64,000 nucleotides of DNA. It comes from Escherichia coli (GTDB lineage Bacteria > Pseudomonadota > Gammaproteobacteria > Enterobacterales > Enterobacteriaceae). The stretch lies in NCBI RefSeq assembly GCF_003334355.1, contig NZ_QOWP01000019.1. One strand, given 5' to 3'. Within the stretch, counting starts at the first letter, position 1. Each line of letters starts with the position of its first letter. The notes under the pieces were generated by a model. That model did no database searches and was not told where the DNA came from. It saw nothing but the letters and a program-made list of their open reading frames with translations. The position numbers and the translations under genes were made by a program. This document shows positions 1-64,000 of this stretch, one piece after another.

Positions 1-35
1 TATTCGCTTATTTCCTGGCGATCTCCTACAGAGTC

Positions 36-53
36 TGTAAGAGATCTCTCACA
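36..53. promoter_or_regulatory. 18-bp imperfect palindrome tgtaagagatctctcaca, matching the UvrY/SirA response-regulator box known upstream of csrB
   Basis: Palindrome read directly; csrB lies immediately downstream of syd in K-12, which would be just beyond the window start. Confidence 0.5.
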
Positions 54-72
54 ACCAGATGGGGTATTTGGA

Positions 73-618
73 TTACAGAAGAGGCTTAAGTTGATTAAGG
101 AATTCCGCAAGATTTGAGGCTAAATGCGTCCGTTTACGTGTTCCCAGCGTCTCTTTGCACACTTCACCGGAGAGATTACACACCGAGATGACCTCTAACT
201 CTTCTTCCAGCGTCGCGATAAATAGCGTGGGCGGCAGTTTTAGCCTTTTCTGAGTCACCAGATGACCAATCAGATTTTCCTGCACCCGACGGAAGTCGTC
301 TTCACTCCAGGTTTGCAGCAATGTCAGTTTGATATCGCCAAACTGCGCGTGCATATCCCCGGCAAACTGAGTCGTATAAAAGGTATGAATTGTGGGTTGT
401 ATCACAATATCAAAAGCGCGTTCAACCGCGTTTACATTTTGTTCCCCGGTAAACGGCTGGGGTTGCCAGTATACGGCATCTTCGGTAGTTGAAATAATGC
501 ACGGTGAAGGAACACCGTACAGTTCCTCACTTAACGGCCAGCTTTTATGCTCTTCATGCCACGCATCGCAGTAGCGTGCAGTAAAATCTTTCAGGGCTTG
601 TGCGGTCAAATCGTCCAC
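73..618 (-). CDS. syd: SecY-interacting protein Syd
   Basis: 181-aa ORF recognised as Syd; same length as the K-12 protein. Confidence 0.93.
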
Positions 619-685
619 TAATTTCTCTCTTCACTTAAACCAGATACACTTGTCGTTTAGTTTATCTGGTTTATGACGGTGAAAC

Positions 686-1534
686 ATGTCTTCTTATGCA
701 AACCATCAGGCACTTGCGGGCCTGACTCTTGGAAAATCAACCGATTACCGGGATACCTATGACGCCAGCCTACTGCAAGGCGTTCCACGCAGCCTGAATC
801 GCGACCCGCTGGGTCTGAAAGCGGATAACCTGCCTTTTCACGGTACGGATATCTGGACGCTGTATGAACTTTCCTGGCTGAATGCGAAAGGTTTGCCGCA
901 GGTCGCTGTCGGTCATGTTGAACTTGATTACACCAGCGTAAATCTGATTGAGTCGAAGAGTTTTAAGCTCTATCTCAACAGTTTTAACCAGACGCGTTTT
1001 AATAACTGGGATGAGGTGCGCCAGACGCTGGAGCGCGACTTAAGCACTTGCGCTCAGGGTAAGATTAGCGTGGCGTTATATCGTCTTGATGAACTGGAAG
1101 GCCAGCCGATAGGTCATTTTAATGGCACTTGCATTGATGACCAGGATATCACTATCGATAACTATGAATTCACTACTGACTATCTGGAGAATGCCACCTG
1201 TGGTGAAAAAGTAGTGGAAGAGACGCTTGTCAGCCACCTGCTGAAATCAAACTGCCTGATCACCCATCAACCAGATTGGGGTTCGATCCAAATTCAGTAT
1301 CGTGGACGCCAAATTGACAGAGAAAAACTGCTGCGTTACCTGGTCTCATTCCGTCATCACAACGAGTTCCACGAACAGTGCGTGGAACGCATCTTTAATG
1401 ACCTGTTACGCTTCTGCCAGCCAGAAAAATTGAGCGTTTACGCACGTTATACCCGTCGTGGCGGTCTGGACATTAACCCGTGGCGCAGTAATAGCGATTT
1501 TGTCCCATCGACCACAAGACTGGTTCGGCAATAA
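686..1534 (+). CDS. queF: NADPH-dependent 7-cyano-7-deazaguanine reductase (queuosine biosynthesis)
   Basis: 282-aa ORF recognised as QueF (YqcD). Confidence 0.93.
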
Positions 1535-1645
1535 ATTTTTTCTCAATTTTGCGTGCTGGATTCACGCAGAAGGTTGTGAAAGGTCATCAGGCAGGGCTAT
1601 TGTAATCAAAGGGAATGACGATATTCGTCCCATAAGGAGTTTTTC

Positions 1646-3010
1646 TTGATTACACATATTAGCCCGCTTGGCTCCATGGATATGTTGTCGCAGCTGGAAG
1701 TGGATATGCTTAAACGCACCGCCAGCAGCGACCTCTATCAACTGTTTCGCAACTGTTCACTTGCCGTACTGAACTCCGGTAGTTTGACCGATAACAGCAA
1801 AGAATTGCTGTCTCGTTTTGAAAATTTCGATATTAACGTCTTGCGCCGTGAACGCGGCGTAAAGCTGGAACTGATTAATCCCCCGGAAGAGGCTTTTGTC
1901 GATGGGCGAATTATTCGCGCTTTGCAGGCCAACTTGTTCGCGGTCCTGCGTGACATTCTCTTCGTTTACGGGCAAATCCATAACACCGTTCGTTTTCCCA
2001 ACCTGAATCTCGACAACTCCGTCCACATCACTAACCTGGTCTTTTCCATCTTGCGTAACGCTCGCGCGCTGCATGTGGGTGAAGCGCCAAATATGGTGGT
2101 CTGCTGGGGCGGTCACTCAATTAACGAAAACGAGTATTTGTATGCCCGTCGCGTCGGAAACCAGCTGGGCCTGCGTGAGCTGAATATCTGCACCGGCTGT
2201 GGTCCGGGAGCGATGGAAGCGCCGATGAAAGGTGCTGCGGTCGGACACGCGCAGCAGCGTTACAAAGACAGTCGTTTTATTGGTATGACAGAGCCGTCGA
2301 TTATCGCCGCTGAACCGCCTAACCCGCTGGTCAACGAATTGATCATCATGCCAGATATCGAAAAACGTCTGGAAGCGTTTGTCCGTATCGCTCACGGTAT
2401 CATTATCTTCCCTGGCGGTGTGGGTACGGCAGAAGAGTTGTTGTATTTGCTGGGAATTTTAATGAACCCGGCCAACAAAGATCAGGTTTTACCATTGATC
2501 CTCACCGGCCCGAAAGAGAGCGCCGACTACTTCCGCGTACTGGACGAGTTTGTCGTACATACGCTGGGCGAAAACGCGCGCCGCCATTACCGCATCATCA
2601 TTGATGACGCCGCTGAAGTCGCTCGTCAGATGAAAAAATCGATGCCGCTGGTGAAAGAAAATCGCCGCGACACTGGTGACGCTTACAGCTTTAACTGGTC
2701 AATGCGCATTGCACCAGATTTGCAAATGCCGTTTGAGCCGTCTCACGAGAATATGGCTAATCTGAAGCTTTACCCGGATCAACCTGTTGAAGTGCTGGCT
2801 GCCGACCTGCGCCGTGCGTTCTCCGGTATTGTGGCGGGTAACGTAAAAGAAGTCGGTATTCGCGCCATTGAAGAGTTTGGTCCTTACAAAATCAACGGCG
2901 ATAAAGAGATTATGCGTCGTATGGACGACCTGCTACAGGGTTTTGTTGCCCAGCATCGTATGAAGTTGCCAGGCTCAGCCTACATCCCTTGCTACGAAAT
3001 CTGCACGTAA
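1646..3010 (+). CDS. ppnN: Nucleotide 5'-monophosphate nucleosidase PpnN (YgdH)
   Basis: 454-aa ORF recognised as PpnN/YgdH. Confidence 0.9.
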
Positions 3011-3020
3011 TCTCCCCTCC

Positions 3021-3056
3021 CCCGGTGACGTTTGTTGCCGGGTTTTCTCGTTTTTG
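3021..3056 (+). terminator. Rho-independent terminator after ppnN
   Basis: Short GC stem (cccgg...ccggg) followed by a T-rich run ttttctcgttttt. Confidence 0.5.
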
Positions 3057-3566
3057 GTCACTTACTCATCAACTCATTTCATTTGTTATATGAATGTTTC
3101 TTACCACCCTCACGCGACAAATATCATCACAGTTAATATGTCATACAATTTATATTGCAACGCAAACGTTTCCCTATTTTCATAAACCGTATTTTATCGC
3201 TATGAAAAAGAAATTATCGCCATGATTAACTAAAAGTATTGATTTTTTCAGTTCAACCTACATATATTGCGCGCCCCGGAAGAAGTCAGATGTCGTTTAA
3301 TGGGCAAATATTGCCCTTAAATTCTCTTTTACTTTTAATTTACAGAGTAAAGCGTTGGGATAATCTATCTTCCAAGTAGATTATTGTATTTGGGATCAAG
3401 ATCACTGATAGATACATAACTTGTGTGTATCTTTCCGCCCTCAAATTATTACGGCGGTAAATGATTAAGCCATCGCCGATAGACAGATTTCATTTTTACG
3501 GTCAGGCACCTTCCCGGGCTGAACTGGCTAAAAGCTGAATTATTTGCATTCCTCCAGGAGAAATAG

Positions 3567-4856
3567 ATGGAAACGACTCAAACCAGCACGATTGCGTCGA
3601 AAGACTCTCGTAGTGCCTGGCGCAAGACAGACACCATGTGGATGCTGGGCCTTTACGGCACGGCAATCGGCGCGGGCGTGCTGTTCCTGCCAATCAACGC
3701 CGGTGTTGGCGGTATGATCCCGCTGATCATCATGGCTATCCTTGCGTTCCCGATGACGTTTTTTGCTCACCGCGGCCTGACTCGCTTCGTACTGTCTGGT
3801 AAAAACCCGGGCGAAGACATCACCGAGGTTGTAGAAGAACACTTTGGTATTGGCGCAGGTAAACTGATTACCCTGCTCTACTTCTTCGCTATCTACCCGA
3901 TCCTGCTGGTTTATAGCGTGGCAATCACCAATACCGTTGAAAGCTTCATGTCTCACCAGCTGGGTATGACGCCACCGCCGCGTGCGATTCTGTCGCTGAT
4001 CCTGATCGTGGGTATGATGACCATCGTTCGCTTCGGTGAGCAGATGATCGTTAAAGCGATGAGTATTCTGGTATTCCCGTTTGTTGGCGTACTGATGCTG
4101 CTGGCTCTGTACCTGATCCCGCAGTGGAACGGCGCTGCACTGGAAACGCTGTCTCTGGACACTGCATCTGCAACCGGAAACGGTCTGTGGATGACCCTGT
4201 GGCTGGCAATTCCGGTAATGGTGTTCTCGTTCAACCACTCTCCGATCATCTCTTCTTTCGCCGTTGCGAAGCGTGAAGAGTACGGCGATATGGCAGAACA
4301 GAAATGCTCGAAGATCCTGGCATTCGCACACATCATGATGGTGCTGACCGTAATGTTCTTCGTCTTCAGCTGTGTACTGAGCCTGACTCCGGCAGACCTG
4401 GCTGCGGCTAAAGAGCAGAACATCTCGATTCTGTCTTACCTGGCTAACCACTTTAACGCACCGGTTATCGCGTGGATGGCTCCGATTATCGCGATTATCG
4501 CTATCACCAAATCCTTCCTCGGTCACTACCTGGGCGCACGTGAAGGCTTCAACGGTATGGTGATTAAATCTCTGCGTGGTAAAGGTAAGTCTATCGAAAT
4601 CAACAAGCTGAACCGTATCACTGCGCTGTTCATGCTGGTAACGACCTGGATTGTTGCCACCCTGAACCCGAGCATCCTGGGTATGATTGAAACCCTGGGC
4701 GGTCCAATCATCGCGATGATCCTGTTCCTGATGCCGATGTACGCAATTCAGAAAGTACCGGCAATGCGTAAGTACAGCGGTCACATCAGCAACGTATTCG
4801 TTGTCGTGATGGGTCTGATTGCAATCTCCGCAATCTTCTACTCTCTGTTCAGCTAA
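3567..4856 (+). CDS. sdaC: Serine:H+ symporter SdaC (HAAAP family)
   Basis: 429-aa polytopic membrane ORF recognised as SdaC; preceded by a ggag RBS. Confidence 0.95.
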
Positions 4857-4913
4857 GTCCTTTCGCGCCGCTTTCGGGCGGCGCTTCCTCCGTTTTAACG
4901 CGATGTATTTCCT

Positions 4914-6281
4914 ATGATTAGCGTATTCGATATTTTCAAAATCGGCATTGGCCCTTCCAGTTCTCATACCGTTGGACCAATGAAAGCGGGTAAACAATTT
5001 ACCGACGATCTGATTGCCCGTAACCTGCTTAAAGACGTGACCCGCGTGGTGGTTGACGTGTACGGCTCGCTCTCTCTGACCGGTAAAGGCCACCACACTG
5101 ATATCGCCATTATTATGGGCCTGGCGGGTAACCTGCCGGATACCGTGGATATCGATTCCATCCCTGGTTTTATTCAGGATGTGAATACTCATGGTCGCCT
5201 GATGCTGGCAAACGGTCAGCATGAAGTGGAGTTCCCGGTTGATCAGTGCATGAACTTCCATGCAGACAACCTTTCTCTGCATGAAAACGGTATGCGCATT
5301 ACCGCGCTGGCGGGCGATAAAGTCGTTTACAGCCAGACTTACTACTCTATTGGCGGTGGCTTTATCGTTGATGAAGAGCATTTTGGCCAGCAGAATAGCG
5401 CACCGGTTGAAGTTCCTTATCCGTACAGTTCAGCAGCCGATCTGCAAAAACATTGTCAGGAAACCGGGCTGTCACTCTCTGGCCTGATGATGAAAAATGA
5501 GCTGGCGCTGCACAGCAAAGAAGAGCTGGAACAGCACCTGGCGAACGTCTGGGAAGTCATGCGCGGCGGTATTGAGCGCGGTATTTCTACCGAAGGCGTG
5601 TTGCCTGGCAAACTGCGCGTACCACGCCGTGCTGCGGCACTACGCCGGATGCTGGTCAGCCAGGATAAAACCACCACTGACCCGATGGCGGTTGTTGACT
5701 GGATCAACATGTTTGCACTGGCAGTGAACGAAGAGAACGCCGCTGGCGGTCGCGTGGTGACTGCGCCGACTAACGGTGCGTGCGGGATTATCCCGGCTGT
5801 GCTGGCGTACTACGATAAGTTTATCCGCGAAGTGAACGCTAACTCACTGGCTCGTTACCTGCTGGTAGCCAGCGCCATTGGTTCTCTTTATAAGATGAAC
5901 GCGTCAATTTCTGGTGCTGAAGTCGGCTGCCAGGGTGAAGTTGGTGTGGCGTGCTCAATGGCGGCGGCTGGTCTGGCAGAACTGTTAGGTGCAAGCCCGG
6001 CGCAGGTGTGCATCGCGGCGGAAATCGCCATGGAGCACAACCTCGGTCTGACGTGTGACCCGGTCGCCGGACAGGTCCAGGTGCCATGCATCGAGCGTAA
6101 CGCCATTGCGGCAGTAAAAGCGGTGAACGCCGCACGTATGGCGCTACGCCGTACCAGCGAGCCGCGCGTCTGCCTCGATAAAGTTATCGAAACCATGTAC
6201 GAAACAGGTAAAGATATGAACGCCAAGTACCGCGAAACCTCTCGCGGCGGCCTGGCAATGAAGATCGTTGCCTGCGATTAA
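4914..6281 (+). CDS. sdaB: L-serine dehydratase 2 (iron-sulfur)
   Basis: 455-aa ORF recognised as SdaB, directly downstream of sdaC. Confidence 0.95.
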   Translation: MISVFDIFKIGIGPSSSHTVGPMKAGKQFTDDLIARNLLKDVTRVVVDVYGSLSLTGKGHHTDIAIIMGLAGNLPDTVDIDSIPGFIQDVNTHGRLMLANGQHEVEFPVDQCMNFHADNLSLHENGMRITALAGDKVVYSQTYYSIGGGFIVDEEHFGQQNSAPVEVPYPYSSAADLQKHCQETGLSLSGLMMKNELALHSKEELEQHLANVWEVMRGGIERGISTEGVLPGKLRVPRRAAALRRMLVSQDKTTTDPMAVVDWINMFALAVNEENAAGGRVVTAPTNGACGIIPAVLAYYDKFIREVNANSLARYLLVASAIGSLYKMNASISGAEVGCQGEVGVACSMAAAGLAELLGASPAQVCIAAEIAMEHNLGLTCDPVAGQVQVPCIERNAIAAVKAVNAARMALRRTSEPRVCLDKVIETMYETGKDMNAKYRETSRGGLAMKIVACD

Positions 6282-7148
<867 letters not shown>

Positions 7149-7154
7149 CGGCGA

Positions 7155-7184
7155 GCCGGATACGCCGCAAACGTCGTATCCGGC
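7155..7184. repeat. REP-type palindrome between convergent xni and fucO, probably a bidirectional terminator
   Basis: gccggatacg...cgtatccggc 10-bp perfect inverted arms. Confidence 0.6.
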
Positions 7185-7202
7185 ATTATCACATCAGCGC
7201 AT

Positions 7203-8351
7203 TTACCAGGCGGTATGGTAAAGCTCTACAATATCCTCAAGCGTTGCTTCACGCGGGTTGCCACCGGTACAAACATCATCCAGTGCCGCCTGCGCCAGTG
7301 CCGGAATGTCTTCCTTGCGTACACCAACATCACGCAAATGTGGCGGAATACCGACATCACGGTTGAGAGCAAACACCGCTTCAACAGCGGCATTACGCGC
7401 CTCTTCCAGGCTCATACCTTCCACTTTCACGCCCATAACGCGCGCGATATCGCGGTACTTCTCACCGGTAAAGTCAGCGTTATAACGCATGACATGCGGT
7501 AACAGGATGGCGTTCGCAACACCGTGTGGAGTGTTATAAAACGCGCCCAGTGGATGCGCCATACCATGCACCAACCCTAACCCAACATTCGAGAAGCCCA
7601 TACCCGCAACATACTGCCCGAGCGCCATTTCTTCTCCGGCATCCTTATCACCAGCAACCGATCCTCGCAGCGCCCCAGCAATGATTTCAATCGCTTTAAT
7701 GTGCAGTGCATCGGTTAGCGCCCACGCGCCACGGGTAATATACCCCTCAATAGCATGAGTGAGCGCATCGACACCCGTCGCAGCTTTCAGCGCTGGAGGC
7801 ATACCATCCATCATGTCAGCGTCAATAAACGCCACCTGCGGGATATCATGCGGATCAACGCAAACAAACTTGCGCCGTTTCTCTTCGTCAGTGATCACGT
7901 AGTTAATGGTCACTTCTGCCGCAGTACCTGCTGTGGTAGGAATTGCCAGAATCGGTACACTGGGTTTATTGGTCGGGGAAAGCCCTTCCAGGCTACGCAC
8001 ATCGGCAAACTCCGGGTTGTTGCTGATAATGCCAATCGCTTTACAAGTATCCTGTGGAGAACCACCACCAATAGCGATCAGGTAATCCGCGCCGCTATTC
8101 TGGAATACACCGAGCCCTTCTTTGACGACAGTAATTGTTGGGTTGGGCACTACGCCGTCGTAAATCGCCCATGCCAGCCCTGCAGCATCCATCTTATCGG
8201 TCACTTTCGCCACCACGCCGCATTGCACCAGCGTTTTATCGGTGACGATCAGCGCCTTCTGATAACCACGGCGTTTCACCTCATCGGTTAAAGCCCCAAC
8301 AGCACCCCGACCAAACCATGCCGTTTCGTTCAGAATCATTCTGTTAGCCAT
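7203..8351 (-). CDS. fucO: L-1,2-propanediol oxidoreductase (lactaldehyde reductase)
   Basis: Iron-type alcohol dehydrogenase ORF recognised as FucO; two adjacent in-frame ATGs, so the start is 8351 or 8354. Confidence 0.93.
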   Translation of the reverse strand: MANRMILNETAWFGRGAVGALTDEVKRRGYQKALIVTDKTLVQCGVVAKVTDKMDAAGLAWAIYDGVVPNPTITVVKEGLGVFQNSGADYLIAIGGGSPQDTCKAIGIISNNPEFADVRSLEGLSPTNKPSVPILAIPTTAGTAAEVTINYVITDEEKRRKFVCVDPHDIPQVAFIDADMMDGMPPALKAATGVDALTHAIEGYITRGAWALTDALHIKAIEIIAGALRGSVAGDKDAGEEMALGQYVAGMGFSNVGLGLVHGMAHPLGAFYNTPHGVANAILLPHVMRYNADFTGEKYRDIARVMGVKVEGMSLEEARNAAVEAVFALNRDVGIPPHLRDVGVRKEDIPALAQAALDDVCTGGNPREATLEDIVELYHTAW

Positions 8352-8378
8352 CATCCTTCTCCTTGTTGCTTTACGAAA

Positions 8379-9026
8379 TTACTCTTCAATCCGTAACCCA
8401 TAGGTTTTGAATTTCTCCAGCACTACGGCAATCTCTTCATCGCTCAGCACTGGCACCGGGTCCGTAATCGCCAGGGTCGTCAGGTAAAGTTGCGCCAGCA
8501 CTTCAACTTCATGCGCCAGCCATAACGCTTTTTCCAGATTCACCTCACAAGCGATAAGCCCATGATGTTGTAACAAAGTTGCCTTACGATTTTTGAGAGC
8601 CAGCGCAACATGTTCAGAAAGTTCGCGTGTTCCAAAGGTCGCATAAGGCGCGCAAGGAATAGAATTACCACCTGCCGCCGCAATCATGTAGTGAATAGCG
8701 GGGATCGGTCGGTTAAGAATGGAAACTGCTGTGCAATGAACGGCATGATTGTGAACAACCGCGTTGGCATCCGGTCTGCTTTGATAGGCCGCCATATGGA
8801 AACGCCATTCGCTTGAGGGGAGCTTTCCTTCCTCATGTTTACCGTTGCCATCAATAAAGACAATATGCGACTCCGTCAGTTTTTCATATGGAATGCCTGT
8901 AGGCGTAATCAGCATCCCATCCTGATAACGTACACTGACGTTCCCCGCTGTCCCCTGGTTCAGTCCCAGGCGGGTCATTTCCAGGCAAGTGTCAATAATC
9001 TGACGAGCAAGTTTATTTCGTTCCAT
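8379..9026 (-). CDS. fucA: L-fuculose-1-phosphate aldolase
   Basis: 215-aa class II aldolase ORF recognised as FucA. Confidence 0.95.
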   Translation of the reverse strand: MERNKLARQIIDTCLEMTRLGLNQGTAGNVSVRYQDGMLITPTGIPYEKLTESHIVFIDGNGKHEEGKLPSSEWRFHMAAYQSRPDANAVVHNHAVHCTAVSILNRPIPAIHYMIAAAGGNSIPCAPYATFGTRELSEHVALALKNRKATLLQHHGLIACEVNLEKALWLAHEVEVLAQLYLTTLAITDPVPVLSDEEIAVVLEKFKTYGLRIEE

Positions 9027-9572
9027 TAGCTACCTCTCTCTGATTCAAAACAGGGCAATAATGTTGTTCCTTTCACACTATTGAATTAGCCGTTTAATTA
9101 CCCACCATCTTCTTCCTGATTAACCAGAAAGAAATTCACAAGCTTATATTTTGTGACATGGTTCAACTAATCACAGTAAATAACTGCAAGTTCTCTTTTT
9201 ATAACCCCATTAAAAATGACCGCTCTTAAAAATATTTATCAAAACGGTCATTTTTCTATTCACCCAAGCCAGGAATGCCCGTTTTCGGCATAAACAATTA
9301 ATACGGTCATCTGGTTTGTGTTTTTTATGATTTATTTTCTGAAACGGGCATGAAATTTCGATTATTAAAGTGATGGTAGTCACATAAAGTCACCTTCCAG
9401 CTAATAAGTGTGACCGCCGTCATATTACAGAGCGTTTTTTATTTGAAAATGAATCCATGAGTTCATTTCAGACAGGCAAATATTCACTGATATGAAGCCC
9501 GAACTCGCTGGTTTTGCACTTTTGAAAACATAACCGATTACGTGCTTAAGCTTCTGAACCTAAGAGGATGCT
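9027..9572. promoter_or_regulatory. Divergent fucAO / fucPIK control region
   Basis: 546-bp AT-rich spacer between divergent operons; contains an 11-bp perfect inverted repeat (9213-9223 / 9245-9255) and a CRP-like site agtgatggtagtcaca at 9369-9384. Confidence 0.6.
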
Positions 9573-10889
9573 ATGGGAAACACATCAATACAAACGCAGA
9601 GTTACCGTGCGGTAGATAAAGATGCAGGGCAAAGCAGAAGTTACATTATTCCATTCGCGCTGCTGTGCTCACTGTTTTTTCTTTGGGCGGTAGCCAATAA
9701 CCTTAACGACATTTTATTACCTCAATTCCAGCAGGCTTTTACGCTGACAAATTTCCAGGCTGGCCTGATCCAATCGGCCTTTTACTTTGGTTATTTCATT
9801 ATCCCAATCCCTGCTGGGATATTGATGAAAAAACTCAGTTATAAAGCAGGGATTATTACCGGATTATTTTTATATGCCTTGGGCGCTGCATTATTCTGGC
9901 CCGCTGCAGAAATAATGAACTACACCTTATTTTTAGTTGGCCTATTTATTATTGCAGCCGGATTAGGTTGTCTGGAAACTGCCGCAAACCCTTTTGTTAC
10001 GGTATTAGGGCCAGAAAGCAGTGGTCACTTCCGCTTAAATCTTGCGCAAACATTTAACTCGTTTGGCGCAATTATCGCGGTTGTCTTTGGGCAAAGTCTT
10101 ATTTTGTCTAACGTGCCACATCAATCGCAAGACGTTCTCGATAAAATGTCTCCAGAGCAATTGAGTGCGTATAAACACAGCCTGGTATTATCGGTACAGA
10201 CACCTTATATGATCATCGTGGCTATCGTGTTACTGGTCGCCCTGCTGATCATGCTGACGAAATTCCCGGCATTGCAGAGTGATAATCACAGTGACGCCAA
10301 ACAAGGATCGTTCTCCGCATCGCTTTCTCGTCTGGCGCGTATTCGTCACTGGCGCTGGGCGGTATTAGCGCAATTCTGCTATGTCGGCGCACAAACGGCC
10401 TGCTGGAGCTATTTGATTCGCTACGCTGTAGAAGAAATTCCAGGTATGACTGCCGGCTTTGCCGCTAACTATTTAACCGGAACCATGGTGTGCTTCTTTA
10501 TTGGTCGTTTCACCGGTACCTGGCTCATCAGTCGCTTCGCACCACACAAAGTCCTGGCCGCCTACGCATTAATCGCTATGGCACTGTGCCTGATCTCAGC
10601 CTTCGCTGGCGGTCATGTGGGCTTAATAGCCCTGACTTTATGCAGCGCCTTTATGTCGATTCAGTACCCAACAATCTTCTCGCTGGGCATTAAGAATCTC
10701 GGCCAGGACACCAAATACGGTTCGTCCTTCATCGTTATGACCATTATTGGCGGCGGTATTGTCACTCCGGTCATGGGTTTTGTCAGTGACGCGGCGGGCA
10801 ACATCCCCACTGCTGAACTGATCCCCGCACTCTGCTTCGCGGTCATCTTTATCTTTGCCCGTTTCCGTTCTCAAACGGCAACTAACTGA
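9573..10889 (+). CDS. fucP: L-fucose:H+ symporter (MFS)
   Basis: 438-aa membrane ORF recognised as FucP; RBS aagagga upstream. Confidence 0.95.
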   Translation: MGNTSIQTQSYRAVDKDAGQSRSYIIPFALLCSLFFLWAVANNLNDILLPQFQQAFTLTNFQAGLIQSAFYFGYFIIPIPAGILMKKLSYKAGIITGLFLYALGAALFWPAAEIMNYTLFLVGLFIIAAGLGCLETAANPFVTVLGPESSGHFRLNLAQTFNSFGAIIAVVFGQSLILSNVPHQSQDVLDKMSPEQLSAYKHSLVLSVQTPYMIIVAIVLLVALLIMLTKFPALQSDNHSDAKQGSFSASLSRLARIRHWRWAVLAQFCYVGAQTACWSYLIRYAVEEIPGMTAGFAANYLTGTMVCFFIGRFTGTWLISRFAPHKVLAAYALIAMALCLISAFAGGHVGLIALTLCSAFMSIQYPTIFSLGIKNLGQDTKYGSSFIVMTIIGGGIVTPVMGFVSDAAGNIPTAELIPALCFAVIFIFARFRSQTATN

Positions 10890-10921
10890 ACATATTTTCC
10901 GAATAAAGTGAGGAATCTGTA

Positions 10922-12697
10922 ATGAAAAAAATCAGCTTACCGAAAATTGGTATCCGCCCGGTTATTGACGGTCGTCGCATGGGTGTTCGTGAGTCGCTTG
11001 AAGAACAAACAATGAATATGGCGAAAGCTACGGCCGCACTGCTGACCGAGAAACTGCGCCATGCCTGCGGAGCTGCCGTCGAGTGTGTCATTTCCGATAC
11101 CTGTATCGCGGGTATGGCTGAAGCCGCTGCTTGCGAAGAAAAATTCAGCAGCCAGAATGTAGGCCTCACCATTACGGTAACGCCTTGCTGGTGCTATGGC
11201 AGTGAAACCATCGACATGGATCCAACCCGCCCGAAAGCCATTTGGGGCTTTAACGGCACTGAACGTCCCGGCGCTGTTTACCTGGCAGCGGCTCTGGCAG
11301 CTCACAGCCAGAAAGGCATCCCGGCATTCTCCATTTACGGTCATGACGTTCAGGATGCCGATGACACATCGATTCCTGCCGATGTTGAAGAAAAACTGCT
11401 GCGCTTTGCCCGCGCCGGTTTGGCCGTCGCCAGCATGAAAGGTAAAAGCTATCTGTCGCTGGGCGGCGTTTCGATGGGTATCGCCGGTTCCATCGTTGAT
11501 CACAACTTCTTTGAATCCTGGCTGGGAATGAAAGTCCAGGCGGTGGATATGACCGAACTGCGTCGCCGTATCGATCAGAAGATTTACGACGAAGCCGAAC
11601 TGGAAATGGCACTGGCCTGGGCTGATAAAAACTTCCGCTATGGCGAAGATGAAAATAACAAACAGTATCAACGCAATGCCGAGCAAAGCCGCGCAGTTCT
11701 GCGCGAAAGTTTACTGATGGCGATGTGTATCCGCGACATGATGCAAGGCAACAGCAAACTGGCCGATATTGGTCGCGTGGAAGAATCACTTGGCTACAAC
11801 GCCATCGCTGCGGGCTTCCAGGGGCAACGTCACTGGACCGATCAATATCCCAATGGTGACACCGCCGAAGCGATCCTCAACAGTTCATTTGACTGGAATG
11901 GCGTGCGCGAACCCTTTGTCGTGGCGACCGAAAACGACAGTCTTAACGGCGTGGCAATGCTAATGGGTCACCAGCTCACCGGCACCGCTCAGGTATTTGC
12001 CGATGTGCGTACCTACTGGTCACCAGAAGCAATTGAGCGTGTAACGGGGCATAAACTCGATGGACTGGCAGAACACGGCATCATCCATTTGATCAACTCA
12101 GGTTCTGCTGCGCTGGACGGTTCCTGTAAACAACGCGACAGCGAAGGTAACCCGACGATGAAGCCGCACTGGGAAATCTCTCAGCAAGAGGCTGACGCTT
12201 GCCTCGCCGCTACCGAATGGTGCCCGGCGATCCACGAATACTTCCGTGGCGGCGGTTACTCTTCCCGCTTCCTTACCGAAGGCGGCGTCCCGTTCACCAT
12301 GACTCGTGTCAACATCATCAAAGGCCTGGGACCGGTACTGCAAATCGCGGAAGGCTGGAGCGTGGAATTGCCGAAGGATGTGCATGACATCCTCAACAAA
12401 CGCACCAACTCAACCTGGCCAACCACCTGGTTTGCACCGCGCCTCACCGGTAAAGGGCCGTTTACGGATGTGTACTCGGTAATGGCGAACTGGGGCGCTA
12501 ACCATGGGGTTCTGACCATCGGCCACGTTGGCGCTGACTTTATCACTCTCGCCTCCATGCTGCGTATCCCGGTATGTATGCACAACGTTGAAGAGACCAA
12601 AGTGTATCGTCCTTCTGCCTGGGCTGCGCACGGCATGGATATTGAAGGCCAGGATTACCGCGCTTGCCAGAACTACGGCCCGTTGTACAAGCGTTAA
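10922..12697 (+). CDS. fucI: L-fucose isomerase
   Basis: 591-aa ORF recognised as FucI. Confidence 0.96.
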
Positions 12698-12718
12698 TAC
12701 ATTACTCCCTGATGTGAT

Positions 12719-24359: not shown

Positions 24360-25691
24360 GTGGTAAAGGAACGTAAAACCGAGTTGGTCGAGGGATTCCG
24401 CCATTCGGTTCCCTATATCAATACCCACCGGGGAAAAACGTTTGTCATCATGCTCGGCGGTGAAGCCATTGAGCATGAGAATTTCTCCAGTATCGTTAAT
24501 GATATCGGGTTGTTGCACAGCCTCGGCATCCGTCTGGTGGTAGTCTATGGCGCACGTCCGCAGATCGACGCAAATCTGGCTGCGCATCACCACGAACCGC
24601 TATATCACAAGAACATACGTGTGACCGACGCCAAAACACTGGAACTGGTGAAGCAGGCTGCAGGAACATTGCAACTGGATATTACTGCTCGCCTGTCGAT
24701 GAGTCTCAATAACACGCCGCTGCAGGGCGCGCATATCAACGTCGTTAGTGGCAATTTTATTATTGCCCAGCCGCTGGGCGTCGATGACGGCGTGGATTAC
24801 TGCCATAGCGGGCGTATCCGGCGGATTGATGAAGACGCGATCCATCGTCAACTGGACAGCGGTGCAATAGTGCTAATGGGGCCGGTCGCTGTTTCAGTCA
24901 CTGGCGAGAGCTTTAACCTGACCTCGGAAGAGATTGCCACTCAACTGGCCATCAAACTGAAAGCTGAGAAGATGATTGGTTTTTGCTCTTCCCAGGGCGT
25001 CACTAATGACGACGGTGATATTGTCTCAGAACTTTTCCCTAACGAAGCGCAAGCGCGGGTAGAAGCCCAGGAAGAGAAAGGCGATTACAACTCCGGTACG
25101 GTGCGCTTTTTGCGTGGCGCAGTGAAAGCCTGCCGCAGCGGCGTGCGTCGCTGTCATTTAATCAGTTATCAGGAAGATGGCGCGCTGTTGCAAGAGTTGT
25201 TCTCACGCGACGGTATCGGTACGCAGATTGTGATGGAAAGCGCCGAGCAGATTCGTCGCGCAACAATCAACGATATCGGCGGTATTCTGGAGTTGATTCG
25301 CCCGCTGGAGCAGCAAGGTATTCTGGTGCGCCGTTCTCGCGAGCAGCTGGAGATGGAAATCGACAAATTCACCATTATTCAGCGCGATAACACGACTATT
25401 GCCTGCGCCGCGCTCTATCCGTTCCCGGAAGAGAAGATTGGGGAAATGGCCTGTGTGGCAGTTCACCCGGATTACCGCAGTTCATCACGGGGCGAGGTTC
25501 TGCTTGAACGCATTGCCGCTCAGGCGAAGCAGAGCGGCTTAAGCAAATTGTTTGTGCTGACCACGCGCAGTATTCACTGGTTCCAGGAACGTGGATTTAC
25601 CCCGGTGGATATTGATTTACTGCCCGAGAGCAAAAAGCAGTTGTACAACTACCAGCGTAAATCCAAAGTGTTGATGGCGGATTTAGGGTAA
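24360..25691 (+). CDS. argA: N-acetylglutamate synthase
   Basis: GTG start at 24360 preceded by aaagagg gives the 443-aa [13 protein letters not shown]-terminus. Confidence 0.92.
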
Positions 25692-25703
25692 GCGACGAAA
25701 ATC

Positions 25704-25744
25704 GCCGGATGCGACATGCGTAACACTCGTGCGTCGCATCCGGC
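25704..25744. repeat. REP-like palindrome between convergent argA and recD
   Basis: gccggatgcgac...gtcgcatccggc 12-bp inverted arms. Confidence 0.6.
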
Positions 25745-25752
25745 AATTACGT

Positions 25753-27579
25753 TTATTCCCGCGAACTAAACAACGCCGCCAGACCACTGCGCCGCTCAGT
25801 ACGAGTGGCGATTGCCGCACTTAATATACGCTCATCGGCATACAGCGACAGACGGCGACGCGCGCGGGTCACCGCGGTGTATACCAGCTCTCGCGTTACT
25901 ACCGGCGTGCGTTGGCTCGGTAAAATCAACGCCGCATGGTCGAACTCCGATCCCTGCGATTTATGTACCGTCATCGCCCACGTAGTTTCGTGCTCTGGCA
26001 AGCGACTCGGTTGCACAGACTTAATATTGCCGTCCGGCATCGCAAACCAGACGCGCGTCCCCTGCCCGCGATCCAGCGCAATACCGATATCGCCATTAAA
26101 CAACCCAAGCGCGCTGTCATTACGGGCAATCATCACCGGTCGGCCTTCGTACCAACGAGAGTGCGGATGACGATGAATTTTGCGCTTCTGTTGCATAAAC
26201 TGCTCAATTCGCTCATTCAGTCCAGCCACGCCAAACGGCCCTTCCCGCAGGGCGCACAAAAGCTGGTACTCATTGAACGCCTGAATGATTAAATCCGGCT
26301 CGGCACGCGCTTGCAGCAGATCCAGATAACGTCCGTAACCCGCAAGAGCTTCCTCAAGCATCGCAATATAATCTTCGCCGCTCTGTAAAAGTCGTTTTTC
26401 GATATCAGTAAAATCCTGCTGAAAAACGGTTTTCACTGCCGTTTTATCACCACGATTGATCGCCGCAGCTAACTGACCAATGCCAGAATCGCTGCCGAAA
26501 CGATAGCTTTTTTGCAGCAGGCAGAGACTGTCGCGCAAAGATGCCGCTTCTGTGCCGGTTCCTGCCGGAACGTGAGTCCCCGTCAGGCGGCTTAGCTGCC
26601 TGGCACGCTCGGCGGTAAAGCCCGCGTTGGCATAAGCGCAGATATCGCCCAGCACAGCCCCAGCCTCAACCGAGGCCAGTTGATCACGATCGCCGAGAAA
26701 GATCACTCGCGCATGATCTGGCAAGGCGTCGATCAGTCTCGACATCATAGGCAGATCGATCATTGACGCTTCATCTACCACCAGCACATCAAGATGCAGC
26801 GGGTTACCGGCATGATGACGTAAACGCTGGCTACCCGGCTGCGCACCCAGCAATCGGTGCAAAGTGCTGGCATCTTCCGGAATGCGTTTCTTTTGTTCAT
26901 CGCTCAGCGGTAACTGTCGCAAAGCCTTGCCGAGAGATTCGGTTAAGCGCGCGGCAGCTTTACCCGTTGGTGCAGCCAGACGGATACGGCAGCGTTCGCC
27001 GTCGGCCATTTGAATTAACGCTGCCAGCAACTTCGCCACGGTGGTCGTTTTACCGGTGCCTGGGCCGCCGGAAATCACCGAGATCCGCCGCGTCAGCGCC
27101 ACTGCCGCCGCAACTTTTTGCCAGTTAATTTCATCGCTTACTGGAAAAAGTTTGTCCAGGGTTTGCGCCAGTAGAGCTTCATCAACCTCGATGGCATGAT
27201 TCACCTCATTGAAGAAGCGCGCTACCGTCCGCTCGTTACACCACATGCGATTCAAATAAAGACGATCGCCACAGAGGATCATCGGCGTGGGTTCATCTCC
27301 CCGGCTGACCGCTTGTGAAGCCAGCAAGCATTCTTCCCAATTTTGTAGCTCACCGATTTCACTGACACAGGTCGCCAACAGCGGATGCGACGCCTCGTTA
27401 TTTTCCAGTCGTGAAAGCGGTAAACAGACATGCCCTTCCCCGGCGTCGTGGCTTAACAGGGCTGCCGCGAGGGTGACGGCAGGATGTTCATCTCCCGCCA
27501 CGGTCAGGGCAAATTGCACATCCAGCGGGCGTAGCTGTTTGTGCTCCACAGCTTCCAGTAATTGCTTTTGCAATTTCAT
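25753..27579 (-). CDS. recD: Exodeoxyribonuclease V alpha subunit RecD
   Basis: 608-aa ORF with Walker A ([10 protein letters not shown]); start overlaps the recB stop. Confidence 0.96.
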
Positions 27580-30500
27580 TACGCCTCCTCCAGGGTCATA
27601 CCGGCAAACATCTCATCCATCAGGTCAATCAACCCTGCATTGGGTCGGGTTGTGTAAATCCCCTGTTGCGGATGTTCTTTATCAACGCCACGCAGGAACA
27701 GATAGATAACGCCGCCAAAGTGACGATCATAGTCGTAATCAGCAATGCGATGGCGCAGATAACGATGCAGCGCCAGGGTATAAAGCTGATATTGCAGATC
27801 ATAGCGGTGTGCCTGCATCGCTGCTGCCATAGCCTGTTGGGTGTAAGCCGAACTGTCTTCACCCAACCAGTTGGATTTATAGTCGAGCAGGTAATAACGC
27901 CCTTCGTGGCGGAACACCAGGTCGATAAAGCCTTTTAACATGCCACGTACCTGCATGAACTCCAGCGGCGGGCAGCCTGCGGATAGCGGGTCAAACTGGC
28001 GGATTAACGTATCAAGCTGACTGGCGATAAGCGGTTCACTAATCGGCAGATAAAACTCCATCTCCACCTGTTTATTGCGGGCGGAAAGTTGACTCAGGCT
28101 TACGCCGGTTTCATTGAGAGGTGCCTGGAGGACAGCCGTGATCCACTCGGTCAATACCGGTTCCCACTGCGATTCAAAGCCGCCGAGTTCCAGTTTTTCC
28201 CGCACCCAGTTCGGGTCAACCGGCTGGGTAAAATCCAGGTCTTCAAACAAACTGTGCAAGAACGTCCCCGGTGACGCACCGCGCGGAAACTGATGTGGTG
28301 TTAACGTCGGTTCTTCAACGACGCTGGCAACGCCTGCAGCATCGACATCCAGCCGAGGCATCAAATCCTGGGCGATACCGTGACCACGCTGTTGCAAACC
28401 AGAGTAGCTGGTGACGCGCCAGTTATCGCCGGGCAATCGTTGTAACGTCTTCGCATTCAGCTCTGCTGTAGAAACATCATTAACCTGCCAGGGTTGGTTA
28501 TCACCAATTTGTGCCGTTTGCCAGGCAATATCATCATCGCACAATGCTTCAATACAGGTGCGAAGCCCTGCCGCATCTTGCGGTTCCCCTTTTTGCAGCA
28601 AACGCCCGAGCGCACTTTGGTGGACGTCGGTGTCACCTTTTTTATCGCCACGACGGCTCACCAGCGGTGCAACGCCGAGACTACAATGCCAAACCGAACG
28701 CGTCAGCGCCACGTAAAGCAAACGCAGATCTTCCGCCAGACGTTCGGCCTCCGCGAGGTCGACGCTTTCTGGCGCAGCATTAAGATCCAGAACTGCCTCA
28801 AACGAGTGGCGATCGTGATAAAACGCCTGCTCCTGGACGCGGAAATTGGTGATAAACGGCAGCCAGACCAATGGATATTCCAGCCCTTTCGATTTGTGGA
28901 TCGTGACAATCTGCACCAGATGTTTATCACTTTCGAGACGCATTTGTTGGCTGGAGGCATTACTGTCTGGCTCGAGGATATGTTGCGATAACCAGCGTAC
29001 CAGCGCATGTTCACTTTCCAGCTGCGTTCCGGCTTCTTGTAGCAGTTCGCTGATATGCAAGATATCGGTAAGACGCCGCTCACCGCCTGCCGTTGCTAGC
29101 AAGTTTTCTGCAATGTTACGCGCCGACATCAGCGCCCGCAGCATCGGCATAACGCCACGTTTGCGCCAGATTTGCCGATAACCATCGAACTCTTCAACTA
29201 CCGCATCCCACGCATGTTCGTCATTATTCAGCGTTTCGATATCCAGCGCGTTCAGCCCCATCATTGACGTTGCCAGCGCACTACGCAGGGTGTTCTCACG
29301 TTCGGGCGTCATCACCGCCTGCAACAACCAAAGCATTTCCTGCGCTTCCAGAGTTTCAAAAACACTGTCGCGGTTCGAAAGGTAAACGGAAGGGATTTCC
29401 AGCAACGTTAAGGCATCGAGCACCTGGGCGGCCTCCTGGCGGCTGCGCACCAGCACACTGATGTCCGAAGCACGCACCGGACGCGCGTCGTCGCCGTTCA
29501 TCAGCAACGCTTCGCCCCTCTGTCCGGCTTGTAGCCAGTCGCGGATTTGCGCAGCACATACCTGCGCCATGGTACTTTGATAATCGCCAACGCCGCAGCT
29601 TTCGCCTTCCATCAGCCACATTTTCATCGCAGGCTGCGTTTCACCTTTAAATACAAAACGTAACGCCTGATTTTTCCCGGCTGATTTCACTGGAATAAAC
29701 GGTATTTCGCGAAACATGAACGCGTCATCAGTCTGGCTGAAAAGCTTATTCACGCTGTTCACCATTCCTGGTGCGGAACGCCAGTTGGTGTCTAAAGTGT
29801 AGTGGGCGTGAACTTCGCTACGCGCCTTCATATAAGTGAAGATATCCGCACCCCGGAATGCATATATGGCCTGCTTCGGGTCGCCAATTAGCAACAATGC
29901 GGTTTCCGGCTGATGGTGCCAGATACGGCGAAAAATTCGGTACTGCTGGGGGTCGGTATCCTGAAATTCATCGATCATTGCCACCGGGAATCGCGTACGG
30001 ATCGCCGCTGCCAACACCTCACCGCTTTCGCTACGCAGCGCGGAATCGAGCCGACTTAACATGTCATCAAAACCCAATTCGCCACGGCGGCGTTTTTCAC
30101 GCGCTACTGTTTCGCGGATCTCAGCCAATGCGCGGGTGATCACCAGATCGCGGATCGACAATGGTTCTGCAAGCAGTTGATCGATCGCCTCAAACAGTGG
30201 ATGTCGCGGGGTTTCCCCCCCGGCCTTCGTGCGATCTTCTAAGAAACGCTGGGAGAATTTTTCCAGCGACTCCGGCAACTGATAACTGTTTGTCTCTTCT
30301 TCTGCCCAGGCGCTGATCTTGTCGATCCATTTAGCCTGATTGCTACGGTTAAACTTGCGTCGATCAATACCAGAAGATTCGATCAGCGCATCCAGTTCAC
30401 CCACTGCGTCGCGCCACTGCTGTTTTACCGTATCAATACGCGCCACAATTTGCGCGTGACGGGAAGCCAGCGTTTCATCATCGGGCGGCGGTGCTTTGAT

Positions 30501-31121
30501 AACCGGCGCTTCGCCTTGCAGATAACGATTAATATCGCGCAGCAACGCCTGCGGCCCTTTCCAGGTTTCAAAGACGACCTGGGCTATTTCACGCGGCAGC
30601 GGGTAGCAGTGGCGACGCCAGAAATCGGCGCAGGCCTGGTAGCGTAGCAGAGACTCATCTTCAATCAGCTGCTGCTCAAACAGCATGCCGGATTCAAAGG
30701 CATTCAGGTTGAGCATGCGCTGGCAAAAGCCGTGAATAGTAAAGACTGCCGCTTCATCCATCTGCCGTTCGGCTAACAACAACCACTGCGCGGCTTGCGC
30801 TTTATCGTCGATCTCTTCCAGCAGGCGTTCGTACAGTGGATTGTCGGTGGTTTCACGCAGACAGGCGATGCGCAACTCGTGGATATTGCTACGGATACGA
30901 CCGCGCAATTCTGCCGTGGCAGCCTCGGTAAAGGTGACCACCAGCAGTTCTTCAACGGTCAGCGGGCGGGGAAAGGCGGCGGAACCGCCTAGTCCAAGTA
31001 ACAGGCGCAAATAGAGCGCCGCAATCGTAAAGGTTTTGCCTGTGCCGGCAGAGGCTTCAATCAGGCGCTCACCCTGTAAGGGCAAGCGCAAAGGATCTAG
31101 TGTCTCGGCGACATCACTCAT
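27579..31121 (-). CDS. recB: Exodeoxyribonuclease V beta subunit RecB
   Basis: 1180-aa product from the ATG at 31121 ([11 protein letters not shown]); the ORF-track start at 31130 is a GTG three codons upstream. Confidence 0.96.
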
Positions 31122-34002
31122 TCTTTTCACTCATCAGGGGCATTGTTTGCTGCAACGCGCTGACGTTCTCCCACACTTTCCAGCCTTCAGGGTGTACATA
31201 TTCGGCTTTCCCGTTCTGGCTGCCGGAAATCTGCGACAGAATAGCCATGCCTTGCGGCTCGACCACCGCCTGATGGAAGAAATCAGCAAGTTTTTGCGGC
31301 GTCAGCAGTTTTATCTGGGCCACGATTTTATCACGCGAATCGAAGCGCATATTGCCGCGATCGAAATCTTTACTTAACTTCGATGCTTCTTCGCCGAGCG
31401 TTTGCGGTGCCTGCAGCATCTGGGTAATTACCGCCTGCTGGATTTGCGCAAACTCATCTGGCTTCATCGCTCGCAATTTTGCCTCTGCGGTTGGGAAAAA
31501 CGCCTTGTAACGCTCCCACAAGAATGAAGGCTGTTTATCATTGCTTTGCAAAAGGAAGCCCATGCCCCACTGACGCCCCACGCTCATTGGAAACGCAAAC
31601 ACGGCATAGCCCAATTGTTCTTCGGTACGCAACTGATTGTAGAACCACGGCTGTACGATCTGCCCCAATAGAGAGCTATAGGCTGAGCTGGTGTATTCAT
31701 CGTAGCCAGTCGGTACAAATACCGCTGCCAGTGCGGAGTCGGTGCTGTTACCGGCTTTTTCAAAGATGACGGATTGTTTTTTATCGACCACTACATCTTT
31801 GTTTCGACACCACTCTGAACCATCAGCGCCCAACTGTTTTTGCACATCGCGTGCCAGCGTTGTTGCCTGGGCCTCGGTCATGTTGCCGATAACCATAAAC
31901 TCTGGTCGAGCCCCTGATTTTAAGGCGTCGCGATAGGCCAGCACCTCTTTCAACGTAATGGAGGGCAAAATTTTACGCCGTTCATCTCGCGAGAAGTACG
32001 GCACTTGCGAGAGCATCTGCGCGGGCATAATCGCCTGCTCAAACGCTTTACCCTTTTCTGCGGAATCCATCATCTGGTTATACCAGGACTTCGCCTGCTC
32101 AAGCTGATCTTCCGTGGCGGTATAGCTAAAGTAGCCTTCCAGCAATGCCTGGAACAGCTGCGGCAGACGCTGGGTGTAACCATTAGCATTAACCATAAGG
32201 CCGTTGTTAGCGTTGGTGGAAAAACTTATGCCACCAACCGACGCCTGGTTGCTTAACTGATCAAGCGCCAGCCCTGCGAGATAATCATTGAGCGCAAACA
32301 TCACCTGATTGCGGGCGCTGTCCATGGCTTTCGGATTACGCAAAATCAGGCTGACATCGGCTTTTGGCTCGCTGGCAAAATAACGGCTTGGCGCATACAC
32401 TACGCGCAGATTCGACTCATCAACAATCAGCTCTGGATGGTCATATTTCTTGTCTGACTTAATCAGCGAGAAATCGTCAGGAATATAAGGGTTAAGCTCT
32501 GGCAAAGAGAGCGCAATGTCGGCGGCTTTTTTCTGCCAGTCGGCGAAAGTTTGTGCGCTGATTTTATCGACCTGATACGGCGCATCGACAAAGTAAGCCG
32601 TTTTGTTGTGCGGCTCTTTCGGGCTGATATACCAGATACGCGCATTCTGCGGCGTCATCATCGCCAGACGTTCCTTTACTGCTTTAGCATCGTACCGATC
32701 GGCAATATTGACTGCATCCAGCGTATGCTCAACAGGAACGCGAATCATGGTATCTGCCAGCCATTCGACGTAATCCATATCACGGGTGATTGACGGATAA
32801 CGGAAGTCGATATCCAGCACATTCGCCAGTTCATCGAAGTATTGTTTATCGATCCCTTTTTCACGTAACAAATTGAGGTAGCTAAAAATAGCCGCCACAA
32901 CCTGATCGCGATTCGCCAGACCTTTATCGGTTAAAGACGCAGAGATCGCTAATACGCCGCTGTTGCCGTTGACGATAGGATCGGAGTTGGCGCTAATGCC
33001 CTCAACTAATCCCTGCTTTTGCAGCCAGTCGGAAAGTGTACCTGGGCTGCGATTACCAATCAGATAGGTAATCAATTCATCGGTTTTGCTACGGAATTTC
33101 GCCGAGTTGTTATCAATACGAAACTCTACGCGCAACACTTTACGCGGCAGCGCCGGGACGTAATGAATGATAATGCCCTTTTGCGCGTCGGTGACTACCG
33201 GCACGGTGATTTCCGGTTTTTTGCTCTCTTTGTTCGGCACGCGACCAAAGGTGTCCGCCGCCATTTTTGCCAACTCCGGCAGCGGTTTATTGCTGTAAAT
33301 AACCGCCTTCATCAGATTGGCGGAATAGTACTTCTCGTGGAAATCTTTCAGCGCCTGCTGCACCGGATTACCAGGTTTGTCGCTTAAAGTTTCGAGGTTA
33401 CCACCAGAAAACTTTGAACCGGGGTGTGCCGGGTTAATGGTTTCTGCGCTGACCTGCGCCATGCGCATCCCGTCACGCGTACGCGCCATGGTTAATTCGG
33501 CATTCACTGCATTACGTTCACGTTCGGCGTATTTCTTGTCGAGCAAGGGTTCTGCAATAGCGTCCGCCAGGCGGTCTACCGCACCGGGCAAGGCGTCGTT
33601 CTCAACTTCCAGATAGAAAGCCGTGCGATACGGTGCCGTGCTGGCATTGTGACTGCCGCCGTGCATTTTGAGATATTCGGCCAGACTGTCAGCCTGCGGG
33701 TACTTTTTCGACCCCATCAGACTCATATGTTCAAGGTAATGTGCCAGCCCCTGGTACGCCTCGGGATCTTCCAGCGACCCAACGGGCACCACCAGCGCCG
33801 AGAGCGATTTAACCGCCTGCGGATCAGAAACCAGCAAGACCACCATACCGTTATCCAGACGTATAGCCTGATACTGGCGGTTATCTTTATCACTTTTACG
33901 GATGGTTTCCTGAATCGGCTGCCATCCCGTTTCTGCCTGACTTAAGGGTGCCCAAAGGGCAACAAACAACAATAATGCTTTGAACCAGGTGCTGCGGGGC
34001 AT
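31114..34002 (-). CDS. ptrA: Protease III (pitrilysin), periplasmic M16 metalloprotease
   Basis: 962-aa ORF with signal peptide and HxxEH zinc motif (HYLEH). Confidence 0.96.
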   Translation of the reverse strand: MPRSTWFKALLLFVALWAPLSQAETGWQPIQETIRKSDKDNRQYQAIRLDNGMVVLLVSDPQAVKSLSALVVPVGSLEDPEAYQGLAHYLEHMSLMGSKKYPQADSLAEYLKMHGGSHNASTAPYRTAFYLEVENDALPGAVDRLADAIAEPLLDKKYAERERNAVNAELTMARTRDGMRMAQVSAETINPAHPGSKFSGGNLETLSDKPGNPVQQALKDFHEKYYSANLMKAVIYSNKPLPELAKMAADTFGRVPNKESKKPEITVPVVTDAQKGIIIHYVPALPRKVLRVEFRIDNNSAKFRSKTDELITYLIGNRSPGTLSDWLQKQGLVEGISANSDPIVNGNSGVLAISASLTDKGLANRDQVVAAIFSYLNLLREKGIDKQYFDELANVLDIDFRYPSITRDMDYVEWLADTMIRVPVEHTLDAVNIADRYDAKAVKERLAMMTPQNARIWYISPKEPHNKTAYFVDAPYQVDKISAQTFADWQKKAADIALSLPELNPYIPDDFSLIKSDKKYDHPELIVDESNLRVVYAPSRYFASEPKADVSLILRNPKAMDSARNQVMFALNDYLAGLALDQLSNQASVGGISFSTNANNGLMVNANGYTQRLPQLFQALLEGYFSYTATEDQLEQAKSWYNQMMDSAEKGKAFEQAIMPAQMLSQVPYFSRDERRKILPSITLKEVLAYRDALKSGARPEFMVIGNMTEAQATTLARDVQKQLGADGSEWCRNKDVVVDKKQSVIFEKAGNSTDSALAAVFVPTGYDEYTSSAYSSLLGQIVQPWFYNQLRTEEQLGYAVFAFPMSVGRQWGMGFLLQSNDKQPSFLWERYKAFFPTAEAKLRAMKPDEFAQIQQAVITQMLQAPQTLGEEASKLSKDFDRGNMRFDSRDKIVAQIKLLTPQKLADFFHQAVVEPQGMAILSQISGSQNGKAEYVHPEGWKVWENVSALQQTMPLMSEKNE

Positions 34003-34177
34003 TCACGGACCTCATAATCAACTTTATTTTCTGGCCAGATTCAACAGGTTAACGCAAATCATCTGCCAGAATTTAATCTTGTGCTGCACGAGTCAGCCTA
34101 TGTCTATATATCCATCAGTCCGTGACTGGTGCGCATCATAATGTAAGCGAATGAATTGCGCAATTTTTATACAGCAC

Positions 34178-37100
34178 TCATGACTGATTAAAGCGAAACA
34201 GCGGTAACAGGAAACGTTGCGACTGTTCAACGATGGCCTCCATTGTCTCTGGTGTTAATTGCCGCCAGAGCCGTTGATACCAGATATCATCACCTTCGCC
34301 ACGCACCATCATGTTGCCTTCGTAAGCCTGAAGGAATTTCGTACGGGCTTTTTGCAACGTGGAATCGTCATCCAGCATGGCATCGTTTTGCGCGTCATAA
34401 CAGGTTTTTAGCCACGCGCCGCCACTTTCAGGTAACACCAGCAATGGCGCGGACATTCCTTCACGATACCCCTCAATCAGTTGTGAGAGGTAATGCAAAG
34501 CCTGTTCGGCTGCAAGCGGCGGAAAACGCCACTCACCGTCTTTGCGTAGAAAAAGGCGACTTTCGCCATTACCACCGCTGGCACAGTAGACAAGGTGTTC
34601 CAGCCAAAGTTGCATTCCCTGCGCCACACTTAATAAAGAGGGACGCCAGCGCAACAGGCCATCCGGCTGCACCTGCGGCAACCAGCCAGTTATCTGCACA
34701 CCGTTGCAGGCGAGATCAATTTCCATACTCTGCCCCGGCTGGCGACAGGCAATGACTCTGTCGGCAAGCTGCTGCATCTCCTGGCACTGTGTTTCCCAGA
34801 AAATTTCACCAAAAGCGCCATACGGTAAATCCCCTGCCGCCCGGAAGCGGCGGAACAAGCGTTCGGCATCATCCTGCTCAACCAGTGCATTCAATAACTG
34901 CTGATTGATTTGATAACGGCTAAGTCCTTCCAGAATAAATGGCTCGGTGTCTGGGATTTCGCTGTCTTCAGTACGGAAGTTCACCTGCAAACGCATCTGG
35001 AAGAACGCCCGCACCGGATGTGCCCAGAATCGTTGTAGCGTTTCCAGCGGTACGGTTTCCGGTAAGGTAAACGGCAGCGGCTGAACAAATTCAGAATGTG
35101 CTTTACCAGCCTGGCTGGCCGCAGGTAGCCATTCACGAGCATAGCTTTGTCGTTCGCCTGGCTGGTAGTTTTGTGGATCAAACGGCATCCGGGTATGGAG
35201 GCAAGTAAGATGCGCTTTTACCCTTGCCTCGCTTTCATCACAGTTGAGCGCTTCATCGCCCGGTAGATAATGACTTTGCCCGATGTAGTCGATCAGTTCC
35301 TGCACCAGTACCGACGGGAAACGTTCACTGTTATCCTGAATGGAACGCCCGATATAGCTGATATAGAGTTTTTGCTGCGCGGAAATTAACGCTTCCAGGA
35401 ACAGGTAGCGGTCGTCATCGCGACGGCTACGGTCGCCACGCTTCGGTTTCTGGCTCATCAGGTCAAAGCCCAATGGCGCAAGCTGACGTGGATAAACGCC
35501 GTCGTTCATTCCCAGCAGGCAAACCACTTTGAACGGAATTGAACGCATTGGCATCAGAGTACAAATGTTAACCGGTCCGGCGAGAAAACGCTGGCTGATA
35601 CGTTCTTGATCCAGACGCTGCGCCAGTTCATCACGCAATAGTGACAGCGGCACCGCGTCGCCATACTGCGCACCTAAACCTTCGGCGATAATCGCCTGCC
35701 ATTGTTGTTCGATCAGCGTCATCGCCGCTTCGGTTTCCGCATCCGGCAGGAAGAAGGCGTTGAGCATATCGCGACAAACCGGCAACCACTCTTCTAGCGG
35801 ACGCTCCTGTGCCAGCCCGCGACGCCAGATGTTTAGCTGCATTAGCAGTGAAGCCAGATGCCCCACCAGTTCTGCAATTAAGCCGCTCGATTCATCATAA
35901 GGTAGAACCGATTGCCACTCGCCCTGCGCGCTCTCCATCGCGTAGCCCAGCAACATACGCGTCAGGCCAAATCGCCAGGTGTGTTGTCCGGTGGCGGGGA
36001 GTTCCAGCTCGCGAACGTTGTCGTCATCTATCCCCCAACGAATGCCGGATTCGTTGACCCACTGGCGTAAATAACGCAGCCCTTCTTCGGTGATGTCAAA
36101 CCGCGCCGCCAGCACCGGCACATCCAGCAGCGCCAGCACATCCTCTGACACAAAGCGACTGTCAGGCAGTGATAACAGGCTGATAAACGCTTCCAGTACC
36201 GGATGTGACTGCCGCGCACGACGGTCGGAAATGGCGTAAGGCAGGTAACGATCCGCAGGTGCGCTACCAAACACTGCCTGAATAAACGGACTGTAGCTGT
36301 CGATATCAGCCACCATCACGATGATGTCGCGCGGAGTAAGTGTCGGGTCTTCCTCCAGCATCGCCAGCAAGCGATCGTGTAAAACTTCAACTTCACGCTG
36401 CGGGCTATGGCAAACGTGGAATGTGATACTGCTATCCAGTGGATCAAGCGGGCGTTTGTTATCGCTACGGGAAAACTCTTCGATGTTCACACCCGCAACG
36501 GCGCGGTTTTCCAGTTCCAGAATGTCAGACTGAATGTTATGCAGCAGGTTATCTGGCGTGACATCGACAAAGGCGTCCAGCTCCTGGCTGCTCTCCAGGT
36601 CAGAAAGGAGATAAATGTAGTCGCGCCCAAGCTTACCCCATGAAGCCAGCAGCGGGTTGCCGACATCCTGTTCACCATCGCTGTTAAAGAGCTGCCCGGC
36701 ATTTTCGCTATCACGAAATAGCGGCAATTCGCGATCTTCAAAACTGTGTCGACGCTGACGGGTCAGCAGTTTCGCCAGATAAGCAGGATCTTTAATATCG
36801 CCCCAGTAATAACGGCAGGGGTTGGTAAACAGGAGATGGATTTCAATATGTTTACCCAGCGCCTGGAGCGCCTGGAGATAAACAGGCGGTAACGCGGAAA
36901 TACCGCATATAAAGACGCGCGAAGGTAACCCCGGCGGGCAGGTCGTCGCGGACTCCAGCGTTTCGATAAAGCGCTGATAGAGATTGGCGCGGTGCCAGCG
37001 CGGTTGTCCGAGTTCATGGGTATATTCCACCAGCGCCTTCCACAACGGCGCTTGCCAGGCCTGTGCTTCTCCCAGCCCTTCAACCAAATGTCCTGTTTCC

Positions 37101-37546
37101 CATTGTGCCAGCCACTCCGGGCGATAGACCAGATACTGGTCAAACAGGTCCGCCGCTTTTGAGGAAAGCTGGAACAGTTTTCGCTTGTCGCTATCGTCAG
37201 TCAGATAATGCCGCAACAGGGTAAAGTCTTCGCGCTCCAGCAATTGCGGCAGCAGAGTCATCAGTTTCCAGCTCATGCTCTGTTTGTTAAAGGCGCTCTC
37301 TTTGGGGATTTCCGGTAACACCCGGACGAACATATCCCAGATAAAGCTCGCTGGCAGCGGAAAATCAATGTTTGCCGCAATACCAAACTTTTGCGACAGG
37401 GTCATTTGCAGCCACTGCGCCATACCGGTACTTTGCACCAGAATCATCTCTGGTTCGAAAGGATCGTCCAGCCGTTCGCGTTCGACAATAAACTCCATCA
37501 ACGCTTCCAGCACGTCCAGACGATTGGAATGGTAGACCCTTAACAT
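34178..37546 (-). CDS. recC: Exodeoxyribonuclease V gamma subunit RecC
   Basis: 1122-aa ORF recognised as RecC. Confidence 0.96.
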   Translation of the reverse strand: MLRVYHSNRLDVLEALMEFIVERERLDDPFEPEMILVQSTGMAQWLQMTLSQKFGIAANIDFPLPASFIWDMFVRVLPEIPKESAFNKQSMSWKLMTLLPQLLEREDFTLLRHYLTDDSDKRKLFQLSSKAADLFDQYLVYRPEWLAQWETGHLVEGLGEAQAWQAPLWKALVEYTHELGQPRWHRANLYQRFIETLESATTCPPGLPSRVFICGISALPPVYLQALQALGKHIEIHLLFTNPCRYYWGDIKDPAYLAKLLTRQRRHSFEDRELPLFRDSENAGQLFNSDGEQDVGNPLLASWGKLGRDYIYLLSDLESSQELDAFVDVTPDNLLHNIQSDILELENRAVAGVNIEEFSRSDNKRPLDPLDSSITFHVCHSPQREVEVLHDRLLAMLEEDPTLTPRDIIVMVADIDSYSPFIQAVFGSAPADRYLPYAISDRRARQSHPVLEAFISLLSLPDSRFVSEDVLALLDVPVLAARFDITEEGLRYLRQWVNESGIRWGIDDDNVRELELPATGQHTWRFGLTRMLLGYAMESAQGEWQSVLPYDESSGLIAELVGHLASLLMQLNIWRRGLAQERPLEEWLPVCRDMLNAFFLPDAETEAAMTLIEQQWQAIIAEGLGAQYGDAVPLSLLRDELAQRLDQERISQRFLAGPVNICTLMPMRSIPFKVVCLLGMNDGVYPRQLAPLGFDLMSQKPKRGDRSRRDDDRYLFLEALISAQQKLYISYIGRSIQDNSERFPSVLVQELIDYIGQSHYLPGDEALNCDESEARVKAHLTCLHTRMPFDPQNYQPGERQSYAREWLPAASQAGKAHSEFVQPLPFTLPETVPLETLQRFWAHPVRAFFQMRLQVNFRTEDSEIPDTEPFILEGLSRYQINQQLLNALVEQDDAERLFRRFRAAGDLPYGAFGEIFWETQCQEMQQLADRVIACRQPGQSMEIDLACNGVQITGWLPQVQPDGLLRWRPSLLSVAQGMQLWLEHLVYCASGGNGESRLFLRKDGEWRFPPLAAEQALHYLSQLIEGYREGMSAPLLVLPESGGAWLKTCYDAQNDAMLDDDSTLQKARTKFLQAYEGNMMVRGEGDDIWYQRLWRQLTPETMEAIVEQSQRFLLPLFRFNQS

Positions 37547-37558
37547 AGCGGCTCCTGA

Positions 37559-37882
37559 CTACTGACGATTCGGGCAATGCAGGCGGGTCATCTCGCCTTC
37601 TCTGCCCCCGGGTGAAACTAGCGTAACGCTGATGCTGACACATCCCGCCTGCGATGTCTGCATTCGGTTGACCTGCCAGTTGGCAGGTGGCGAAATCGCG
37701 CGCAGTTGCGTTTGCTGCCAACCATGCCGCCAGAGCTGTTGGTACTGGTTTCTGCTGGCGAGACTGTTCATTAATGTTCGCTGGATACCCGATAACGCAG
37801 TGACAATCATCACCATCAGCACCATCGCAACCATTACCTCCGGCAGGCTAAAGCCTTGTTGATTCTTCAGGGAAGCTGACAT
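37559..37882 (-). CDS. ppdC: Prepilin peptidase-dependent protein C (minor pseudopilin-like)
   Basis: 107-aa product from the ATG at 37882 ([19 protein letters not shown], prepilin-type N-terminus). Confidence 0.85.
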
Positions 37883-38274
37883 AATGCCCCCTCTTTCAGC
37901 GGACAAAAATCGCTCCAGCCGCGTGGCGAAAAAACAATTTTTCCATCAATGACTTCGCCTGTTCGCCACAACGAAACGCCTTCATAACCGGCAATCAATA
38001 AGGCTTCATTATCTGCCAGTAAACGCAAACAAACCTGGGCATCGGTTCCAGCGTACTGCGAGCACTGAACTGCTGGCTGCGTCTGCCAGGAGTGCATTTT
38101 TCCCCACGCCAGCGCCGACTGAACGATGGCCTGGCGGCGCAATGACTGACTTTCCATGCTCACGCGAGAGGCAAAACTGCGATCCTGCTGACTCATTCCT
38201 TGCAATAGCAAGCTACCCAAAACCAGCAGCATCAGGACCAGAGCCAGTGACGAAACACCTTTTTCGCGGTTCAC
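37867..38274 (-). CDS. ygdB: DUF2509 protein YgdB
   Basis: 135-aa ORF with an N-terminal hydrophobic segment, embedded in the ppd operon. Confidence 0.85.
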
Positions 38275-38834
38275 AGGTTGAATCCTGTCACGCTATAGCT
38301 GGCATCCACCACGGTTTGCGGTTCAGACTTACTGGCAGCACGCATATTAACCGTCAACACCGGCGAGAAGCCGCTGACATCCTGACGTACGACCTGAAAA
38401 GTGTCGATAATGATGGCATCCGGATTAGTGACTTTATCCCAGCCCTTACCTTCACAGGATGTCGCACCGCGTAGCGTTTCCAGCACATGCTCCTTCAGAC
38501 GAAATCCAATCTGGTCGGACTCTTTTACCGGTTCGCGATCCCAGATACCGTTACTGTTCGCATCCCACTGCACAATGATACAGTCACCCTGTCCGACAAT
38601 TTCCAGCCCTTCGCCGGTACAGCTGCCATGACAATAACCCGCCCTCTGGAGATGCTTCGCGACGGTAAATACCCGCAGCCAGATTTCATCTTCCAGCGCC
38701 AGCTTACGGGTGCCCGTTAAACTTTCACGCTGTAACGCAGGCAGAAAGCGTGCCGCTCCCAGCAACAATACGCTACTGATCGCCATAGCAATCAACACTT
38801 CCAGCAGAGAAAAACCTTGCTCTTTTACAGGCAT
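38271..38834 (-). CDS. ppdB: Prepilin peptidase-dependent protein B
   Basis: 187-aa product from the ATG at 38834 ([19 protein letters not shown]); the 267-aa ORF-track call is an extension. Confidence 0.88.
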
Positions 38835-39295
38835 CCTTCTGTTTCTCCTTGCTGACAAAGCCGGAGTCTTCCCCACGGCGAAACCACCAGCCACCACTCG
38901 CCCGTTGAGTTTTTGAAGCGAATATGCCCGGCCCATGCGGTATTGCGCAGGCCAAAGAAAGCAAGCGAAGGTGTCAGGTCGCTCATTTCGACTTCGGGCC
39001 AGCGTGGCACAAAGACCAATGGTGAACTGCCATGACAGGTATTCGCCCCAGCAACGGAACTCACAAGGCACCATAACGTCCCCTCTCTGATAACACTGAT
39101 ACTGTGGTCGCGGTTATGCCAGTTGGCATCTTCACGTAAATAGAGCAAATAGTCCCGCGCCTGGCTGGCGGTTTGCCAAAGCCGTTGCGACTGCTGCCAG
39201 TATTGCCAGCCATAGAGTCCACTTGCGCTTAGCATGACCAGAATCAGCATCGCGACCAGCGTTTCAATCAGCGTATAACCACGTTGTGTTTTCAT
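38825..39295 (-). CDS. ppdA: Prepilin peptidase-dependent protein A
   Basis: 156-aa ORF with prepilin N-terminus [16 protein letters not shown]. Confidence 0.9.
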
Positions 39296-39430
39296 GCCGG
39301 CAGTATGGAGCGAGGAGAAAAAAAGACGAGGGCCAGTTTCTATTTCTTCGGCGCATCTTCCGGACTATTTACGCCGTTGCAGGACGTTGCAAAATTTCGG
39401 GAAGGCGTCTCGAAGAATTTAATGGAGGGT

Positions 39431-39459
39431 AAAAAAAACCGACGCACACTAGCGTCGGC
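39431..39459 (-). terminator. Rho-independent terminator downstream of thyA
   Basis: On the minus strand ccgacgc...gcgtcgg hairpin followed by tttttttt. Confidence 0.8.
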
Positions 39460-39479
39460 TCTGGCAGGATGTTTCGTAA

Positions 39480-40274
39480 TTAGATAGCCACCGGCGCTTT
39501 AATGCCCGGATGCGGATCGTAGCCTTCAATCTCAAAATCTTCGAAACGGTAGTCGAAGATGGATTCGGGTTTACGTTTGATAATCAACTTCGGCAGCGGA
39601 CGCGGTTCGCGGCTTAATTGCAGATGAGTTTGATCCATATGATTGCTGTACAGGTGCGTGTCGCCCCCCGTCCAGACAAAATCGCCCACTTCCAGATCAC
39701 ACTGCTGCGCCATCATATGCACCAGTAACGCGTAGCTGGCAATGTTAAACGGCAGGCCGAGGAAAACGTCACAGGAGCGCTGATAAAGCTGGCAAGAGAG
39801 TTTGCCGTCTGCCACATAGAACTGGAAGAACGCATGGCACGGTGCCAGCGCCATTTTATCCAGTTCGCCTACGTTCCACGCTGAAACAATAATGCGGCGC
39901 GAATCCGGGTCGTTTTTCAGCTGGTTCAGTACCGTAGTGATCTGGTCAATATGACGACCATCCGGCGTTGGCCAGGTGCGCCACTGTTTACCATACACTG
40001 GCCCGAGGTCGCCGTTTTCATCGGCCCATTCGTCCCAGATGGTGACATTGTTTTCGTGTAGATAAGCAATGTTAGTGTCGCCCTGCAGAAACCACAGCAG
40101 TTCATGGATGATGGAACGCAGGTGGCAACGTTTAGTTGTCACCAGCGGGAATCCATCCTGCAGGTTAAAACGCATCTGATGACCAAAAATGGAAAGCGTT
40201 CCGGTTCCGGTACGGTCGTTTTTCTGTGTGCCTTCGTCGAGCACTTTTTGCATCAGTTCTAAATACTGTTTCAT
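39480..40274 (-). CDS. thyA: Thymidylate synthase
   Basis: 264-aa ORF recognised as ThyA. Confidence 0.97.
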
Positions 40275-40280
40275 GGTTCC

Positions 40281-41156
40281 TCAGGAAACGTGTTGCTGTG
40301 GGCTGCGACGATATGCCCAGACCATCATGATCACACCCGCGACAATCATCGGGATGGAAAGAATTTGTCCCATGCTGATGTACTGCACCCAGGCACCAGT
40401 AAACTGCGCGTCGGGCTGGCGGAAAAACTCAACAATGATGCGAAACGCGCCGTAACCAATCAGGAACAAACCTGAGACAGCTCCCATTGGGCGCGGTTTA
40501 CGAATATACAGGTTGAGGATAATAAACAGCACTACACCTTCCAGCAACAGCTCGTAAAGCTGTGATGGGTGGCGCGGCAGCACACCGTAAGTATCGAAAA
40601 TGGATTGCCACTGCGGGTTGGTTTGCAGCAGCAAAATATCTTCTGTACGGGAGCCAGGGAACAGCATGGCAAACGGGAAGTTCGGGTCAACGCGGCCCCA
40701 CAATTCACCGTTAATAAAGTTGCCCAGACGCCCGGCACCAAGACCAAACGGAATGAGTGGTGCGATAAAATCAGAGACCTGGAAGAAGGAACGTTTAGTA
40801 CGGCGGGCGAAGATAATCATCACCACGATAACGCCAATCAGGCCGCCGTGGAAAGACATGCCGCCGTCCCAGACACGGAACAGATACAGCGGATCGGCCA
40901 TAAACTGCGGGAAATTGTAGAACAGAACATAACCAATACGTCCCCCGAGGAAGACGCCGAGGAAGCCCGCATAGAGTAAGTTTTCAACTTCATTTTTGGT
41001 CCAGCCGCTGCCCGGACGATTCGCCCGTCGTGTTGCCAGCCACATTGCAAAAATGAAACCCACCAGATACATCAGGCCGTACCAGTGAAGCGCCACGGGT
41101 CCTATTGAGAAAATGACCGGATCAAACTCCGGAAAATGCAGATAGCTACTGGTCAT
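40281..41156 (-). CDS. lgt: Prolipoprotein diacylglyceryl transferase
   Basis: 291-aa polytopic membrane ORF recognised as Lgt. Confidence 0.96.
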
Positions 41157-41306
41157 CTGTCACCACAAGTTCTTGTTATTTCGCTGAAAGAGAACAGCGA
41201 TTGAAATGCGCGCCGCAGGTTTCAGGCGCTCCAAAGGTGCGAATAATAGCACAAGGGGACCTGGCTGGTTGCCGGATACCGTTAAAAGATATGTATATGA
41301 TCCGCG

Positions 41307-43553
41307 CTATAACCCTCCGCGAATCAGCCCGCCCATGCCGCGACGCTCCATAAAGGCTGCAACCTGATGGCGAACTTCGGTCGCCAGTTGCGCTTCCAGA
41401 CTACGCTGCGCAAGATTTTCTGCTTCGGCATAATCAATGCGCCGCAGCAGGTATTTTACCCGCGCTACAGAACGTCCGTTCATAGACAGATGGCGATACC
41501 CAAGCCCAATGAGGATTGCCACGCACATGGGATCGCCCGCCATTTCACCGCACAAACGGAGATCGATTCCATGTATTTCCGCTTCCCGGGCGATCATCGC
41601 CAGAGCTCGTAACATTGCAGGATGAAGACTGTCATAAATGTTCGCCACCCGGGTATTGTTGCGATCAACGGCCAGAATGTATTGAGTCAGATCGTTGGTG
41701 CCAACAGAGATGAAATCGACCCGCTTTGCCAGATGCGGCAGCATAAATACCATTGACGGCACTTCCAGCATGATGCCGATACGTGGTTTGGGAATTTCGT
41801 AACCGATCATCTCCTCGACTTCACGTCCGGCACGTTCAATCAGGCGGCGTGCTTCGTCAACTTCATCGAGACTGGTGACCATCGGCAACAGAATATTCAG
41901 GTTGCCCGTAGCGGCATTAGCACGCAGCATCGCCCGCACCTGGATCAAGAAGATCTCCGGCTGATCGAGCGTAATGCGAATCCCACGCCAACCCAGGCAT
42001 GGATTCTCTTCGCTGATCGGCATGTAAGGCAGCTGCTTATCTGCTCCGACATCCAGCGTACGCAAGGTGACGGGTTTATCATTGAACATTTGCAGCATCC
42101 CCTGATACTGCGCCACCTGTTCTTCTTCCGACGGGAAACCACTTTGCAGCATGAATGGGATTTCAGTGCGATAAAGACCGATGCCATCAATACGGCTGCC
42201 CAGTTTTTCTTCATGTTCCGGGCTTAAACCAGCATTGAGCATGACTTTTATACGCTCACCGCTTTTTAACTGCGCGGGTAAATTGACGTCATCTTCCGCC
42301 AGACGGCTAAGCTCAATCTCTTCACTAATTAGCCGCTGATATTCTTGCAGCAGTACCGGCTCCGGATCGACCAGCAATTCACCGCGATAGCCATCAACGA
42401 TCAGCGTCCTACGATGCAGCACCGAAGGCTGAATATCCGCGCCCATCACGGTAGGGATCCCCAGCGCACGTACCATGATCGCAGCATGGGAGTTGGCTGC
42501 GCCATCTCGCACGACAACACCGACTAAGCGATCCTGGGGCAGCTCAGCAAGAGTTGTCGCTGACAGTTCATCTGCCACCAGAATGAAACGTTCCGGCCAG
42601 GCGTTCGGCCCTTGATTAGCGTCATCAAGATGAAACAGCAATCGCTGACCCAGCGCACGTAAATCGCCAGCCCGCTCTTTGAGATAGTTATCGCTTAGCG
42701 CGGCAAACTGTTCGGCAAATTTTTCAATGACCGTTTTTACCGCCCACTCTGCCACCGAGCCTTTATCAACCTCGGCAAACAATTCGCGACGCAGCCGGGT
42801 GTCCGAAAGCAGGTGCGAGTAAAGATCGAAAATAGCCGCCGTTTCTTTTTGTGCACCGGCGGCAAAGCGTTTGCTGTAGCGGCGAAACTCGTTTGCCGCT
42901 TCTTCCAGCGCCCCGGTCAGTCGTTCGCGTTCCAGAGCCGGATCCAGCGTTGATGCCTGATACACCTGTTCCATTAAAGGTAACGTGGCATCCTGCCAGC
43001 CTTCGGCAATCGCCACACCAGGTGCTGCCGGTAATGCGCGGATTCGCGTCTGGCGATATTGCCCAAACAAGGCAGTCAACTGCGACTGAGAAAGAATAGC
43101 TGCCATCTGGGTGGCAAGCGTCACCAGGAAGGATTCTTCACTTTCGTCATACTGGCGCAACTCTCGTTGCTGTACCACCAGTACACCAAGCAACTGGCGA
43201 CGTTGAATAATTGGTACGCCTAAAAACGCGCGGAAACGTTCTTCTTTTACGGAGGGGATGTATTTGAAGCTGGGGTGCTTTTGCGCATCTGCAAGGTTTA
43301 TCGGTTCCGCCAGCCTGCCAACCAGGCCGACGATCCCTTCATCAAACGCGAGCGTTACAGTGCGACCGCGTGGTTTTTTCAGCCCCCGGGTCGCCATCAG
43401 GTAGTAACAACGTCGATCATGATCGGCCAGGTAGACCGAACAGACCTCGGTATCCATCGCAAGACAGATGTCGGTAACCAGAATATTTAACGCCTCATTC
43501 AGGCGTGGTGCGCTGGCTACCTTTTCGACTATTTCGCGCAGGCGAGTGAGCAT
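41307..43553 (-). CDS. ptsP: Nitrogen-PTS enzyme I (GAF + PEP-utilising domains)
   Basis: 748-aa ORF recognised as PtsP. Confidence 0.95.
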   Translation of the reverse strand: MLTRLREIVEKVASAPRLNEALNILVTDICLAMDTEVCSVYLADHDRRCYYLMATRGLKKPRGRTVTLAFDEGIVGLVGRLAEPINLADAQKHPSFKYIPSVKEERFRAFLGVPIIQRRQLLGVLVVQQRELRQYDESEESFLVTLATQMAAILSQSQLTALFGQYRQTRIRALPAAPGVAIAEGWQDATLPLMEQVYQASTLDPALERERLTGALEEAANEFRRYSKRFAAGAQKETAAIFDLYSHLLSDTRLRRELFAEVDKGSVAEWAVKTVIEKFAEQFAALSDNYLKERAGDLRALGQRLLFHLDDANQGPNAWPERFILVADELSATTLAELPQDRLVGVVVRDGAANSHAAIMVRALGIPTVMGADIQPSVLHRRTLIVDGYRGELLVDPEPVLLQEYQRLISEEIELSRLAEDDVNLPAQLKSGERIKVMLNAGLSPEHEEKLGSRIDGIGLYRTEIPFMLQSGFPSEEEQVAQYQGMLQMFNDKPVTLRTLDVGADKQLPYMPISEENPCLGWRGIRITLDQPEIFLIQVRAMLRANAATGNLNILLPMVTSLDEVDEARRLIERAGREVEEMIGYEIPKPRIGIMLEVPSMVFMLPHLAKRVDFISVGTNDLTQYILAVDRNNTRVANIYDSLHPAMLRALAMIAREAEIHGIDLRLCGEMAGDPMCVAILIGLGYRHLSMNGRSVARVKYLLRRIDYAEAENLAQRSLEAQLATEVRHQVAAFMERRGMGGLIRGGL

Positions 43554-43565
43554 AATTGGCGTGAC

Positions 43566-44096
43566 TTAACCTCTTTTACGTCGATAAGCAGATGCGTTTT
43601 GTGGTTTTGGCGTATTTTCCTGCAGTGACATCACCACACTCGCGAACTCTTTCATTACCCTACGGTAGACATCACGTTTAAATGACACCACCTGTCTGAC
43701 CGGATACCAGTAACTTACCCATCGCCAGCCGTCAAACTCTGGTGTACTGCTGGTTTGCATATTGATTTCTGCATCGCCGCTCACCAGCTGCAAGAGAAAC
43801 CATTTTTGTTTTTGGCCGATACAAACCGGCTTCGTGTCCCAACGCACCAAACGTTTCGGTAATTTGTAGCGCAACCAGTTACGCGTTGAAGCAAGGATTC
43901 GAACGTCTTTGCGGCTTAATCCTACTTCTTCAAACAATTCACGGTACATCGCCTGCTCTGCGGATTCTCCGGGGTTGATTCCGCCTTGCGGAAATTGCCA
44001 GGAGTGCTGACCAAATCGCCGGGCCCACATTACCTGCCCCTGGCGATTACAAATCACGATACCTACGTTTGGGCGGTAGCCATCGTCATCAATCAC
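43566..44096 (-). CDS. rppH: RNA pyrophosphohydrolase RppH (NudH)
   Basis: 176-aa ORF with a Nudix box ([22 protein letters not shown]). Confidence 0.95.
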
Positions 44097-44240
44097 CGGA
44101 CTACCTCAAAATAAAGCTTTATATACGAATGATTGTTTCATACTCCAGGAAGACGGTAAACCACTCTCTGCAGGGCATTACACACTAATAACAATTGAAT
44201 AACTCACAGTTATGTGCAGAGTTATAAACAGAGGAAGGGG

Positions 44241-44720
44241 TGGATAGCCGTTTTTATTCACCTTTTCTGTGGATAGAGTTGTGAAGAACTACGGAATTAC
44301 TACGGGAAAACCCGGAGCATTCTGAATAAGCCCGATATAGACATTTTAAAATATTCATTATTAGTCAATGCATTACATGTAATTTGAGTAATGAAAAAGA
44401 GTAATTCGTGACCCAGGTCACACCTCTCATTTACGGGTTGGCGAAAGATCAACCAATGCCGTATTTATCCACAGAATGTGCCACTAAGTTAAGCACTGAA
44501 CCACTAAAAACTGGAGTTTCGTCGCACGTCAAGGCTGTAAATGGAAACAGTAGTGGAGGTTTTTCACAGTTATCCCAGCTTTCTGTGGATAACATGGTGT
44601 AAGATCCTGTTTATTTTCAGTGACCAGATTTGGAAAACCCGTTGCAGTGTTGCGCAACTCGATTACCGGCAACCTAAAAAGCAATATAAATCAGAGAATT
44701 GAACAACGCATGTGGAAAAA
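44241..44720. promoter_or_regulatory. DnaA-box cluster consistent with DARS2 (DnaA-reactivating sequence 2)
   Basis: Perfect TTATCCACA boxes at 44465-44473 (+) and 44584-44592 (-), 8/9 matches at 44268-44276 and 44711-44719; DARS2 is known to lie in the rppH(ygdP)-mutH intergenic region. Confidence 0.6.
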
Positions 44721-44780
44721 GTTACACTGCGAATATTCGGCACATAATTGCTGTTTGTTTTTTAACCAAGGTATCATGAC

Positions 44781-45470
44781 ATGTCCCAACCTCGCCCACT
44801 GCTCTCTCCTCCCGAAACTGAAGAACAGTTGTTAGCGCAAGCACAGCAACTTTCTGGTTATACATTGGGAGAACTGGCGGCACTTGCCGGGCTGGTTACG
44901 CCAGAGAATTTAAAACGCGATAAGGGCTGGATTGGCGTGTTACTGGAGATCTGGCTAGGTGCCAGCGCAGGGAGTAAACCTGAGCAAGATTTTGCTGCTC
45001 TGGGCGTGGAACTTAAAACTATCCCTGTGGATAGTCTTGGTCGTCCGCTGGAAACAACATTCGTTTGTGTTGCCCCGTTAACGGGCAATAGCGGGGTGAC
45101 CTGGGAAACCAGCCACGTGCGCCACAAACTCAAACGCGTACTGTGGATACCGGTTGAAGGCGAGCGCAGCATCCCGCTGGCGCAGCGTCGCGTTGGATCA
45201 CCGTTGCTGTGGAGCCCGAATGAAGAGGAAGACCGGCAGCTACGCGAAGACTGGGAAGAATTAATGGATATGATTGTTCTCGGTCAGGTTGAGCGGATTA
45301 CCGCTCGTCACGGGGAGTATTTACAGATACGACCGAAAGCAGCGAATGCGAAAGCGCTTACCGAAGCCATTGGTGCCCGGGGCGAACGGATTCTGACGCT
45401 GCCGCGCGGCTTTTATTTGAAGAAAAATTTCACCAGTGCGCTGCTGGCCCGTCATTTTCTGATCCAGTAG
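44781..45470 (+). CDS. mutH: Methyl-directed mismatch repair endonuclease MutH
   Basis: 229-aa ORF recognised as MutH. Confidence 0.96.
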
Positions 45471-45538
45471 CCATCGCTTTGACCTGCCGCTTTCCGGGCA
45501 TATAATTACCGCTTCATTTTTTTGGCAGGGCTTTTTAG

Positions 45539-46252
45539 ATGTTATTTGCATGGATAACCGATCCTAACGCCTGGCTTGCGCTCGGTACGCTGACGCTGCT
45601 GGAGATCGTTCTTGGGATCGACAATATTATTTTCCTTTCTCTGGTGGTGGCAAAGCTTCCCACAGCACAACGTGCTCATGCGCGCCGTCTGGGGTTGGCG
45701 GGAGCCATGGTTATGCGTCTGGCGCTGCTGGCATCAATCGCCTGGGTTACGCGCCTGACAAATCCGCTTTTTACAATATTCAGTCAGGAAATTTCTGCCC
45801 GTGACTTGATTCTGCTTCTGGGTGGCTTGTTCCTTATCTGGAAAGCCAGCAAGGAAATCCACGAATCCATTGAAGGTGAAGAAGAAGGGCTGAAAACACG
45901 CGTTTCATCATTCCTCGGCGCTATCGTGCAGATTATGCTGCTGGATATTATCTTCAGCCTCGACTCGGTGATTACCGCTGTGGGTCTGTCAGATCACCTG
46001 TTTATTATGATGGCAGCCGTGGTGATTGCCGTAGGCGTGATGATGTTCGCCGCGCGCTCGATTGGTGATTTTGTCGAACGCCATCCTTCGGTAAAAATGC
46101 TGGCGCTCTCTTTCCTGATTCTGGTGGGCTTTACCCTGATTCTGGAAAGTTTCGACATCCACGTACCGAAAGGTTACATCTACTTCGCGATGTTCTTCTC
46201 TATTGCGGTTGAAAGCCTCAACCTGATTCGCAACAAAAAGAACCCGCTCTGA
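45539..46252 (+). CDS. ygdQ: TerC-family inner-membrane protein YgdQ
   Basis: 237-aa polytopic membrane ORF recognised as YgdQ. Confidence 0.88.
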
Positions 46253-46389
46253 TACTCCGTACGCTCTCCTGCGGGAGGGCGTACTCACTCCTGTTACCCT
46301 CACAGTTTAAGATTTTCCTGCTTTCAAGATATATAACGTCAGTTTATAAACAGACTATTATCATAGGTGGGCCAAATGAGGATAACCGG

Positions 46390-46608
46390 ATGAAAAAATG
46401 GGCAGTAATAATTTCTGCAGTCGGACTGGCGTTTGCTGTTTCCGGGTGTTCCAGTGATTACGTCATGGCGACCAAAGATGGCCGTATGATTTTGACCGAT
46501 GGAAAACCTGAAATTGATGATGATACCGGGCTGGTGAGTTATCACGATCAGCAAGGTAACGCGATGCAAATTAACCGTGATGATGTTTCGCAAATTATTG
46601 AACGTTAA
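46390..46608 (+). CDS. ygdR: DUF903 small lipoprotein YgdR
   Basis: 72-aa ORF with signal peptide and lipobox (VSGC); clear paralog of YgdI at 18256-18483. Confidence 0.88.
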
Positions 46609-46715
46609 CAAATAAGGTCAGCATCCGGCTGGCCTTAAGATTTTTCTCTTTCCCTTTTCCCTTCCCTCTGCCATTTTTATATTCCTTATGTCGTGATTAT
46701 AAAAAGGAAACGGCT

Positions 46716-47756
46716 ATGCAATATCACCGTATACCCCACAGTTCGCTGGAAGTCAGCACGCTGGGGCTTGGCACGATGACGTTTGGTGAACAGAACAGCG
46801 AAGCCGACGCCCACGCACAACTCGACTATGCCGTCGCTCAGGGCATTAACCTTATCGACGTTGCCGAAATGTACCCAGTACCTCCGCGCCCCGAAACGCA
46901 AGGGTTAACCGAAACCTACGTCGGCAACTGGCTGGCGAAACATGGCAGCCGCGAAAAGTTAATTATCGCCTCCAAAGTGAGCGGACCGTCGCGCAATAAT
47001 GACAAGGGCATCCGCCCGGATCAGGCGCTGGATCGGAAGAATATCCGCGAAGCGTTGCATGACAGCCTCAAGCGTCTGCAGACTGATTACCTCGATCTTT
47101 ATCAGGTGCACTGGCCGCAGCGCCCAACCAACTGCTTCGGCAAACTCGGTTATAGCTGGACAGATTCTGCGCCTGCGGTTTCGCTGCTGGATACGCTGGA
47201 CGCACTGGCAGAGTACCAACGAGCGGGAAAAATTCGTTATATCGGCGTGTCGAACGAAACTGCATTTGGCGTAATGCGCTACCTGCATCTGGCGGACAAA
47301 CACGATCTGCCGCGCATTGTCACCATTCAGAACCCTTACAGTCTGTTAAACCGCAGTTTTGAAGTAGGTCTGGCAGAAGTCAGCCAGTATGAAGGGATCG
47401 AACTGCTGGCCTATTCGTGCCTGGGTTTCGGCACGCTGACCGGGAAATATCTCAACGGTGCAAAACCCGCTGGCGCACGTAATACGCTCTTTAGTCGGTT
47501 CACCCGCTATAGCGGTGAGCAAACGCAAAAAGCCGTCGCGGCGTATGTTGATATCGCCAGACGTCATGGACTGGATCCTGCTCAGATGGCGCTCGCTTTT
47601 GTACGTCGTCAACCGTTTGTTGCCAGCACTCTGCTGGGCGCAACCACGATGGAGCAGCTGAAAACTAACGTCGAAAGTTTGCATCTGGAGTTGAGCGAAG
47701 ACGTATTAGCTGAAATTGAAGCGGTGCATCAGGTTTATACGTATCCTGCACCATAA
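46716..47756 (+). CDS. tas: NADP(H)-dependent aldo-keto reductase Tas
   Basis: 346-aa ORF recognised as Tas. Confidence 0.94.
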   Translation: MQYHRIPHSSLEVSTLGLGTMTFGEQNSEADAHAQLDYAVAQGINLIDVAEMYPVPPRPETQGLTETYVGNWLAKHGSREKLIIASKVSGPSRNNDKGIRPDQALDRKNIREALHDSLKRLQTDYLDLYQVHWPQRPTNCFGKLGYSWTDSAPAVSLLDTLDALAEYQRAGKIRYIGVSNETAFGVMRYLHLADKHDLPRIVTIQNPYSLLNRSFEVGLAEVSQYEGIELLAYSCLGFGTLTGKYLNGAKPAGARNTLFSRFTRYSGEQTQKAVAAYVDIARRHGLDPAQMALAFVRRQPFVASTLLGATTMEQLKTNVESLHLELSEDVLAEIEAVHQVYTYPAP

Positions 47757-47760
47757 GATT

Positions 47761-47782
47761 AACGCCGGTTAAAACCGGCGTT
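47761..47782. terminator. Palindrome between convergent tas and lplT, probably a bidirectional terminator
   Basis: aacgccggtt-aa-aaccggcgtt perfect inverted repeat. Confidence 0.6.
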
Positions 47783-47787
47783 AAATA

Positions 47788-51154
<3,367 letters not shown>

Positions 51155-51220
51155 TCAGTAAAAGCGAATGGAGGGAGATTACACGAGATAAAGAACGCGA
51201 GCGACAGTAAATTAGGTGCG

Positions 51221-51308
51221 AAAAAAAACCTGCGCATCCGCGCAGGTTGGTGCAAGAGACAGGGTACGAAGAGCGTACCGAATAATCTCACCAATCAATA
51301 CCTCTGGG
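51221..51308 (-). ncRNA. omrA: OmrA small RNA (RygA)
   Basis: Minus-strand sequence cccagaggtattgattggtgag...cctgcgcggatgcgcagg plus U8 matches OmrA from recall. Confidence 0.92.
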
Positions 51309-51422
51309 ATCTTGATTGTGGTCTGCACGACGACTCTTCGCCAGCGAGAAAACGCAAAGGAATGAAGGGAAATGCAACGAGGTGTGTAAATTGTCGGTTA
51401 CTGTTACAGATTGATGACCGGC

Positions 51423-51505
51423 AAAAAAAAACCTGCGCATCTGCGCAGGCTGGTGTAATTCATGTGCTCAACCCGAAGTTGACTTCACCTATCAATACCT
51501 CTGGG
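51423..51505 (-). ncRNA. omrB: OmrB small RNA (RygB)
   Basis: Minus-strand sequence cccagaggtattgataggtgaagtc...cctgcgcagatgcgcagg plus U9; shares 5' and 3' ends with OmrA. Confidence 0.92.
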
Positions 51506-51718
51506 ATCACCACTTTAGCAACCTGAAGCCAAACGCCACCAGCGGTCAATCGCAACAGCGTTTCGCAAAGTGTAACCAAAGGTTTGCAATCTCTTTTTTT
51601 GTCTTACTTATTTGCGTTTGGCTCACATTCCCACGATGAAAACACGCCACCCCTTGAACCAACGGGCGTTTTCCGTAACACTGAAAGAATGTAAGCGTTT
51701 ACCCACTAAGGTATTTTC

Positions 51719-52750
51719 ATGGCGACCATAAAGGATGTAGCCCGACTGGCAGGCGTTTCAGTCGCCACCGTTTCCCGCGTCATTAATAATTCACCCAAAG
51801 CCAGCGAAGCTTCCCGGCTGGCTGTGCATAGTGCAATGGAGTCTCTTAGCTATCACCCGAACGCCAACGCCCGTGCGCTGGCGCAGCAGACCACTGAAAC
51901 GGTCGGTCTGGTCGTTGGTGATGTTTCCGATCCGTTTTTCGGTGCAATGGTGAAAGCGGTCGAACAGGTGGCTTATCACACCGGTAATTTCTTATTGATT
52001 GGCAACGGTTACCACAACGAACAAAAAGAGCGTCAGGCTATTGAGCAACTGATCCGCCATCGCTGTGCTGCGTTGGTCGTCCATGCCAAAATGATCCCGG
52101 ATGCCGATTTAGCCTCATTAATGAAACAAATGCCCGGTATGGTGCTGATCAACCGTATCCTGCCTGGCTTTGAAAACCGTTGTATTGCTCTGGACGATCG
52201 TTACGGTGCCTGGCTGGCAACGCGTCATTTAATTCAGCAAGGTCATACCCGCATTGGTTATCTGTGCTCTAACCACTCTATTTCTGACGCCGAAGATCGT
52301 CTGCAAGGGTATTACGATGCCCTTGCTGAAAGTGGTATTCCGGCCAATGATCGGCTGGTGACATTTGGCGAACCAGACGAAAGCGGCGGCGAACAGGCAA
52401 TGACCGAGCTTTTGGGACGAGGAAGAAATTTCACTGCGGTAGCCTGTTATAACGATTCAATGGCGGCAGGTGCGATGGGCGTTCTCAATGATAATGGTAT
52501 TGATGTACCGGGCGAAATTTCGTTAATTGGCTTTGATGATGTGCTGGTGTCACGCTATGTGCGACCGCGCCTGACCACCGTGCGTTATCCAATCGTGACG
52601 ATGGCGACCCAGGCTGCCGAACTGGCTTTGGCGCTGGCGGATAATCGCCCTCTCCCGGAAATCACTAATGTCTTTAGTCCGACGCTGGTACGTCGCCATT
52701 CAGTGTCAACTCCGTCGCTGGAGGCAAGTCATCATGCAACCAGCGACTAA
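51719..52750 (+). CDS. galR: Galactose repressor GalR (LacI family)
   Basis: 343-aa ORF starting MATIKDVARLAGVSVATVSRV (HTH). Confidence 0.95.
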   Translation: MATIKDVARLAGVSVATVSRVINNSPKASEASRLAVHSAMESLSYHPNANARALAQQTTETVGLVVGDVSDPFFGAMVKAVEQVAYHTGNFLLIGNGYHNEQKERQAIEQLIRHRCAALVVHAKMIPDADLASLMKQMPGMVLINRILPGFENRCIALDDRYGAWLATRHLIQQGHTRIGYLCSNHSISDAEDRLQGYYDALAESGIPANDRLVTFGEPDESGGEQAMTELLGRGRNFTAVACYNDSMAAGAMGVLNDNGIDVPGEISLIGFDDVLVSRYVRPRLTTVRYPIVTMATQAAELALALADNRPLPEITNVFSPTLVRRHSVSTPSLEASHHATSD

Positions 52751-52756
52751 CCGCAG

Positions 52757-54019
52757 TTAAAGCAATTCCAGCGCCAGTAATTCTTCGATGGTCTGGCGAC
52801 GGCGAATCAACCGCGCCTGACCATTATCAAACAGAACTTCTGGTAACAGTGGACGGCTGTTGTAGTTGGATGACATTGATGCGCCATATGCCCCTGTATC
52901 ATGCAGTACCAGATAATCACCCGCCTTCACTTCCGGCAAGGCGCGGGTTTCGACATTTCCCCCTTCCTGCTGGGTAAAGACATCGCCCGATTCACATAAC
53001 GGCCCGGCGACGACGGTTTCCACCGTTGGCGCGTGTTCCAGAGAACGACCATCAGCTGCCAGAGCACTGATATGGTGGTAACTACCGTACATTGCCGGGC
53101 GCATCAGATCGTTGAACCCGGCATCAACAAGCACAAAGTGGCGGCTACCCATTTGTTTGACGCTCCGCACCTGAGTAATTAATACGCCAGACTGCGCTAC
53201 CAGGAAGCGACCCGGTTCAATTTCCAGTTTCACAGGGTGGCCCAAATGGCGGGCAATTTGCTCACGCGCGGCATTCCACAGACCATAATAATGTTCGGTA
53301 TCAACCGCCTCTTCACCCTGTTGATAAGGAACAGAAAGCCCACCGCCTGCAGAAATAGCCTGTAAATCCTGACCGAATTCGAGGACCTGACGCACCATCG
53401 CACCACACACCTGTTCCAGATGGGCATAATCAACGCCAGAACCAATGTGCATGTGAATGCCGACCAGCTGCAGATGATGACGTTGTATCACGTCCAGTGC
53501 GGCGGGCAGATCGGTGTACCAGATACCGTGCTTGCTGTTTTCGCCACCAGTATTGGTTTTTTGGCTATGTCCGTGACCAAACCCCGGGTTAACGCGCAGC
53601 CATACCCGATGCCCTGGCGAAACCTGGCCCAGTTGGTCGAGCATATCAACAGAACCCGCATTCACCGGAATTTGCAATTCACTGACGCGTTCAAGCGTCG
53701 CCTGATCGATAACATCTGCCGTAAAAACAATATCATCGGGGTGCGTTTGCGGATTGTAACCCGCCGCCAACGCACGCTCTATTTCGCCTAACGAGACGGA
53801 ATCCACTTTCACGCCCTGCTCACGCATTAATCGCAAAATATGAATATTGGAACAGGCTTTCTGTGCAAAGCGCACCACATCAAACTGTTTCAGCGCTGCA
53901 ATCTGCCGACGAATAATTTGCGCATCGTAGACCCACACCGGGCAGCCAAATTCTGCGGGCAAACGCAGCAGATTTTCGGCGGTGAGATCCGTATCGGTAC
54001 TGAACAGTGAATGTGGCAT
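52757..54019 (-). CDS. lysA: Diaminopimelate decarboxylase
   Basis: 420-aa product from the ATG at 54019 (MPHSLFSTDTDL); ORF-track start at 54064 is an extension. Confidence 0.93.
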   Translation of the reverse strand: MPHSLFSTDTDLTAENLLRLPAEFGCPVWVYDAQIIRRQIAALKQFDVVRFAQKACSNIHILRLMREQGVKVDSVSLGEIERALAAGYNPQTHPDDIVFTADVIDQATLERVSELQIPVNAGSVDMLDQLGQVSPGHRVWLRVNPGFGHGHSQKTNTGGENSKHGIWYTDLPAALDVIQRHHLQLVGIHMHIGSGVDYAHLEQVCGAMVRQVLEFGQDLQAISAGGGLSVPYQQGEEAVDTEHYYGLWNAAREQIARHLGHPVKLEIEPGRFLVAQSGVLITQVRSVKQMGSRHFVLVDAGFNDLMRPAMYGSYHHISALAADGRSLEHAPTVETVVAGPLCESGDVFTQQEGGNVETRALPEVKAGDYLVLHDTGAYGASMSSNYNSRPLLPEVLFDNGQARLIRRRQTIEELLALELL

Positions 54020-54141
54020 AGCAAACTCCAGATAAGTGCTTTTTTTATGATTACGCCACATCATAAAAAGAATAAAAAATATCGATTTATGTCGAGTCTA
54101 TGCAAAAATGATATGGATTACCGGATTGCGAGAGAGCGCTA

Positions 54142-55077
54142 ATGGCCGCCGTTAACTTACGTCATATTGAAATTTTTCATGCGGTAATGACCGCCGGAAG
54201 CCTGACTGAGGCAGCACACCTGCTACACACCTCACAGCCAACCGTCAGCCGCGAACTGGCGCGCTTTGAGAAGGTGATCGGGCTGAAATTGTTTGAGCGC
54301 GTACGTGGACGATTACATCCTACCGTGCAAGGACTGCGTCTGTTTGAAGAAGTGCAACGATCCTGGTACGGACTGGATCGCATTGTCAGCGCCGCAGAAA
54401 GTCTGCGCGAGTTTCGCCAGGGAGAACTGTCTATTGCCTGCCTGCCGGTCTTTTCGCAATCTTTTTTACCGCAGCTCCTGCAACCCTTTCTGGCACGTTA
54501 TCCCGATGTCAGCTTAAATATCGTGCCCCAGGAATCACCGCTACTTGAAGAGTGGCTCTCGGCCCAGCGTCATGATTTAGGACTCACTGAGACACTCCAT
54601 ACGCCTGCGGGAACAGAACGTACCGAATTACTCTCTTTAGATGAAGTGTGTGTGTTACCTCCGGGTCATCCGCTGGCGGTAAAAAAGGTATTAACGCCGG
54701 ATGATTTTCAGGGTGAGAACTACATCAGCCTTTCCCGTACTGACAGCTATCGCCAGTTGCTGGATCAGCTATTTACTGAACATCAGGTTAAACGACGCAT
54801 GATCGTAGAAACCCACAGCGCCGCGTCAGTCTGCGCAATGGTACGGGCGGGGGTAGGTGTTTCGGTGGTTAACCCGCTCACCGCACTGGATTATGCGGCA
54901 AGCGGTTTAGTGGTGCGGCGGTTCAGTATTGCGGTTCCGTTCACCGTCAGCCTGATCCGCCCTCTGCACCGCCCGTCATCAGCGCTGGTGCAGGCGTTTA
55001 GTGAGCATTTACAAGCTGGGTTACCGAAACTGGTCACTTCTCTTGACGCTATTCTGTCGTCAGCTACGACAGCATAA
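54142..55077 (+). CDS. lysR: LysR activator of lysA
   Basis: 311-aa ORF divergent from lysA. Confidence 0.94.
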
Positions 55078-55756
55078 AAGCGACAGCATCCTCGGCATGG
55101 ATCGCCGCGGTATCAAACACAGGCAGAACACTGCGCTCTTCTGGAACCAATAAACCAATTTCTGTGCAGCCAAAAATGACGCCCTGTGCGCCCTGTTCTG
55201 CCAGGCGAGCAATCACTTGCGCATAATAAGCGCGTGACGCTTCGGTGAATTGCCCCAGACACAGTTCTTCAAAAATAATCTGATTAATCTTCGCCCGTTC
55301 ATCCGCTTCAGGAATAAGACAGTTGATGGAAAATTGTTCCGTCAGCCGCCCGCGATAAAAATCCTGTTCCATGGTGTAACGCGTACCCAGCAGCGCCACA
55401 CGAGTCATTCCTGCCCCGGTAATTGCACGTCCAGTGGCGTCCGCTATGTGTAAGAAAGGCAGAGAGCAACGAGACTCAATGGCATCCGCCACTTTATGCA
55501 TCGTATTGGTACATAACACAATGCCTTCTGCGCCCGCCCGCTGTAAGCCAAGCGCCGCCTCAGCCAGAATATCCCCGGTTTTGTCCCACTCGCCGCGACG
55601 CTGGCACTCTTCTATTTCATGAAAATCGACGCTATGTAGCAGCACTTGCGCAGAGTGAAGCCCACCAAGCCGCTGTTTAATGCCTTCATTTATCAGACGA
55701 TAGTAAGGAATAGTGGATTCCCAGCTCATTCCTCCCAGCAAACCAATTGTTTTCAT
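55064..55756 (-). CDS. ygeA: Asp/Glu racemase-family protein YgeA
   Basis: 230-aa product from the ATG at 55756 ([15 protein letters not shown]); the 355-aa ORF-track call is an extension; 3' end overlaps lysR by 14 nt. Confidence 0.88.
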
Positions 55757-55884
55757 TCCTCTCTCCTGATGTGTGTTACCGCAACAAGGCTGAATAAGGA
55801 ACGAGACAAACGCCTCAACGGCCAGGTGCCCAATCTCTATTAACGAAAAAAGGGCCGGATGTACAGCACATCCAGCCCGTGAAA

Positions 55885-57303
55885 TCAGACGCCGATATTT
55901 CTCAACTTCTCGCCTGCCATCAGTTTGCGTTCGATATGTTCCAGGGTGACATTTTTGGTTTCCGGAATGAGCCAGAAAGTGATGCCCACAAACGCAATGT
56001 TCAGCGCAGTGTAGAGCCAGAACGTACCGGCAGCGCCAATGCTGTCGAGCAGCGTCAGGAAGGTCGCGCCGATAATCATATTCGACACCCAGTTCGTGGT
56101 GGTCGAACAGGTAATACCGAAATCGCGGCATTTCAGCGGCTGAATTTCAGAGCACAGGATCCACACCACTGGCGCGGCGCTCATCGCATAACCGGCAATA
56201 CACATCATCGTCATGCCAACAGAGAGCCAGGACAAGCCACTGGAAGCCGTACCGTTATCAAACTGCATCAGGCAATAGCCCAGCACCAGAGTGCCTAACG
56301 CCATCACGCTGAAACCAATTTTCAGAGCCGGTTTACGACCTGCTTTATCTACCGTAAAGACCGCAATGAAGGTCGCGAACATAAAGGTCAGTCCCACGAC
56401 CAGAGTCGCAATCATCTGTTGTTCTGTGGTCGTAAAGCCCGCCATTTTGAAGATACGCGGCGCGTAGTACATGATGATGTTCATACCGGTAAACTGCTGC
56501 ATCGCCTGCAACAACATACCGAGAAACACAGCACGACGGACGTTACGGTTGATCTTAAACAGTGCCCAACCGCCCTGTTTTAACTTCAGGCTTTCACGAA
56601 TTTCGTTGAGTTCTTCTCGCGCTTTTTCCGACGTATCGCGCAGCATACGCAACACTTCTTCCGCCTCAATATGACGCCCCTTTTCCGCCAGCCAGCGCGG
56701 GCTATTTGGCAGGAAGACCACCAGAATAATCAGCAGGACTGCTGGTAAAGCAAGAACCCCCAACATTGCGCGCCAGTTACCGCTATAACTGAACGCTGTA
56801 TCGGATAAAAACGCCAGCACGATGCCGAGTGTGACCATCAACTGGTACATACTGATCATCTTACCGCGAACGTTTTCACTTGCCATTTCAGAAAGATACA
56901 GAGGAGCGGTGTAAGACGCGATCCCGACAGCAATGCCCAGCACCACACGAGCGGCGATTAACATCTCTACGCTGGTCGCAAAAGCGGACCCTATAGAACC
57001 GAGTACAAACAGGATGGCCCCCGCCATCAGGCTGTATTTACGCCCCAGGCGGAACGACAGCCAACCATTAAACAGCGCACCAATTGCTGCGCCGAGCATC
57101 ATGCTACTAACCACCCATTCCTGCAAACGACTGGTCAGCACAAAGTGATCGGTAATGAACGGCAACGCTCCGGCGATTACGCCGATATCAAGACCAAATA
57201 ACAATCCTGCGACCGCAGCAGCTACCGAAACAAACATATTCATACGCCGCGTATCCCGCAAAGAACGTGGCGTTAAAGCAGATTCCGTATTGATAGTAAC
57301 CAT
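55885..57303 (-). CDS. araE: Arabinose:H+ symporter AraE (MFS)
   Basis: 472-aa product from the ATG at 57303 ([15 protein letters not shown]); ORF-track start at 57432 is an extension. Confidence 0.94.
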
Positions 57304-57519
57304 TTTTTCCTGCCAGCAGAGAGTAAGACATAGTGAAAAAATACGTGAACAACTCACACAGGTGTCAGGTCGGAAACAGCATAAATATGGATTAAATTGC
57401 TGCGACATGTCGTTATGTGATGGATATTCCAATTTTCAAATTAAGTTGAATTATTGAGATTATTATTAACCACCTAATTTTACAGCAGATAAAATTCATA
57501 AAGTTCATTAATTGATAAT

Positions 57520-57555
57520 TGATATGGATTATTTCATAACCATGATATGGATTAT
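57520..57555. promoter_or_regulatory. Two 13-bp direct repeats tgatatggattat upstream of araE, candidate AraC half-sites
   Basis: Exact repeats at 57520-57532 and 57543-57555; each carries TCCATA on the araE strand. Confidence 0.5.
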
Positions 57556-57571
57556 GATGATCTACAGGTAT

Positions 57572-57596
57572 AAAAAACCCTGCCATGCGGCAGGGT
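57572..57596 (-). terminator. Rho-independent terminator downstream of kduD
   Basis: On the minus strand ccctgcc-gcat-ggcaggg hairpin followed by tttttta. Confidence 0.75.
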
Positions 57597-57617
57597 CATA
57601 AAAGTAAGAGAAATGAA

Positions 57618-58379
57618 TTAACGAGCCAGCCAACCGCCATCCACGGCAATGGTATAACCATTCACATAATCTGAAGCGCTGGAGGCAAGGAACACTACCG
57701 GCCCCATCAGGTCACTCGGCAGTCCCCAACGGCCAGCTGGAATGCGGTCGAGAATTTCCGCGCTACGTTGTTCATCTGCCCGTAGTTGTTGAGTATTGTT
57801 GGTCGCCATGTAACCCGGAGCTATCGCATTAACATTAATGTTGTGTTTAGCCCATTCGTTCGCCATCAATCGCGTCACGCCCATCACACCGCTTTTTGAT
57901 GCGGTATAAGAAGGCACACGGATCCCGCCCTGGAAGGAGAGCATTGACGCGATATTGATAATCTTGCCGCCATTGCCTTGCGCGATAAAGTGTTTCGCCG
58001 CTGCCTGAGACATGAAGAATACGCTCTTGATATTCAGGTTCATGACATCGTCCCAGTCTTTTTCGCTGAACTCGAGAGCATCTTCGCGGCGAATCAATCC
58101 GGCGTTATTCACCAGGATATCAATATGACCAAACTCCGCTACCGCGCGATCCAGCAGTGCTGGAATGCCATCAATCTTTCGCAGATCGGCGGTCAGGCTT
58201 AAAAAACGACGCCCCAGCGCCGTGACCTGCTTGATGGTTTCAGTCGGTTCAACGATGTTAATGCCAACAATGTCACAGCCCGCTTGCGCCAGCCCCAACG
58301 CCATCCCCTGGCCCAGCCCAGTATCACAACCAGTGACGACCGCAACTTTACCTTCGAGAGAAAATGCACTTAAAATCAT
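57618..58379 (-). CDS. kduD: 2-dehydro-3-deoxy-D-gluconate 5-dehydrogenase (SDR)
   Basis: 253-aa ORF recognised as KduD. Confidence 0.95.
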   Translation of the reverse strand: MILSAFSLEGKVAVVTGCDTGLGQGMALGLAQAGCDIVGINIVEPTETIKQVTALGRRFLSLTADLRKIDGIPALLDRAVAEFGHIDILVNNAGLIRREDALEFSEKDWDDVMNLNIKSVFFMSQAAAKHFIAQGNGGKIINIASMLSFQGGIRVPSYTASKSGVMGVTRLMANEWAKHNINVNAIAPGYMATNNTQQLRADEQRSAEILDRIPAGRWGLPSDLMGPVVFLASSASDYVNGYTIAVDGGWLAR

Positions 58380-58408
58380 AACAATACCTTATTCGTTTAT
58401 GCCCACAA

Positions 58409-59245
58409 CTAGCGCAAATCTTTAACGGCCACATGGTCCATATCATCAAAGACCTGGTTTTCACCGACCATGCCCCAGATAAAGGTATAAGCTTTGGTTC
58501 CGACGCCGGAATGAATCGACCAGCTCGGGGAGATCACCGCCTGCTCGTTATGCATCACAATATGACGCGTTTCTTGCGGCTGCCCCATCATGTGGAAAAC
58601 GCAGGCGTCATCATCCATATTGAAATAGAAATAAACTTCCATCCGGCGCTCGTGGGTGTGACACGGCATGGTGTTCCACAAGTTACCCGGAGCCAGCTCC
58701 GTCAGCCCCATACTCAATTGGCAGGTTTCCAGTACATCCGGGACAAAATATTTGTTAATCGTGCGACGGTTACTGGTGAGGTTATCGCCTAACGTGACTG
58801 GAGATACTTCGTCCGGTGTGACTTTTTTGGTGGGATACGTCGTATGCGCGGGTGCGCAATTGTAATAAAACTTCGCCGGAGTGCCGGTATCAATACTGGC
58901 AAAGACAACTTCTTTTGCACCTTTACCAACATACAGGGCGTCGCGGTGACCGATTTCATAGCATTGGCCATCGACAGTAATCGTACCGGCACCGCCAATA
59001 TTGATAACACCTAACTCGCGACGTTCAAGGAAATAGCTTACGCCGAGTTGTTTACCAACTTCCCCGCCAACGGAAACCGTTTTAGTTATCGGCATAATGC
59101 CGCCAACAATAATTCGGTCAATGTGGCTGTAAACCATGGTGTACTCATCGGCGACAAATACCTTTTCAACCAAAAATTCATTGCGCAGCCCTTGGGTATC
59201 CAGCGTTTTTGCGTGCGCACTGTGGATGCTCTGTCTTACGTCCAC
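58409..59245 (-). CDS. kduI: 5-keto-4-deoxyuronate isomerase
   Basis: 278-aa ORF recognised as KduI. Confidence 0.95.
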
Positions 59246-59290
59246 ATCAACCTCCGATAATCAGTGAAGCGTGAAAATAGAAAACGATAG

Positions 59291-59305
59291 TGAAACACTG
59301 TTTCG
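59291..59305. promoter_or_regulatory. KdgR-like operator half-palindrome upstream of kduI
   Basis: tgaaacactgtttcg (GAAACA/TGTTTC inverted motif). Confidence 0.5.
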
Positions 59306-59355
59306 TTTTCTCTATAAAGGGATGATATGCCCATGGGCTAGGGTTTTCAATTAAA

Positions 59356-59378
59356 AATAAAACAATGTTTCATTTTTA
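59356..59378. promoter_or_regulatory. KdgR operator (AATAAAACAATGTTTCATT-type palindrome)
   Basis: aaataaaacaatgtttcattttt, near-perfect palindrome fitting the KdgR box of pectin-catabolism regulons. Confidence 0.6.
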
Positions 59379-59531
59379 AGTTAAGGATTAAAAAAAGTGC
59401 AGTGTCGATCACGAATATGTCATGAGAATGGAAAAATGAGGGAGCCCAGAAAATGTATGTCGACTTGCCAGCCATCATTATTCAACAGATTAATGACGGC
59501 AGATATTTATCGGTAAGGAGGAAATGCAGAG

Positions 59532-60713
59532 CTATTCGTCACGTTCAATGGTCAATGCCACACCCTGGCCCCCGCCGATACAAAGCGTTGCCAGTCCTTT
59601 GCGGGCATTACGTTTCACCATTTCATGAACCAGAGAAACCAGGATTCGGCAACCGGAAGCGCCTATCGGGTGACCAAGTGCGATCGCACCACCATTGACA
59701 TTGACCCGACGCTCATCCCACTCAAGCATCTTGCCAACCGAAAGCGCCTGTGCAGCAAACGCTTCATTAGCCTCGATAAGATCGACATCAGCCAACTGCC
59801 AGCCTACACGCTCCAGGCAACGGCGGGTCGCATACACCGGCGCAATTCCCATCAATGCCGGATCTACACCAACGCTGGCAAATGCGCGAATGCGGGCCAG
59901 CACGGGTAAATTCAACGCTCGTGCTTTGGCTTCGCTCATCATCATTACCGCAGCTGCGCCATCGTTTATGGATGATGCATTACCCGCTGTCACAGAACCG
60001 AGACTATCAAATGAAGGATTTAAACGGGCTAAACCTTCTGCACTGGCGTCAGTGCGTGGCTGTTCATCGGTATCAACAACCAACGTCTGACCGTTACTTT
60101 GGGTCATTACCGGGACGATCTCATCTTTAAATCGTCCGGCGTCAATCGCCGCTCGCGCTTTTTGTTGCGAGCTAAGTGCGTAAGCATCCTGCAATTGACG
60201 GCTGATGCCATATTCGCGAGCCAGATTTTCGGCGGTGACACCAATATGATAATCATTGAAGGCATCCCATAACCCATCATGCACAAGACTGTCAACCAGC
60301 TGGCTATTGCCAAGCTGTGCACCGGTGCGGCTATCAGTCAGAACATGTGGTGCGCGGCTCATGTTTTCCTGGCCACCGGCGATGACAATATCAGCCTCGC
60401 CACACTGTATCGCCTGAGTAGCCAGATGCAGTGCTTTAAGTCCGGAACCGCAGACGTCATTAATCGTGATTGCAGAAACGCTATTAGGCAGACCACCTTT
60501 AATAGCCGATTGCCTTGCCGGATTCTGCCCTGCCCCTGCAGTCAACACCTGACCAAGAATTACTTCATCCACCGCATATGCAGGAACGCCGGTACGTTCT
60601 ATTAACGCTTTCACGACCAGACTACCAAGTTCCACGGCGGAATGACCCGCTAACGCACCGCGAAAGCAGCCGATAGGTGTCCGTAACGCCCCGACAATCA
60701 CAACGTCTTTCAT
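59532..60713 (-). CDS. yqeF: Acetyl-CoA C-acetyltransferase (thiolase II family) YqeF
   Basis: 393-aa thiolase ORF from the ATG at 60713; an in-frame GTG lies one codon upstream. Confidence 0.92.
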   Translation of the reverse strand: MKDVVIVGALRTPIGCFRGALAGHSAVELGSLVVKALIERTGVPAYAVDEVILGQVLTAGAGQNPARQSAIKGGLPNSVSAITINDVCGSGLKALHLATQAIQCGEADIVIAGGQENMSRAPHVLTDSRTGAQLGNSQLVDSLVHDGLWDAFNDYHIGVTAENLAREYGISRQLQDAYALSSQQKARAAIDAGRFKDEIVPVMTQSNGQTLVVDTDEQPRTDASAEGLARLNPSFDSLGSVTAGNASSINDGAAAVMMMSEAKARALNLPVLARIRAFASVGVDPALMGIAPVYATRRCLERVGWQLADVDLIEANEAFAAQALSVGKMLEWDERRVNVNGGAIALGHPIGASGCRILVSLVHEMVKRNARKGLATLCIGGGQGVALTIERDE

Positions 60714-60785
60714 CACAACCTCGCACCAATTAACAGTGCAATAGTAAATGATTGTTAATTACAGTTATCTTAATTGTTTAAAAAA

Positions 60786-60801
60786 AGTGATTTTTATCAC
60801 A
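60786..60801. promoter_or_regulatory. CRP-like site aGTGA-N6-TCACA upstream of yqeF
   Basis: agtgatttttatcaca, centred about 80 bp upstream of the yqeF start codon. Confidence 0.4.
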
Positions 60802-60966
60802 AAGGAAATATGCCTGAGCAGTAGTCAGAGTCATAACTGGCACGTAAGGTTTGCAACCACTAACCCACCAATAGAGGGGTAGATAGGCGTTAATCTCCCA
60901 TACTTAACCTGGTTTATGGTAAATTGCCCTCCATTTTGTTTAATTTGTAGATGATACGTTCAGATA

Positions 60967-62196
60967 ATGTCTAATATTTGGTCTAAAGAAGAAACTCTGT
61001 GGAGTTTCGCGCTCTACGGCACAGCCGTTGGTGCAGGCACGCTCTTCCTTCCTATTCAGTTAGGTTCGGCAGGGGCTGTGGTCCTGTTTATTACTGCTCT
61101 GGTCGCCTGGCCTTTAACATATTGGCCACATAAAGCCTTATGCCAGTTCATCCTCTCATCGAAAACATCAGCAGGTGAAGGGATAACGGGCGCAGTAACA
61201 CACTACTATGGCAAGAAGATTGGTAATCTGATTACCACGCTGTACTTCATCGCCTTTTTTGTCGTCGTGTTGATATATGCAGTGGCAATTACCAACTCAC
61301 TTACGGAACAGCTGGCAAAGCATATGGTTATTGATCTTCGCATCCGTATGTTGGTGAGTCTGGGTGTTGTATTAATCCTGAATCTCATTTTTCTGATGGG
61401 ACGCCATGCAACCATTCGGGTAATGGGTTTTTTGGTATTCCCATTGATTGCCTATTTCTTATTTCTTTCCATTTACCTTGTCGGTAGTTGGCAACCTGAT
61501 CTATTAACGACCCAGGTAGAGTTCAATCAGAATACCCTTCACCAGATATGGATATCGATTCCCGTGATGGTTTTCGCCTTTAGCCATACGCCCATTATTT
61601 CTACGTTTGCCATAGACAGACGTGAAAAATATGGCGAACACGCTATGGATAAATGCAAAAAAATTATGAAAGTCGCTTATCTCATCATCTGCATAAGTGT
61701 ACTGTTCTTTGTCTTTAGCTGCCTGCTTTCTATTCCACCTTCGTATATTGAAGCGGCTAAAGAAGAAGGGGTCACCATTTTATCGGCGCTTTCTATGCTG
61801 CCGAACGCCCCAGCATGGCTGTCAATTTCCGGGATTATTGTCGCAGTAGTTGCGATGTCGAAATCATTCCTGGGTACGTACTTTGGCGTTATTGAAGGTG
61901 CCACGGAGGTCGTCAAAACAACACTACAGCAGGTTGGTGTAAAGAAAAGTCGTGCATTTAACCGCGCACTATCAATTATGTTGGTATCGCTGATCACCTT
62001 CATTGTTTGTTGCATTAACCCGAACGCGATTTCGATGATTTACGCGATCAGCGGCCCGCTCATTGCCATGATACTTTTCATCATGCCTACGTTGTCAACG
62101 TATCTGATCCCGGCGCTTAAACCCTGGCGTTCCATCGGAAATCTGATTACGCTGATCGTGGGTATCCTGTGCGTATCGGTAATGTTCTTTAGCTGA
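60967..62196 (+). CDS. yqeG: HAAAP-family transporter YqeG (paralog of SdaC)
   Basis: 409-aa polytopic ORF sharing conserved blocks with SdaC (IPVMVFAFSHTPIISTFA, LFFVFSC). Confidence 0.9.
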   Translation: MSNIWSKEETLWSFALYGTAVGAGTLFLPIQLGSAGAVVLFITALVAWPLTYWPHKALCQFILSSKTSAGEGITGAVTHYYGKKIGNLITTLYFIAFFVVVLIYAVAITNSLTEQLAKHMVIDLRIRMLVSLGVVLILNLIFLMGRHATIRVMGFLVFPLIAYFLFLSIYLVGSWQPDLLTTQVEFNQNTLHQIWISIPVMVFAFSHTPIISTFAIDRREKYGEHAMDKCKKIMKVAYLIICISVLFFVFSCLLSIPPSYIEAAKEEGVTILSALSMLPNAPAWLSISGIIVAVVAMSKSFLGTYFGVIEGATEVVKTTLQQVGVKKSRAFNRALSIMLVSLITFIVCCINPNAISMIYAISGPLIAMILFIMPTLSTYLIPALKPWRSIGNLITLIVGILCVSVMFFS

Positions 62197-62206
62197 TATC
62201 CATTGT

Positions 62207-62250
62207 GAATGGTTCAAAATTGCTACAATTTTGAACCATTCCAGTTTTCA
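62207..62250 (+). terminator. 16-bp perfect inverted repeat plus T-run after yqeG
   Basis: gaatggttcaaaattg-cta-caattttgaaccattc followed by cagttttca. Confidence 0.7.
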
Positions 62251-62655
62251 TAATGTTCATTCGTTATTATTCCGCACTATCACTTCCCTCATCATATCCT
62301 AGTATTATCAGTTAGTTAAACACACAAAGAGATCTGAACATCTTATATAAGACTATTTAAGATGCATAACTTAGATTCGCAAGATATCTTCTGGTCATTC
62401 AAAAACAATTTGCGATATAGATATTCTCATACCATGAGATAGTTATCTGAACCACCCTCAACCAGGTAAGATTAAATCAGTGAAACATAATCATATTTAA
62501 TAACGAGAAATGCATTTTAAAATGTCTTAATCAGAATTATAGCAAATACAGATTAATCGCAATTTTTCCCAGCAAAATTACAAAATCATGGTGTATTGAC
62601 ATCATCAATCACCAATGAAATTATGCAATTATATACGGATAGGGAGGTTCTTAAC

Positions 62656-64000: not shown

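Follow-up and report, generated by a model that had tools for sequence, protein, structure and literature searches.

Carbon metabolism, motility, biofilm formation, and virulence are under the control of the Csr global regulatory network, whose main input is the step from BarA–UvrY to csrB. The 64,000-nucleotide stretch of Escherichia coli DNA analyzed here (hereafter the window) opens with 72 nucleotides that are wholly intergenic and are followed by the syd stop codon at 73–75 on the minus strand. This short region contains an 18-bp imperfect palindrome, which a preliminary description had taken to be the BarA/UvrY (SirA) box of csrB, with the gene itself just outside the window start. We asked whether the palindrome is that regulatory site, where csrB and its promoter lie relative to it, and whether the same DNA could be explained in another way.

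The inverted repeat at the window edge

The palindrome reads TGTAAGAGATCTCTCACA on the plus strand and TGTGAGAGATCTCTTACA on the minus strand at positions 36–53, just as the preliminary description had written the sequence and its reverse complement. It is symmetric in eight of nine base pairs and is separated from the syd stop codon by 19 bp. Such symmetry was rejected as evidence for the site because 18-bp palindromes with at most one mispair occur in the window at about the chance rate (11 observed versus 8.1 ± 3.6 expected from first-order Markov simulations). The same count favors the reading of the element as a functionless chance palindrome in intergenic DNA, against which the identity of its sequence has to be set. 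A full-text literature search with the 18-mer returned the study of Zere et al. 2015 (PMC4682653), in which the csrB UvrY site was mapped at nucleotide resolution, and the E. coli csrB UvrY repeat published there, centered at −183/−182, is identical to the minus strand of positions 36–53 in 18 of 18 nucleotides. An 18/18 match to this footprinted site is expected by chance about 2 × 10−6 times in 64 kb under a uniform expectation. Positions 36–53 were also the sole match in the window when up to three mismatches to the published site were allowed (0.04 expected in shuffles), and they matched the family consensus TGTRAGN6CTYACA with no mismatch, with no second match in the 64 kb at one mismatch or fewer; further UvrY-like boxes within these limits (three mismatches to the site or one to the consensus) were thus absent from the window. 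The site is far beyond chance because of its exact identity to a known site and not because of its symmetry.

In the published work, which comprises ChIP-exo, DNase I footprinting, Northern blots, and barA and ihf mutants on an identical K-12 sequence, UvrY was crosslinked at csrB from −222 to −142, the repeat was protected from DNase I by phosphorylated UvrY (UvrY-P) only, and deletion of barA abolished UvrY binding in vivo (PMC4682653). The authors also noted a partly conserved additional sequence, TGTAGGAGA, 5 bp downstream of the repeat, and found that UvrY binding and csrB expression are both optimal only with IHF, for which a putative site is placed, with no coordinates in the text, in the interval separating the repeat from the promoter (PMC4682653). 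For the present DNA, UvrY-P binding, BarA dependence, and the IHF requirement are taken from this published work. The element is an already known UvrY (SirA/GacA-family) site and adds nothing new biologically, and window positions 22–53 are almost certainly the upstream activating sequence of the E. coli csrB small-RNA gene. The features of the element and its neighborhood are listed in Table 1, where the ChIP-exo region was mapped by setting the csrB start site at position 1362 and window position 1 at position 1501 of locus L001, the corresponding region of E. coli E2865.

Table 1 Coordinates of the UvrY-binding element, its neighboring genes, and related loci. Positions are those of the window unless a locus (L) is named.
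Feature	Position	Strand	Basis or remark
18-bp inverted repeat	36–53	−, towards csrB	Exact match to published UvrY-P site; −174 to −191 from csrB start
Extra UvrY half-site TGTAGGAGA	22–30	−	Read from sequence; 5 bp promoter-side of inverted repeat
Window equivalent of upstream UvrY ChIP-exo crosslinking region (−142 to −222)	4–84		PMC4682653 coordinates, mapped
Start of spacer from UvrY site to IHF site and core promoter (both beyond left window edge)	1–21	−	L001 sequence
syd (SecY-interacting protein)	73–618	−	ORF; RefSeq annotation of identical DNA
queF	686–1534	+	ORF; RefSeq name from identical DNA
ppnN	1646–3010	+	ORF; RefSeq name from identical DNA
GGA-rich RNA loci (Alcanivorax, Halomonadaceae, Kangiella, Hahellaceae)	L005 6140–6500; L016; L056; L007; L046; L048; L060; L064; L117; L122; L026; L091		

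Position of csrB in genomes that share the window edge

Because csrB is off the window, we examined an identical genome, that of E. coli E2865 (L001), and the genome of K-12 MG1655 (L002). Every one of the 5,426 complete E. coli genomes in the collection has a match to window positions 1–700, at 100% in many cases; E2865 is 100% identical, with window position 1 at L001 1501, and positions 1–80 are identical to K-12. In the genomes identical to 1–700, syd, the repeat, and csrB follow one another in this order on the minus strand. A full-length CsrB (Rfam RF00018) was detected at L001 994–1353 on the minus strand with 380 bits and an E value of 1e-111, and likewise at the equivalent place in K-12, where the annotation puts csrB (2924156..2924524, minus) directly downstream of syd (2924735..2925280, minus), the gene order on which the preliminary description had relied. 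A search of the whole window at the Rfam gathering threshold gave no CsrB because the gene is outside the window. Mapped onto L001, the annotated 5′ end of K-12 csrB (2924524) falls at position 1362, the G of GTCGACAGGGAG. This places the csrB start 139 bp outside the window, from where the gene extends leftward for 369 nt. Relative to this start, the repeat (K-12 positions 2924698–2924715) extends from −174 to −191 with its center at −182.5, compared with the published −183/−182 (PMC4682653).

The proposal that csrB begins just before the window is borne out by these coordinates, and the look beyond the edge that the preliminary description had recommended finds, in the identical genome, both full-length CsrB and the csrB terminator, the latter detected by a terminator scan. 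Neither of the two outcomes that it had named as contrary to its reading, an absence of csrB beyond the edge and a palindrome that fails to align to the UvrY site, was observed. Its statement that the csrB promoter lies upstream of position 1 is correct in window coordinates but not in the frame of csrB itself, where the box lies upstream of the promoter. A real regulatory site and a gene off the edge were thus recognizable from sequence alone.

Between the UvrY box and the csrB promoter lies an IHF core motif, AATCAAAATGTTG (WATCAANNNNTTR), at L001 1455–1467, which is approximately −93 to −105 from the csrB start and 34–46 bp to the left of window position 1, and its columns are conserved in a 15-species alignment. 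The −35-like hexamer of csrB, TTGTAA, is at L001 1392–1397, approximately 104–109 bp outside the window. A simple promoter scan of L001 900–2250 found no σ70 consensus around csrB, where the promoter is weak; the missing consensus fits an activator-dependent promoter, the scan itself being uninformative. As csrB, the IHF site, and the promoter are all off the window, we infer their presence in the source genome from the other genomes.

Taken with the published data, this arrangement would work as follows. The sensor kinase BarA would phosphorylate the response regulator UvrY (UvrY/SirA/GacA family), and UvrY-P would bind the inverted repeat at 36–53 and probably the adjacent third half-site at 22–30, the sites being centered approximately 183 bp upstream of the csrB start. 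IHF would bind between the repeat and the promoter, at approximately −105 to −93, and bend the DNA, and the bend would let the bound UvrY-P reach RNA polymerase at the weak σ70 promoter. Transcription of csrB would then proceed leftward on the minus strand from a start 139 bp outside the window, and the GGA-rich CsrB RNA would sequester the RNA-binding protein CsrA. The looping contact with RNA polymerase was inferred by Zere et al., who proposed that IHF bending carries UvrY-P to the polymerase (PMC4682653).

Two TGTAAG half-site-like motifs (gtcTGTAAGcgccTTGTAAGac) were seen at L001 1391–1409, approximately −29 to −47 of csrB, where they overlap the −35 region. They fall within the downstream region of UvrY ChIP-exo crosslinking (−56 to +25), reported to lack the inverted repeat (PMC4682653). 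The sequence CTTGTAAGAC in the region of L001 1391–1409 is conserved in Enterobacteriaceae.

Comparison with characterized sites placed the element in a known series. The K-12 csrB repeat (PMC4682653) is the same element, alike in the 18-mer, the distance to the start site (−182.5), and the half-site TGTAGGAGA and without any sequence difference, except that the window ends 139 bp short of the csrB start. The SirA site of Salmonella enterica csrB carries the same 18-mer, centered at −182/−181, together with the extra half-site and an intervening IHF site (PMC4682653), whereas the flanking intergenic sequence of this other species diverges. The E. coli csrC site is bound by the same regulator, is likewise far upstream, and has been footprinted with UvrY-P; by contrast, its repeat, TGTGAGACATTGCCGATA, is far less symmetric, and csrC has no IHF site and is IHF-independent (PMC4682653).

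Conservation of the box and its association with GGA-rich RNAs

Small RNAs that sequester CsrA/RsmA are activated by GacA-family regulators in other bacteria, including rsmY, rsmZ, and rsmX in Pseudomonas and csrB, csrC, and csrD in Vibrio. The GacA/VarA boxes (TGTAAGN6CTTACA) share the consensus and the logic of the csrB box, although their target RNAs differ in length, number, and distance, and many are unrecognized by Rfam.

Within E. coli, the arrangement is nearly invariant. A 631-bp query running from csrB through the intergenic region and the box to the 3′ end of syd matched without a break in 5,403 of 5,426 complete genomes, and the syd–csrB interval was interrupted in the other 23. 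The 44-mer at window positions 18–61 was 100% identical in 4,407 genomes and had one or two mismatches in 873; in the one variant inspected, the change was at window position 55, outside the repeat. The regulator gene uvrY, which like barA lies outside the window, was present at 80% or more of its length in 5,419 of the 5,426 genomes.

Two genomes depart from this pattern. In NZ_CM187577.1, a laboratory culture of E. coli Nissle and one of the 23 interrupted genomes, ISEc52 (IS3 family) is inserted at approximately +18 of csrB (L124 2856–4300) and separates the body of the gene from its promoter and UvrY site. In NZ_CP015853.1 (E. coli O157:H7 ATCC 43889), a match to uvrY covers only 51% of the gene in one place, the record having two matching places, and it is annotated as 'LuxR C-terminal-related transcriptional regulator', which suggests that uvrY is disrupted in this strain.

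Across species, an exact search for TGTRAGAGATCTCTYACA in one genome per species gave at least 120 loci. As these were chosen by the exact box, conservation of the 18-mer among them was rejected as circular evidence, and only the flanks, namely, a GGA-rich RNA and the third half-site, provide independent evidence. Among the loci listed, all but one were from Gammaproteobacteria (Enterobacterales, Vibrionaceae, Shewanella, Halomonadaceae, Alcanivorax, Kangiella, and others). Rfam detected CsrB beside the box in all 14 enterobacterial species tested, with the box center 175–206 bp from model position 1, and in 7 of 14 other loci tested. At least 18 GGA per 350 nt were counted on one flank of 92 of the 125 box occurrences among the matches listed, compared with a background of 3–6, and the median distance from the box center to the first GGA was 175 bp among the same matches. 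In Vibrionaceae, Shewanella, Halomonadaceae, Alcanivorax, and Kangiella, the identical 18-mer stands beside genes for GGA-rich RNAs. A chance palindrome would explain neither the distance to CsrB, kept in 14 of 14 enterobacterial species, nor an association with GGA-rich RNA genes over several gammaproteobacterial orders; identity to the published site and conserved position refute this reading, to which we attach a negligible probability.

The third half-site, for which the search pattern did not select, was found as TGTrrGAGATC in all 47 enterobacterial loci with a spacing of 5 nt (4 nt in a few). A weaker GTrrGa appears at the same spacing in the consensus of 45 loci where a GGA-rich RNA is present and syd is not adjacent. 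The comparison therefore makes two modest additions to the known site: all Enterobacterales sampled have kept the third half-site, and the 18-mer marks short GGA-rich small-RNA genes missed by Rfam in Halomonadaceae, Alcanivorax, Kangiella, and Hahellaceae.

In these last loci (Alcanivorax, Halomonadaceae of Vreelandella/Halomonas, Kangiella, and a Hahellaceae MAG), the 18-mer lies approximately 110–175 bp upstream of a short GGA-rich RNA of approximately 110–160 nt. At the end of the RNA, a GC-rich hairpin precedes a T tract in the Alcanivorax, Kangiella, and Hahellaceae loci, and the Halomonadaceae segments examined end at a GC-rich stem. Rfam at E ≤0.05 gave no Csr/Rsm family on the four loci searched from Halomonadaceae, Alcanivorax, and Kangiella (L005, L007, L026, and L048). 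These RNAs look like RsmY/RsmZ-like small RNAs outside the current models.

Other loci differed in their organization. Two exact boxes 500–1,640 bp apart were seen in each of five loci from Photobacterium and Shewanella (L027, L062, L073, L069, and L103); in the Photobacterium loci L027, L062, and L073, a separate GGA-dense RNA accompanies every complete box, which indicates CsrB-type genes in tandem. The distance from syd to the box is 1.2–2.3 kb in Vibrionaceae and Photobacterium; therefore, the syd–csrB linkage extends beyond Enterobacterales. The only non-gammaproteobacterial 18-mer among the matches listed, at L044 14541–14558 on an uncultured Porphyromonadaceae contig, has no GGA-dense neighbor and is probably a chance match or from a mis-binned contig.

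The third half-site, the 3′ end of syd, and other features of the window

The neighboring gene syd, on the same strand as csrB, is context and lies outside the regulatory element. In a rival explanation, the element is a hairpin at the 3′ end of the syd mRNA, a terminator or stabilizer, instead of or besides a protein-binding site. Its 12-bp stem, GAGAUCUCUUACA / UGUAGGAGAUC, would form in the minus-strand transcript between the third half-site and the promoter-side half of the repeat, beginning approximately 30 nt after the syd stop codon, and the minus-strand RNA of window positions 1–75 has a predicted folding energy of −21.8 kcal/mol (z = −3.1 versus shuffles). It also speaks for such a hairpin that syd adjoins the box in 47 of 47 enterobacterial loci and that the variable positions 4–5 of the third half-site are always purines, with which pairing with U would persist. 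However, no U tract follows the stem, and a syd terminator at the box is disfavored because the terminator scan that found the csrB terminator made no call there. The 18-mer and the weaker GTrrGa recur at the same spacing in the 45 loci where a GGA-rich RNA is present and syd is not adjacent. Covariation was not seen: the box half is CTCACA in eight loci, and the partner base pairs in four of these eight. Moreover, the complementarity is a necessary product of three half-sites of one motif, and the DNase I footprint covers the hairpin sequences as DNA (PMC4682653). We consider a syd hairpin very unlikely and retain the UvrY-binding site as the reading of the element.

A second role of the UvrY site itself is also conceivable. 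The layout of three half-sites is present in 47 of 47 enterobacterial loci and in a weaker form in Vibrionaceae and others, and syd ends 20–90 bp from the box in the Enterobacterales sampled. The same DNA might thus encode a 3′-terminal hairpin of the syd mRNA in Enterobacterales in addition to binding UvrY or, in a variant of this idea, the third half-site might recruit a further UvrY dimer into a higher-order looping complex; we regard this as improbable, if a little less so than the hairpin explanation above. Were the hairpin role true, syd read-through and UvrY occupancy would affect each other.

Several other features of the window were recorded. An inverted repeat at 636–673, with 15-nt arms TAAACCAGATACACT / AGTTTATCTGGTTTA that are 93% complementary and separated by an 8-nt gap, sits between the divergent genes syd and queF, immediately before the queF ATG (686). 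Folding of the plus-strand RNA of positions 625–700 gave −21.9 kcal/mol (z = −4.8), and the repeat could be an operator or a hairpin of the queF 5′-UTR. At the Rfam gathering threshold, the whole window contained GcvB at 18034–18239 (+, 199 bits), two tandem OmrA/OmrB copies at 51221–51308 (−) and 51424–51505 (−), one tRNA at 22725–22798 (+), and ES036 (CssrF) at 21255–21297 (−), all of which are usual for this region of E. coli and were expected. Another 18-bp palindrome with one mispair, TGTTAAATGAATTTAACA, is located at 17922–17939 in the gcvA/gcvB region, approximately 100 bp upstream of gcvB, and may be a regulator binding site.

Follow-up and report, generated by a model that had tools for sequence, protein, structure and literature searches.

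The long AT-rich gap upstream of Escherichia coli sdaC is probably a transcription-control region with a predicted class II CRP promoter

At class II CRP-dependent promoters, such as galP1 and melR, CRP is centered at -41.5 and overlaps the -35 element. The sdaCB operon is reportedly regulated by CRP and Lrp (Shao 1994; Kroner 2019). The gap upstream of sdaC resembles class II promoters in having a good CRP site (TGnGA-N6-TCACt) that abuts a weak -35, a recognizable -10 and a dependence on cAMP-CRP, and the spacing is likewise -41.5 if TATCTT is the -10. It differs from them in several respects: the start is one that we infer, a G+C-rich discriminator (TCCGCCC) follows the -10, the spacer is unusually conserved and carries a dyad, and 165 bp upstream there is another promoter-like element, which is independent of CRP. 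Long regulatory 5' UTRs, such as riboswitches, attenuators and leaders with an sRNA-controlled Rho site (for example, the rpoS leader), offer another comparison. Like them, the gap is AT rich and precedes a transporter/catabolic operon and, as with rpoS-type leaders, the sdaC mRNA is acted on by an Hfq-dependent sRNA (ArcZ). Unlike them, it has no conserved structure, Rfam family or premature 3' ends, and ArcZ acts at the sdaC ribosome-binding site rather than at the hairpins. The published work on sdaCB regulation (CRP, Lrp, YieP, cya suppressors and ArcZ) concerns the same locus and the same sequences, all within or edging positions 3057-3566 of the window, by which we mean the whole 64,000-nucleotide stretch of E. 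coli DNA that was analyzed. We conclude that the gap is probably a transcription-control region for sdaCB, with a class II CRP promoter that starts at ~3440, and not an RNA element. The region is ordinary and largely known, with most of its elements already published, and its overall importance is small, namely that of a control region of a well-known operon.

The gene order at the locus is queF, ppnN, sdaC, sdaB and xni, both in the RefSeq record of an identical strain and in that of K-12 MG1655, and neither record annotates any feature in the ppnN-sdaC spacer. This spacer (556 bp, 3011-3566) was found at an identity of at least 95% in 5,426 of 5,426 complete E. coli genomes, usually as one copy. 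Within it, the window differs from MG1655 by four SNPs (3016, 3154, 3337 and 3393) and no indels, and K-12 coordinates are obtained by adding 2,924,662 to window coordinates. The features that bound the gap are as follows.

1646-3010, plus strand: ppnN (ygdH) coding sequence, the upstream neighbor (open reading frame list; RefSeq of the identical locus and of K-12)
3021-3052, plus strand: ppnN intrinsic terminator, a stem-loop at 3021-3042 followed by a T tract (terminator scan; Term-seq)
3567-4856, plus strand: sdaC coding sequence (serine:H+ symporter), the first gene of sdaCB (open reading frame list; RefSeq)

The original prediction of a long AT-rich gap upstream of sdaC holds: ppnN ends at 3010, the sdaC ATG is at 3567, and the G+C content of 3057-3566 is 36%, compared to 51% for the whole window. 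The ppnN 3' end has been mapped by Term-seq to K-12 positions 2927709/2927710 (Adams 2021), which correspond to 3047/3048 in the window. The same end recurs in a second supplementary table of that study, with a ratio of 2.2 and a p value of ~8e-10. We read this second table as reporting read-through in bicyclomycin (Rho inhibition); if so, read-through from ppnN would be stopped by Rho within the spacer.

To compare the gap across the family, we collected sdaC loci from representatives of 80 Enterobacteriaceae species and aligned the 700 bp upstream of the ATG. Segment identities are the means of 73 non-Escherichia species against E. coli.

3057-3159: mean identity 0.17
3160-3175, PurR-type box: mean identity 0.66
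3176-3372, most of the segment: mean identity 0.41-0.45
3373-3440, core block: mean identity 0.78
3441-3548, leader: mean identity 0.47
3549-3566, ribosome-binding site: mean identity 0.83
sdaC codon third positions: mean identity 0.51

The strongest conserved block in the gap is thus 3373-3440, which aligns without gaps in 72 distinct sequences. All 72 share TTGnGATCnnGATCACTG (3390-3407) together with T3426, G3427, T3428, A3429 and T3433. Conservation peaks at the two CRP half-sites and at the first, second and sixth positions of a -10 element, which is the signature of DNA recognition and not of an RNA helix. Conserved blocks and transcript ends had been named as the evidence on which a functional gap would depend; the conserved blocks are clear, but the Term-seq tables of Adams 2021 place no transcript 3' end in the gap. 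On the pattern of their conservation, we read the blocks as probable DNA-level promoter elements, which include the following.

3388-3409, no strand: CRP site 1, core TGGGA-TCAAGA-TCACT at 3391-3406, center 3398.5 (invariance; ChIP-seq peak; motif search)
3406-3421, no strand: putative weak second CRP site, TGATAGATACATAACT (Haycocks 2015), overlapping the left arm of inverted repeat 2
3405-3433, plus strand: predicted proximal core promoter, with a -35-like CTGATA at 3405-3410, a 17-bp spacer and a -10 TATCTT at 3428-3433; predicted start ~3440
3441-3566, plus strand: predicted sdaC leader, ~127 nt, with conserved islands TTACGG at 3449-3454 and ATTTCA..TTAC at 3486-3499

CRP site 1 has two mismatches to the TGTGA-N6-TCACA half-sites, and its G, GA and TCAC are invariant in the 72 sequences. 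The CRP motif alone gave 29 matches in the window against 26.7 expected, so it is not rarer than chance. CRP ChIP-seq in ETEC H10407 (Haycocks 2015) shows a peak at sdaC, for which AGTGATCTTGATCTCA and AGTTATGTATCTATCA were given as the sites. In reverse complement, the former is window 3391-3406, carrying the K-12 allele at 3393, and the latter is 3406-3421. The second of these sites is weak and was not retained: in its right half, conservation does not extend to the key C (alignment column 67).

According to the literature, sdaC expression requires cAMP-CRP. CRP site 1 lies ~122 bp downstream of the distal promoter-like element (described below), too far downstream for CRP to activate that element, and a CRP-dependent promoter should therefore lie downstream of 3406. 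If TATCTT is the -10 and transcription starts at ~3440, the CRP site is centered (3398.5) at -41.5, as is canonical for class II. T3428, A3429 and T3433 are positions 1, 2 and 6 of this -10, and the Kluyvera version, TACATT, retains all three. The promoter matches the consensus at only 8 of 12 positions and so goes unreported by a simple sigma-70 scan, a low score that is expected of an activator-dependent promoter. We also considered a class I geometry, with a -10 of TATTAC at 3447-3452, a start at ~3460 and CRP at -61.5. It was judged less likely than TATCTT: the final T is missing, and only TTACGG is conserved. In the model that we favor, CRP at 3398.5 would activate the class II promoter CTGATA-17 bp-TATCTT, and transcription would start at ~3440 to give a leader of ~127 nt. 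The long 5' UTR that had been proposed would thus shrink to this leader, with most of the 510 bp being promoter and upstream regulatory DNA. We found no entry for an sdaC start site in the text of Kim 2012, Ettwiller 2016 and Mendoza-Vargas 2009, and in the literature on sdaCB we found neither a placement of the CRP site relative to a mapped start nor a discussion of the two inverted repeats.

Other factors were also sought around the core block. A CytR octamer was rejected: the sequence TTGCATT, which in E. coli reads TTGTATT, flanks the CRP site, but neither a second repeat nor an upstream CRP site accompanies it. Sigma-32 has been reported at sdaC (Wade 2006), and there is a sigma-32-like match, CTTGTG...CCCTCAAAT, with a spacer ~2 nt too short. 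A sigma-54-like GG-N10-GC in the non-Escherichia block TGGTAGCCTTCGCGC is a weak match and is absent from E. coli.

The only 9/12 sigma-70 match in the spacer lies farther upstream.

3239-3268, plus strand: distal promoter-like element of the sigma-70 type, TTGATT-18-TATATT; implied start ~3276 (promoter scan, 9/12 matches)

This element is weakly conserved in both its -35 and its -10, with a mean identity to other genera of 0.45. Two cya-suppressor insertions listed in Table S1 of Heyde 2021, +A at K-12 2927924 (window 3262) and +ATT at 2927928 (window 3266), both fall within its TATATT. In the cAMP-less cya strain, such insertions raise sdaC expression independently of CRP and allow growth on serine (Heyde 2021; Frendorf 2024). 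We read the element as a promoter that is weak, poorly conserved and independent of CRP and that would become active when mutated in cya cells; the insertions would improve it and thereby bypass cAMP. Our reading differs here from that of Frendorf 2024, which annotates the distal element as the sdaC promoter and states that experimental verification of any sdaC promoter is lacking. The annotated start traces to a reference whose title points to an analysis of promoter-like sequence signals. The comparative evidence puts the CRP-dependent sdaC promoter ~165 bp downstream of the element now treated as the sdaC promoter; if this is correct, the cya-suppressor mutations and the distances given for YieP would have to be reinterpreted.

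A start at ~3276 would instead give a 291-nt leader, in which hairpins at 3360-3384 and 3407-3435 could control stability, Rho access or translation. That the distal element is the sole 9/12 match in the gap favors this arrangement, as does the effect of the insertions, since transcripts from the element can evidently reach sdaC. Yet its promoter is the poorly conserved one, and a CRP site inside a transcribed leader cannot explain activation by CRP. The conserved bases, moreover, are those of the CRP half-sites and the proximal -10. The remaining evidence on this alternative concerns the hairpins themselves, which derive from the first two of the inverted repeats below.

3360-3384, no strand: inverted repeat 1, ATAATCTA-N9-TAGATTAT, ~-80 to -56 from the predicted start
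3407-3435, no strand: inverted repeat 2, GATAGATACA-N9-TGTATCTTTC, spanning the -35/spacer and -10 of the predicted proximal promoter
3177-3184/3201-3208, no strand: a third 8-bp inverted repeat, TTTTCATA-N16-TATGAAAA, with perfect arms
3297-3321, plus strand: Escherichia-specific palindrome, TTAATGGGCAA/TTGCCCTTAAA, whose RNA hairpin has a predicted energy of -10.9 kcal/mol (z -3.9)

Both of the repeats originally described exist, although their positions needed correction. The 8-bp repeat ATAATCTA/TAGATTAT lies at 3360-3367/3377-3384, a shift of 1, and the 7-bp repeat AGATACA/TGTATCT lies not at 3400-3424 but at 3410-3416/3426-3432, ~8-10 positions away. The latter can be extended to 10 nt with one mismatch (3407-3416/3426-3435). 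The third repeat, which the original prediction lacked, is just downstream of the PurR-type box and has a z score of -3.3 as RNA. In 1,000 dinucleotide shuffles, perfect repeats with arms of at least 7 and loops of 3-20 occurred 1.0 ± 1.2 times, compared to 5 seeds in the gap (P = 0.023); for arms of at least 8, the corresponding values were 0.24 and 2 (P = 0.053). Short inverted repeats are thus slightly enriched in the gap over chance.

As isolated E. coli RNA hairpins, repeats 1 and 2 have predicted energies of -9.1 and -9.9 kcal/mol and z scores of -2.4 and -3.6, for segments picked post hoc, and the whole 315-nt stretch has a z score of -2.05. These values speak for a structured leader, but hairpin 1 is missing from both the minimum-energy and the centroid folds of that stretch. 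Covariation is not convincing in either repeat. In repeat 1, we found one clear compensatory event (C-G to U-A, in Escherichia), which counts in its favor, against an overall pairing of 62% of alignment cells that compares to 60.7% in shuffles. Only the inner CCAC/GTGG pairs of this repeat are kept (in 64-94% of species), while the outer five pairs are found in 19-82%. Its right arm lies within the family-wide conserved block and its left arm is weakly conserved. The perfect 8-bp form is a detail of the Escherichia lineage, and one of its pairs is lost through a T at 3362 in three more Escherichia representatives: a second E. coli strain, E. whittamii and an Escherichia sp. Repeat 2 shows no compensatory changes in either of its registers. 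The E. coli register pairs 68% of cells. In the majority register (GATACAT at 3407-3413/ATGTATC at 3425-3431), 88% pair, compared to 22-70% in slid registers, and a C-to-G change at 3411 (alignment column 60) stands uncompensated in 29 sequences. Term-seq tables, finally, show no 3' ends or processing products from such a leader. We consider a functional 291-nt leader improbable; it would apply only to transcripts from the weakly conserved distal promoter-like element.

Under the class II promoter model, repeat 2 would simply be the -35/spacer and -10 of the proximal promoter, its dyad being either incidental or the operator of a dimeric factor. Repeat 1 would adjoin the CRP site on its upstream side, with its conserved right arm, GTGGATTATTGCATT, belonging to the promoter-upstream block. 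An operator function for the dyads would be a compatible addition to this model. Repeat 2, which in many other genera reads GATACATT-N9-AATGTATC and spans -33 to -9, would then serve a dimeric repressor in competition with RNA polymerase and CRP, and repeat 1 (CCAC-N7-GTGG) would serve another factor. Several observations are consistent with this. A perfect 7-9-bp inverted repeat occurs in the repeat 2 zone in 32 of 72 species, the ancestral register pairs far more often than slid ones, and positions of the spacer between -35 and -10 (3412-3425) are conserved beyond what a plain sigma-70 spacer needs, several of them at 90% or more. A perfect DnaA box forms the left arm of repeat 1 in the Salmonella/Citrobacter clade. 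Lrp, moreover, is reported to bind and repress at sdaC. The opposing evidence is that both arms of repeat 2 are already accounted for, by the -35/CRP flank and the -10, that its register in E. coli differs from that in most genera, which argues against a fixed operator, and that conservation is poor in the left arm of repeat 1, which in E. coli does not resemble a DnaA box. We know of no described motif that matches the dyads. From the alignment, the conserved spacer dyad may be an operator, with Lrp as an obvious candidate, but we regard protein operators at the two dyads as doubtful.

The DnaA box just mentioned, TTATCCACA, is orthologous to 3361-3369 (loci L006, L010, L012, L021 and others). 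Of 72 species, 7 have it exactly and 11 with at most one mismatch, compared to 1.5% by chance. As an explanation of repeat 1 in E. coli it was rejected: it is specific to the clade, and the E. coli arm, with three mismatches, has lost the box. In a separate observation, the Escherichia palindrome GGGCAAATATTGCCC (3297-3321) precedes a T-rich stretch. At its position, most other genera (loci L006-L082) have the strongly conserved TAGCCTTCGCGCC, which is of equal length and also fits GG-N10-GC.

Searches for RNA elements in the gap gave negative results. A cmscan of 2500-4200 returned no Rfam match in 3011-3566 at E <= 10, and RNAalifold on 24 genera returned no consensus leader structure (-0.73 kcal/mol). 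A GC stem, CCGCC (3435-3439)/GGCGG (3453-3457), was rejected, as in neither of two registers does it perform better than shuffles or slid registers. The terminator scan found no terminator-like site on either strand after 3052, and in K-12 2927711-2928349, the interval that separates the ppnN terminator from sdaC +121, the Adams 2021 tables contain no Term-seq 3' end. What characterizes a cis-regulatory RNA, that is, a curated family, compensatory structure and a premature 3' end or terminator, was thus not found here, nor were the promoter with a terminator or 3' end of its own and the conservation as a unit that characterize an independent sRNA gene. The suggestion of an unannotated small RNA did not survive these searches, in which no family match, mapped 3' end, conserved structure or internal terminator came to light. 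A small protein fared no better. The 510-bp gap is large for E. coli, and a frame of 29 codons runs from an ATG at 3290 to 3379. This start codon is absent from some genera, Salmonella among them, however, and the first codons change nonconservatively within Escherichia, so the frame was rejected. With no RefSeq feature in K-12 or the matching strain either, an independent small RNA or small protein encoded in the gap is very improbable. A published sRNA contact lies at the edge of the gap.

3554-3565, plus strand: ArcZ sRNA pairing site, -13 to -2 relative to sdaC, overlapping the Shine-Dalgarno AGGAG at 3556-3560 (Papenfort 2009 via PMC11331407)

As far as the summary of Papenfort 2009 in PMC11331407 goes, ArcZ pairs with sdaC from -13 to -2. 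Overexpression of ArcZ reportedly lowers sdaC mRNA in E. coli.

The notion that the gap holds regulator-binding sites was borne out: YieP, Lrp and CRP sites and promoter-up mutations map within 3057-3566, and most of these are published. Upstream of the core block lie the following sites.

3081-3095, no strand: YieP site 1, ATTTGTTATATGAAT (sequence from PMC8282354, found in the window); not conserved outside Escherichia
3136-3150, no strand: YieP site 2, ATATGTCATACAATT (sequence from PMC8282354), under an IPOD-HR and ChIP-exo peak
3160-3175, no strand: candidate PurR-type 16-bp palindromic operator, ACGCAAACGTTTCCCT, with two mismatches to ACGCAAACGTTTGCGT

Freddolino 2021 (PMC8282354) used the whole spacer as "the sdaC promoter" and reported binding by YieP along with a contribution to activation; ~200 bp downstream of the YieP peak, the same study draws an Lrp site. 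ChIP enrichment of Lrp at sdaC has also been reported (PMC2689187). In the class II promoter model, the upstream 300 bp would provide accessory sites, namely YieP sites, probably Lrp sites, the PurR-type box and the weak CRP-independent promoter-like element.

The PurR-type box agrees with the consensus ACGCAAACGTTTGCGT in 14 of its 16 bases; one half-site is perfect, and the central CG is present. In the orthologous boxes of other genera, one or the other half is perfect. A box with at most four mismatches is present at the orthologous place in 49 of 78 species, compared to 2.5% of shuffles, and the mean identity of 0.66 contrasts with 0.17-0.47 in the flanks. The distance from the box to the center of the CRP site is always 230.5-233.5 bp (231 ± 1), though the intervening DNA is poorly conserved; this spacing corresponds to ~22 helical turns. 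The length of the leader, unlike this spacing, varies by ~25 nt across species. The 16-bp dyad with its central CpG resembles the PurR operators of the purine regulon. Unlike them, the box is a candidate by sequence and lies ~272 bp upstream of the predicted start (~108 bp upstream of the distal one). This distance from the start exceeds that of typical PurR operators. Our literature search found no paper linking PurR and sdaC and no co-occurrence of the two in the regulon papers that could be searched. In the YieP pulldown, the lysate was first passed over a purR-promoter bait and only a ~25-kDa band was analyzed, so PurR would have escaped detection.

The PurR-type box may be a new side observation at sdaC and, if real, hints that purine status and serine catabolism are connected in a way not yet described. 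A bolder extension is that sdaCB is wired to purine status and to a further factor, with the fixed-spaced box and the conserved dyad GATACATT-N9-AATGTATC forming a phased, possibly looped or Lrp-wrapped, undescribed nucleoprotein complex; the rich-medium-specific peak attributed to YieP could then be partly PurR, given the prior passage of the pulldown lysate over the purR-promoter bait. We think this extension unlikely.

Two minor observations concern the transcribed region. In Term-seq, a strong 3' end follows a GC-rich hairpin in the sdaC-sdaB spacer, 25 nt before sdaB at ~4889 (K-12 2929551), and another 3' end lies inside sdaC at +121, ~3688 (K-12 2928350); the former may mark an attenuator within the operon and the latter a site of early termination or processing. 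In the predicted leader, a direct repeat, ATTATTACGG/ATTTTTACGG, occurs at 3445-3454 and 3492-3501. Both copies keep their TTAC(G/C)G core across genera, and the repeat could be a contact motif for a protein or an sRNA.

What the first reader, a model, noticed from the sequence alone, without database searches (positions are those of the whole stretch)
9027..9572. fuc divergent control region: 11-bp perfect inverted repeat and CRP-like site
aaaaatgaccg (9213-9223) and its exact reverse complement cggtcattttt (9245-9255) form a widely spaced inverted repeat, and ggtcat/ggcat-like motifs recur nearby (for example 9304-9309). These are candidate FucR (DeoR-family) operators. A CRP-type site agtgatggtagtcaca lies at 9369-9384.
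Basis: partly seen in the sequence, partly recalled or inferred. Interest (0 to 1): 0.3.

Follow-up and report, generated by a model that had tools for sequence, protein, structure and literature searches.

The report
E. coli fucose operon control sites
This is the well-studied switch region between the two divergent fucose-utilisation operons of E. coli; the inverted repeat is a pair of binding sites for the fucose activator FucR and the "CRP-type" site is a known CRP site, so the finding is correct but largely ordinary.

Summary
The window carries the E. coli fuc regulon (fucO-fucA | 546-bp intergenic | fucP-fucI-fucK-fucU-fucR). The left arm of the inverted repeat is the published, mutationally validated FucR site OFucR3. 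The recurring ggtcat/ggcat motif is the core (CGG[T/G]CAT) of the published FucR DAP-seq consensus. The site at 9369-9384 fits OCrp1, the upstream CRP site of the fucPIK promoter, by position.

Comparison of 47 enterobacterial fucA-fucP regions adds detail. There are five FucR sites. Module 1 keeps a fixed distance to the CRP site of PfucAO. Module 2 and site 5 keep a fixed distance to the CRP sites of PfucPIK. Only the hinge between the modules varies in length.

The right arm is the best-conserved FucR site of all, yet no held paper prints it as a site. A published truncation lacking it keeps about 70% of PfucAO activity.

The arms do not co-vary, so they are protein half-sites, not a hairpin. 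Verdict: supported, already known in outline, low interest, with a modest new architectural detail.

The parts
8379..9026 (-). fucA (L-fuculose-phosphate aldolase), first gene of fucAO
   Evidence: ORF; NCBIfam TIGR01086 and NF005984
9059..9080 (.). OCrp3, a weak CRP site in the fucA 5'UTR (mutation costs about 30% of activity)
   Evidence: Sequence given in PMC11011485, mapped. The CRP scan detects it only in the Escherichia rows, so it is not seen as a CRP site outside that genus.
9089..9099 (-). PfucAO transcription start (9089, 63 nt upstream of the fucA ATG) and -10 element (9094-9099, AATTAA on the minus strand)
   Evidence: 5'RACE result in PMC11011485; mapped to the window
9149..9170 (.). 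OCrp2, the essential CRP site of PfucAO, centred at -70.5 from the start site
   Evidence: Mutation causes a 14- to 350-fold loss; mapped. TGTGA-N6-TCA is conserved in nearly all species.
9212..9222 (.).
9215..9229 (-). FucR site 1 = published OFucR3 (TTAAGAGCGGTCATT on the minus strand); core 9216-9222
   Evidence: Mutation causes a >50-fold loss of fucose induction; mapped. The core is canonical in 20 of 47 species.
9238..9252 (+). FucR site 2 (ATCAAAACGGTCATT); core 9245-9251. It is contained in the right arm of the repeat (9245-9255). Not printed as a site in any held paper.
   Evidence: Perfect match to the DAP-seq consensus. Canonical in 42 of 47 species and 20 of 20 genus groups. Always 92-94 bp from the start of OCrp2.
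9216..9251 (.). Module 1: ATGACCG-N22-CGGTCAT (sites 1 and 2)
9274..9288 (-). FucR site 3 = published OFucR2 (CCGAAAACGGGCATT here; K-12 has ..GGTCATT); core 9275-9281
   Evidence: The difference from K-12 at 9278 falls on the degenerate T/G position.
9297..9311 (+). FucR site 4 (ATTAATACGGTCATC); core 9304-9310.
9275..9310 (.). Module 2: ATGCCCG-N22-CGGTCAT (sites 3 and 4)
9316..9326 (.). Conserved block TTGTGTTTTTT (consensus CTGTGGGTTTT), exactly 29 bp before the core of site 5; function unknown
   Evidence: Invariant columns G292 T293 G294 T297-299 in alignment A1. A canonical FucR left arm occupies this position in 4 of 7 Photorhabdus species.
9338..9352 (+). FucR site 5 (TCTGAAACGGGCATG); core 9345-9351. 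It sits 24 bp before the OCrp1 core.
9366..9387 (.). Inferred position -81.5 relative to PfucPIK.
   Evidence: Placement follows from the IS5 target and the V3/V4 truncation end-points.
9401..9404 (.). IS5 target 'ctaa', between OCrp1 and OCrp0. K-12's CTAG at 9397-9400 is CCAG in this strain.
   Evidence: PMC11894529; the difference at 9398 is
9406..9427 (.). CRP site OCrp0 (aagTGTGAccgccgTCAtAtta); inferred position -41.5 relative to PfucPIK
   Evidence: Sequence in PMC11894529; mapped; conserved
9445..9458 (+). Inferred PfucPIK -10 element (GAAAAT, 9445-9450) and start site (T at 9458)
   Evidence: Inference. The block TTTGAAAATGAATTCATGAGTTCATT is conserved. The paper says the fucP start is a 'T' within 100 bp of the IS5 site. 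9458 would place OCrp0 at -41.5.
9573..10889 (+). fucP (L-fucose:H+ symporter), first gene of fucPIKUR
14697..15437 (+). fucR, the DeoR-family L-fucose operon activator that reads the sites
   Evidence: NCBIfam NF007720, 508 bits

Best explanation
The 546-bp interval is the shared control region of the divergent fucAO and fucPIKUR operons.

What the sites are. The 11-bp inverted repeat is two half-sites for the activator FucR (DeoR family, active when bound to fuculose-1-phosphate). Each half-site has the form AAACGG[T/G]CAT[T]. The two face away from each other with their cores 29 bp apart (ATGACCG-N22-CGGTCAT). Together they form module 1 of a five-site FucR array that spans 9215-9352.

How the array is laid out. 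Module 1 (sites 1 and 2) sits at a fixed distance from CRP site OCrp2 and so belongs to the PfucAO unit. Module 2 (sites 3 and 4) and site 5 sit at fixed distances from CRP sites OCrp1 and OCrp0, and so belong to the PfucPIK unit.

How it works. When fucose is metabolised, FucR bound to fuculose-1-phosphate occupies the array and helps CRP-cAMP, bound just promoter-proximal, to recruit RNA polymerase at both weak promoters.

Shown (published): site 1 and site 3 are functional for PfucAO, and OCrp2 is essential. Both papers cite earlier work that OCrp0 and OCrp1 serve PfucPIK.

Shown here: the motif is enriched, there are five sites, the spacings are invariant, and the arms do not co-vary.

Inferred: the 36-bp module is the unit bound by one FucR oligomer across an AT-rich, probably bent spacer. 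Site 2 contributes affinity or cooperativity rather than being strictly required.
For: Gene identities.

Published consensus and mutagenesis: PMC11011485 and PMC11894529, mapped to the window.

Enrichment: 5 cores in 136 bp against 0.12 expected. The module pattern occurs 2 times in the window and 0 times in 100 shuffles.

Conservation: the invariant columns of the 16-genome alignment A1 coincide with the FucR cores and the CRP half-sites, while the spacers vary.

Spacings over 47 species:
- OCrp2 to site 1: 63-65 bp
- site 1 to site 2: 28-30 bp
- site 3 to site 4: 28-30 bp (29 in 44 of 47)
- site 4 to site 5: 40-42 bp
- site 5 to OCrp1: 24-25 bp (22 in one species)
- OCrp1 to OCrp0: 39-40 bp
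- site 2 to site 3: 11-144 bp, the only variable interval

Other contexts: the module lies upstream of fucA in Edwardsiella, and as a single stand-alone module in Serratia sp. DD3. FucA-paralog loci that lack fucP mostly carry no site; 20 of 34 have none.

Promoters: there is no consensus sigma-70 promoter in the region, which fits activator dependence.
Against: Truncation V6 (-206 relative to fucA, i.e. starting at window 9232) removes site 2 and site 3 yet keeps about 70% of fucose-induced PfucAO activity. The pair is therefore not obligatory for activation under full induction.

A biosensor study reported no cooperativity for FucR (PMC10046853).

Site 1, the experimentally critical arm in E. 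coli, is canonical in only 20 of 47 species.

No FucR footprint, oligomeric state or structure was available. phmmer against PDB sequences found no homologue at E<=1e-5.

The sequence of OCrp1 and the fucP start site are not printed in any held paper; their assignment rests on position and conservation.
Confidence: 0.85

Rival explanations
1. The two arms are independent FucR sites that happen to be inverted. The repeat has no function as a unit: each 15-bp site binds FucR on its own, and the 29-bp spacing is inherited rather than selected.
For: V6, which carries site 1 alone, keeps about 70% of PfucAO activity. Mutating site 1 abolishes induction even though site 2 is intact. No cooperativity was seen in a FucR biosensor. 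The 11/11 arm match is confined to Escherichia; elsewhere 5-10 of 11 positions match.
Against: The within-pair spacing is 28-30 bp in two separate modules across 47 species, and holds in lineages where the inter-module distance changed from 11 to 144 bp. A third canonical pair with the same 29-bp spacing exists in Photorhabdus. A lone module exists in Serratia sp. DD3. The exact module pattern is absent from 100 shuffles of the window.
Confidence: 0.3
2. The inverted repeat acts through nucleic-acid structure, as a hairpin, cruciform or terminator-like element, rather than as protein binding sites.
For: As single-stranded DNA the 58-nt stretch folds at -9.6 kcal/mol, z = -5.3. The region lies in a published stress-induced duplex destabilisation (SIDD) zone (PMC5493358). 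In Serratia sp. DD3 the module follows a co-directional gene and ends in a T-run.
Against: The repeat lies between the two divergent start sites (9089 and about 9458), so it is not transcribed in the wild type. The degenerate T/G position of the two arms is concordant in 25 and discordant in 27 distinct modules, so there is no covariation. What is conserved is a specific sequence, not pairing. The 22-nt AT-rich loop is unfavourable for a hairpin. No terminator-like site and no Rfam match were found.
Confidence: 0.02
3. The repeated motif is read by a regulator other than FucR, for example SrsR, H-NS or another DeoR-family protein.
For: SrsR genomic SELEX gave a peak in this intergenic region (PMC9181523). 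The region is AT-rich (36% G+C) and is reported to be transcriptionally repressed.
Against: The proposed SrsR box (gCtGgTTTTGC) is a different sequence lying in the fucP 5'UTR, and SrsR had no effect on fucAO. The motif equals the FucR DAP-seq consensus, and mutation of two copies removes FucR-dependent induction. Clusters of sites lie upstream of fucA only where a fucP or fucP-like gene lies alongside; 20 of 34 FucA-paralog loci carry no site and nearly all of the rest a single one.
Confidence: 0.03

Closest known systems
Published map of the E. coli K-12 fucPIK/fucAO intergenic region (Zhang, Saier et al., IJMS 2024, PMC11011485; NAR 2025, PMC11894529; FucR DAP-seq motif of Baumgart et al. 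2021; CRP sites of Podolny et al. 1999)
   Same: It is the same locus: the window differs from K-12 at 9 of 546 positions. OFucR3 overlaps the left arm. OFucR2 is site 3.
   Different: The papers speak of 'four known' FucR sites and print the sequences of only two. Five canonical sites are present here. The pairing into 36-bp modules, the two rigid blocks, and the fact that site 2 is the best-conserved site are not stated in the held texts. In this strain site 3 reads GGGCAT (K-12 GGTCAT) and the K-12 IS5 target CTAG reads CCAG.
Operators of other DeoR-family regulators (DeoR 16-bp palindromes with looping; GlpR tandem 20-bp operators; AgaR, UlaR). This comparison is from general knowledge and was not tested here.
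   Same: Multiple repeated sites are spread over more than 100 bp and are read by an oligomeric sugar-phosphate-sensing regulator. The fucR product scores against the GlpR, AgaR, SrlR, UlaR and DeoR models.
   Different: FucR activates rather than represses, and its sites lie far upstream (about -110 to -190), not over the promoter. Its motif is an asymmetric 11-15-mer. Half-sites are inverted with 22 bp between the cores, not contiguous palindromes.
Divergent or CRP-co-dependent sugar regulons with a specific activator upstream of CRP (rhaBAD/rhaSR with 17-bp inverted half-sites 16-17 bp apart; malEp-malKp nucleoprotein complex; araBAD). This comparison is from general knowledge.
   Same: Weak promoters without consensus hexamers, CRP at class I / class II-like positions, and a specific activator bound to widely spaced repeats further upstream.
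   Different: The activator belongs to a different family (DeoR here, AraC/XylS or MalT there). Here CRP lies between the activator and RNA polymerase at both promoters.

Membership tests
FucR operator (E. coli fuc regulon) | Match to the published FucR consensus [GA][CT][CG][AC][AG][ATC][AT]CGG[TG]CA[TA][TCG] | tested here: met
   The right arm, ATCAAAACGGTCATT, matches at 15 of 15 positions. The left arm (TTAAGAGCGGTCATT) is the published OFucR3. Five cores occur in 136 bp.
FucR operator (E. coli fuc regulon) | Located in the control region of FucR-regulated operons, in a genome that encodes FucR | tested here: met
   The sites lie between fucA and fucP, and fucR is at 14697-15437.
FucR operator (E. 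coli fuc regulon) | Mutation of the site removes FucR- and fucose-dependent activation | not testable with these tools
   Published for the left arm (OFucR3, >50-fold loss) and for site 3 (OFucR2, about 30% loss). No data exist for the right arm alone. Truncation V6, which lacks both the right arm and site 3, loses only about 30%.
FucR operator (E. coli fuc regulon) | Direct binding by FucR (footprint, EMSA or DAP-seq peak) at these coordinates | not testable with these tools
   The DAP-seq paper (Baumgart 2021) is not held. It is known here only through its citation in PMC11011485.
FucR operator (E. coli fuc regulon) | Conservation of the site in orthologous fuc control regions | tested here: met
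   Site 2 is canonical in 42 of 47 species and site 1 in 20 of 47. The spacing is 28-30 bp throughout.
CRP-cAMP binding site | Match to TGTGA-N6-TCACA | tested here: met
   AGTGAtggtagTCACA matches 9 of 10 core positions.
CRP-cAMP binding site | Conserved half-sites with a freely varying spacer in orthologues | tested here: met
   [A/G]GTGA-N6-TCACA is present in 47 of 47 species; it lies 24-25 bp after site 5 in 40 of the 47, where the automatic scan picked site 5, and 39-40 bp before OCrp0.
CRP-cAMP binding site | Position compatible with activation (class I or tandem) relative to a mapped start site | tested here: inconclusive
   The centre is 9376.5, which is -81.5 only if the fucP start is T9458. 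That start site is inferred from OCrp0 at -41.5 and a conserved -10 element. The held papers say only that the start is a 'T' within 100 bp of the IS5 site.
CRP-cAMP binding site | Experimental CRP binding or function at this site | not testable with these tools
   Both held papers state that OCrp0 and OCrp1 are important for fucPIK, citing Podolny 1999 and Chen 1987. Those papers are not held.
Intrinsic terminator / structured RNA | G+C-rich stem, short loop, T-run, lies in a transcribed region, pairing maintained by covariation | tested here: not met
   No terminator-like site and no Rfam match. The loop is 22 nt. The repeat lies between divergent start sites. The degenerate arm position is concordant in 25 and discordant in 27 modules.

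The most novel reading that the evidence does not exclude
The functional FucR operator is not a single 15-bp site but a 36-bp module (ATGMCCG-N22-CGGKCAT) bound by one FucR oligomer across an AT-rich spacer of fixed length. The fuc control region would then be two rigid nucleoprotein units joined by a flexible hinge: CRP plus module 1 for fucAO, and module 2 plus site 5 plus two CRP sites for fucPIKUR. It would have an unrecognised role, for example setting induction sensitivity at low FucR levels or nucleating FucR binding.
Probability: 0.45. Interest if true: 0.35.

Novelty: already known. Interest (0 to 1): 0.2.

Why it matters
The fuc regulon is a classic model for dual control by CRP and a specific activator. 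It is also a model for IS5-mediated 'directed' activation, and it matters for gut colonisation on mucin-derived fucose.

The comparative result could be useful to specialists. It comprises five sites, two fixed-geometry inverted modules, a variable hinge, and a best-conserved site that the current model omits. It gives a concrete, cheap test of how a DeoR-family activator engages DNA, which has no structural or footprint description in what I could reach. It may also help explain why IS elements are found at particular points of this region.

Tried and rejected
Papers not held. Podolny 1999, Zhang 2010, Zheng 2004 and Baumgart 2021 could not be read. The CRP footprints and the DAP-seq peak list therefore could not be checked directly.

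Literal sequence search. Searching 8 million papers for the OCrp1 core and for the FucR core found only PMC11011485, and that hit was for OFucR2. The NAR 2025 supplements contain no FucR site sequences.

RNA or terminator reading. There was no Rfam match at E<=1 and no terminator-like site. The hairpin energy is a trivial consequence of the repeat.

SrsR. Its proposed box is a different sequence elsewhere in the region.

Structures. FucR has no sequence homologue in the PDB at E<=1e-5. I did not run structure prediction, because a monomer model would not give the spacing of the DNA-binding domains.

A third module for site 5. The conserved block at 9316-9326 sits at exactly the position where a left arm would be, but it scores negative with the FucR matrix everywhere except 4 of 7 Photorhabdus species. 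I left it as unexplained.

DeoR-family operator structures. A literature search gave nothing relevant.

Full report
**1. What is in the window**

ORFs and NCBIfam equivalogs identify the following genes:
- fucO, 7203-8354, minus strand
- fucA, 8379-9026, minus strand
- fucP, 9573-10889, plus strand
- fucI, 10922-12697
- fucK, 12776-14224
- fucU, 14226-14648
- fucR, 14697-15437

The stretch 8379-10889 is 100% identical to E. coli O121 RM8352 and matches, at least in part, in all 5,426 complete E. coli genomes searched; 5,018 carry at least 80% of it. It has 36% G+C, against 51% for the whole window.

**2. Checking the observation**

Every quoted string is present once:
- AAAAATGACCG is at 9212-9222.
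- CGGTCATTTTT is at 9245-9255.
- AGTGATGGTAGTCACA is at 9369-9384.
- GGTCAT is at 9305-9310.

A perfect repeat of at least 11 bp with a gap of 40 bp or less arises in 1% of Markov shuffles of the region, and about seven such loci occur in the window. Alone it is weak evidence.

The recurring motif is much stronger evidence. The core CGG[TG]CA[TA] occurs five times in 136 bp against 0.12 expected (Poisson 2e-7), and none of 20,000 shuffles reached five. The paired pattern WTGMCCG-N22-CGGKCAW occurs twice in 64 kb, both times here, and never in 100 shuffles.

**3. What the literature already says**

Zhang, Saier and co-workers dissected this exact region.

FucR sites:
- They quote the FucR DAP-seq consensus of Baumgart et al. 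2021: [GA][CT][CG][AC][AG][ATC][AT]CGG[TG]CA[TA][TCG].
- They mutated two sites upstream of PfucAO.
Its mutation lowers fucose-induced promoter activity more than 50-fold.
- OFucR2 is the reverse complement of 9274-9288. Its mutation costs about 30%.

CRP sites:
- OCrp2 is at 9149-9170 and is essential.
- OCrp3 is at 9059-9080.
- OCrp0 is at 9406-9427.
- All three map exactly to the window.

The PfucAO start site found by 5'RACE is 63 nt upstream of the fucA ATG, at window 9089.

The sequence of OCrp1 is not printed in the held papers, but its position is constrained:
- It lies on the fucA side of the IS5 target (ctaa, 9401-9404).
- It is retained by truncation V3 (-377) and lost by V4 (-339).
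- The only CRP-like site in that interval is 9366-9387.

**4. What comparison adds**

I fetched 80 loci encoding FucA relatives from one genome per species. Forty-six of them have a divergent fucP.

*Five sites in a conserved arrangement.* A plain scan for the core motif shows the same arrangement from Escherichia to Yersinia and Photorhabdus. In window coordinates the 15-mers are:
- site 1, 9215-9229, minus strand
- site 2, 9238-9252, plus strand
- site 3, 9274-9288, minus strand
- site 4, 9297-9311, plus strand
- site 5, 9338-9352, plus strand

*Footprints in the alignment.* In a 16-genome alignment the invariant columns fall on these cores and on the CRP half-sites, while the sequence between them drifts. 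The flanking AAA upstream of CGG and the T after CAT, which were not used to select the sites, reproduce the DAP-seq consensus.

*Fixed and variable spacings*:

| Interval | Distance (bp) |
|---|---|
| OCrp2 to site 1 | 63-65 |
| site 1 to site 2 | 28-30 |
| site 3 to site 4 | 28-30 (29 in 44 of 47) |
| site 4 to site 5 | 40-42 |
| site 5 to OCrp1 | 24-25 (22 in one species) |
| OCrp1 to OCrp0 | 39-40 |
| site 2 to site 3 | 11-144 |

The site 2 to site 3 distance is 23-30 bp in Enterobacteriaceae, 37-52 bp in Yersinia and 19 bp in Photorhabdus. Several of the fixed distances were measured in narrow search windows. The unconstrained scan and a search of +/-15 bp for site 2 (always 92-94 bp from OCrp2, but 104-147 bp from OCrp1) give the same answer.

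*Two rigid blocks.* The region therefore consists of two blocks joined by a hinge:
- Module 2, site 5, OCrp1, OCrp0 and PfucPIK.

*The module in other contexts:*
- It occurs upstream of fucA in Edwardsiella, where the neighbouring transporter is only 43% identical to FucP.
- It occurs as a single stand-alone copy in Serratia sp. DD3, with 12-bp perfect arms.
- Of 34 FucA-paralog loci without a close fucP, 20 have no site at all, and apart from Edwardsiella and Serratia sp. DD3 the rest have a single isolated one.

**5. Protein sites, not a hairpin**

- The degenerate T/G position of the two arms is concordant in 25 and discordant in 27 distinct modules. The arms therefore evolve independently.
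- Arm complementarity is 11/11 only in Escherichia and 5-10 of 11 elsewhere.
- The spacer keeps its length (22 bp) and its AT-richness (79% in the central 14 nt, against 65% for the whole region) but not its sequence.
- The repeat lies between the two divergent start sites.
- There is no terminator-like site, no Rfam match and no consensus sigma-70 promoter.
- The predicted single-strand hairpin is a trivial consequence of the repeat.

**6. A tension worth stating**

Site 2, the right arm, matches the consensus perfectly. It is the best-conserved FucR site, canonical in 42 of 47 species and in 20 of 20 genus groups. Site 1 (OFucR3) is canonical in only 20 of 47 species.

Yet site 2 is not printed as a site in any held paper. 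The NAR paper speaks of 'four known' FucR sites, two of them 'putative' sites for PfucPIKR given without sequence. Five canonical sites exist.

Truncation V6 starts at -206 (window 9232). It lacks sites 2 and 3 and still gives about 70% of induced PfucAO activity. The inverted pair is therefore not obligatory under full induction at the lac locus. Its conserved geometry argues for a role the reporter did not probe, such as affinity, cooperativity at low FucR levels, or function in the native chromosomal context.

**7. Mechanism**

*Shown by others:*
- FucR with fuculose-1-phosphate, and CRP-cAMP, are both needed.
- Site 1 and OCrp2 are the critical elements for PfucAO.
- An IS5 insertion between OCrp1 and OCrp0 makes fucPIK non-inducible.

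*Shown here:* the array, its geometry and its conservation.

*Inferred:*
- Each 36-bp module is engaged by one FucR oligomer whose DNA-binding domains contact cores 29 bp apart across a bendable AT-rich spacer.
- FucR on the promoter-proximal sites (site 1 for fucAO, site 5 for fucPIK, each pointing its CATT end toward its promoter) stabilises CRP at OCrp2 (-70.5) and at OCrp1/OCrp0. The latter two are inferred to lie at -81.5 and -41.5 if the fucP start is T9458.

**8. Verdict**

The feature is already known in outline, so the interest is low. The modest new content is the module architecture and the neglected, best-conserved right arm.

Noticed in passing
window 9316-9326: A conserved block, TTGTGTTTTTT (consensus CTGTGGGTTTT in 16 genera; invariant G, T, G and TTT). 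It lies between FucR sites 4 and 5, exactly 29 bp before the core of site 5, which is where a module's left arm would sit. It does not score as a FucR site except in 4 of 7 Photorhabdus species, where a canonical site occupies the position. No factor is assigned to it in the papers read.
   Followed up: partly
L082 (E. coli QL57EC, NZ_CP172108.1), corresponding to window ~9258-9270: A natural isolate from swine carries an IS1 (777 extra bp) in the fuc intergenic region. It is inserted in the variable hinge between FucR site 2 and site 3, and so separates the fucAO block from the fucPIK block. The phenotype is unknown.
   Followed up: partly
window 9397-9400 (difference from K-12 at 9398): The K-12 IS5 hot-spot tetranucleotide CTAG (-374 to -371 from fucA) reads CCAG in this strain. 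The adjacent CTAA (9401-9404) is intact. This could alter IS5-mediated activation of fucAO in this lineage.
   Followed up: no
window 9027-9572 versus the E. coli genome collection: About 400 of 5,426 complete E. coli genomes lack the control region: the 196-bp array is found in 5,020 genomes. BL21(DE3) matches only a fucA-like fragment at 88% identity, which suggests the fuc locus has been lost or replaced in some lineages.
   Followed up: no
window 14579-14594: A CRP-like site, TGCGATCGTTATCACA (one mismatch), lies inside the 3' end of fucU, about 100 bp upstream of the fucR start codon. This would be compatible with a separate, CRP-influenced fucR promoter.
   Followed up: no
alignment A1 columns ~48-90 (corresponds to window ~9050-9085): OCrp3 is detected as a CRP-like site only in Escherichia. 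In 9 of the 12 non-Escherichia genomes in alignment A1 (including Klebsiella, Salmonella, Raoultella, Kluyvera and Citrobacter) the fucA 5'UTR instead carries an inverted repeat, CAACAG...CTGTTG, around an insert of variable length. This may be a 5'UTR hairpin.
   Followed up: no
window 9117-9141: The -35 hexamer 'TTGtgA at -96 to -91' given for PfucAO in PMC11011485 could not be found at those coordinates in K-12 or in this strain; the minus strand there reads TAATCA. The nearest TTGTGA on that strand is at -115 to -110, which is 36 bp from the -10 element. The -10 element and the start site do map as published.
   Followed up: partly
window 9434-9466 and 9549-9572: Two further strongly conserved blocks. 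The first is TTTTTTATTTGAAAATGAATTCATGAGTTCATT, the presumed PfucPIK -10 and start-site region. The second is GCTTCTGAACC.A.GAGGATGCT, immediately before the fucP ATG; it is longer than a ribosome-binding site would need.
   Followed up: no

What the first reader, a model, noticed from the sequence alone, without database searches (positions are those of the whole stretch)
37559..39295. Compact ppdA-ppdB-ygdB-ppdC minor-pseudopilin operon directly upstream of recC
Four small genes with prepilin-type N-termini (plus the DUF2509 protein YgdB) overlap each other by 4-16 nt, indicating translational coupling, and are followed within 13 bp by recC. The function of this pseudopilin set in E. coli is still poorly defined.
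Basis: partly seen in the sequence, partly recalled or inferred. Interest (0 to 1): 0.25.

Follow-up and report, generated by a model that had tools for sequence, protein, structure and literature searches.

The report
E. coli minor-pilin operon before recC
This is the well-known E. coli ppdA-ppdB-ygdB-ppdC operon, which encodes the four small proteins thought to start assembly of the bacterium's normally silent DNA-uptake pilus and is fused head-to-tail to the repair gene recC; it is real, conserved and already described.

Summary
On the minus strand lie ppdA (38825-39295), ppdB (38271-38834), ygdB (37867-38274) and ppdC (37559-37882). They overlap by 10, 4 and 16 nt. A 12-nt gap holding only a ribosome-binding site separates ppdC from recC. 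The locus is in 5426 of 5426 complete E. coli genomes. Gene order and junctions are the same in 80 Enterobacteriaceae species.

The proteins are the core minor pilins of the PpdD/Hof type IVa pilus:
- PpdA folds like GspH/FimU and carries an invariant C-terminal GRxR motif, the FimT DNA-binding motif.
- PpdB weakly matches a GspJ-like pilin.
- YgdB has a prepilin-like N-terminus without Glu5, as cap subunits do.
- PpdC is a small prepilin; its class was not confirmed.

The literature already reports Sxy/CRP control, equivalence to Haemophilus comNOPQ, adjacency to recC, priming of pilus assembly and a five-gene operon. The finding is therefore already known and of low interest.

My one addition is a promoter-like block written into synonymous sites of ppdC, 96 nt upstream of recC. 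Its 11-mer is exact in all 80 species. It suggests that recC also has its own embedded promoter. This is a prediction; I could not check it against transcription-start data.

The parts
38825..39295 (-). ppdA, a 156-aa minor pilin of the GspH/FimU/FimT class. It has a 6-residue leader ending in Gly6, Glu at +5 of the mature protein, and the C-terminal motif G142-R143-L-R145.
   Evidence: ORF. NCBIfam PRK10506 scores 249 bits against a cut-off of 158. Pfam finds N_methyl only. The AlphaFold2 model has pLDDT 95.2. The top 10 Foldseek PDB hits are all EpsH, FimU or XcpH. G6, E11, G142, R143 and R145 are invariant in a 60-sequence family alignment.
38271..38834 (-). ppdB, a 187-aa minor pilin, probably of the PilW/GspJ class. 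It overlaps ppdA by 10 nt and has its own Shine-Dalgarno sequence (AAGGAG) inside ppdA.
   Evidence: NCBIfam PRK10557 scores 326 bits. Pfam finds N_methyl. The family profile matches Thermus Tt1219 (5g23, a GspJ-like pilin) with E = 1.6e-3 over residues 4-150 (PMC5131608). Glu+5 is present in 73 of 78 scored orthologues.
37867..38274 (-). ygdB, 135 aa, DUF2509. It has a prepilin-like N-terminus (leader ending in Gly6, then a hydrophobic helix) but no Glu+5. It is the likely tip or cap subunit, the counterpart of PilX/GspK. It has a GTG start within GTGA, overlapping ppdB by 4 nt.
   Evidence: NCBIfam PRK11521 scores 253 bits. Pfam finds DUF2509. The +5 residue is Ala, Leu or another non-Glu residue in 78 of 78 orthologues. 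The model shows helix 5-60 followed by five strands, with pLDDT about 90. hhalign against the PpdA family gives E = 1e-4 over 130 columns.
37559..37882 (-). ppdC, a 107-aa minor pilin, probably of the PilV/GspI class. It overlaps ygdB by 16 nt.
   Evidence: NCBIfam PRK10332 scores 216 bits. Pfam finds N_methyl and T2SSppdC. Glu+5 is present in 78 of 80 orthologues. The model shows a long helix plus a three-stranded sheet.
37547..37558 (-). The ppdC-recC junction: 12 nt, TCAGGAGCCGCT, holding only the recC Shine-Dalgarno sequence (AGGAG, 37556-37552). There is no room for a promoter or terminator.
   Evidence: The 12-nt gap occurs in 61 of 80 species and a gap of 31 nt or less in 79 of 80. An SD-like 4-mer is present in 80 of 80.
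37632..37660 (-). Predicted promoter for recC embedded in ppdC codons 75-84. It reads CAGACA (-35-like, 37660-37655), a 17-bp spacer, then TGT + CAGCAT (extended -10-like, 37640-37632). The predicted start is near 37627-37624, giving a leader of about 80 nt.
   Evidence: The 11-mer TGTGTCAGCAT is exact in 80 of 80 loci. CAGACA lies exactly 12 nt upstream in 76 of 80. The 11-mer starts 96 nt before the recC ATG in 69 of 80. These codons are the only 5 of 100 amino-acid-conserved degenerate codons with at least 95% codon identity. A distant lineage has TGTGTATTATG at the same place. The assignment as a promoter is inferred, not shown.
39296..39479 (-). The thyA-ppdA spacer, which holds the operon's control region. 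Its features are:
- the thyA terminator hairpin plus T8 (39459-39431);
- CRP-S-like candidates at 39417-39396 and 39364-39343;
- the direct repeat TGCAAC-GTCC-TGCAAC (39391-39376);
- the hexamer CATACT (39307-39302), which ends 7 nt before the ppdA ATG.
There is no Shine-Dalgarno sequence.
   Evidence: Phylogenetic footprint of 70 species. CRP-S core scores are 6.66 and 6.01 against a background of 3.02 +/- 0.94. There is no strict TGCGA-N6-TCGCA match.
34178..37546 (-). recC (RecBCD gamma subunit), the fifth gene on the same strand.
   Evidence: It lies downstream of the ppd genes in all 80 species and in distant lineages L086, L090 and L092.

Best explanation
The four genes encode the core minor pilins of E. 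coli's chromosomal type IVa pilus / DNA-uptake machine. That machine consists of the major pilin PpdD, HofB/C, HofMNOPQ and a prepilin peptidase.

Proposed mechanism, step by step:
1. After insertion in the inner membrane, a prepilin peptidase cuts the short leaders after the conserved glycine (inferred from the motifs).
2. PpdB, PpdC and YgdB assemble into a tip complex capped by YgdB, the one subunit without Glu5.
3. PpdA (GspH/FimU/FimT class) links this complex to the first PpdD subunits, so that the complex primes fibre growth. Priming activity is published; the subunit roles are inferred by analogy with GspHIJK and FimU-PilVWX.
4. PpdA's invariant C-terminal GRxR motif, exposed at the tip, probably binds DNA, as shown for Legionella FimT. 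For PpdA itself this is inferred.

The overlapping stop/start junctions, most with a ribosome-binding site inside the upstream gene (weak or absent before ygdB), couple translation. This would make the four subunits in matched amounts.

Transcription starts in the thyA-ppdA spacer. According to the literature it needs Sxy (TfoX) plus CRP-cAMP, so the operon is silent in ordinary culture.

No terminator separates ppdC from recC, so operon transcripts should run into recC. A promoter-like element conserved inside ppdC probably gives recC its everyday, Sxy-independent expression.
For: Anatomy and conservation:
- Coordinates and overlaps.
- The same order thyA-ppdA-ppdB-ygdB-ppdC-recC in 80 of 80 species, with conserved junctions.
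- Presence in 5426 of 5426 E. coli genomes.

Pilin nature:
- N_methyl domains.
- Gly-1 and Glu+5 in nearly all PpdA, PpdB and PpdC orthologues, and no Glu+5 in any of 78 YgdB orthologues.
- Invariant cysteines in all four proteins.
- The PpdA model (pLDDT 95) matches only GspH/FimU-family structures with probability about 1.0 (0.97-1.00).
- GRxR is invariant in PpdA and present in 75 of 93 full-length family members.
- The PpdB profile matches the GspJ-like Tt1219.
- YgdB and PpdC are predicted as a long N-terminal helix plus a beta-sheet.

Literature:
- The minor pilins PpdAB-YgdB-PpdC prime PulG fibre assembly in a pulHIJK mutant (Cisneros 2012, as cited in PMC5131608).
- Tip complexes are capped by a subunit lacking Glu5 (PMC10191384, PMC7541494).
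- The FimT GRxR motif binds DNA (PMC8897410).
- The operon is Sxy-regulated and corresponds in position to comNOPQ next to recC (PMC12616744, PMC1635313).
- It is listed as the operon ppdAB-ygdB-ppdC-recC (PMC3936743).

recC expression:
- No terminator signal beyond chance.
- The junction holds only an SD.
- Nucleotide-level conservation of the promoter-like block in ppdC.
Against: - E. coli PpdA has no Pfam GspH match, and NCBIfam GspH/GspJ hits cover only the N-terminal helix, below cut-off.
- No canonical CRP-S site (TGCGA-N6-TCGCA with 2 mismatches or fewer) lies upstream of ppdA. Only weak conserved candidates exist.
- The embedded recC promoter fails the simple consensus scan, because CAGCAT matches only 3 of 6 positions. 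I could not check it against any transcription-start data set.
- One distant lineage has the operon without recC downstream (L085), so the link to recC is not obligatory.
- E. coli is barely transformable, and DNA binding by PpdA is untested.
Confidence: 0.85

Rival explanations
1. The four proteins are pseudopilins of a type II secretion system, as the Pfam name 'T2SSppdC' and the reader's word 'pseudopilin' imply. On this view they work with the Gsp secreton rather than with a pilus.
For: PpdA's closest structures include the T2SS proteins EpsH and XcpH. The Pfam family is named T2SSppdC. The four proteins can substitute for PulHIJK in priming PulG fibres (Cisneros 2012, as cited in PMC5131608).
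Against: FimU, a type IV pilus minor pilin, matches PpdA equally well. The operon is co-regulated by Sxy with the ppdD/hof pilus genes and corresponds by position to comNOPQ of the Haemophilus DNA-uptake system (PMC12616744, PMC1635313). From my own knowledge, not tested here, T2SS gene clusters carry their own gspHIJK. The GRxR motif is a FimT (pilus, DNA uptake) feature that is poorly defined in FimU and not described for GspH (PMC8897410).
Confidence: 0.07
2. The operon is an evolutionary relic. It would be kept mainly because it carries the promoter and upstream transcription for the essential-in-practice gene recC, and the pilin products would have no present function in E. coli.
For: According to the literature the genes are silent in laboratory culture, and E. 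coli transforms very poorly (PMC12616744). The proteins evolve fast: 35-75% identity across genera, against 85-100% for ThyA and 70-99% for RecC. Truncated and fused variants exist. The most strictly conserved nucleotides in the operon serve a recC-proximal element.
Against: The reading frames are intact, with conserved lengths, in 77-80 of 80 species and in all but one of the E. coli genomes. Functional residues are invariant: Gly-1, Glu5, GRxR and the cysteines. The overlap junctions are conserved. Pili can be reconstituted using these genes (bioRxiv 10.1101/856302). The distant lineage L085 keeps all four genes without recC downstream.
Confidence: 0.05
3. The invariant block in ppdC is not a recC promoter. 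It could instead be an RNA-level signal (a processing or regulatory site), an antisense promoter (the plus strand reads CTGACA, a 5-of-6 match to a -35 hexamer), or a codon constraint linked to the invariant Cys-Val-Ser-Ile.
For: CAGCAT is a weak -10 hexamer and fails the consensus scan. The plus strand carries CTGACA at 37635-37640 (read directly from the sequence). No experimental start site was available.
Against: The position relative to recC is fixed at 96 nt in 69 of 80 species, and the 17-bp hexamer spacing is fixed in 76 of 80. It has -11A, -7T and the TG of extended -10 promoters. A distant lineage has the better hexamer TATTAT at the same place. The predicted leader shows no unusual RNA structure (z = 0.38). 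The plus-strand -10 candidates lack the key A at position 2. recC needs some Sxy-independent expression, and the 12-nt gap cannot hold a promoter.
Confidence: 0.25

Closest known systems
Pseudomonas aeruginosa fimU-pilV-pilW-pilX (with Neisseria pilHIJK): the core minor pilins of type IVa pili
   Same: - Four small prepilin-type genes in one tight operon.
- One member is of the GspH/FimU fold; PpdA matches FimU 4ipu with probability 1.0.
- One member lacks Glu5, YgdB as for PilX (PMC7541494).
- The proposed role is a tip complex that primes pilus assembly.
   Different: - There is no pilY1 or pilE gene in the E. coli locus.
- YgdB (135 aa) is smaller than PilX, and no significant sequence or fold match to PilV, PilW or PilX was obtained here.
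- The gene order has the Glu5-less subunit third and the smallest pilin last.
- The operon is fused to recC and controlled by Sxy/CRP.
Haemophilus influenzae comNOPQ (HI0938-HI0941)
   Same: - Four similar-sized genes lie directly upstream of recC, in the same orientation.
- They belong to the CRP-S/Sxy competence regulon.
- They were treated as orthologues by position as early as 2006 (PMC1635313).
- ComN/PpdA is predicted to be a DNA receptor (PMC12616744).
   Different: - In Haemophilus the genes are shown to be required for DNA uptake. In E. coli natural transformation is marginal.
- Sequence similarity was too low for BLAST detection in 2006.
Type II secretion minor pseudopilins GspH-GspI-GspJ-GspK
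   Same: - The four-subunit logic is the same: an H-class adaptor, an I-J core and a Glu5-less K cap.
- PpdA matches EpsH and XcpH.
- PpdB matches the GspJ-like Tt1219.
- The two sets are functionally interchangeable in priming PulG fibres (as cited in PMC5131608).
   Different: - The ppd genes are not inside a gsp cluster.
- They belong to a different regulon.
- YgdB is less than half the size of GspK.
- NCBIfam GspH and GspJ models match only the N-terminal helix, below cut-off.
Legionella pneumophila FimT (a DNA-binding minor pilin)
   Same: - It has the GspH/FimU-type fold.
- It has a conserved C-terminal GRxR motif. In PpdA this is G142-R143-x-R145, invariant in 60 of 60 aligned sequences (PMC8897410).
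   Different: - PpdA has a C-terminal cysteine pair (C147/C155) that Legionella FimT lacks.
- DNA binding by PpdA has not been shown.
- FimT itself was not among the listed fold hits.

Membership tests
Type IV pilin / pseudopilin superfamily (class III signal peptide proteins) | Short positively charged leader ending in Gly, followed by a hydrophobic segment of about 20 residues (N_methyl motif) | tested here: met
   Pfam N_methyl matches PpdA, PpdB and PpdC with E = 5e-7 to 1e-8. YgdB has the Gly and the hydrophobic helix but no Pfam N_methyl hit.
Type IV pilin / pseudopilin superfamily (class III signal peptide proteins) | Glu at position +5 of the mature protein (absent only in cap subunits) | tested here: met
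   Glu+5 is present in PpdA 78 of 79, PpdB 73 of 78 and PpdC 78 of 80 orthologues. In YgdB it is present in 0 of 78.
Type IV pilin / pseudopilin superfamily (class III signal peptide proteins) | Long N-terminal alpha-helix packed on an antiparallel beta-sheet | tested here: met
   In the AlphaFold2 models, PpdA has H9-60 plus 8 strands (pLDDT 95.2). YgdB has H5-60 plus 5 strands. PpdC has a 45-residue helix plus 3 strands, with pLDDT about 85-93 in the folded parts.
Type IV pilin / pseudopilin superfamily (class III signal peptide proteins) | Cleavage and N-methylation by a prepilin peptidase | not testable with these tools
   This needs biochemistry. The name 'prepilin peptidase-dependent' comes from earlier experimental work that was not read here.
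GspH / FimU / FimT minor pilins (PpdA) | GspH-type fold with two beta-sheets after the helix | tested here: met
   The top 10 Foldseek hits are EpsH 2qv8, FimU 4ipu and XcpH 9a1f/9a1e, with probability 0.97-1.00 and TM-score 0.44-0.64. Hits outside the family have probability below 0.2.
GspH / FimU / FimT minor pilins (PpdA) | Match to Pfam GspH (PF12019) or NCBIfam TIGR01708 | tested here: not met
   There is no PF12019 hit for E. coli PpdA. TIGR01708 scores 18 bits against a cut-off of 80. A distant family member, P0246, carries a weak PF12019 hit. The family profile matches FimU 4ipu with only E = 0.05.
GspH / FimU / FimT minor pilins (PpdA) | C-terminal GRxR motif (FimT subgroup, DNA binding) | tested here: met
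   G142, R143 and R145 are invariant. The motif is present in 75 of 93 full-length family members. DNA binding itself is not testable here.
GspJ / PilW minor pilins (PpdB) | Sequence or fold similarity to GspJ-class pilins beyond the N-terminal helix | tested here: inconclusive
   The profile matches the GspJ-like Tt1219 (5g23) with E = 1.6e-3 over residues 4-150. NCBIfam gspJ covers residues 6-46 only, at 19.8 bits against a cut-off of 64.85. No structure was predicted for PpdB.
GspK / PilX cap subunits (YgdB) | Prepilin-like N-terminus lacking Glu5 | tested here: met
   The +5 residue is Ala, Leu or another non-Glu residue in 78 of 78 orthologues. The criterion comes from PMC7541494 and PMC10191384.
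GspK / PilX cap subunits (YgdB) | Fold similarity to GspK or PilX | tested here: inconclusive
GspI / PilV minor pilins (PpdC) | Small pilin with a helix plus a three-stranded sheet, similar to GspI | tested here: inconclusive
   The predicted secondary structure fits. There is no significant PDB match by sequence profile or by fold.
CRP-S (Sxy-dependent) regulon | A 22-bp CRP site with C (or G) at position 6, core TGCGA-N6-TCGCA, in the promoter | tested here: inconclusive
   There is no match with 2 mismatches or fewer in 39296-39479. The best conserved candidates are TTCTTCGAGACGCCTTCCCGAA (39417-39396, mean core 6.66 of 10 over 70 species) and 39364-39343 (6.01), against a background of 3.02 +/- 0.94.
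CRP-S (Sxy-dependent) regulon | Induction by Sxy that depends on CRP | not testable with these tools
   Reported for this operon by Sinha 2009 and by Jaskolska and Gerdes 2015, as cited in PMC12616744. The primary papers are not held.
Five-gene operon ppdAB-ygdB-ppdC-recC | Same strand, no terminator, junctions too short for a promoter | tested here: met
Five-gene operon ppdAB-ygdB-ppdC-recC | A transcript spanning ppdC and recC | not testable with these tools
   It is listed as a polycistronic operon in PMC3936743. No transcript data could be read here.

The most novel reading that the evidence does not exclude
recC may be under two-tier control that is conserved across Enterobacteriaceae. 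An extended -10 promoter written into synonymous sites of ppdC would give basal expression. Sxy/CRP-driven read-through from the competence-pilin operon would add RecC exactly when the DNA-uptake machine is built. This would tie the Chi-recognising subunit of RecBCD to the fate of incoming DNA. In the same reading, PpdA's invariant GRxR tail is the DNA receptor at the tip of the E. coli pilus, and ppdA is translated from a leaderless mRNA.
Probability: 0.15. Interest if true: 0.45.

Novelty: already known. Interest (0 to 1): 0.15.

Why it matters
As a finding it adds little. The operon, its minor-pilin nature, its Sxy/CRP control, its equivalence to comNOPQ and its adjacency to recC are all in the literature and in standard annotation.

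Its wider relevance is that this locus is the least-studied part of the cryptic DNA-uptake system of E. coli and its relatives. The invariant GRxR motif of PpdA gives a concrete, testable candidate for the DNA-binding subunit.

The conserved promoter-like block inside ppdC is a clean example of a regulatory signal for one gene constraining the codons of another. It explains how recC can be fused to a silent operon and still be expressed. It also warns that 'clean' deletions of ppdC could lower RecC.

Tried and rejected
- Strict CRP-S pattern search in the window: nothing in the ppdA upstream region, and the total number of hits was below chance.
- Consensus promoter and terminator scan over 36800-39800: one plus-strand promoter-like site and three weak hairpins, no more than in shuffles.
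- Rfam scan of the whole window: no RNA family in or near the operon.
- Sequence searches of PDB with single proteins: no hits for PpdA or YgdB.
- Sequence searches of PDB with profiles: YgdB and PpdC gave nothing meaningful. The Ika8 hit for YgdB (E = 1e-4, with no stretch passing on its own) was judged spurious.
- Locus retrieval with the diverse PpdA alignment A1: failed for lack of a conserved stretch. It succeeded with the closer set A2.
- Looking for an experimental recC transcription start in supplementary tables: none was found. The tables tried were SMRT-Cappable-seq (PMC6131387), Kim 2012 (PMC3415461), Conway 2014 (PMC4161252) and Cappable-seq (PMC4782308). The files were absent, cut, or lacked the genes.
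- Key primary papers not held: Sinha 2009 and Finch 1986.
- RNA folding of the predicted recC leader: not different from shuffles.
- Within-species hypervariability: diversity in ppdB-ygdB is only slightly above that of thyA and recC, so it was not pursued.
Full report
**What is there.** The window is an E. coli chromosome segment. The best match is 100% identical over the locus, and the annotated order there is ptsP-lgt-thyA-ppdA-ppdB-ygdB-ppdC-recC-ptrA-recB-recD.

On the minus strand the ORFs are:
- ppdA, 38825-39295, 156 aa;
- ppdB, 38271-38834, 187 aa;
- ygdB, 37867-38274, 135 aa, GTG start;
- ppdC, 37559-37882, 107 aa;
- recC, 34178-37546.

Successive genes overlap by 10, 4 (GTGA) and 16 nt. 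The ppdC stop is followed by 12 nt, TCAGGAGCCGCT, and then the recC ATG. ppdB, ppdC and recC have a clear Shine-Dalgarno sequence inside the preceding gene or gap, ygdB has only a weak one (CAGGA), and ppdA has none. The one slip is that only three of the four proteins have a fully canonical prepilin N-terminus.

**Is it more than chance?** The 2.2-kb stretch is present in all 5426 complete E. coli genomes.

A genome scan with a PpdA alignment returned 80 loci from different Enterobacteriaceae species. In every locus that reaches far enough upstream (75 of 80) the order is thyA-ppdA-ppdB-ygdB-ppdC-recC, and all 80 have ppdA-ppdB-ygdB-ppdC-recC. The junctions are kept almost to the base:
- ppdB/ygdB overlap of 4 nt in 76 of 79;
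- ygdB/ppdC overlap of 16 nt in 73 of 80;
- ppdA/ppdB overlap of 10 or 7 nt in 73 of 79;
- ppdC-recC gap of 12 nt in 61 of 80, and 31 nt or less in 79 of 80.

The pilin proteins diverge fast, typically 45-70% identity to E. coli and down to 35%. ThyA stays at 85-100% and the RecC N-terminus at 70-99%. Within E. coli, nucleotide diversity of ppdB-ygdB is only slightly above that of the flanking genes.

Distant relatives with 24-38% PpdA identity mostly keep the same neighbourhood, including recC (L086, L090, L092). One lineage has the four genes after thyA but pntBA instead of recC downstream (L085).

**What the proteins are.** All four match their NCBIfam equivalog models far above cut-off. 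Pfam sees the N-terminal methylation motif in PpdA, PpdB and PpdC, T2SSppdC in PpdC, and DUF2509 in YgdB.

Across orthologues, the leader ends in Gly and the mature protein has Glu at +5 in PpdA, PpdB and PpdC. YgdB has the Gly and the hydrophobic helix but never Glu+5 (0 of 78). The literature states that priming complexes are capped by a subunit lacking Glu5, namely PilX or GspK (PMC7541494, PMC10191384). YgdB is therefore the likely cap.

*PpdA.* An exhaustive search of 1.84 billion representative proteins found a small family of 186 clusters. In a 60-sequence alignment the invariant positions are Gly6, Glu11, Gly142, Arg143 and Arg145. The last three form a C-terminal GRxR motif, found in 75 of 93 full-length members. 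This is the motif shown to bind DNA in Legionella FimT (PMC8897410).

The AlphaFold2 model of PpdA is confident (pLDDT 95.2). Its ten best PDB matches are all GspH/FimU-family minor pilins: EpsH, FimU and XcpH, with probability 0.97-1.00. At the sequence level the link is weak: no Pfam GspH hit, and E = 0.05 to FimU.

*PpdB.* Its profile matches the GspJ-like Thermus pilin Tt1219 with E = 1.6e-3 over 147 residues (PMC5131608).

*YgdB and PpdC.* Modelled as a fused pair, both show the pilin layout of a long helix followed by a sheet, with good confidence. Fold searches with that fused model were uninformative. Their assignment to the PilX/GspK and PilV/GspI classes therefore rests on the missing Glu5, size, gene count and analogy. 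A profile-profile comparison of YgdB with the PpdA family gives E = 1e-4 over 130 columns.

**What is already known.**
- Cameron and Redfield (2006) noted four prepilin-peptidase-dependent genes next to recC in both Enterobacteriaceae and Pasteurellaceae. They treated them as orthologues of the H. influenzae competence genes now called comNOPQ (PMC1635313).
- A 2025 paper repeats the synteny. It states that the E. coli operon is Sxy-regulated, with ppdA the most strongly induced gene, and predicts ComN/PpdA to be the DNA receptor (PMC12616744).
- PMC5131608 cites Cisneros 2012 for the result that PpdAB-YgdB-PpdC can prime PulG fibre assembly in a pulHIJK mutant.
- The genes are used as the minor-pilin module in reconstituted E. 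coli pilus systems (bioRxiv 10.1101/856302).
- PMC3936743 lists ppdAB-ygdB-ppdC-recC as one polycistronic operon.

The finding is already known.

**Read-through versus an independent recC promoter.** No terminator-like hairpin beyond chance lies between ppdA and recC. The junction holds only a ribosome-binding site. Any transcript of the ppd genes should therefore continue into recC. Yet recC must be expressed when the Sxy-dependent operon is silent.

Codon-level analysis gives a candidate explanation. Of 100 amino-acid-conserved, degenerate codon positions in the four genes, only five keep the same codon in at least 95% of 74 species. All five lie in ppdC codons 76 and 81-84.

They form CAGACA (37660-37655) and TGTGTCAGCAT (37642-37632). 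The 11-mer is exact in 80 of 80 loci. CAGACA lies exactly 12 nt upstream in 76 of 80. The 11-mer starts 96 nt before the recC ATG in 69 of 80.

Read on the gene strand this is a -35-like hexamer, a 17-bp spacer, a TG motif and the hexamer CAGCAT, which has the critical A at position 2 and T at position 6. That is the form of an extended -10 promoter. A distant lineage has TGTGTATTATG at the same position.

I infer a recC promoter embedded in ppdC, with a leader of about 80 nt that has no special RNA structure. This is a prediction. I could not find start-site data to test it. I also could not read the 1986 recC sequence paper, which may already describe such a promoter.

**Upstream control region.** A footprint of the thyA-ppdA spacer across 70 species shows:
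- the thyA terminator hairpin (39459-39431), with varying stem sequences that keep the pairing;
- a direct repeat TGCAAC-GTCC-TGCAAC (39391-39376), the best-conserved block;
- a hexamer cA.AcT (CATACT, 39307-39302) that ends 7 nt before the A of the ppdA ATG.

Position 2 of the hexamer is A and position 6 is T in 70 of 78 species each. An SD-like sequence is absent in 75 of 78. This fits a -10 element and a leaderless ppdA mRNA, but it is untested.

No strict CRP-S site exists. The best conserved CRP-S-like 22-mers are 39417-39396 and 39364-39343. I cannot say which, if either, is the site reported in the literature.

**Verdict.** The locus is ordinary in the sense of being a known, annotated, conserved operon.

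The most likely mechanism is a translationally coupled set of four minor pilins. They would form the priming tip complex of the Sxy-induced PpdD pilus, with PpdA as a probable DNA-binding subunit. recC is fused downstream but probably also served by its own embedded promoter.

Interest is low. The embedded promoter, the possible leaderless start and the GRxR motif are modest, testable additions.

Noticed in passing
window 37632-37660 (minus strand, inside ppdC): A promoter-like block, CAGACA-N12-TGTGTCAGCAT, is written into synonymous sites of ppdC. The 11-mer is exact in 80 of 80 Enterobacteriaceae loci, and the block holds the only 5 of 100 conserved degenerate codons with a fixed codon. It is a likely recC promoter.
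   Followed up: yes
window 39296-39307 (minus strand): ppdA lacks a Shine-Dalgarno sequence in 75 of 78 species. A conserved -10-like hexamer (CATACT; A at position 2 and T at position 6 in 70 of 78 each) ends 7 nt before the A of the ATG. This suggests a leaderless mRNA.
   Followed up: partly
window 39376-39391 (minus strand): The direct repeat TGCAAC-GTCC-TGCAAC, with a period of 10 nt, is the best-conserved block of the thyA-ppdA spacer across 70 species. It does not fit a CRP site, and I do not know what binds it.
   Followed up: partly
window 39431-39459 (minus strand): The thyA intrinsic terminator (stem CCGACGC/GCGTCGG plus T8) is conserved across genera, with varying stem sequences that keep the pairing. 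It isolates the ppd operon from thyA transcription.
   Followed up: partly
window 22725-22801 (plus strand): The window has only one initiator tRNA-Met gene here. The otherwise matching strain Ecol_AZ147 has three tandem copies at the corresponding place. This is either copy-number variation or a collapsed assembly.
   Followed up: partly
protein P0062 (E. coli contigs; corresponds to window 37559-39295): A 218-aa protein joins the N-terminal 97 residues of PpdA to a PpdC domain. It is seen on 6 contigs and implies a deletion of ppdB-ygdB in some strains. Truncated PpdA forms of 137-142 aa occur in Shigella boydii and some E. coli.
   Followed up: no
L085:4600-9300: In a distant lineage (PpdA 24% identical) the four genes follow thyA, but pntB/pntA on the opposite strand follows them instead of recC. 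A PAAR-motif gene and a TM2-domain gene lie between thyA and ppdA.
   Followed up: no
L090:7537-7929 and 7907 onward (CP158507.1): In a 3.1-Mb genome with 26% PpdA identity, the ppdC homologue overlaps the called recC start by 23 nt. This junction is even tighter than in E. coli.
   Followed up: no
L088:599-1492: A distant PpdA-family member (26% identity) carries a weak Pfam GspH hit and sits next to a ComP_DUS-type pilin gene. It forms a sequence bridge between the PpdA family and FimT/GspH-type pilins of other DNA-uptake loci.
   Followed up: no
window 18034-18239, 21255-21297, 51221-51505: Rfam finds the expected small RNAs of this chromosome region: GcvB, ES036 (CssrF), and OmrA and OmrB. 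None is near the operon.
   Followed up: no

Follow-up and report, generated by a model that had tools for sequence, protein, structure and literature searches.

Which chromosomal element is formed by the cluster of DnaA boxes between rppH and mutH, and which of its boxes belong to the functional part of it? Replication of the E. coli chromosome is timed by four extrinsic regulators of the DnaA ATP/ADP cycle, among them DARS2. The window analysed here is a 64-kb stretch of E. coli DNA from a strain of the O121 type (not K-12), in which rppH and mutH diverge from a spacer of 684 bp (44097-44780). The original prediction held that this spacer carries two perfect DnaA boxes in opposite orientation 119 bp apart, together with at least two boxes matching at eight of nine positions, and that its location is that of DARS2. 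An exact-match scan of the 64 kb confirmed the two perfect boxes, whose sequence, TTATCCACA, occurs twice in the whole window, both times in the spacer. Two 8/9 boxes were found as well, at 44268-76 and 44711-19, both on the minus strand.

There is hardly any doubt, in our view, that the cluster is DARS2, the chromosomal DnaA-reactivating sequence of E. coli. The primers listed in Supplementary Table S1 of Kasho 2014 (PMC4245941) and the oligos of the Miyoshi 2021 supplement (PMC8682772) were mapped by exact match, and those for DARS2 itself, for deltaCore, deltaRight and delta21, and for the substitutions of boxes IV, V and VI, IBS1-2 and FBS1-6 all map uniquely, within the spacer. When aligned with MG1655, the spacer is identical at 681 of 684 bases and the published 455-bp DARS2 fragment at 453 of 455, the differences in the latter being at 44362 and 44386. 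The location at DARS2 is thus borne out, and so is the expected alignment to the published core and to the IHF and Fis sites: the core (44254-44288), IBS1-2 and the FBS sites were all located. The MG1655 element has the same flanking genes, with boxes I-VI, IBS1-2, FBS1-6 and V-a to V-c at the same relative positions, and the position given for DARS2 in the literature is 'upstream of mutH' (PMC11317965). The spacer of the window is 100% identical to that of E. coli O121 RM8352, and a match of at least 95% identity was found in 5425 of 5426 complete E. coli genomes. One homology arm, MutH-10, is printed in PMC4585315 on the same strand as MutH-9, which is likely a printing issue and leaves the mapping unaffected.

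The two differences from MG1655 within the 455-bp fragment lie beside the IHF sites. The one at 44362 is inside the 3-bp spacer between IBS1 and IBS2, and the one at 44386 is just to the right of IBS2, between IBS2 and FBS1; consensus positions are untouched by either. Because of the near-identity with MG1655, we infer that the copy in the window strain would act as DARS2. The element is ordinary and already known, and its identification is correct; as DARS2 of MG1655 has been dissected since 2009 (Fujimitsu 2009; Kasho 2014; Miyoshi 2021; Kasho 2025), it has no value as a discovery. Its recognition matters for annotation, since RefSeq shows a doubtful 48-codon gene, ygdT, over a well-characterised non-coding element. 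It had been claimed that gene annotation misses the element, and RefSeq indeed places no DARS2 feature in the spacer, where the CDS ygdT is the sole annotated feature. The features discussed below are collected in table 1.

Table 1. Features of the rppH-mutH spacer and its surroundings, in window coordinates; mismatches of DnaA boxes are to TTWTNCACA.
Feature	Position	Strand	Sequence	Remarks
ptsP	41307-43553	-		
rppH (ygdP/nudH)	43566-44096	-		
Published 455-bp DARS2 fragment	44231-44685	+		primers MutH-4/MutH-2, exact match
Minimal active fragment (deltaRight)	44231-44463			MutH-4/MutH-11
DARS2 core (boxes I-III)	44254-44288	+		stretch removed in the published core deletion, MutH-14/MutH-15
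DnaA box I	44254-44262	+	TTATTCACC	1 mismatch
DnaA box II	44268-44276	-	CTATCCACA	1 mismatch
DnaA box III	44280-44288	-	TTCTTCACA	1 mismatch; head-to-tail with box II
DnaA box IV	44321-44329	-	TTATTCAGA	1 mismatch; primers Ksh-30/31 bracket 44320-44330
IHF sites IBS1-2	44347-44375			29-bp block of translocation primers traIR/traIL
IBS1	44347-59	+	TAAAATATTCATT	
IBS1/IBS2 spacer	44360-62			3 bp
IBS2	44363-75	-	TAATGCATTGACT	
SNPs relative to MG1655	44362, 44386, 44766			T for C, G for T and C for T, respectively
Fis site FBS1	44399-44413		GAGTAATTCGTGACC	FIS-1U oligo, spans 44391-44421
ORF	44408-44602	+		mechanical, not annotated
FBS2	44440-54		GGCGAAAGATCAACC	
Essential 21-mer, FBS2-3	44443-44463			primers MutH-11, MutH-17, MutH-24/25
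Low-affinity boxes V-a, V-b, V-c	within 44444-44485			
ygdT	44449-44595	-		RefSeq CDS, 48 aa; runs from box VI to box V
DnaA box V	44465-44473	+	TTATCCACA	perfect; substitution primers Ksh-32/33
LexA (SOS) box-like motif	44533-44552		GGCTGTAAATGGAAACAGTA	CTGT-N8-ACAG; between boxes V and VI
Conserved 9-mer	44570-44578	+	TTATCCCAG	TTATCCCAy in other genera; 5 bp from box VI
DnaA box VI	44584-44592	-	TTATCCACA	perfect; substitution primers Ksh-34/35
Degenerate DnaA box	44596-44604	-	TCTTACACC	3 bp from box VI; GATC at 44603 overlaps
ORF	44620-44835	+		mechanical, not annotated; part inside spacer
Fis site FBS6	44641-44655		GTTGCAGTGTTGCGC	FIS-4U oligo
8/9 box	44711-44719	-	TTTTCCACA	perfect to TTWTNCACA
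mutH	44781-45470	+		

The core reads TTATTCACC-TTTTC-TGTGGATAG-AGT-TGTGAAGAA, with gaps of 5 bp and 3 bp; the same gaps, and the head-to-head orientation of boxes I and II, were described by Sugiyama 2019. The one mismatch in box II of DARS2 is also on record (PMC6868365), and the string gTTCTTCACAactCTATCCACAg at boxes II/III has been noted as a 'double DnaA box' (PMC11317965). The layout of a box, 5 bp, an opposed box, 3 bp and a further box, with limits of two mismatches per box and four in total, has a single occurrence in the 64 kb, and 20 shuffles gave none. The 9-mer GGTGGATAG (44239-47) was considered as box I and rejected, as the deltaCore primers start the core at 44254 and 44239-47 is poorly conserved. 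Beyond the core, boxes IV-VI were found dispensable for stimulating initiation (Kasho 2014, PMC4245941).

The IHF and Fis sites follow the core to the right. IBS1 and IBS2 each carry one mismatch to YAANNNNTTGATW in the IHF consensus scan, and the whole block equals the published translocation primers save for the SNP in its spacer. A PciI site (ACATGT, 44375-80) adjoins the IHF sites, and a PciI site abutting the IHF footprint is stated in PMC11724364. FBS1 is the sole exact match to the Fis consensus within the spacer. The FBS2-3 21-mer, which is required (PMC4245941), is identical to MG1655 and conserved across genera, with a GATC at 44447; likewise, the window matches the FBS2-5 oligo without a difference. 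FBS6, at the right end of the series, is poorly conserved across genera and has been reported as dispensable.

According to the mechanism proposed in the literature (PMC4245941, PMC8682772, PMC6868365, PMC11724364), ADP-DnaA would assemble on core boxes I-III, where the protomers on the opposed boxes I and II would interact head-to-head via their AAA+ domains and the protomer on box III would stabilise this pair head-to-tail. IHF bound at IBS1-2 would bend the DNA sharply, which would allow Fis at FBS2-3 (44440-63) to touch the core complex; ADP would be released, and apo-DnaA would leave and bind ATP. Rising ATP-DnaA would then oligomerise from the perfect box V over boxes V-a to V-c, displace Fis and turn DARS2 off, a negative feedback in which box V is described as the nucleation site (PMC8682772). 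IHF- and Fis-dependent release of ADP from ADP-DnaA was shown for the MG1655 sequence (PMC4245941), and in published ChIP experiments DnaA, IHF and Fis bind MG1655 DARS2 in vivo. As far as sequence can tell, the published model fits everything seen in the window. DARS2 is not essential and its deletion phenotypes are mild (PMC4585315); a strain without all four extrinsic regulators is reported to be nearly normal (PMC11331064).

Two related systems help to delimit the element. The core of DARS1 in MG1655 has the same 9-5-9-3-9 layout over 35 bp, with 24 of the 35 bases identical to the core in the window, and DARS1, which is located in the bioD-uvrB spacer, is also upstream of a DNA-repair gene. 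However, DARS1 is 101 bp long, needs neither IHF nor Fis and has a perfect consensus box II, whereas the element in the window is found at another locus, has one mismatch in box II and contains both IBS and FBS. The datA locus resembles DARS2 in being non-coding, in combining clustered DnaA boxes with an IHF site, and in altering the nucleotide bound to DnaA. Unlike DARS2, it promotes ATP hydrolysis, not ADP release, forms head-to-tail ATP-DnaA oligomers, lacks both the head-to-head box pair and the Fis requirement, and is near oriC.

The right half of the element raises a different kind of question. Both perfect boxes, V and VI (their starts 119 bp apart), lie outside the core and outside the minimal fragment (44231-44463), and by the original prediction's own standard, under which the boxes have to be in the functional core, the evidence that it stressed most fails. 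The claim of DARS2 survives because the core is inside the range which that prediction covered, and because one of its 8/9 boxes, that at 44268-76, is core box II. The other 8/9 box (44711-44719) is outside the 455-bp fragment, is poorly conserved and adjoins a promoter-like site (44721-44748, plus strand). The most conspicuous boxes are thus not the catalytic ones, yet they are the most occupied in vivo: in MG1655, Stringer et al. 2024 (PMC11317965) report three DnaA ChIP-seq peaks here, whose coverage rises from 78 near the core through 199 near box V to 213 near box VI, and this last peak, the strongest of the locus, is comparable to those at oriC and datA. Box VI is dispensable in published plasmid assays, and the published mechanism does not account for the role of the right half, box VI included.

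Some further details belong to this half. The ChIP-seq coordinates in PMC11317965 are labelled NC_000913.2 and fall within the spacer only when taken as NC_000913.3; the identity of the peaks is secure either way because the printed box strings settle it. Stringer et al. 2024 (PMC11317965) describe box VI together with its degenerate neighbour as a 'double DnaA box'. The conserved 9-mer on the other side of box VI has three mismatches to the DnaA box consensus. Taken together, the box VI module reads TTATCCCAy-N5-TGTGGATAA-N3-GGTGTAAGA, which is the same 9-5-9-3-9 layout as in the core, and its flanking 9-mers are invariant while the spacer bases vary.

The conservation of the element was assessed in two ways. 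When one genome of each species was searched with a degenerate version of the core pattern, at least 120 loci matched; mutH lies downstream in the same orientation at 77 of them, rppH lies upstream in most, and the pattern recurs between the two genes in Enterobacterales and Vibrionaceae. In a MAFFT alignment of 72 sequences (71 Enterobacterales spacers and the window), the core, the consensus positions of IBS2, the FBS2-3 21-mer, box V and the blocks 44527-56 and 44567-616 are conserved, and the sequence between these conserved elements is near random. Between IBS and FBS, this alignment shows variable sequence of constant length, as looping geometry predicts; the conserved core-IBS-FBS spacing has already been noted (PMC5742627).

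Spacing is also kept in the right half, a regularity of which no description was found in the literature searched. Relative to the core start, the offsets are +211 for box V, +281 for the CTG of the motif at 44533-52 and +330 for box VI; among the matches listed, 65 of 77 species keep every one of them without a single base pair of change, and a perfect box stands at +211 in 67 and at +330 in 66 of the 77. Shifts of box V by 1-3 bp, where they occur, are shared by the motif at 44533-52 and by box VI. The MAFFT alignment shows zero gap columns in 44177-44655, which is overstated, as anchor distances give shifts of 1-3 bp in about nine Enterobacterales species. For comparison, the length of the neighbouring mutH-ygdQ spacer varies freely in the same genomes, where 42 species show 21 different lengths between 53 and 192 bp. 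Outside this locus, 31 matches to the core pattern were observed in other contexts in Gamma- and Betaproteobacteria (among the matches listed), with all three boxes perfect; the neighbours of these trios include priA, xseA and a probable DNA-repair protein.

The motif at 44533-52, for which the DARS2 literature searched offers no name, is a CTGT-N8-ACAG palindrome with an AT-rich centre, located 228 bp upstream of the mutH ATG. CTG-N10-CAG is kept in 71 of the 72 aligned sequences, the two central bases vary, and position 44547, before CAG, alternates between A and C as in LexA boxes. With a matrix built from 30 known E. coli LexA sites, the motif scores 11.6 bits (heterology index, HI, 12.6), just below the weakest of the 30 (12.3 bits), and ranks third in the window, where the top site is inside the rlmM coding sequence. 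Taken by itself, this score is not significant, and the motif is singled out only by its conservation and by the literature on Salmonella and Vibrio. For Salmonella mutH, a LexA box with an HI of 12.99 is predicted 228 bp upstream, the same distance from the start as here and with a similar HI (12.6 for the window motif by our own matrix), and a 3.58-fold induction by nalidixic acid is given (PMC8072944). The mutH promoter of V. parahaemolyticus is bound by LexA in EMSA (PMC3323433). Unlike most SOS operators, this putative one overlaps no recognisable promoter: none was found there by eye or by a promoter scan. In the scan for promoters and terminators, nothing rose above chance level: it gave two terminator-like hairpins and a single weak sigma-70-like site (44721-48), which is probably the mutH promoter. 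An Rfam scan of 43000-46000 at a permissive threshold returned one chance-level snoRNA match inside mutH, and known RNA elements were absent from that region.

These features invite the proposal, which we regard as rather improbable, that the 'dispensable' right half is a conserved composite operator in which boxes V and VI bracket an SOS (LexA) box. The spacings on which it would be built, measured from box V, are about 70 bp to the LexA-like motif and 119 bp to box VI, and are almost invariant in Enterobacterales. No connection between LexA and DARS2 was found in the literature searched. If the proposal were true, DNA damage, acting through LexA occupancy, would influence DnaA reactivation at DARS2; alternatively, DnaA would gate the SOS induction of mutH. 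Such an operator would mirror the DnaA/LexA control of uvrB adjoining DARS1, where the uvrB LexA box follows the DARS1 core at a distance of about 325 bp downstream. Since the right half is regarded as dispensable in published work, its conserved spacing, the LexA-like box and the breakage of ygdT outside Escherichia may be of interest to specialists. The right-half spacing, the LexA-like motif, the box VI module and the core-like trios elsewhere are leads, not results.

The same observations allow a broader reading, possible although we would not bet on it, in which the main role of the cluster, or at least of the right half that holds the perfect boxes, is that of a transcriptional operator where DnaA, possibly with LexA, acts on mutH or rppH, and nucleotide exchange is confined to the left half. 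The ChIP-seq signal, strongest at boxes V and VI and weaker at the core, would suit this reading, as would the near-universal retention of the LexA-like motif between the two boxes and the Salmonella and V. parahaemolyticus data on mutH. It is opposed by the demonstrated role of box V in DARS2 feedback and by the position of the sole sigma-70-like match, at 44721-48, away from the LexA-like motif. That motif, moreover, is equalled or bettered by two chance sites in the window, and in the literature searched no E. coli data on LexA binding at 44533-52 were found.

A similar weighing applies to the idea that the perfect boxes are chiefly high-affinity titration sites for DnaA, independent of nucleotide exchange, which we consider unlikely. 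Two perfect consensus boxes with very high ChIP-seq occupancy are what titration would call for, and a 2025 study attributes much of the chromosome-bound DnaA to datA, DARS1 and DARS2 (PMC12371093). Boxes V and VI, however, stay 119 bp apart in almost all species examined, a constancy that titration would not require, and deletion of DARS2 left the bound fraction of DnaA unchanged in slow growth (PMC12371093).

Could the conservation instead reflect a small protein gene, either ygdT or an ORF of the plus strand, with the DnaA boxes being incidental? RefSeq annotates ygdT, which had been overlooked in the original prediction, in every E. coli genome listed, and direct reading of the sequence finds AGGA 9 nt upstream of its ATG. 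The two plus-strand ORFs (44408-44602 and 44620-44835) do exist as mechanical ORFs and had been predicted to be probably not genes, a view which their absence from the annotation and their fate in other species uphold. Among the 72 aligned sequences, ygdT is intact in 4, its length staying at 147 nt while the stop positions vary, ORF 44408-44602 is intact in 13 and ORF 44620-44835 in none. Whichever direction is read, the peptide stretches that seem conserved are those overlying box V, the motif at 44533-52 and box VI, and because the conserved 'residues' fall on DNA sites, the conservation is at the level of DNA. No report of YgdT expression was found in the literature searched. As the three ORFs are broken in most other Enterobacterales, probably none of them is a real gene, and a coding origin of the conservation is very improbable.

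The number of boxes in the DARS2 stretch is also far from random expectation. The field's consensus, TTWTNCACA, has eight sites with at most one mismatch in the 455 bp, three of them perfect, and the corresponding means in 2000 dinucleotide-preserving shuffles of this stretch are 1.47 and 0.09, neither observed count being reached in any shuffle. That the cluster is a chance occurrence in AT-rich intergenic DNA has next to no probability and is already refuted by these shuffles, by the core layout, unique in the window, and by conservation of the sites across an entire bacterial order, although the spacer is AT-rich (39% GC against 51% in the window) and at least two matches to TTATCCACA appear in 6 of 100 shuffles of the window (mean 0.36). 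The DARS2 stretch is the densest 455-bp window for DnaA boxes in the 64 kb. The only other window with four hits, a cluster at about 31400-31850, was dismissed because it consists of weak T-rich matches inside ptrA.

The right half of DARS2 (DnaA boxes V and VI), which has been reported to be dispensable (Kasho 2014, PMC4245941), seems strongly constrained in its spacing, because its offsets are near-invariant while neighbouring spacers vary in length. Counted from the start of the core (DnaA boxes I-III), box V lies at +211, a LexA-like motif at +281 and box VI at +330 (44254-44592). All three offsets agree to the exact base pair in 65 of the 77 species with a mutH-linked locus among the matches listed (loci L009-L122 of the core-pattern scan); where they move, by 1-3 bp, the three elements move jointly in these matches, whereas adjacent spacers of the same genomes differ widely in length.

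Features of the rppH-mutH spacer
Feature	Position	Strand	Remark
Three well-conserved blocks	44157-44166, 44197-44208, 44220-44230		between rppH and the 455-bp DARS2 fragment
Difference from MG1655	44362		in the 3-bp spacer between IHF sites IBS1 and IBS2
Difference from MG1655	44386		11 bp right of IBS2
Palindrome GTGACCCAGGTCAC	44408-44421		inside the oligo of Fis site FBS1
ygdT, RefSeq CDS	44449-44595	-	overlies DARS2
LexA (SOS) box-like motif GGCTGTAAATGGAAACAGTA	44533-44552		within published DARS2, boxes V and VI on either side
TTATCCCAG-CTTTC-TGTGGATAA-CAT-GGTGTAAGA	44570-44604		box VI between two 9-mers
TTTTCCACA	44711-44719	-	perfect match to TTWTNCACA, poorly conserved
Sigma-70-like site GTTACA-16-CATAAT	44721-44748	+	only such site found in the spacer
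GTTTTTTAAC	44757-44766		conserved, after the sigma-70-like site

The CTG-N10-CAG of the LexA-like motif is conserved in 71 of 72 aligned sequences, with a variable centre and a low PWM score. The mutH start lies 228 bp downstream, the same distance as that of the LexA box predicted upstream of Salmonella mutH (PMC8072944); no link between the motif and DARS2 was found in the literature open to searching. The two 9-mers flanking box VI are invariant, while the spacer bases differ among genera, and the three elements share the 9-5-9-3-9 layout of the DARS core. A conserved GATC is also present at 44603. Box VI and the right-hand 9-mer constitute the published 'double DnaA box' (PMC11317965), and no description of the left 9-mer was found in the literature searched. 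As for ygdT, its reading frame is unbroken in only 4 of the 72 aligned Enterobacterales sequences, its length is constant, and the 'residues' that it conserves are DNA motifs (box V, the LexA-like box and box VI). The annotation, which sits on top of DARS2, is probably spurious.

At least 31 core-pattern matches occur in other contexts, at loci lacking mutH or rppH (within L004-L123, e.g. L058, L083, L092, L119 and L123), against about 0.1 expected by chance across the whole collection by our own estimate from 21 specified bases. Among the matches listed, the hosts include Nitrosomonas, Methylococcaceae, Massilia, Shewanella and a Coxiella symbiont; the pattern is TTATTCACA-N5-TGTGGATAA-N3-TGTGA..., with a few deviations in boxes I or II, and the third box is most often TGTGAATAA, with a few variants. 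Adjacent genes include priA (at least three loci), xseA, typA and one for a probable DNA-repair protein (TIGR03623), neighbours that recall both DARS1 (beside uvrB) and DARS2 (beside mutH).

Outside the 455-bp fragment, the rppH-side blocks, one of which, AGTTATAAACA, includes the DnaA-box-like TTATAAACA (one mismatch), may be promoter or regulatory elements of rppH. On the other side, TTTTCCACA adjoins the sigma-70-like site, which is probably the mutH promoter. Within DARS2 just two differences from MG1655 are present, flanking the IHF sites, and the FBS1 palindrome, only moderately conserved, was scored as a terminator-like hairpin on the minus strand.

Follow-up and report, generated by a model that had tools for sequence, protein, structure and literature searches.

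The window analysed here is a 64,000-nucleotide stretch of Escherichia coli DNA (contig NZ_QOWP01000019.1 of assembly GCF_003334355.1), in which a window position plus 2,924,881 gives the coordinate in MG1655 (NC_000913.3). The segment under study is the intergenic region between ygdR and tas (46609-46715), whose sequence is identical in MG1655. The genes of this neighbourhood on the plus strand are as follows.

44781-45470, plus strand: mutH (open reading frame list)
45539-46252, plus strand: ygdQ (open reading frame list)
46390-46608, plus strand: ygdR coding sequence, a DUF903 lipoprotein, the gene upstream of the tract described below (open reading frame list; RefSeq annotation of matching E. 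coli genomes and of MG1655)
46716-47756, plus strand: tas coding sequence, an NADP(H)-dependent aldo-keto reductase (open reading frame list and RefSeq annotation)

The same list of reading frames places lplT in this neighbourhood on the minus strand. A 501-bp query over the site finds matches, annotated with ygdR and tas, in 5,424 of 5,426 complete E. coli genomes. The gene name tas used in the original prediction is therefore correct, the tract lying between ygdR and tas of E. coli by both the reading frames and RefSeq.

Within the intergenic region the plus strand carries an uninterrupted pyrimidine run flanked and overlapped by elements of transcription and translation, which in order along the DNA are the following.

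46613-46637, plus strand: hairpin of the ygdR intrinsic terminator (terminator scan and RNA fold)
46635-46645, plus strand: T-tract of the terminator, TTAAGATTTTT; the ygdR 3' end (46640) falls inside it, and its TTTTT (46641-46645) opens the pyrimidine run
46641-46669, plus strand: pure pyrimidine run of 29 nt, spanning about -44 to -16 when counted from the reported tas start
46648-46654, plus strand: CTTYCCC block (CTTTCCC in E. coli), with C46648, T46649, T46650 and C46652 invariant in 20 sequences
46655-46660, plus strand: TTTTCC, the best -35 candidate, matching TTGACA at 3/6 positions and lying 17 bp upstream of TATATT
46667-46688, plus strand: TCTGCCATTTTTATATTCCTTA, the most conserved intergenic block, which holds both -10 candidates (cross-genus alignment)
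46685, plus strand: reported transcription start site of tas as a monocistronic unit (SMRT-Cappable-seq), 16 bases past the run
46704-46709, plus strand: AAGGAA, the tas Shine-Dalgarno sequence, present as AAGGAA in all genera

The run reads TTTTTCTCTTTCCCTTTTCCCTTCCCTCT and consists of 17 T and 12 C without a single purine, while over a wider 38 nt (46641-46678) 36 of the 38 positions are pyrimidines, the sole interruptions being G46670 and A46673. The original prediction had described an almost pure C/T run of about 35 nt, and the string that it quoted is indeed present; the coordinates attached to it, 46609-46715, span the whole intergenic region, inside which the tract proper is confined to 46641-46669. 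Its description as unusual for E. coli is upheld by the length of the run, which is real and lies far beyond chance. Apart from it, no stretch of purines alone or of pyrimidines alone in the 64-kb window exceeds 15 nt, and in 300 dinucleotide-preserving shuffles of the window the longest run averages 15.2 nt (sd 1.7, maximum 22). Under independent bases, runs of at least 29 nt are expected at 1.4e-4 per window, or about 0.01 per 4.6-Mb genome, and another 400 kb of MG1655, sampled as eight 50-kb pieces, contain runs of up to 17 nt. Among the next longest runs of the window is TCTCCCCTCCCCC (3011-3023), a 13-nt C-rich pyrimidine run that might be part of a BoxC-type repeat.

At the 5' end of the tract the parts of a Rho-independent terminator, hairpin, T-run and adjoining mapped 3' end, are found together. 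The terminator stem pairs 46613-46622 with 46628-46637 (10 bp) around a 5-nt loop, ATCCG, and includes a conserved core stem GGTCAGC/GCTGGCC (46616-22 and 46628-34). Comparison of 19 distinct sequences, drawn from Escherichia, Citrobacter, Kluyvera, Enterobacter, Pluralibacter, Cedecea and further genera, shows pairing of the stem to be possible in 98-100% of cells, the loop being free to vary. Most other genera carry TTTTTGATTTTTT after the stem at the same place; E. coli has a decayed first T-run (TTAAGA) there, followed by a clean second one just past the mapped 3' end, which itself lies 3 nt past the extended stem and 6 nt past the conserved core stem. The element resembles known Rho-independent terminators in its GC-containing hairpin, downstream T-run and mapped mRNA 3' end, and departs from a plain one in the degenerate proximal T-run of E. 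coli and in contributing no more than the first five bases to the tract.

Mapped transcript ends on either side place the tract between two transcription units. In Term-seq data (Adams et al. 2021 eLife, supplementary file 1) the primary 3' end of ygdR appears in two conditions and stands at MG1655 2971521, which converts to window position 46640, one base 5' of the run, with flanking sequence that agrees. SMRT-Cappable-seq reports a monocistronic tas unit (b2834) starting at 2971566 on the forward strand (Yan et al. 2018 Nat Commun, supplementary file 4), in coordinates that we calibrated on neighbouring promoters, such as that of ygdQ, where the start falls 6 nt past TTGACC-16-TATAAT. The units listed here in the operon table of Yan et al. 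2018 are ygdQ, ygdQ-ygdR and tas, and a ygdR-tas co-transcript is absent from that table. In those supplementary files of Adams et al. 2021 that were searched, tas does not appear among the 5'-UTR and ORF-internal 3' ends, and Mendoza-Vargas 2009 lists a 5' RACE primer for tas without a result. With the mapped ygdR 3' end at 46640 and the reported tas start at 46685, the tract lies outside both main transcripts. The original prediction had asked whether it falls in the tas 5' UTR; it does not, the run ending 16 bases before the mapped start.

The same datasets bear on the neighbouring transcripts. The ygdQ mRNA has a 3' end at MG1655 2971170 (window 46289), past the hairpin CGTACGCTCTCCTGCGGGAGGGCGTAC (46259-46289) and 101 nt before ygdR, in a row of Adams et al. 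2021 with a 'Yes' flag that seems to denote Rho dependence. A further plus-strand Term-seq 3' end at MG1655 2972707 (window 47826), antisense to lplT, is probably the end of the tas mRNA, so that the convergent tas and lplT transcripts would overlap.

The 3' part of the tract and the bases that follow it have a promoter-like layout. The most conserved block follows the cross-genus pattern CTCTGCCAT(G/T)TTTATA(T/G)TCCTT, in which GCCAT-TT is invariant across genera, and its part 46670-46688 reaches 88-90% identity across genera, the highest among the intergenic blocks. Two hexamers in the block are candidates for the -10 element, TATATT (46678-46683) and CATTTT (46672-46677). TATATT matches TATAAT at 5/6 positions and has the A at position 2 and the T at position 6 expected of a sigma-70 -10 element; Enterobacterales in general, as well as several Vibrionaceae, keep a TATATT, TATAGT or TATAAT at about the same distance before tas. 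The -35 candidates TTTTCC (17 bp) and TTTCCC (16 bp) each match the consensus at 3/6 positions; the TTTCCC at 46649-54 would be the -35 if CATTTT is the -10, and otherwise lies directly upstream of the -35. The position homologous to TTTTCC reads TTTTGC, TTTTTC or TTTCTC in other genera, and in Yersinia, Rahnella, Serratia and one Pantoea TTCCCC stands exactly 17 bp upstream of TATAGT. TTTTCC-17-TATATT ranks first in the intergenic region when sigma-70 likeness is scored with approximate matrix values; its total of 8/12 matches falls below the scan threshold of 9/12, which is why a simple promoter scan called none here.

The reported start, which comes from one dataset, lies 2 nt past TATATT and 8 nt past CATTTT. 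With TATATT as the -10 element transcription would be predicted to begin at 46688-46690, so that the reported site is 3-5 nt nearer than expected; being too near TATATT, it implies either that the call is shifted by a few bases or that the poorer -10, CATTTT, is used. An indel-tolerant alignment may have anchored the poly-C stretch, which the protocol adds at the 5' end of the sense read, on the genomic CC 46684-5, the true start then being A46688 or G46690; alternatively E. coli may use CATTTT, in which the key A and T are present, together with TTTCCC (46649-54) 17 bp upstream, a choice to which the invariance of GCCAT-TT lends some weight. Whichever -10 is chosen, the tract contains the -35 and spacer and precedes the start.

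Occupancy and expression data are consistent with promoter activity in this region. ChIP-chip regions for RNA polymerase, sigma-70 and sigma-S cover ygdR and the DNA upstream of tas (Cho et al. 2014), although at a width of several hundred bp they could reflect the ygdR promoter instead of the tas promoter. Both tas and ygdR are up after a rapid acid shift, along with many general stress genes (PMC2270276). The arrangement thus resembles a sigma-70/sigma-S promoter with a weak -35: a TATAAT-like -10 with a hexamer beginning T-T 17 bp upstream, a reported start site a few bases downstream and ChIP signal for RNA polymerase, sigma-70 and sigma-S over the region, with a Shine-Dalgarno sequence and the ATG following after some 30 nt. 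It differs from the usual sigma-70 promoter in that the -35 and spacer are C/T-only on the non-template strand and in that the reported start is too near the -10.

The tas leader downstream of the tract has several features of its own. A minimal open reading frame, ATG TCG TGA (46688-46696), is kept in Escherichia and Citrobacter and has no evident ribosome-binding site. An inverted repeat, CCATTTTTATA (46671-46681) and TATAAAAAGG (46698-46707), brackets the tas start and overlaps the Shine-Dalgarno sequence; it is confined to Escherichia and Citrobacter, and in the predicted fold it would mask the ribosome-binding site only in RNA begun upstream of 46671, that is, in ygdR read-through. The remaining Enterobacteriaceae conserve a leader RNA stem-loop, GUCRGGA...UCCUGAC, that begins 5-6 nt past the -10 and has 8 pairs with frequent G-U wobbles and two compensatory pairs (L007:1454-1486 among the homologous loci, with counterparts in L006, L008-L010, L012, L013, L015, L016 and L037; alignment A2). 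It may be a 5'-terminal stabilising hairpin, and in E. coli and Citrobacter it has been lost by deletion.

Comparison between strains and genera shows what in the tract is held constant. A 130-bp query over the intergenic region gives at least 99% identity in 5,372 of 5,424 E. coli genomes. In other genera the 29 tract columns are 77-80% identical to E. coli, a figure inflated by the two-letter composition, for which random expectation is about 50% rather than 25%; four-fold degenerate sites of tas in the same genomes are 41-54% identical. The cross-genus alignment contains no length change within the core tract (46648-46669). Pyrimidines make up 0.79-0.97 of the homologous columns in each genus examined. 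An unbroken run is found only in E. coli, at least one G or A interrupting it in E. albertii, in a divergent Escherichia and in Citrobacter, Enterobacter, Kluyvera and others. As purity is unbroken only in E. coli and the blocks are conserved in every genus examined, selection would act on the sequence blocks and not on purity. The tract thus proves conserved: about 5,400 E. coli genomes carry it almost unchanged, and it stays rich in pyrimidines throughout the Enterobacteriaceae. The original prediction was to fall if the tract was both unconserved and outside any transcript; the first is contradicted by these comparisons, and the second is borne out for the main transcripts.

Rare strains carry insertion sequences in the ygdR-tas intergenic region, namely E. 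coli AF57 (L082:2830-4260) and 2017.17.03CC (L083:2078-2897). An IS4 lies within the ygdR terminator and leaves the tract intact save for one T-to-G change; an IS1 lies just 3' of the end of the window match (about 46672), apparently between the tract and the -10.

Taken together, the tract is probably ordinary control DNA in which the T-tail of the ygdR terminator abuts the upstream half of the tas promoter. The first five T's (46641-46645) would be the distal T-tract of the ygdR Rho-independent terminator, and the other 24 bases would comprise the CTTYCCC block, a weak -35 (TTTTCC or TTTCCC) and most of the 17-bp spacer before the -10. RNA polymerase with sigma-70, and probably also with sigma-S, would bind here, the tas mRNA beginning about 16-21 bases past the tract, so that the tract would work as double-stranded DNA and be present in neither main transcript. 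Its C/T purity would be a by-product of conserved T- and C-rich elements placed side by side, the one or two purines that break the run elsewhere happening to be pyrimidines in E. coli. The run itself with its rarity, the two mapped transcript ends and the conservation are observations; the choice of hexamers for -35 and -10, the sigma factor and selection for promoter function are inferred from them. The earlier suggestion of a binding platform would then hold in the ordinary sense of a promoter, the -35 and spacer plausibly being touched by RNA polymerase and possibly by a regulator.

The alternative that survives best is that a transcription factor binds the direct repeats TTCCC or CTTYCCC (GGGAA in the complementary strand) and acts over the tas -35 and spacer, either activating (class II) or repressing. 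We regard this as rather unlikely, although it overlaps the promoter explanation and does not exclude it. The CTTYCCC and CTCTGCC blocks are conserved well past the needs of a -35 hexamer with 3/6 matches, and the bases upstream of the -35 are more conserved than a core promoter by itself would demand; because a weak -35 leaves the conservation of these blocks unexplained, a regulator site may be superimposed on the promoter. Repetition of the motif is consistent with this, TCCC(T) occurring three times in E. coli and CTTCCCC twice, at a distance of some 12 bp, in other genera, as is the retention of TTCCCC at the -35 by distant Enterobacterales, and the rise of tas and ygdR after the acid shift suggests regulated expression (PMC2270276). 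Against it, the number and spacing of the repeats vary between genera, and the literature searched yields tas in expression lists only, with no regulator named. Comparison by eye with consensus sites gives partial or E. coli-only matches for BaeR, RcsAB, CsgD, MarA/SoxS, IscR type 2, sigma-24, sigma-28 and sigma-54.

Far less probable is a role of the tract as RNA, carried by ygdR read-through or by a longer tas leader as a CU-rich element, whether it backs the terminator as a rut site, pairs as an anti-Shine-Dalgarno sequence or is bound by Hfq or ribosomal protein S1. The tract is C-rich and free of G, like rut sites, its CCCUUUU-type strings are partly complementary to the ribosome-binding region AAAAAGGAAA, and the degenerate proximal U-tract of the E. 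coli terminator (UUAAGA) makes some read-through conceivable. However, the ygdR 3' end falls one base before the tract and the tas start 16 bases after it, and no ygdR-tas unit is listed. Rho loading usually needs roughly 70-80 nt, and the G-free stretch, which lies between the mapped ygdR 3' end and the tas start, is 29 nt. In the predicted fold of 46600-46745 the tract is unpaired and the Shine-Dalgarno region pairs instead with CCAUUUUUAUA (46671-81). An anti-Shine-Dalgarno pairing was rejected separately, covariation of CTTTCCC/CTTCCCC with GGAAA/GGAAG (judged by eye) being inconsistent across genera. An Rfam search of 45500-47800 gives no match overlapping 46609-46715 even at an E-value of 10; elsewhere in the searched segment a twister-P3 match at 47753-47788 (E = 0.097) scores 23.4 bits, short of the gathering score of 39.9, and is probably due to chance.

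The original prediction had also proposed an effect on local DNA structure. In such a reading the tract would adopt a non-B form, either an H-DNA triplex or an i-motif/G-quadruplex pair, at negative supercoiling or low pH and thereby tune the tas promoter, which we consider very improbable. A perfect purine-pyrimidine tract of 29 bp is very rare in this genome, it lies within the proposed promoter, tas mRNA rises after the acid shift (PMC2270276), and as an uninterrupted homopurine-homopyrimidine stretch it is long enough for H-DNA, whose mirror repeats it resembles in these respects. Arms of at least 10 nt are usual in the definition of H-DNA motifs. The best perfect mirror repeat here, TTCCCTT/TTCCCTT, has arms of 7 nt, and arms of 10 nt match at 8/10 positions. 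The C-rich strand contains three CCC runs (46652-54, 46659-61 and 46664-66) and a CC, where a G-quadruplex or i-motif requires four C3/G3 runs. In other genera, moreover, the tract is broken by G or A and the C-runs become two of CCCC, and the blocks are still conserved; as purity and C-run pattern vary under conserved blocks, selection would not be on strand purity or the number of C-runs. With a symmetry of 7+7 nt, three C3 runs and purity confined to E. coli, the structural claim finds no footing. A narrower version makes the tract a physical sensor in the acid-responsive tas promoter, a switch specific to E. coli and superimposed on an older, conventional promoter, in which acidification of the cytoplasm or altered supercoiling would flip the tract to a protonated triplex or i-motif-like state and alter RNA polymerase binding; it too appears highly improbable. 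If true, a structural switch of this kind would be a rare bacterial example, and the tests made here argue against it.

Two classes of repeat were considered and rejected. The tract shares with the BoxC, PIT and TMECO repeats of E. coli a C/T- and G/A-rich composition and an intergenic position, those repeats having been discussed as triplex formers (PMC4666352). They are dispersed (23 copies in MG1655), showed neither promoter nor terminator activity and lie in surroundings that are unstable from strain to strain (Holder et al. 2015; PMC4666352), whereas the tas tract is one locus per genome with surroundings almost invariant among strains. A phase-variable repeat is likewise at odds with the identity of at least 99% over 130 bp in 5,372 of the 5,424 E. 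coli genomes and with a core tract free of gaps across genera.

Finally, there is very little to recommend a heat-shock (sigma-32) promoter with the tract as its upstream half. In its favour, GCCATTTT and the C-richness of the non-template strand resemble by eye the consensus TCTC-CCCTTGAA ... CCCCATNT, TGCCATTT (46669-76) stops 8-9 nt short of the reported start at 46685, as a sigma-32 -10 should, and the invariance of GCCAT-TT can be counted for it as well, but the candidate -35 lacks the GAA of TTGAAA, alignment of CCCTT to the consensus leaves a spacing of 9 nt instead of 13-17, and the sigma-32 region in the ChIP-chip data of Cho et al. 2014 lies a few kb away and not here.

The kind of element proposed for the ygdR-tas junction, a terminator tail running into a promoter, is well known; neither a promoter with a pure C/T upstream half nor the conserved TTCCCC motif was found described in the literature searched. 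Placing the tas promoter and the ygdR terminator precisely has little importance beyond annotation, but it illustrates that an eye-catching low-complexity tract can come from ordinary regulatory elements packed together. The deeply conserved TTCCCC, 17 bp from TATAGT, upstream of tas orthologues is a possible lead to the regulator of this poorly understood aldo-keto reductase.

Follow-up and report, generated by a model that had tools for sequence, protein, structure and literature searches.

We analyzed a 64,000-nt stretch of Escherichia coli DNA (contig NZ_QOWP01000019.1 of assembly GCF_003334355.1; hereafter the window) and the region that lies upstream of araE within it. This gene is encoded on the minus strand at 55885..57303 (472 aa plus the stop codon; ATG at 57303-57301), as assigned from its translation and from the RefSeq annotation of identical or near-identical E. 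coli records. The gene located upstream of araE is kduD, whose stop codon lies at 57618-57620, and the two genes are separated by an intergenic region of 314 bp (57304-57617). A preliminary description, made from the sequence of the window alone, had presented the araE upstream region as AT-rich, and its GC-content of 32.5% agrees with this. The segment 57200-57700 is 100% identical to that of E. coli strain OW1E2 and was found in 5424 of 5426 complete genomes.

For the comparative analysis, araE and 1.5 kb of flanking DNA were taken from 80 species, with a core Enterobacteriaceae set of 56 sequences (genera including Escherichia, Salmonella, Citrobacter, Klebsiella, Raoultella, Kluyvera, Enterobacter, Kosakonia, Lelliottia, Leclercia, Siccibacter, Pseudescherichia, and Phytobacter). 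A terminator scan identified the intrinsic terminator of kduD at 57576..57597 (minus strand), whose hairpin is kept in the 56-sequence alignment and which forms the upstream limit of the araE control region. At the other end, we inferred the araE core promoter at 57331..57368 (minus strand) from two conserved hexamers (−35 CTGACA at 57368-57363 and −10 TATTTT at 57343-57338) that are kept as CTGAC and TA-N-TTT in the alignment; judging from the position of the −10 hexamer, transcription probably starts near 57331. An RNA element was rejected, as no significant Rfam family was found in 57000-57900. A promoter scan returned two weak promoter-like matches on the plus strand, with no excess over shuffled sequences, and none on the araE strand; an upstream or antisense promoter was also rejected, since these matches are at chance level.

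The araE promoter is preceded by a canonical AraC activation module. The core of the CRP site (57416..57431, minus strand) reads TGGAA-TATCCA-TCACA, or TGTGA TGGATA TTCCA on the plus strand, and AAAtTGtAATgTCCATCACA is present in all 56 core sequences; we take it to be a CRP site from its match to the consensus and from the architecture of pBAD. The high-affinity AraC half-site I1 (CAGCAATTTAATCCATA, AGC-N7-TCCATA) lies at 57386..57402 on the minus strand and is identical to pBAD I1 at 14 of 17 positions. The second half-site, I2 (TGCTGTTTCCGACCTGA; 57365..57381, minus strand), was identified from its sequence and from the conservation of CCTGAC in the alignment. It starts 21 bp after I1 with TTTA in between, ends in CCTGA like pBAD I2, and its last four bases (CTGA) overlap the −35 hexamer CTGACA by 4 bp. 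Relative to the inferred start, the CRP site is centered at ~−92.5, I1 spans ~−71 to −55 and I2 ~−50 to −34. The spacing is the same in araE and pBAD, both from the TCACA of the CRP site to the B-box (TCCATA) of I1 (29 bp) and from this B-box to the −35 hexamer (23 bp; CTGACA in araE and CTGACG in pBAD). The pBAD regulatory sequence used for these comparisons was verified against E. coli genomes, in which all of its 296 nt were matched (100% identity). The CRP, I1, I2, −35, and −10 elements are all conserved across the 56 araE upstream regions, and both the AGC and the TCCATA(T) of I1 are invariant across species. Finally, the primer JW073 (CGCAGCAATTTAATCCAT), used by the Wade laboratory for AraC ChIP-qPCR at araE (PMC3738151), coincides exactly with the I1 site.

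An additional TCCAT, the fourth of the region and hereafter the C-box, is located in the spacer of the CRP site (57424-57420, minus strand), in the same orientation as the I1 box and 33 bp upstream of it. This distance is exactly 33 bp in all 56 core Enterobacteriaceae sequences. Among the 17 anchorable outgroup loci, the C-box was found only in Mixta (locus L067) and a second distal box in none, so that the combination of both is restricted to the core clade. The C-box could merely reflect the conservation of the CRP site or could represent a further AraC contact.

Upstream of this module lies an exact 13-bp direct repeat, TGATATGGATTAT on the plus strand, whose two copies (57520-57532 and 57543-57555) are 23 bp apart from start to start. 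Both copies read ATAATCCATATCA on the araE strand and contain TCCATA, all of which confirms what had been described previously. We designate the distal copy D1 (57543..57555, minus strand; TCCATA core at 57551-57546) and the proximal copy D2 (57520..57532, minus strand; core at 57528-57523). The T-run of the kduD terminator ends ~13 bp ahead of D1, and the two cores are located at −248 (D1) and −225 (D2) relative to the ATG of araE. The 17-bp equivalents of an AraC half-site are 57546-57562 for D1 (GATCATCATAATCCATA) and 57523-57539 for D2 (TTATGAAATAATCCATA), corresponding to ~−231 to −215 and ~−208 to −192 from the inferred start. Within the window, the 10-mer TAATCCATAT is common to D1, D2, and araE I1. 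Between D2 and the CRP site, an AT-rich spacer (57436..57519) presents few conserved columns in the 56-sequence alignment while its length is held; this spacer presumably constitutes loop DNA. By-eye inspection of the spacer revealed no conserved match to an IHF site.

We observed that a repeat of this kind is rarely produced by composition: exact, non-overlapping direct repeats of at least 13 bp were obtained in 5 of 2000 dinucleotide-preserving shuffles of the intergenic region. D1 and D2 also form the only pair of same-strand TCCATA located 16-45 bp apart in the 64-kb window, and the presence of three same-strand TCCATA in 314 bp has a Poisson probability of ~6e-5 given the window's own rate. 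In a K-12-like genome, the proximal copy is ATAATCCATATTA, with one mismatch just 3′ of the core. The exactness of the repeat over 13 bp is therefore a local feature of E. coli, and the other genera have TCCATA(T) alone in common.

Sequences related to the 13-mer were also found elsewhere in the window, where seven matches to TGATATGGATTAT with at most two mismatches were counted relative to 1.27 expected. A third exact copy is located at 63155-63167 (minus strand), inside an ORF of 230 aa (62596-63288, plus strand); on the plus strand it reads TAT AAT CCA TAT CAG, which encodes Y-N-P-Y-Q in frame, and we treated this copy as a coincidence in AT-rich coding DNA. Two copies match 12 of the 13 positions: one at 32770-32782 (minus strand) in coding DNA and one at 54109-54121 (plus strand) in an intergenic region, 21 bp upstream of an ORF starting at 54142. 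Going by the gene order of K-12, the latter probably corresponds to the lysA-lysR control region. The hypothesis of a dispersed repeat family was rejected, with no extended similarity around the copies at 63155, 32770, and 54109, and all three were regarded as coincidental.

The distal boxes are widely conserved. Two TCCAT motifs, 23 bp apart and oriented like I1, precede the CRP site in 55 of the 56 core sequences, and the distance is 33 bp in the one exception. An anchor-free count led to a similar picture: besides the T-run of the terminator, TCCATA is the sole 6-mer present between −300 and −135 in 56/56 sequences, and it is found at least twice in this region in 50 of them. The pairwise identity is ~0.99 for the cores and ~0.2-0.4 for their flanks. 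Across 55 aligned species, the TCCATAT of D1 is invariant. The TCCATA of D2 is conserved as well, with an A-rich tract (gAAaAATCCATA) ahead of it and the AGC box absent. Overall, the conservation of D1 and D2 consists of TCCATA(T), an A at position 2 of the half-site (strong in D1), and an A/T-rich 5′ side. The D1 and D2 cores are under strong purifying selection across genera. The distal boxes are kept in species in which the upstream neighbor is not kduD (e.g., Salmonella arizonae, Kluyvera, and Pseudescherichia), which indicates that the boxes belong to araE and travel with it. In Franconibacter, Cedecea, Buttiauxella, and Mangrovibacter, a single TCCAT was identified at −150 to −154 from I1, a distance equivalent to that of D1. 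We did not find the distal TCCAT box in Erwinia, Mixta, Rosenbergiella, and others.

The distance separating D2 from I1 is also constrained. Two length classes were observed, of 137-139 bp (44 sequences) and 127-129 bp (11 sequences), with no intermediate values. The step between these two length classes is 8-10 bp (8-9 bp for the Klebsiella class), as compared with a helical turn of 10.5 bp. With 10.5 bp per turn, the two classes correspond to 13.0-13.2 and 12.1-12.3 turns, respectively. A value of 11.1 bp per turn, which Lee and Schleif reportedly gave in 1989 for the ara loop in vivo, yields 12.3-12.5 and 11.4-11.6 turns. The phasing of D2 and I1 thus depends on the helical repeat that is assumed: it holds at 10.5 bp per turn and fails at 11.1. 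The confinement of this length to two classes about a helical turn apart, in spite of the lack of sequence conservation of the spacer, would agree with looping.

The preliminary description had proposed that the two repeats are AraC half-sites. This proposal agrees with the presence of the B-box, the direct repetition of the boxes, their I1 orientation, and the conservation of their cores, and it fails in so far as the repeats are not the equivalents of araI1 and araI2. We relied on direct comparisons of 17-mers combined with a phylogenetic control and dropped the use of a position weight matrix, for which there were too few verified independent AraC sites. In the alignment to pBAD I1 that had been suggested, the B-box is perfect and identity reaches 12/17 for D1 and 9/17 for D2, a value also obtained for araO2 (9/17; D1 and araO2 are identical at 10 of 17 positions). 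In contrast, the AGC of the A-box is absent: the position of (T)AGC, 7 bp upstream of the B-box, is occupied by GATC in D1 and TTAT in D2, and AGC was found in neither the D1 nor the D2 consensus of 55 species, whereas it is invariant in araE I1. The suggested comparison with araFGH was less informative. A canonical half-site is present there (CAGCAGATTAATCCATA, 15/17 identical to araE I1; positions 2860-2880 of record L094), but it lies on the strand opposite to araF, ~250 bp before the ATG, and the architecture is too different to help. This half-site is presumably one of the known AraC sites of araFGH.

The missing A-box is a property that D1 and D2 have in common with araO2, the looping operator located at about −280 in the araC-araBAD region. 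As a positive control, we aligned the araC-araB intergenic region from eight genera. The araO2 motif (AACCA)aTTGTCCATAT was conserved, with the AGC box absent and the flanks unconserved, and the distance from O2 to I1 was 211-212 bp across the eight genera (200 bp in Shimwellia). Thus, araO2 resembles D1 and D2 in its perfect TCCATA(T) B-box, its lack of an AGC A-box, its I1 orientation, the CRP site located in between, and the unconserved DNA leading to I1, whose length takes discrete values (211-212 or 200 bp at araO2, 137-139 or 127-129 bp at araE) that may reflect helical turns. The geometry of araO2 is found at araE as well, where over 100 bp separate the boxes from I1 and this interval includes the CRP site. 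The two systems also differ. araO2 is a single box 211 bp from I1 and lies in the leader of the divergent gene araC, where looping is proven, whereas D1 and D2 are two boxes 23 bp apart, at 160 and 137 bp from I1, in a terminator-to-promoter spacer where binding and repression are inferred. A saturation study showed that I1 and O2 have the pattern xAxxxxxxxxxTCCATA in common and that mutations in the TCCATA of O2 raise the basal activity of PBAD (PMC11983282). D1 has the A at position 2 of the half-site in E. coli as well as in 80% or more of the species; for D2, this position is a T in E. coli and an A in just over half of the species.

These results suggest that D1 and D2 fit an araO2-like auxiliary role rather than an I1-I2 role. 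We consider it probable that they serve AraC as auxiliary half-sites of low affinity, ~160 (D1) and 137 bp (D2) upstream of I1, and the best reading of our analyses is that a second AraC promoter thereby possesses an auxiliary site comparable to araO2. According to this model, one DNA-binding domain of an AraC dimer would grip I1 when arabinose is lacking, and its other domain would grip D2 (or D1). The bridge between I1 and D2 or D1 would loop out the AT-rich spacer together with the CRP site, and I2 and the −35 region would stay unoccupied in the looped state, so that araE would be off. With arabinose, the dimer would let go of the distal box and take I1-I2, and araE would be activated together with CRP. 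What we observed are the sequences of the boxes, their conservation, orientation, and spacing, and their likeness to araO2; AraC as the binding protein, the formation of the loop, and the lowering of basal expression are predictions drawn from this comparison. Several features of the locus weigh against looping, namely the 23-bp period, the lack of an A-box, the presence of two boxes versus a single O2, and the short loop of 137 bp.

We know of no report of AraC repressing araE in the absence of arabinose. Full-text searches of the accessible literature returned no paper describing distal AraC sites at araE; such boxes may have been noted earlier, in the footprinting work of 1983, the ChIP work of 2014, or regulon databases. 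As stated in the legend of Fig. 4 of the ChIP-qPCR study cited above, AraC was detected at araE in cells grown without arabinose (PMC3738151). The resolution of this method makes D1/D2 and I1 inseparable. It has been reported that AraC tolerates varied arrangements of its half-sites (PMC2241862).

If araE is indeed controlled in this manner, a loop would keep the transporter gene off as well. The ara system is where DNA looping was first discovered; yet, to our knowledge, AraC looping has been described only for the araC-araBAD region, and araE is regarded as a simple CRP-AraC-RNA polymerase promoter. It is this transporter that determines the all-or-none induction behavior of every pBAD expression system. 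A loop at araE would therefore matter for the basal levels of AraE, for induction thresholds, and for the way in which araE promoter fragments are designed in strain engineering, and it would provide a natural setting for the study of a short loop (~137 bp) that can choose between two distal partners.

Alternatively, D1 and D2 together could form an operator similar to araO1, in which both boxes are occupied in cis by a single AraC dimer, whether arabinose is present or not and independently of any loop to I1. Such an operator could serve as a local reservoir of AraC, as a roadblock against read-through from kduD, or as the partner of a second AraC-bound site. The distance between D1 and D2 is the most rigid feature of the region (23 bp in 55/56 sequences and one turn more, 33 bp, in the exception), as expected if one complex touches both boxes. 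araO1 itself is a pair of direct half-sites with a 21-bp period, starting at 140 and 161 in the verified pBAD sequence; like D1 and D2, they precede the CRP site and are oriented like I1. The tolerance of AraC for altered half-site spacings (PMC2241862) would accommodate a different period. However, the period is 23 bp and not 21, and both boxes lack the A-box, which should make their affinity in cis low; araO1 presents partial A-boxes and degenerate B-boxes (TCTATA and TCCACA), whereas the B-boxes of D1 and D2 are perfect. Their positions differ as well: araO1 is found at 53-74 bp from I1, where it overlaps the araC promoter, and D1 and D2 at 137-160 bp, with no divergent promoter. Two further observations argue against this alternative. 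A site that acts only locally would have no need of the constraint seen on the length of the D2-I1 spacer. In the more distant genera, the one distal box that is present keeps a fixed distance from I1, which suggests that an interaction between distal and proximal sites is the older function. Overall, we regard an araO1-like operator as rather unlikely.

It is also conceivable, but quite unlikely in our view, that the locus forms a paired looping architecture in which D1 and D2 (23 bp apart) face the C-box and I1 (33 bp apart) through two apo-AraC dimers or through alternative loops. One of the AraC contacts would then compete directly with CRP. The difference between 33 and 23 bp is 10 bp, which would place the pair D1-C-box (127 bp) in the same helical phase as the pair D2-I1 (137 bp). 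Moreover, the C-box and the second distal box are found together in 56/56 core sequences and are both absent from Franconibacter, Cedecea, Buttiauxella, and Mangrovibacter.

The TCCATAT boxes might instead be bound by a protein other than AraC, for instance through cross-repression by XylR or by an uncharacterized factor, in which case their likeness to the B-box would be coincidental. XylR-dependent repression of arabinose genes was reportedly described by Koirala et al. in 2016. The conservation of merely 6-7 bp per box, without the AGC box that is specific to AraC, and a period of 23 bp, which is outside the norm for AraC, would agree with such a binder. This is nevertheless improbable, as the conserved sequence coincides in full with the AraC B-box, has the trailing T of araE I1 and araO2 (TCCATAT), and is found in the orientation of I1 beside a promoter for which AraC is the only known specific regulator. 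We know of no other E. coli regulator with a TCCATA core, and none was found in our searches; XylR sites are not known to contain TCCATA.

Read strictly, the preliminary description would make the repeats an I1/I2-type pair from which an AraC dimer activates the araE promoter. Direct repeats containing TCCATA upstream of araE could indeed be read this way, and D1 and D2 resemble araI1-araI2 and araE I1-I2 in their TCCATA core, direct repetition, and orientation. In contrast, the AGC box, the 21-bp period, the overlap with the −35, and the 29-bp distance to the TCACA of the CRP site that characterize I1-I2 are all absent from D1 and D2: their period is 23 bp in 55/56 sequences and 33 bp in one, and D2 ends ~155 bp upstream of CTGACA (57368-57363). 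A canonical CRP-I1-I2-(−35) module with pBAD-identical spacing is already present at 57363-57431, and the activating pair (57386-57402 and 57365-57381) is ~140 bp closer to araE. The repeats lie ~150-190 bp upstream of the −35 hexamer, the DNA that follows D2 shows no conservation, and no promoter-like element comes after the repeats on the araE strand. At ~−215/−192 from the inferred start, D1 and D2 are too distant for direct activation of araE. The published AraC site, as far as activation is concerned, maps elsewhere, as the ChIP-qPCR primer for araE targets I1. This reading is contradicted by the position of the repeats and is extremely improbable. Finally, a chance event or a neutral local duplication without function is hardly credible, despite the low GC-content of the region, the restriction of the 13-bp identity to some E. 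coli, and the further copies in coding DNA, since it is contradicted by the scarcity of such repeats among shuffled sequences and by the conservation of cores and spacing across more than 15 genera with randomized flanks.

Several genomes present natural variants of this locus or of its relatives. In Enterobacter, Lelliottia, and Leclercia (e.g., loci L050, L054, and L055), the motif AAATGAC-N5/6-ATCACAG is found between D2 and the CRP site; this clade-specific motif resembles a second pair of CRP half-sites and E. coli does not possess it. In the K-12-like strain AML003_ev02, thiP and thiB were found at 69500-71500, where araC-araBAD is expected in K-12 coordinates; this record is shifted by several kb there and possibly carries an engineered ara deletion. 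In E. coli strain E03, the similarity to the window ends at 57422, inside the CRP site and beside an IS1 transposase gene: D1, D2, and kduD are present, and araE and its core promoter are missing at the breakpoint. Lastly, E. coli strain 613 carries a natural 7-bp deletion just 3′ of D2 (~57510-57520), which arose by slippage between TATCAAT repeats. The core TCCATATCA is intact in this strain, and D1 and D2 are shifted by 7 bp toward I1 (from 137 to 130 bp), which puts them roughly two-thirds of a turn out of phase.

Follow-up and report, generated by a model that had tools for sequence, protein, structure and literature searches.

Two KdgR-type operators bracket a predicted sigma-70 promoter upstream of kduI-kduD in Escherichia coli

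Introduction

The closest described relative of the locus analysed here is the pectin and 2-keto-3-deoxygluconate (KDG) regulon of Dickeya dadantii (Erwinia chrysanthemi) and other Enterobacterales, which includes the pathway genes kduI and kduD, is governed by the IclR-family repressor KdgR, and has an operator box common to kdgK, kdgT and ogl. The consensus of this box is given as AATRAAAYRNYRTTTYATT or AAATGAAACAnTGTTTCATTT (Nasser, 1994; Rodionov, 2000/2004; as cited in PMC5559549 and PMC6958661), and the 21-mer AAATGAAACANTGTTTCATTT is attributed to Rodionov et al. (PMC5559549). A second system is that of PlaR (YiaJ), also an IclR-family repressor, which has GAAA-N5-TTTC half-sites and for which kduI is reported as a shared target (PMC6958661). 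PlaR differs from KdgR in its effector (galacturonate or ascorbate, not KDG), and its plaR-yiaK operator misfits the KdgR matrix described below. For the arrangement of sites, the nearest models are gal OE/OI and CytR-type anti-activation, where a class I CRP site is combined with a repressor that lies between CRP and polymerase or brackets the promoter.

The spacer upstream of E. coli kduI has the same dyad as the KdgR regulon (two copies, with 0 and 2 mismatches), in front of the same pathway genes and with a repressor of the same family. Unlike its pectin-degrading relatives, E. coli has no pectinases and no ogl, and its kduI lies beside yqeF instead of facing ogl. The locus also resembles gal OE/OI and the CytR-type promoters in having an activator upstream, one repressor site in between and a second downstream of the start. 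However, this likeness is limited to the arrangement of sites, and the kduI boxes lie 67 bp apart and out of phase.

We consider it very probable that this spacer is the control region of kduI-kduD, with a sigma-70 promoter bracketed by two KdgR operators and activation by CRP-cAMP. The operator pair belongs to a well-known class, and such regulation in E. coli was already predicted and genetically supported; the biology is not new. What the locus offers is a genuine transcription-factor operator pair that can be recognised from raw sequence alone, together with an annotated map of kduI-kduD control that comprises a CRP-like site, the two operators (O1 and O2), the -35 and -10 hexamers and the Shine-Dalgarno region. 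RefSeq records carry no annotation of operator, promoter or CRP-like sites in the kduI spacer. The map could be of help in mutating the operators or in turning the promoter into a biosensor for KDG or hexuronates.

Results and discussion

The yqeF-kduI spacer

The window, by which we mean the whole 64-kb stretch of DNA that was analysed, has the gene order ygeA-araE-kduD-kduI-yqeF-yqeG-yqeH of the E. coli chromosome (ORF list and RefSeq annotation). The genes at and next to the spacer, all taken from the ORF list and RefSeq, are:

57618-58379, minus strand: kduD, which follows kduI
58409-59245, minus strand: kduI coding sequence, 5-dehydro-4-deoxy-D-glucuronate isomerase, the regulated gene
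59532-60716, minus strand: yqeF

The interval 59246-59531 is the whole 286-bp spacer from the yqeF stop codon to the kduI start codon, and hence any kduI promoter must lie within it, on the minus strand. Its sequence is identical to that of K-12. Among 5,426 complete E. coli genomes, 5,419 contain the 601 bases around the spacer at 96.5-100% identity, 5,419 have kduI annotated as such by RefSeq, and 5,425 contain kdgR, which lies outside the window.

A terminator scan after yqeF (59430-59535, minus strand) found no intrinsic terminator. The sole hairpin 3' of yqeF (59471-59500) has no T-run and folds no better than shuffles (z = -1.2), and transcription may possibly read through from yqeF into the kduI control region. 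An Rfam scan of 59000-59800 returned only a chance microRNA match (E = 0.58).

Two boxes match the KdgR consensus

The two boxes in the spacer are:

59356-59374 (19-mer core; extended 23-mer 59354-59376), minus strand: O1, the distal and primary KdgR operator, 0 mismatches to AATRAAAYRNYRTTTYATT
59289-59307 (19-mer core; extended 23-mer 59287-59309), minus strand: O2, the proximal KdgR operator, 2 mismatches to AATRAAAYRNYRTTTYATT

On the kduI strand, O1 reads AATGAAACATTGTTTTATT (centre 59365) and O2 reads AACGAAACAGTGTTTCACT (centre 59298). The initial annotation had reported the palindrome aaataaaacaatgtttcattttt at 59356-59378; this string is present, but at 59355-59377, one base away. Its second string, tgaaacactgtttcg, is found exactly where it had been placed, at 59291-59305.

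Allowing up to two mismatches to the Nasser-type consensus AATRAAAYRNYRTTTYATT, O1 and O2 are the only matches in the 64 kb (0.09 expected), and two such matches occurred in 0 of 100 shuffles of the window. At up to three mismatches there are still two matches against 1.28 expected, a count that is not significant, and the signal thus comes from the quality of the matches and their co-location. The longer forms of the consensus give the same picture. Compared with the 19- and 21-bp versions (AATRAAAYRNYRTTTYATT and AAATGAAACAnTGTTTCATTT), O1 has 0 and 1 mismatches, respectively, and O2 has 2 and 3, while the 21-mer AAATGAAACANTGTTTCATTT is matched in the 64 kb only by O1 (1 mismatch) and O2 (3 mismatches), with 0.01 such matches expected. 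Independently of any consensus, a repeat finder reported two copies of a 17-nt element, 67 bp apart and 88% identical, as well as the O1 palindrome, with 19-nt arms that are 84% complementary and centred at 59365.

We scored the window with a symmetric KdgR matrix made for this analysis, which is not a curated database matrix and from which the kduI boxes were excluded. It was trained on 35 distinct boxes found before the divergent ogl gene in other Enterobacteriaceae, together with the E. coli boxes of kdgK (AATGGAACACTGTTTTAAT) and kdgT (AATAAAACAGCGTTTCAAT). This independent matrix assigns 28.5 bits to O1 and 25.7 bits to O2, both within the 22-34 bits of the training sites. The third-best site in the 64 kb reaches 7.6 bits, which is at chance level (the mean maximum in simulations was 8.7), and the highest score in 200 simulated 64-kb sequences was 22.5 bits, none of them reaching O2. 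The scan with a KdgR motif that the initial annotation had proposed as a check thus gave high scores, not low ones, for both boxes.

The proposed comparison with kdgK and kdgT also came out in favour of the boxes. These two sites have the same core, GAAAC-N3-GTTT(C/T), and score 26.7 and 23.3 bits, respectively, by the same matrix, of whose training set both are members; the kduI boxes score close to them. O2 had been described as a weaker copy. This does not hold for E. coli, where O2 is not weak because its 25.7 bits are comparable to kdgK, kdgT and the training sites in general. In the regions scanned, kdgK and kdgT have one strong box each (kdgT also has a weak 12-bit neighbour), whereas kduI has two strong boxes that bracket its promoter.

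Elsewhere the matrix found little. The best site at edd-eda scores 13.5 bits (L084:3095), which is not a strong KdgR box, and neither kduI itself nor the 29-bp gap between it and kduD contains a match (58380-59245). A separate kduD promoter fragment has been reported to be inducible by hexuronates (PMC3578941). The regulation of this fragment is not accounted for by O1 and O2.

Promoter and site geometry

A promoter scan of the spacer gave a single sigma-70-like promoter, which lies on the kduI strand and matches 10 of 12 positions. Shimada et al. (PMC3946193) give the same hexamers and spacing (TTGAAA-17-TATCAT) for kduI, beneath a SELEX peak of RpoD holoenzyme between kduI and yqeF. With the remaining features of the map, the promoter is placed as follows:

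59396-59417, minus strand: CRP-like site ATTCGTGATCGACACTGCACTT, whose left half (CGTGA) is strong and whose right half (CTGCA) is weak, centre about 59406.5
59322-59350, minus strand: predicted sigma-70 promoter of kduI-kduD, -35 TTGAAA at 59350-59345, 17-nt spacer, -10 TATCAT at 59327-59322
59251-59258, minus strand: Shine-Dalgarno region (GGAGG), preceding the GTG start of kduI at 59245, mean identity 0.87 in an 80-species alignment

Transcription of kduI would start near 59315 on the minus strand. Relative to this predicted start, O1 covers about -59 to -41 (centre about -50) and abuts the -35 hexamer, O2 covers about +8 to +27 (centre about +17) in the transcribed leader, and the CRP-like site lies upstream of O1 with its centre at about -91.5; as the start is a prediction, the values -50, +17 and -91.5 could be a few bases off or refer to a different promoter. 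O1 and O2 bracket the predicted promoter.

Conservation across Enterobacteriaceae

To see which parts of the spacer are conserved, we aligned the 190 bases upstream of kduI from 80 species, represented by 80 kduI loci of representative genomes, all Enterobacteriaceae and with KduI identity of at least 90%; the kduI loci of Dickeya, Pectobacterium and Yersinia fall outside this sample. Six conserved islands stand out: CGTGATC of the CRP-like site (identity 0.93), O1 (0.86), the -35 hexamer (1.00), the -10 hexamer (0.81), O2 (0.79) and the Shine-Dalgarno region (0.87), while the rest of the alignment averages 0.58. Within both boxes the GAAAC/GTTT arms are 0.95-1.00 conserved and the three central bases 0.40-0.66. 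Conserved arms around a variable centre are typical of a dyad to which a dimer binds. Inside the genus Escherichia, E. whittamii included, the same islands are invariant, as are the arms of O2.

The boxes differ in how well they are kept. None of the 80 species has an O1 below 15.4 bits. For O2, 42 of the 80 have a score of 15 bits or more, and roughly half of the genera other than Escherichia have a degenerate copy; the contribution of O2 may therefore be lineage-specific. Their distance is nearly constant, at 67 bp in 54 species and 68 bp in 22 (76/80), and the CGGAAC left arm of O2 is retained even in low-scoring species. The -35 hexamer does not vary in sequence and starts at +15 from the centre of O1 in every species (80/80), and the GTGA of the CRP-like site lies at -48 (67 species) or -47 (10 species) from the same centre, an offset fixed in 77/80. 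This fixed register of CRP-like site, O1 and -35 across the 80 species makes a tidy conserved module of activator, repressor and promoter.

The surroundings of the module have changed. In Enterobacteriaceae other than Escherichia, kduI is divergent from ogl (oligogalacturonide lyase; L015:355-1530), which has its own KdgR box, ATCAAAACnnnGTTTCATT. This ogl-side box lies at -340 to -375 from the kduI start (L006-L078). In Escherichia, the 3' end of yqeF occupies the ogl side of the spacer, and hence ogl and its box are absent from this position while the kduI module is kept.

A candidate CRP site

The CRP-like site is not a canonical one. No match to the CRP consensus TGTGAN6TCACA with up to two mismatches occurs in the spacer, and CGTGA-TCGACA-CTGCA has four mismatches to the 10 core CRP bases. 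CRP sites of class I are centred near -61.5, -72.5, -82.5 or -92.5, and the centre of this one is at about -91.5 from the predicted start. Across the 80 species its CGTGATC block is 92.5% conserved; this conservation and the fixed register point to a function. In Dickeya, activation of kduI by CRP was reportedly described by Reverchon in 1997. For E. coli, a CRP gel shift on the kduI promoter has been published and kduI was classed as Crp-activated (PMC8085971), and kduI expression is lowered in a crp mutant (PMC8846999). We keep the term CRP-like for what is, on the grounds of its conservation and this literature, a candidate CRP site.

Probable regulation by KdgR

The initial annotation had taken the KdgR boxes to be the regulatory input of kduI-kduD, and this reading gains support from the matrix scores, the position of the boxes and the published derepression in kdgR mutants. 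The mRNA of kduD is up in a kdgR deletion, and also in a plaR deletion (Shimada et al., PMC6958661), and kduI and kduD are both over-expressed in a strain with a deletion that includes kdgR (Sastry et al., PMC6892915). A kduI promoter fusion was induced 7- to 54-fold by galacturonate and glucuronate (Rothe et al., PMC3578941). The ExuR/UxuR box AATTGGTATACCAATT has no match with up to three mismatches anywhere in the 64-kb window, and the induction by hexuronates is hence better explained via KDG and KdgR than by direct action of ExuR or UxuR at a site here. The hexuronates would presumably act by being converted to KDG, the inducer of KdgR known from Dickeya. Action of E. coli KdgR at O1 and O2 is supported by genetics and by prediction; the protein for which in vitro binding has been shown is PlaR.

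A mechanism can be proposed from this layout. When inducer is absent, dimers of the IclR-family repressor KdgR would sit on both O1 and O2. At O1, KdgR would block the docking region of the alpha C-terminal domains and sigma region 4 of RNA polymerase, and would also separate the polymerase from the class I-positioned CRP-cAMP site near -91.5. Bound at O2, it would interfere with formation of the open complex or with escape from the promoter. The breakdown of hexuronates or pectin fragments would then yield KDG, which would release KdgR, and with KdgR off and glucose absent, CRP-cAMP would activate transcription. We infer the mode of repression at each box. Beyond KdgR, the spacer appears to receive further inputs, namely at the conserved CRP-like site and through the paralogous repressor PlaR (YiaJ), which the boxes are reported to bind. 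Neither CRP nor PlaR had figured in the initial annotation.

An elaboration of this mechanism, which we regard as unlikely, is that a KdgR tetramer (a dimer of dimers) bridges O1 and O2 in a very small loop, with PlaR competing for the boxes and bringing in a second sugar-acid signal. It suggests itself from the steady distance of 67-68 bp between the two boxes in different genera, from their placement on either side of the promoter, and from the dimer-of-dimers tetramers that occur in other IclR-family proteins. However, 67 bp corresponds to about 6.4 helical turns, which places O1 and O2 out of phase. The spacing may simply reflect the promoter in between, and looping is speculative.

O2 as a possible relic or RNA structure

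It could also be that O1 is the sole working operator and that O2 is a decaying relic, or mainly part of an RNA hairpin in the leader. For this speaks that O2 falls below 15 bits in 38 of the 80 species, which O1 never does, and that the predicted kduI leader (59240-59316, minus strand) forms a hairpin, GAAAACGA...UCGUUUUC, that encloses O2 (-19 kcal/mol, z = -2.1). However, the outer arms of this hairpin are not evident outside E. coli when the leader is aligned with those of other genera, and the position of O2 relative to O1 and its CGGAAC left arm are maintained even where its score is low. In Escherichia, moreover, O2 scores within the training range and its arms do not vary. We find this explanation improbable. 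In E. coli, by its matrix score and its conservation in the genus, O2 is a strong site; outside Escherichia, it could conceivably be a relic.

PlaR as an alternative main regulator

Another alternative is that the boxes serve chiefly as operators for the KdgR paralogue PlaR (YiaJ), also of the IclR family, and that the part of KdgR is minor or indirect. PlaR produced peaks at kduI in genomic SELEX and shifted kduI DNA in gels, kduD mRNA is raised in the plaR mutant, and the proposed PlaR box, ATnTGAAACnnnGTTCAnTT, is similar to the KdgR box (PMC6958661). The gel shifts nevertheless took 1-5 micromolar protein (PMC6958661), and deleting kdgR is enough on its own to derepress kduD and kduI (PMC6958661, PMC6892915). 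KdgR and PlaR are 34% identical. The kduI boxes carry the full GAAACAnTGTTTC core, as do kdgK, kdgT and ogl, whereas the strongest target of PlaR, the plaR-yiaK spacer, reaches at most 2 bits with the KdgR matrix and has only GAAA-N5-TTTC in common with them. That PlaR is the main regulator here is thus very unlikely. Co-regulation by KdgR and PlaR is plausible, while PlaR replacing KdgR is not.

The plaR-yiaK spacer of MG1655 (L092:2534-2733) contains TTTGAAATCAAGTTTCGCA. From its score of at most 2 bits, the boxes of PlaR and KdgR are distinguishable despite their common GAAA-N5-TTTC half-sites.

Finally, there is a negligible probability that the palindromes arose by chance in AT-rich sequence, or are structural DNA (an H-NS-bound tract or a yqeF terminator), with no specific regulator: the spacer is AT-rich, H-NS has been flagged there (PMC3946193) and the consensus count at up to three mismatches (2 vs 1.28) is not above chance, but the two matches at up to two mismatches lie 67 bp apart where 0.09 are expected, no simulated sequence reaches their matrix scores, conservation across the 80 species is confined to the dyad arms while the flanks drift, and the spacer holds no terminator-like site or Rfam family. 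Against chance symmetry, the simulations, the count at up to two mismatches and the conservation of the arms in the 80 species are decisive.

Unusual contexts of the kduI upstream region

Two records show the region in an unusual context. The contig JACZXR010000090.1, from a 'Deltaproteobacteria MAG' (L002), is E. coli-like only at 541-1476, where it is 99% identical to 59265-58330 of the window. Both KdgR boxes are absent from its upstream DNA (1-560), which instead has an unrelated methylase-like ORF with an NPPY motif; the contig is probably chimeric or contaminated. In E. coli strain ANT (L085:3329-4440), an IS1 is inserted just upstream of the CRP-like site, with the breakpoint at about 59427, and yqeG-yqeF has the opposite orientation to that in the window. 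In this strain the promoter, O1, O2 and the CRP-like site are all intact.
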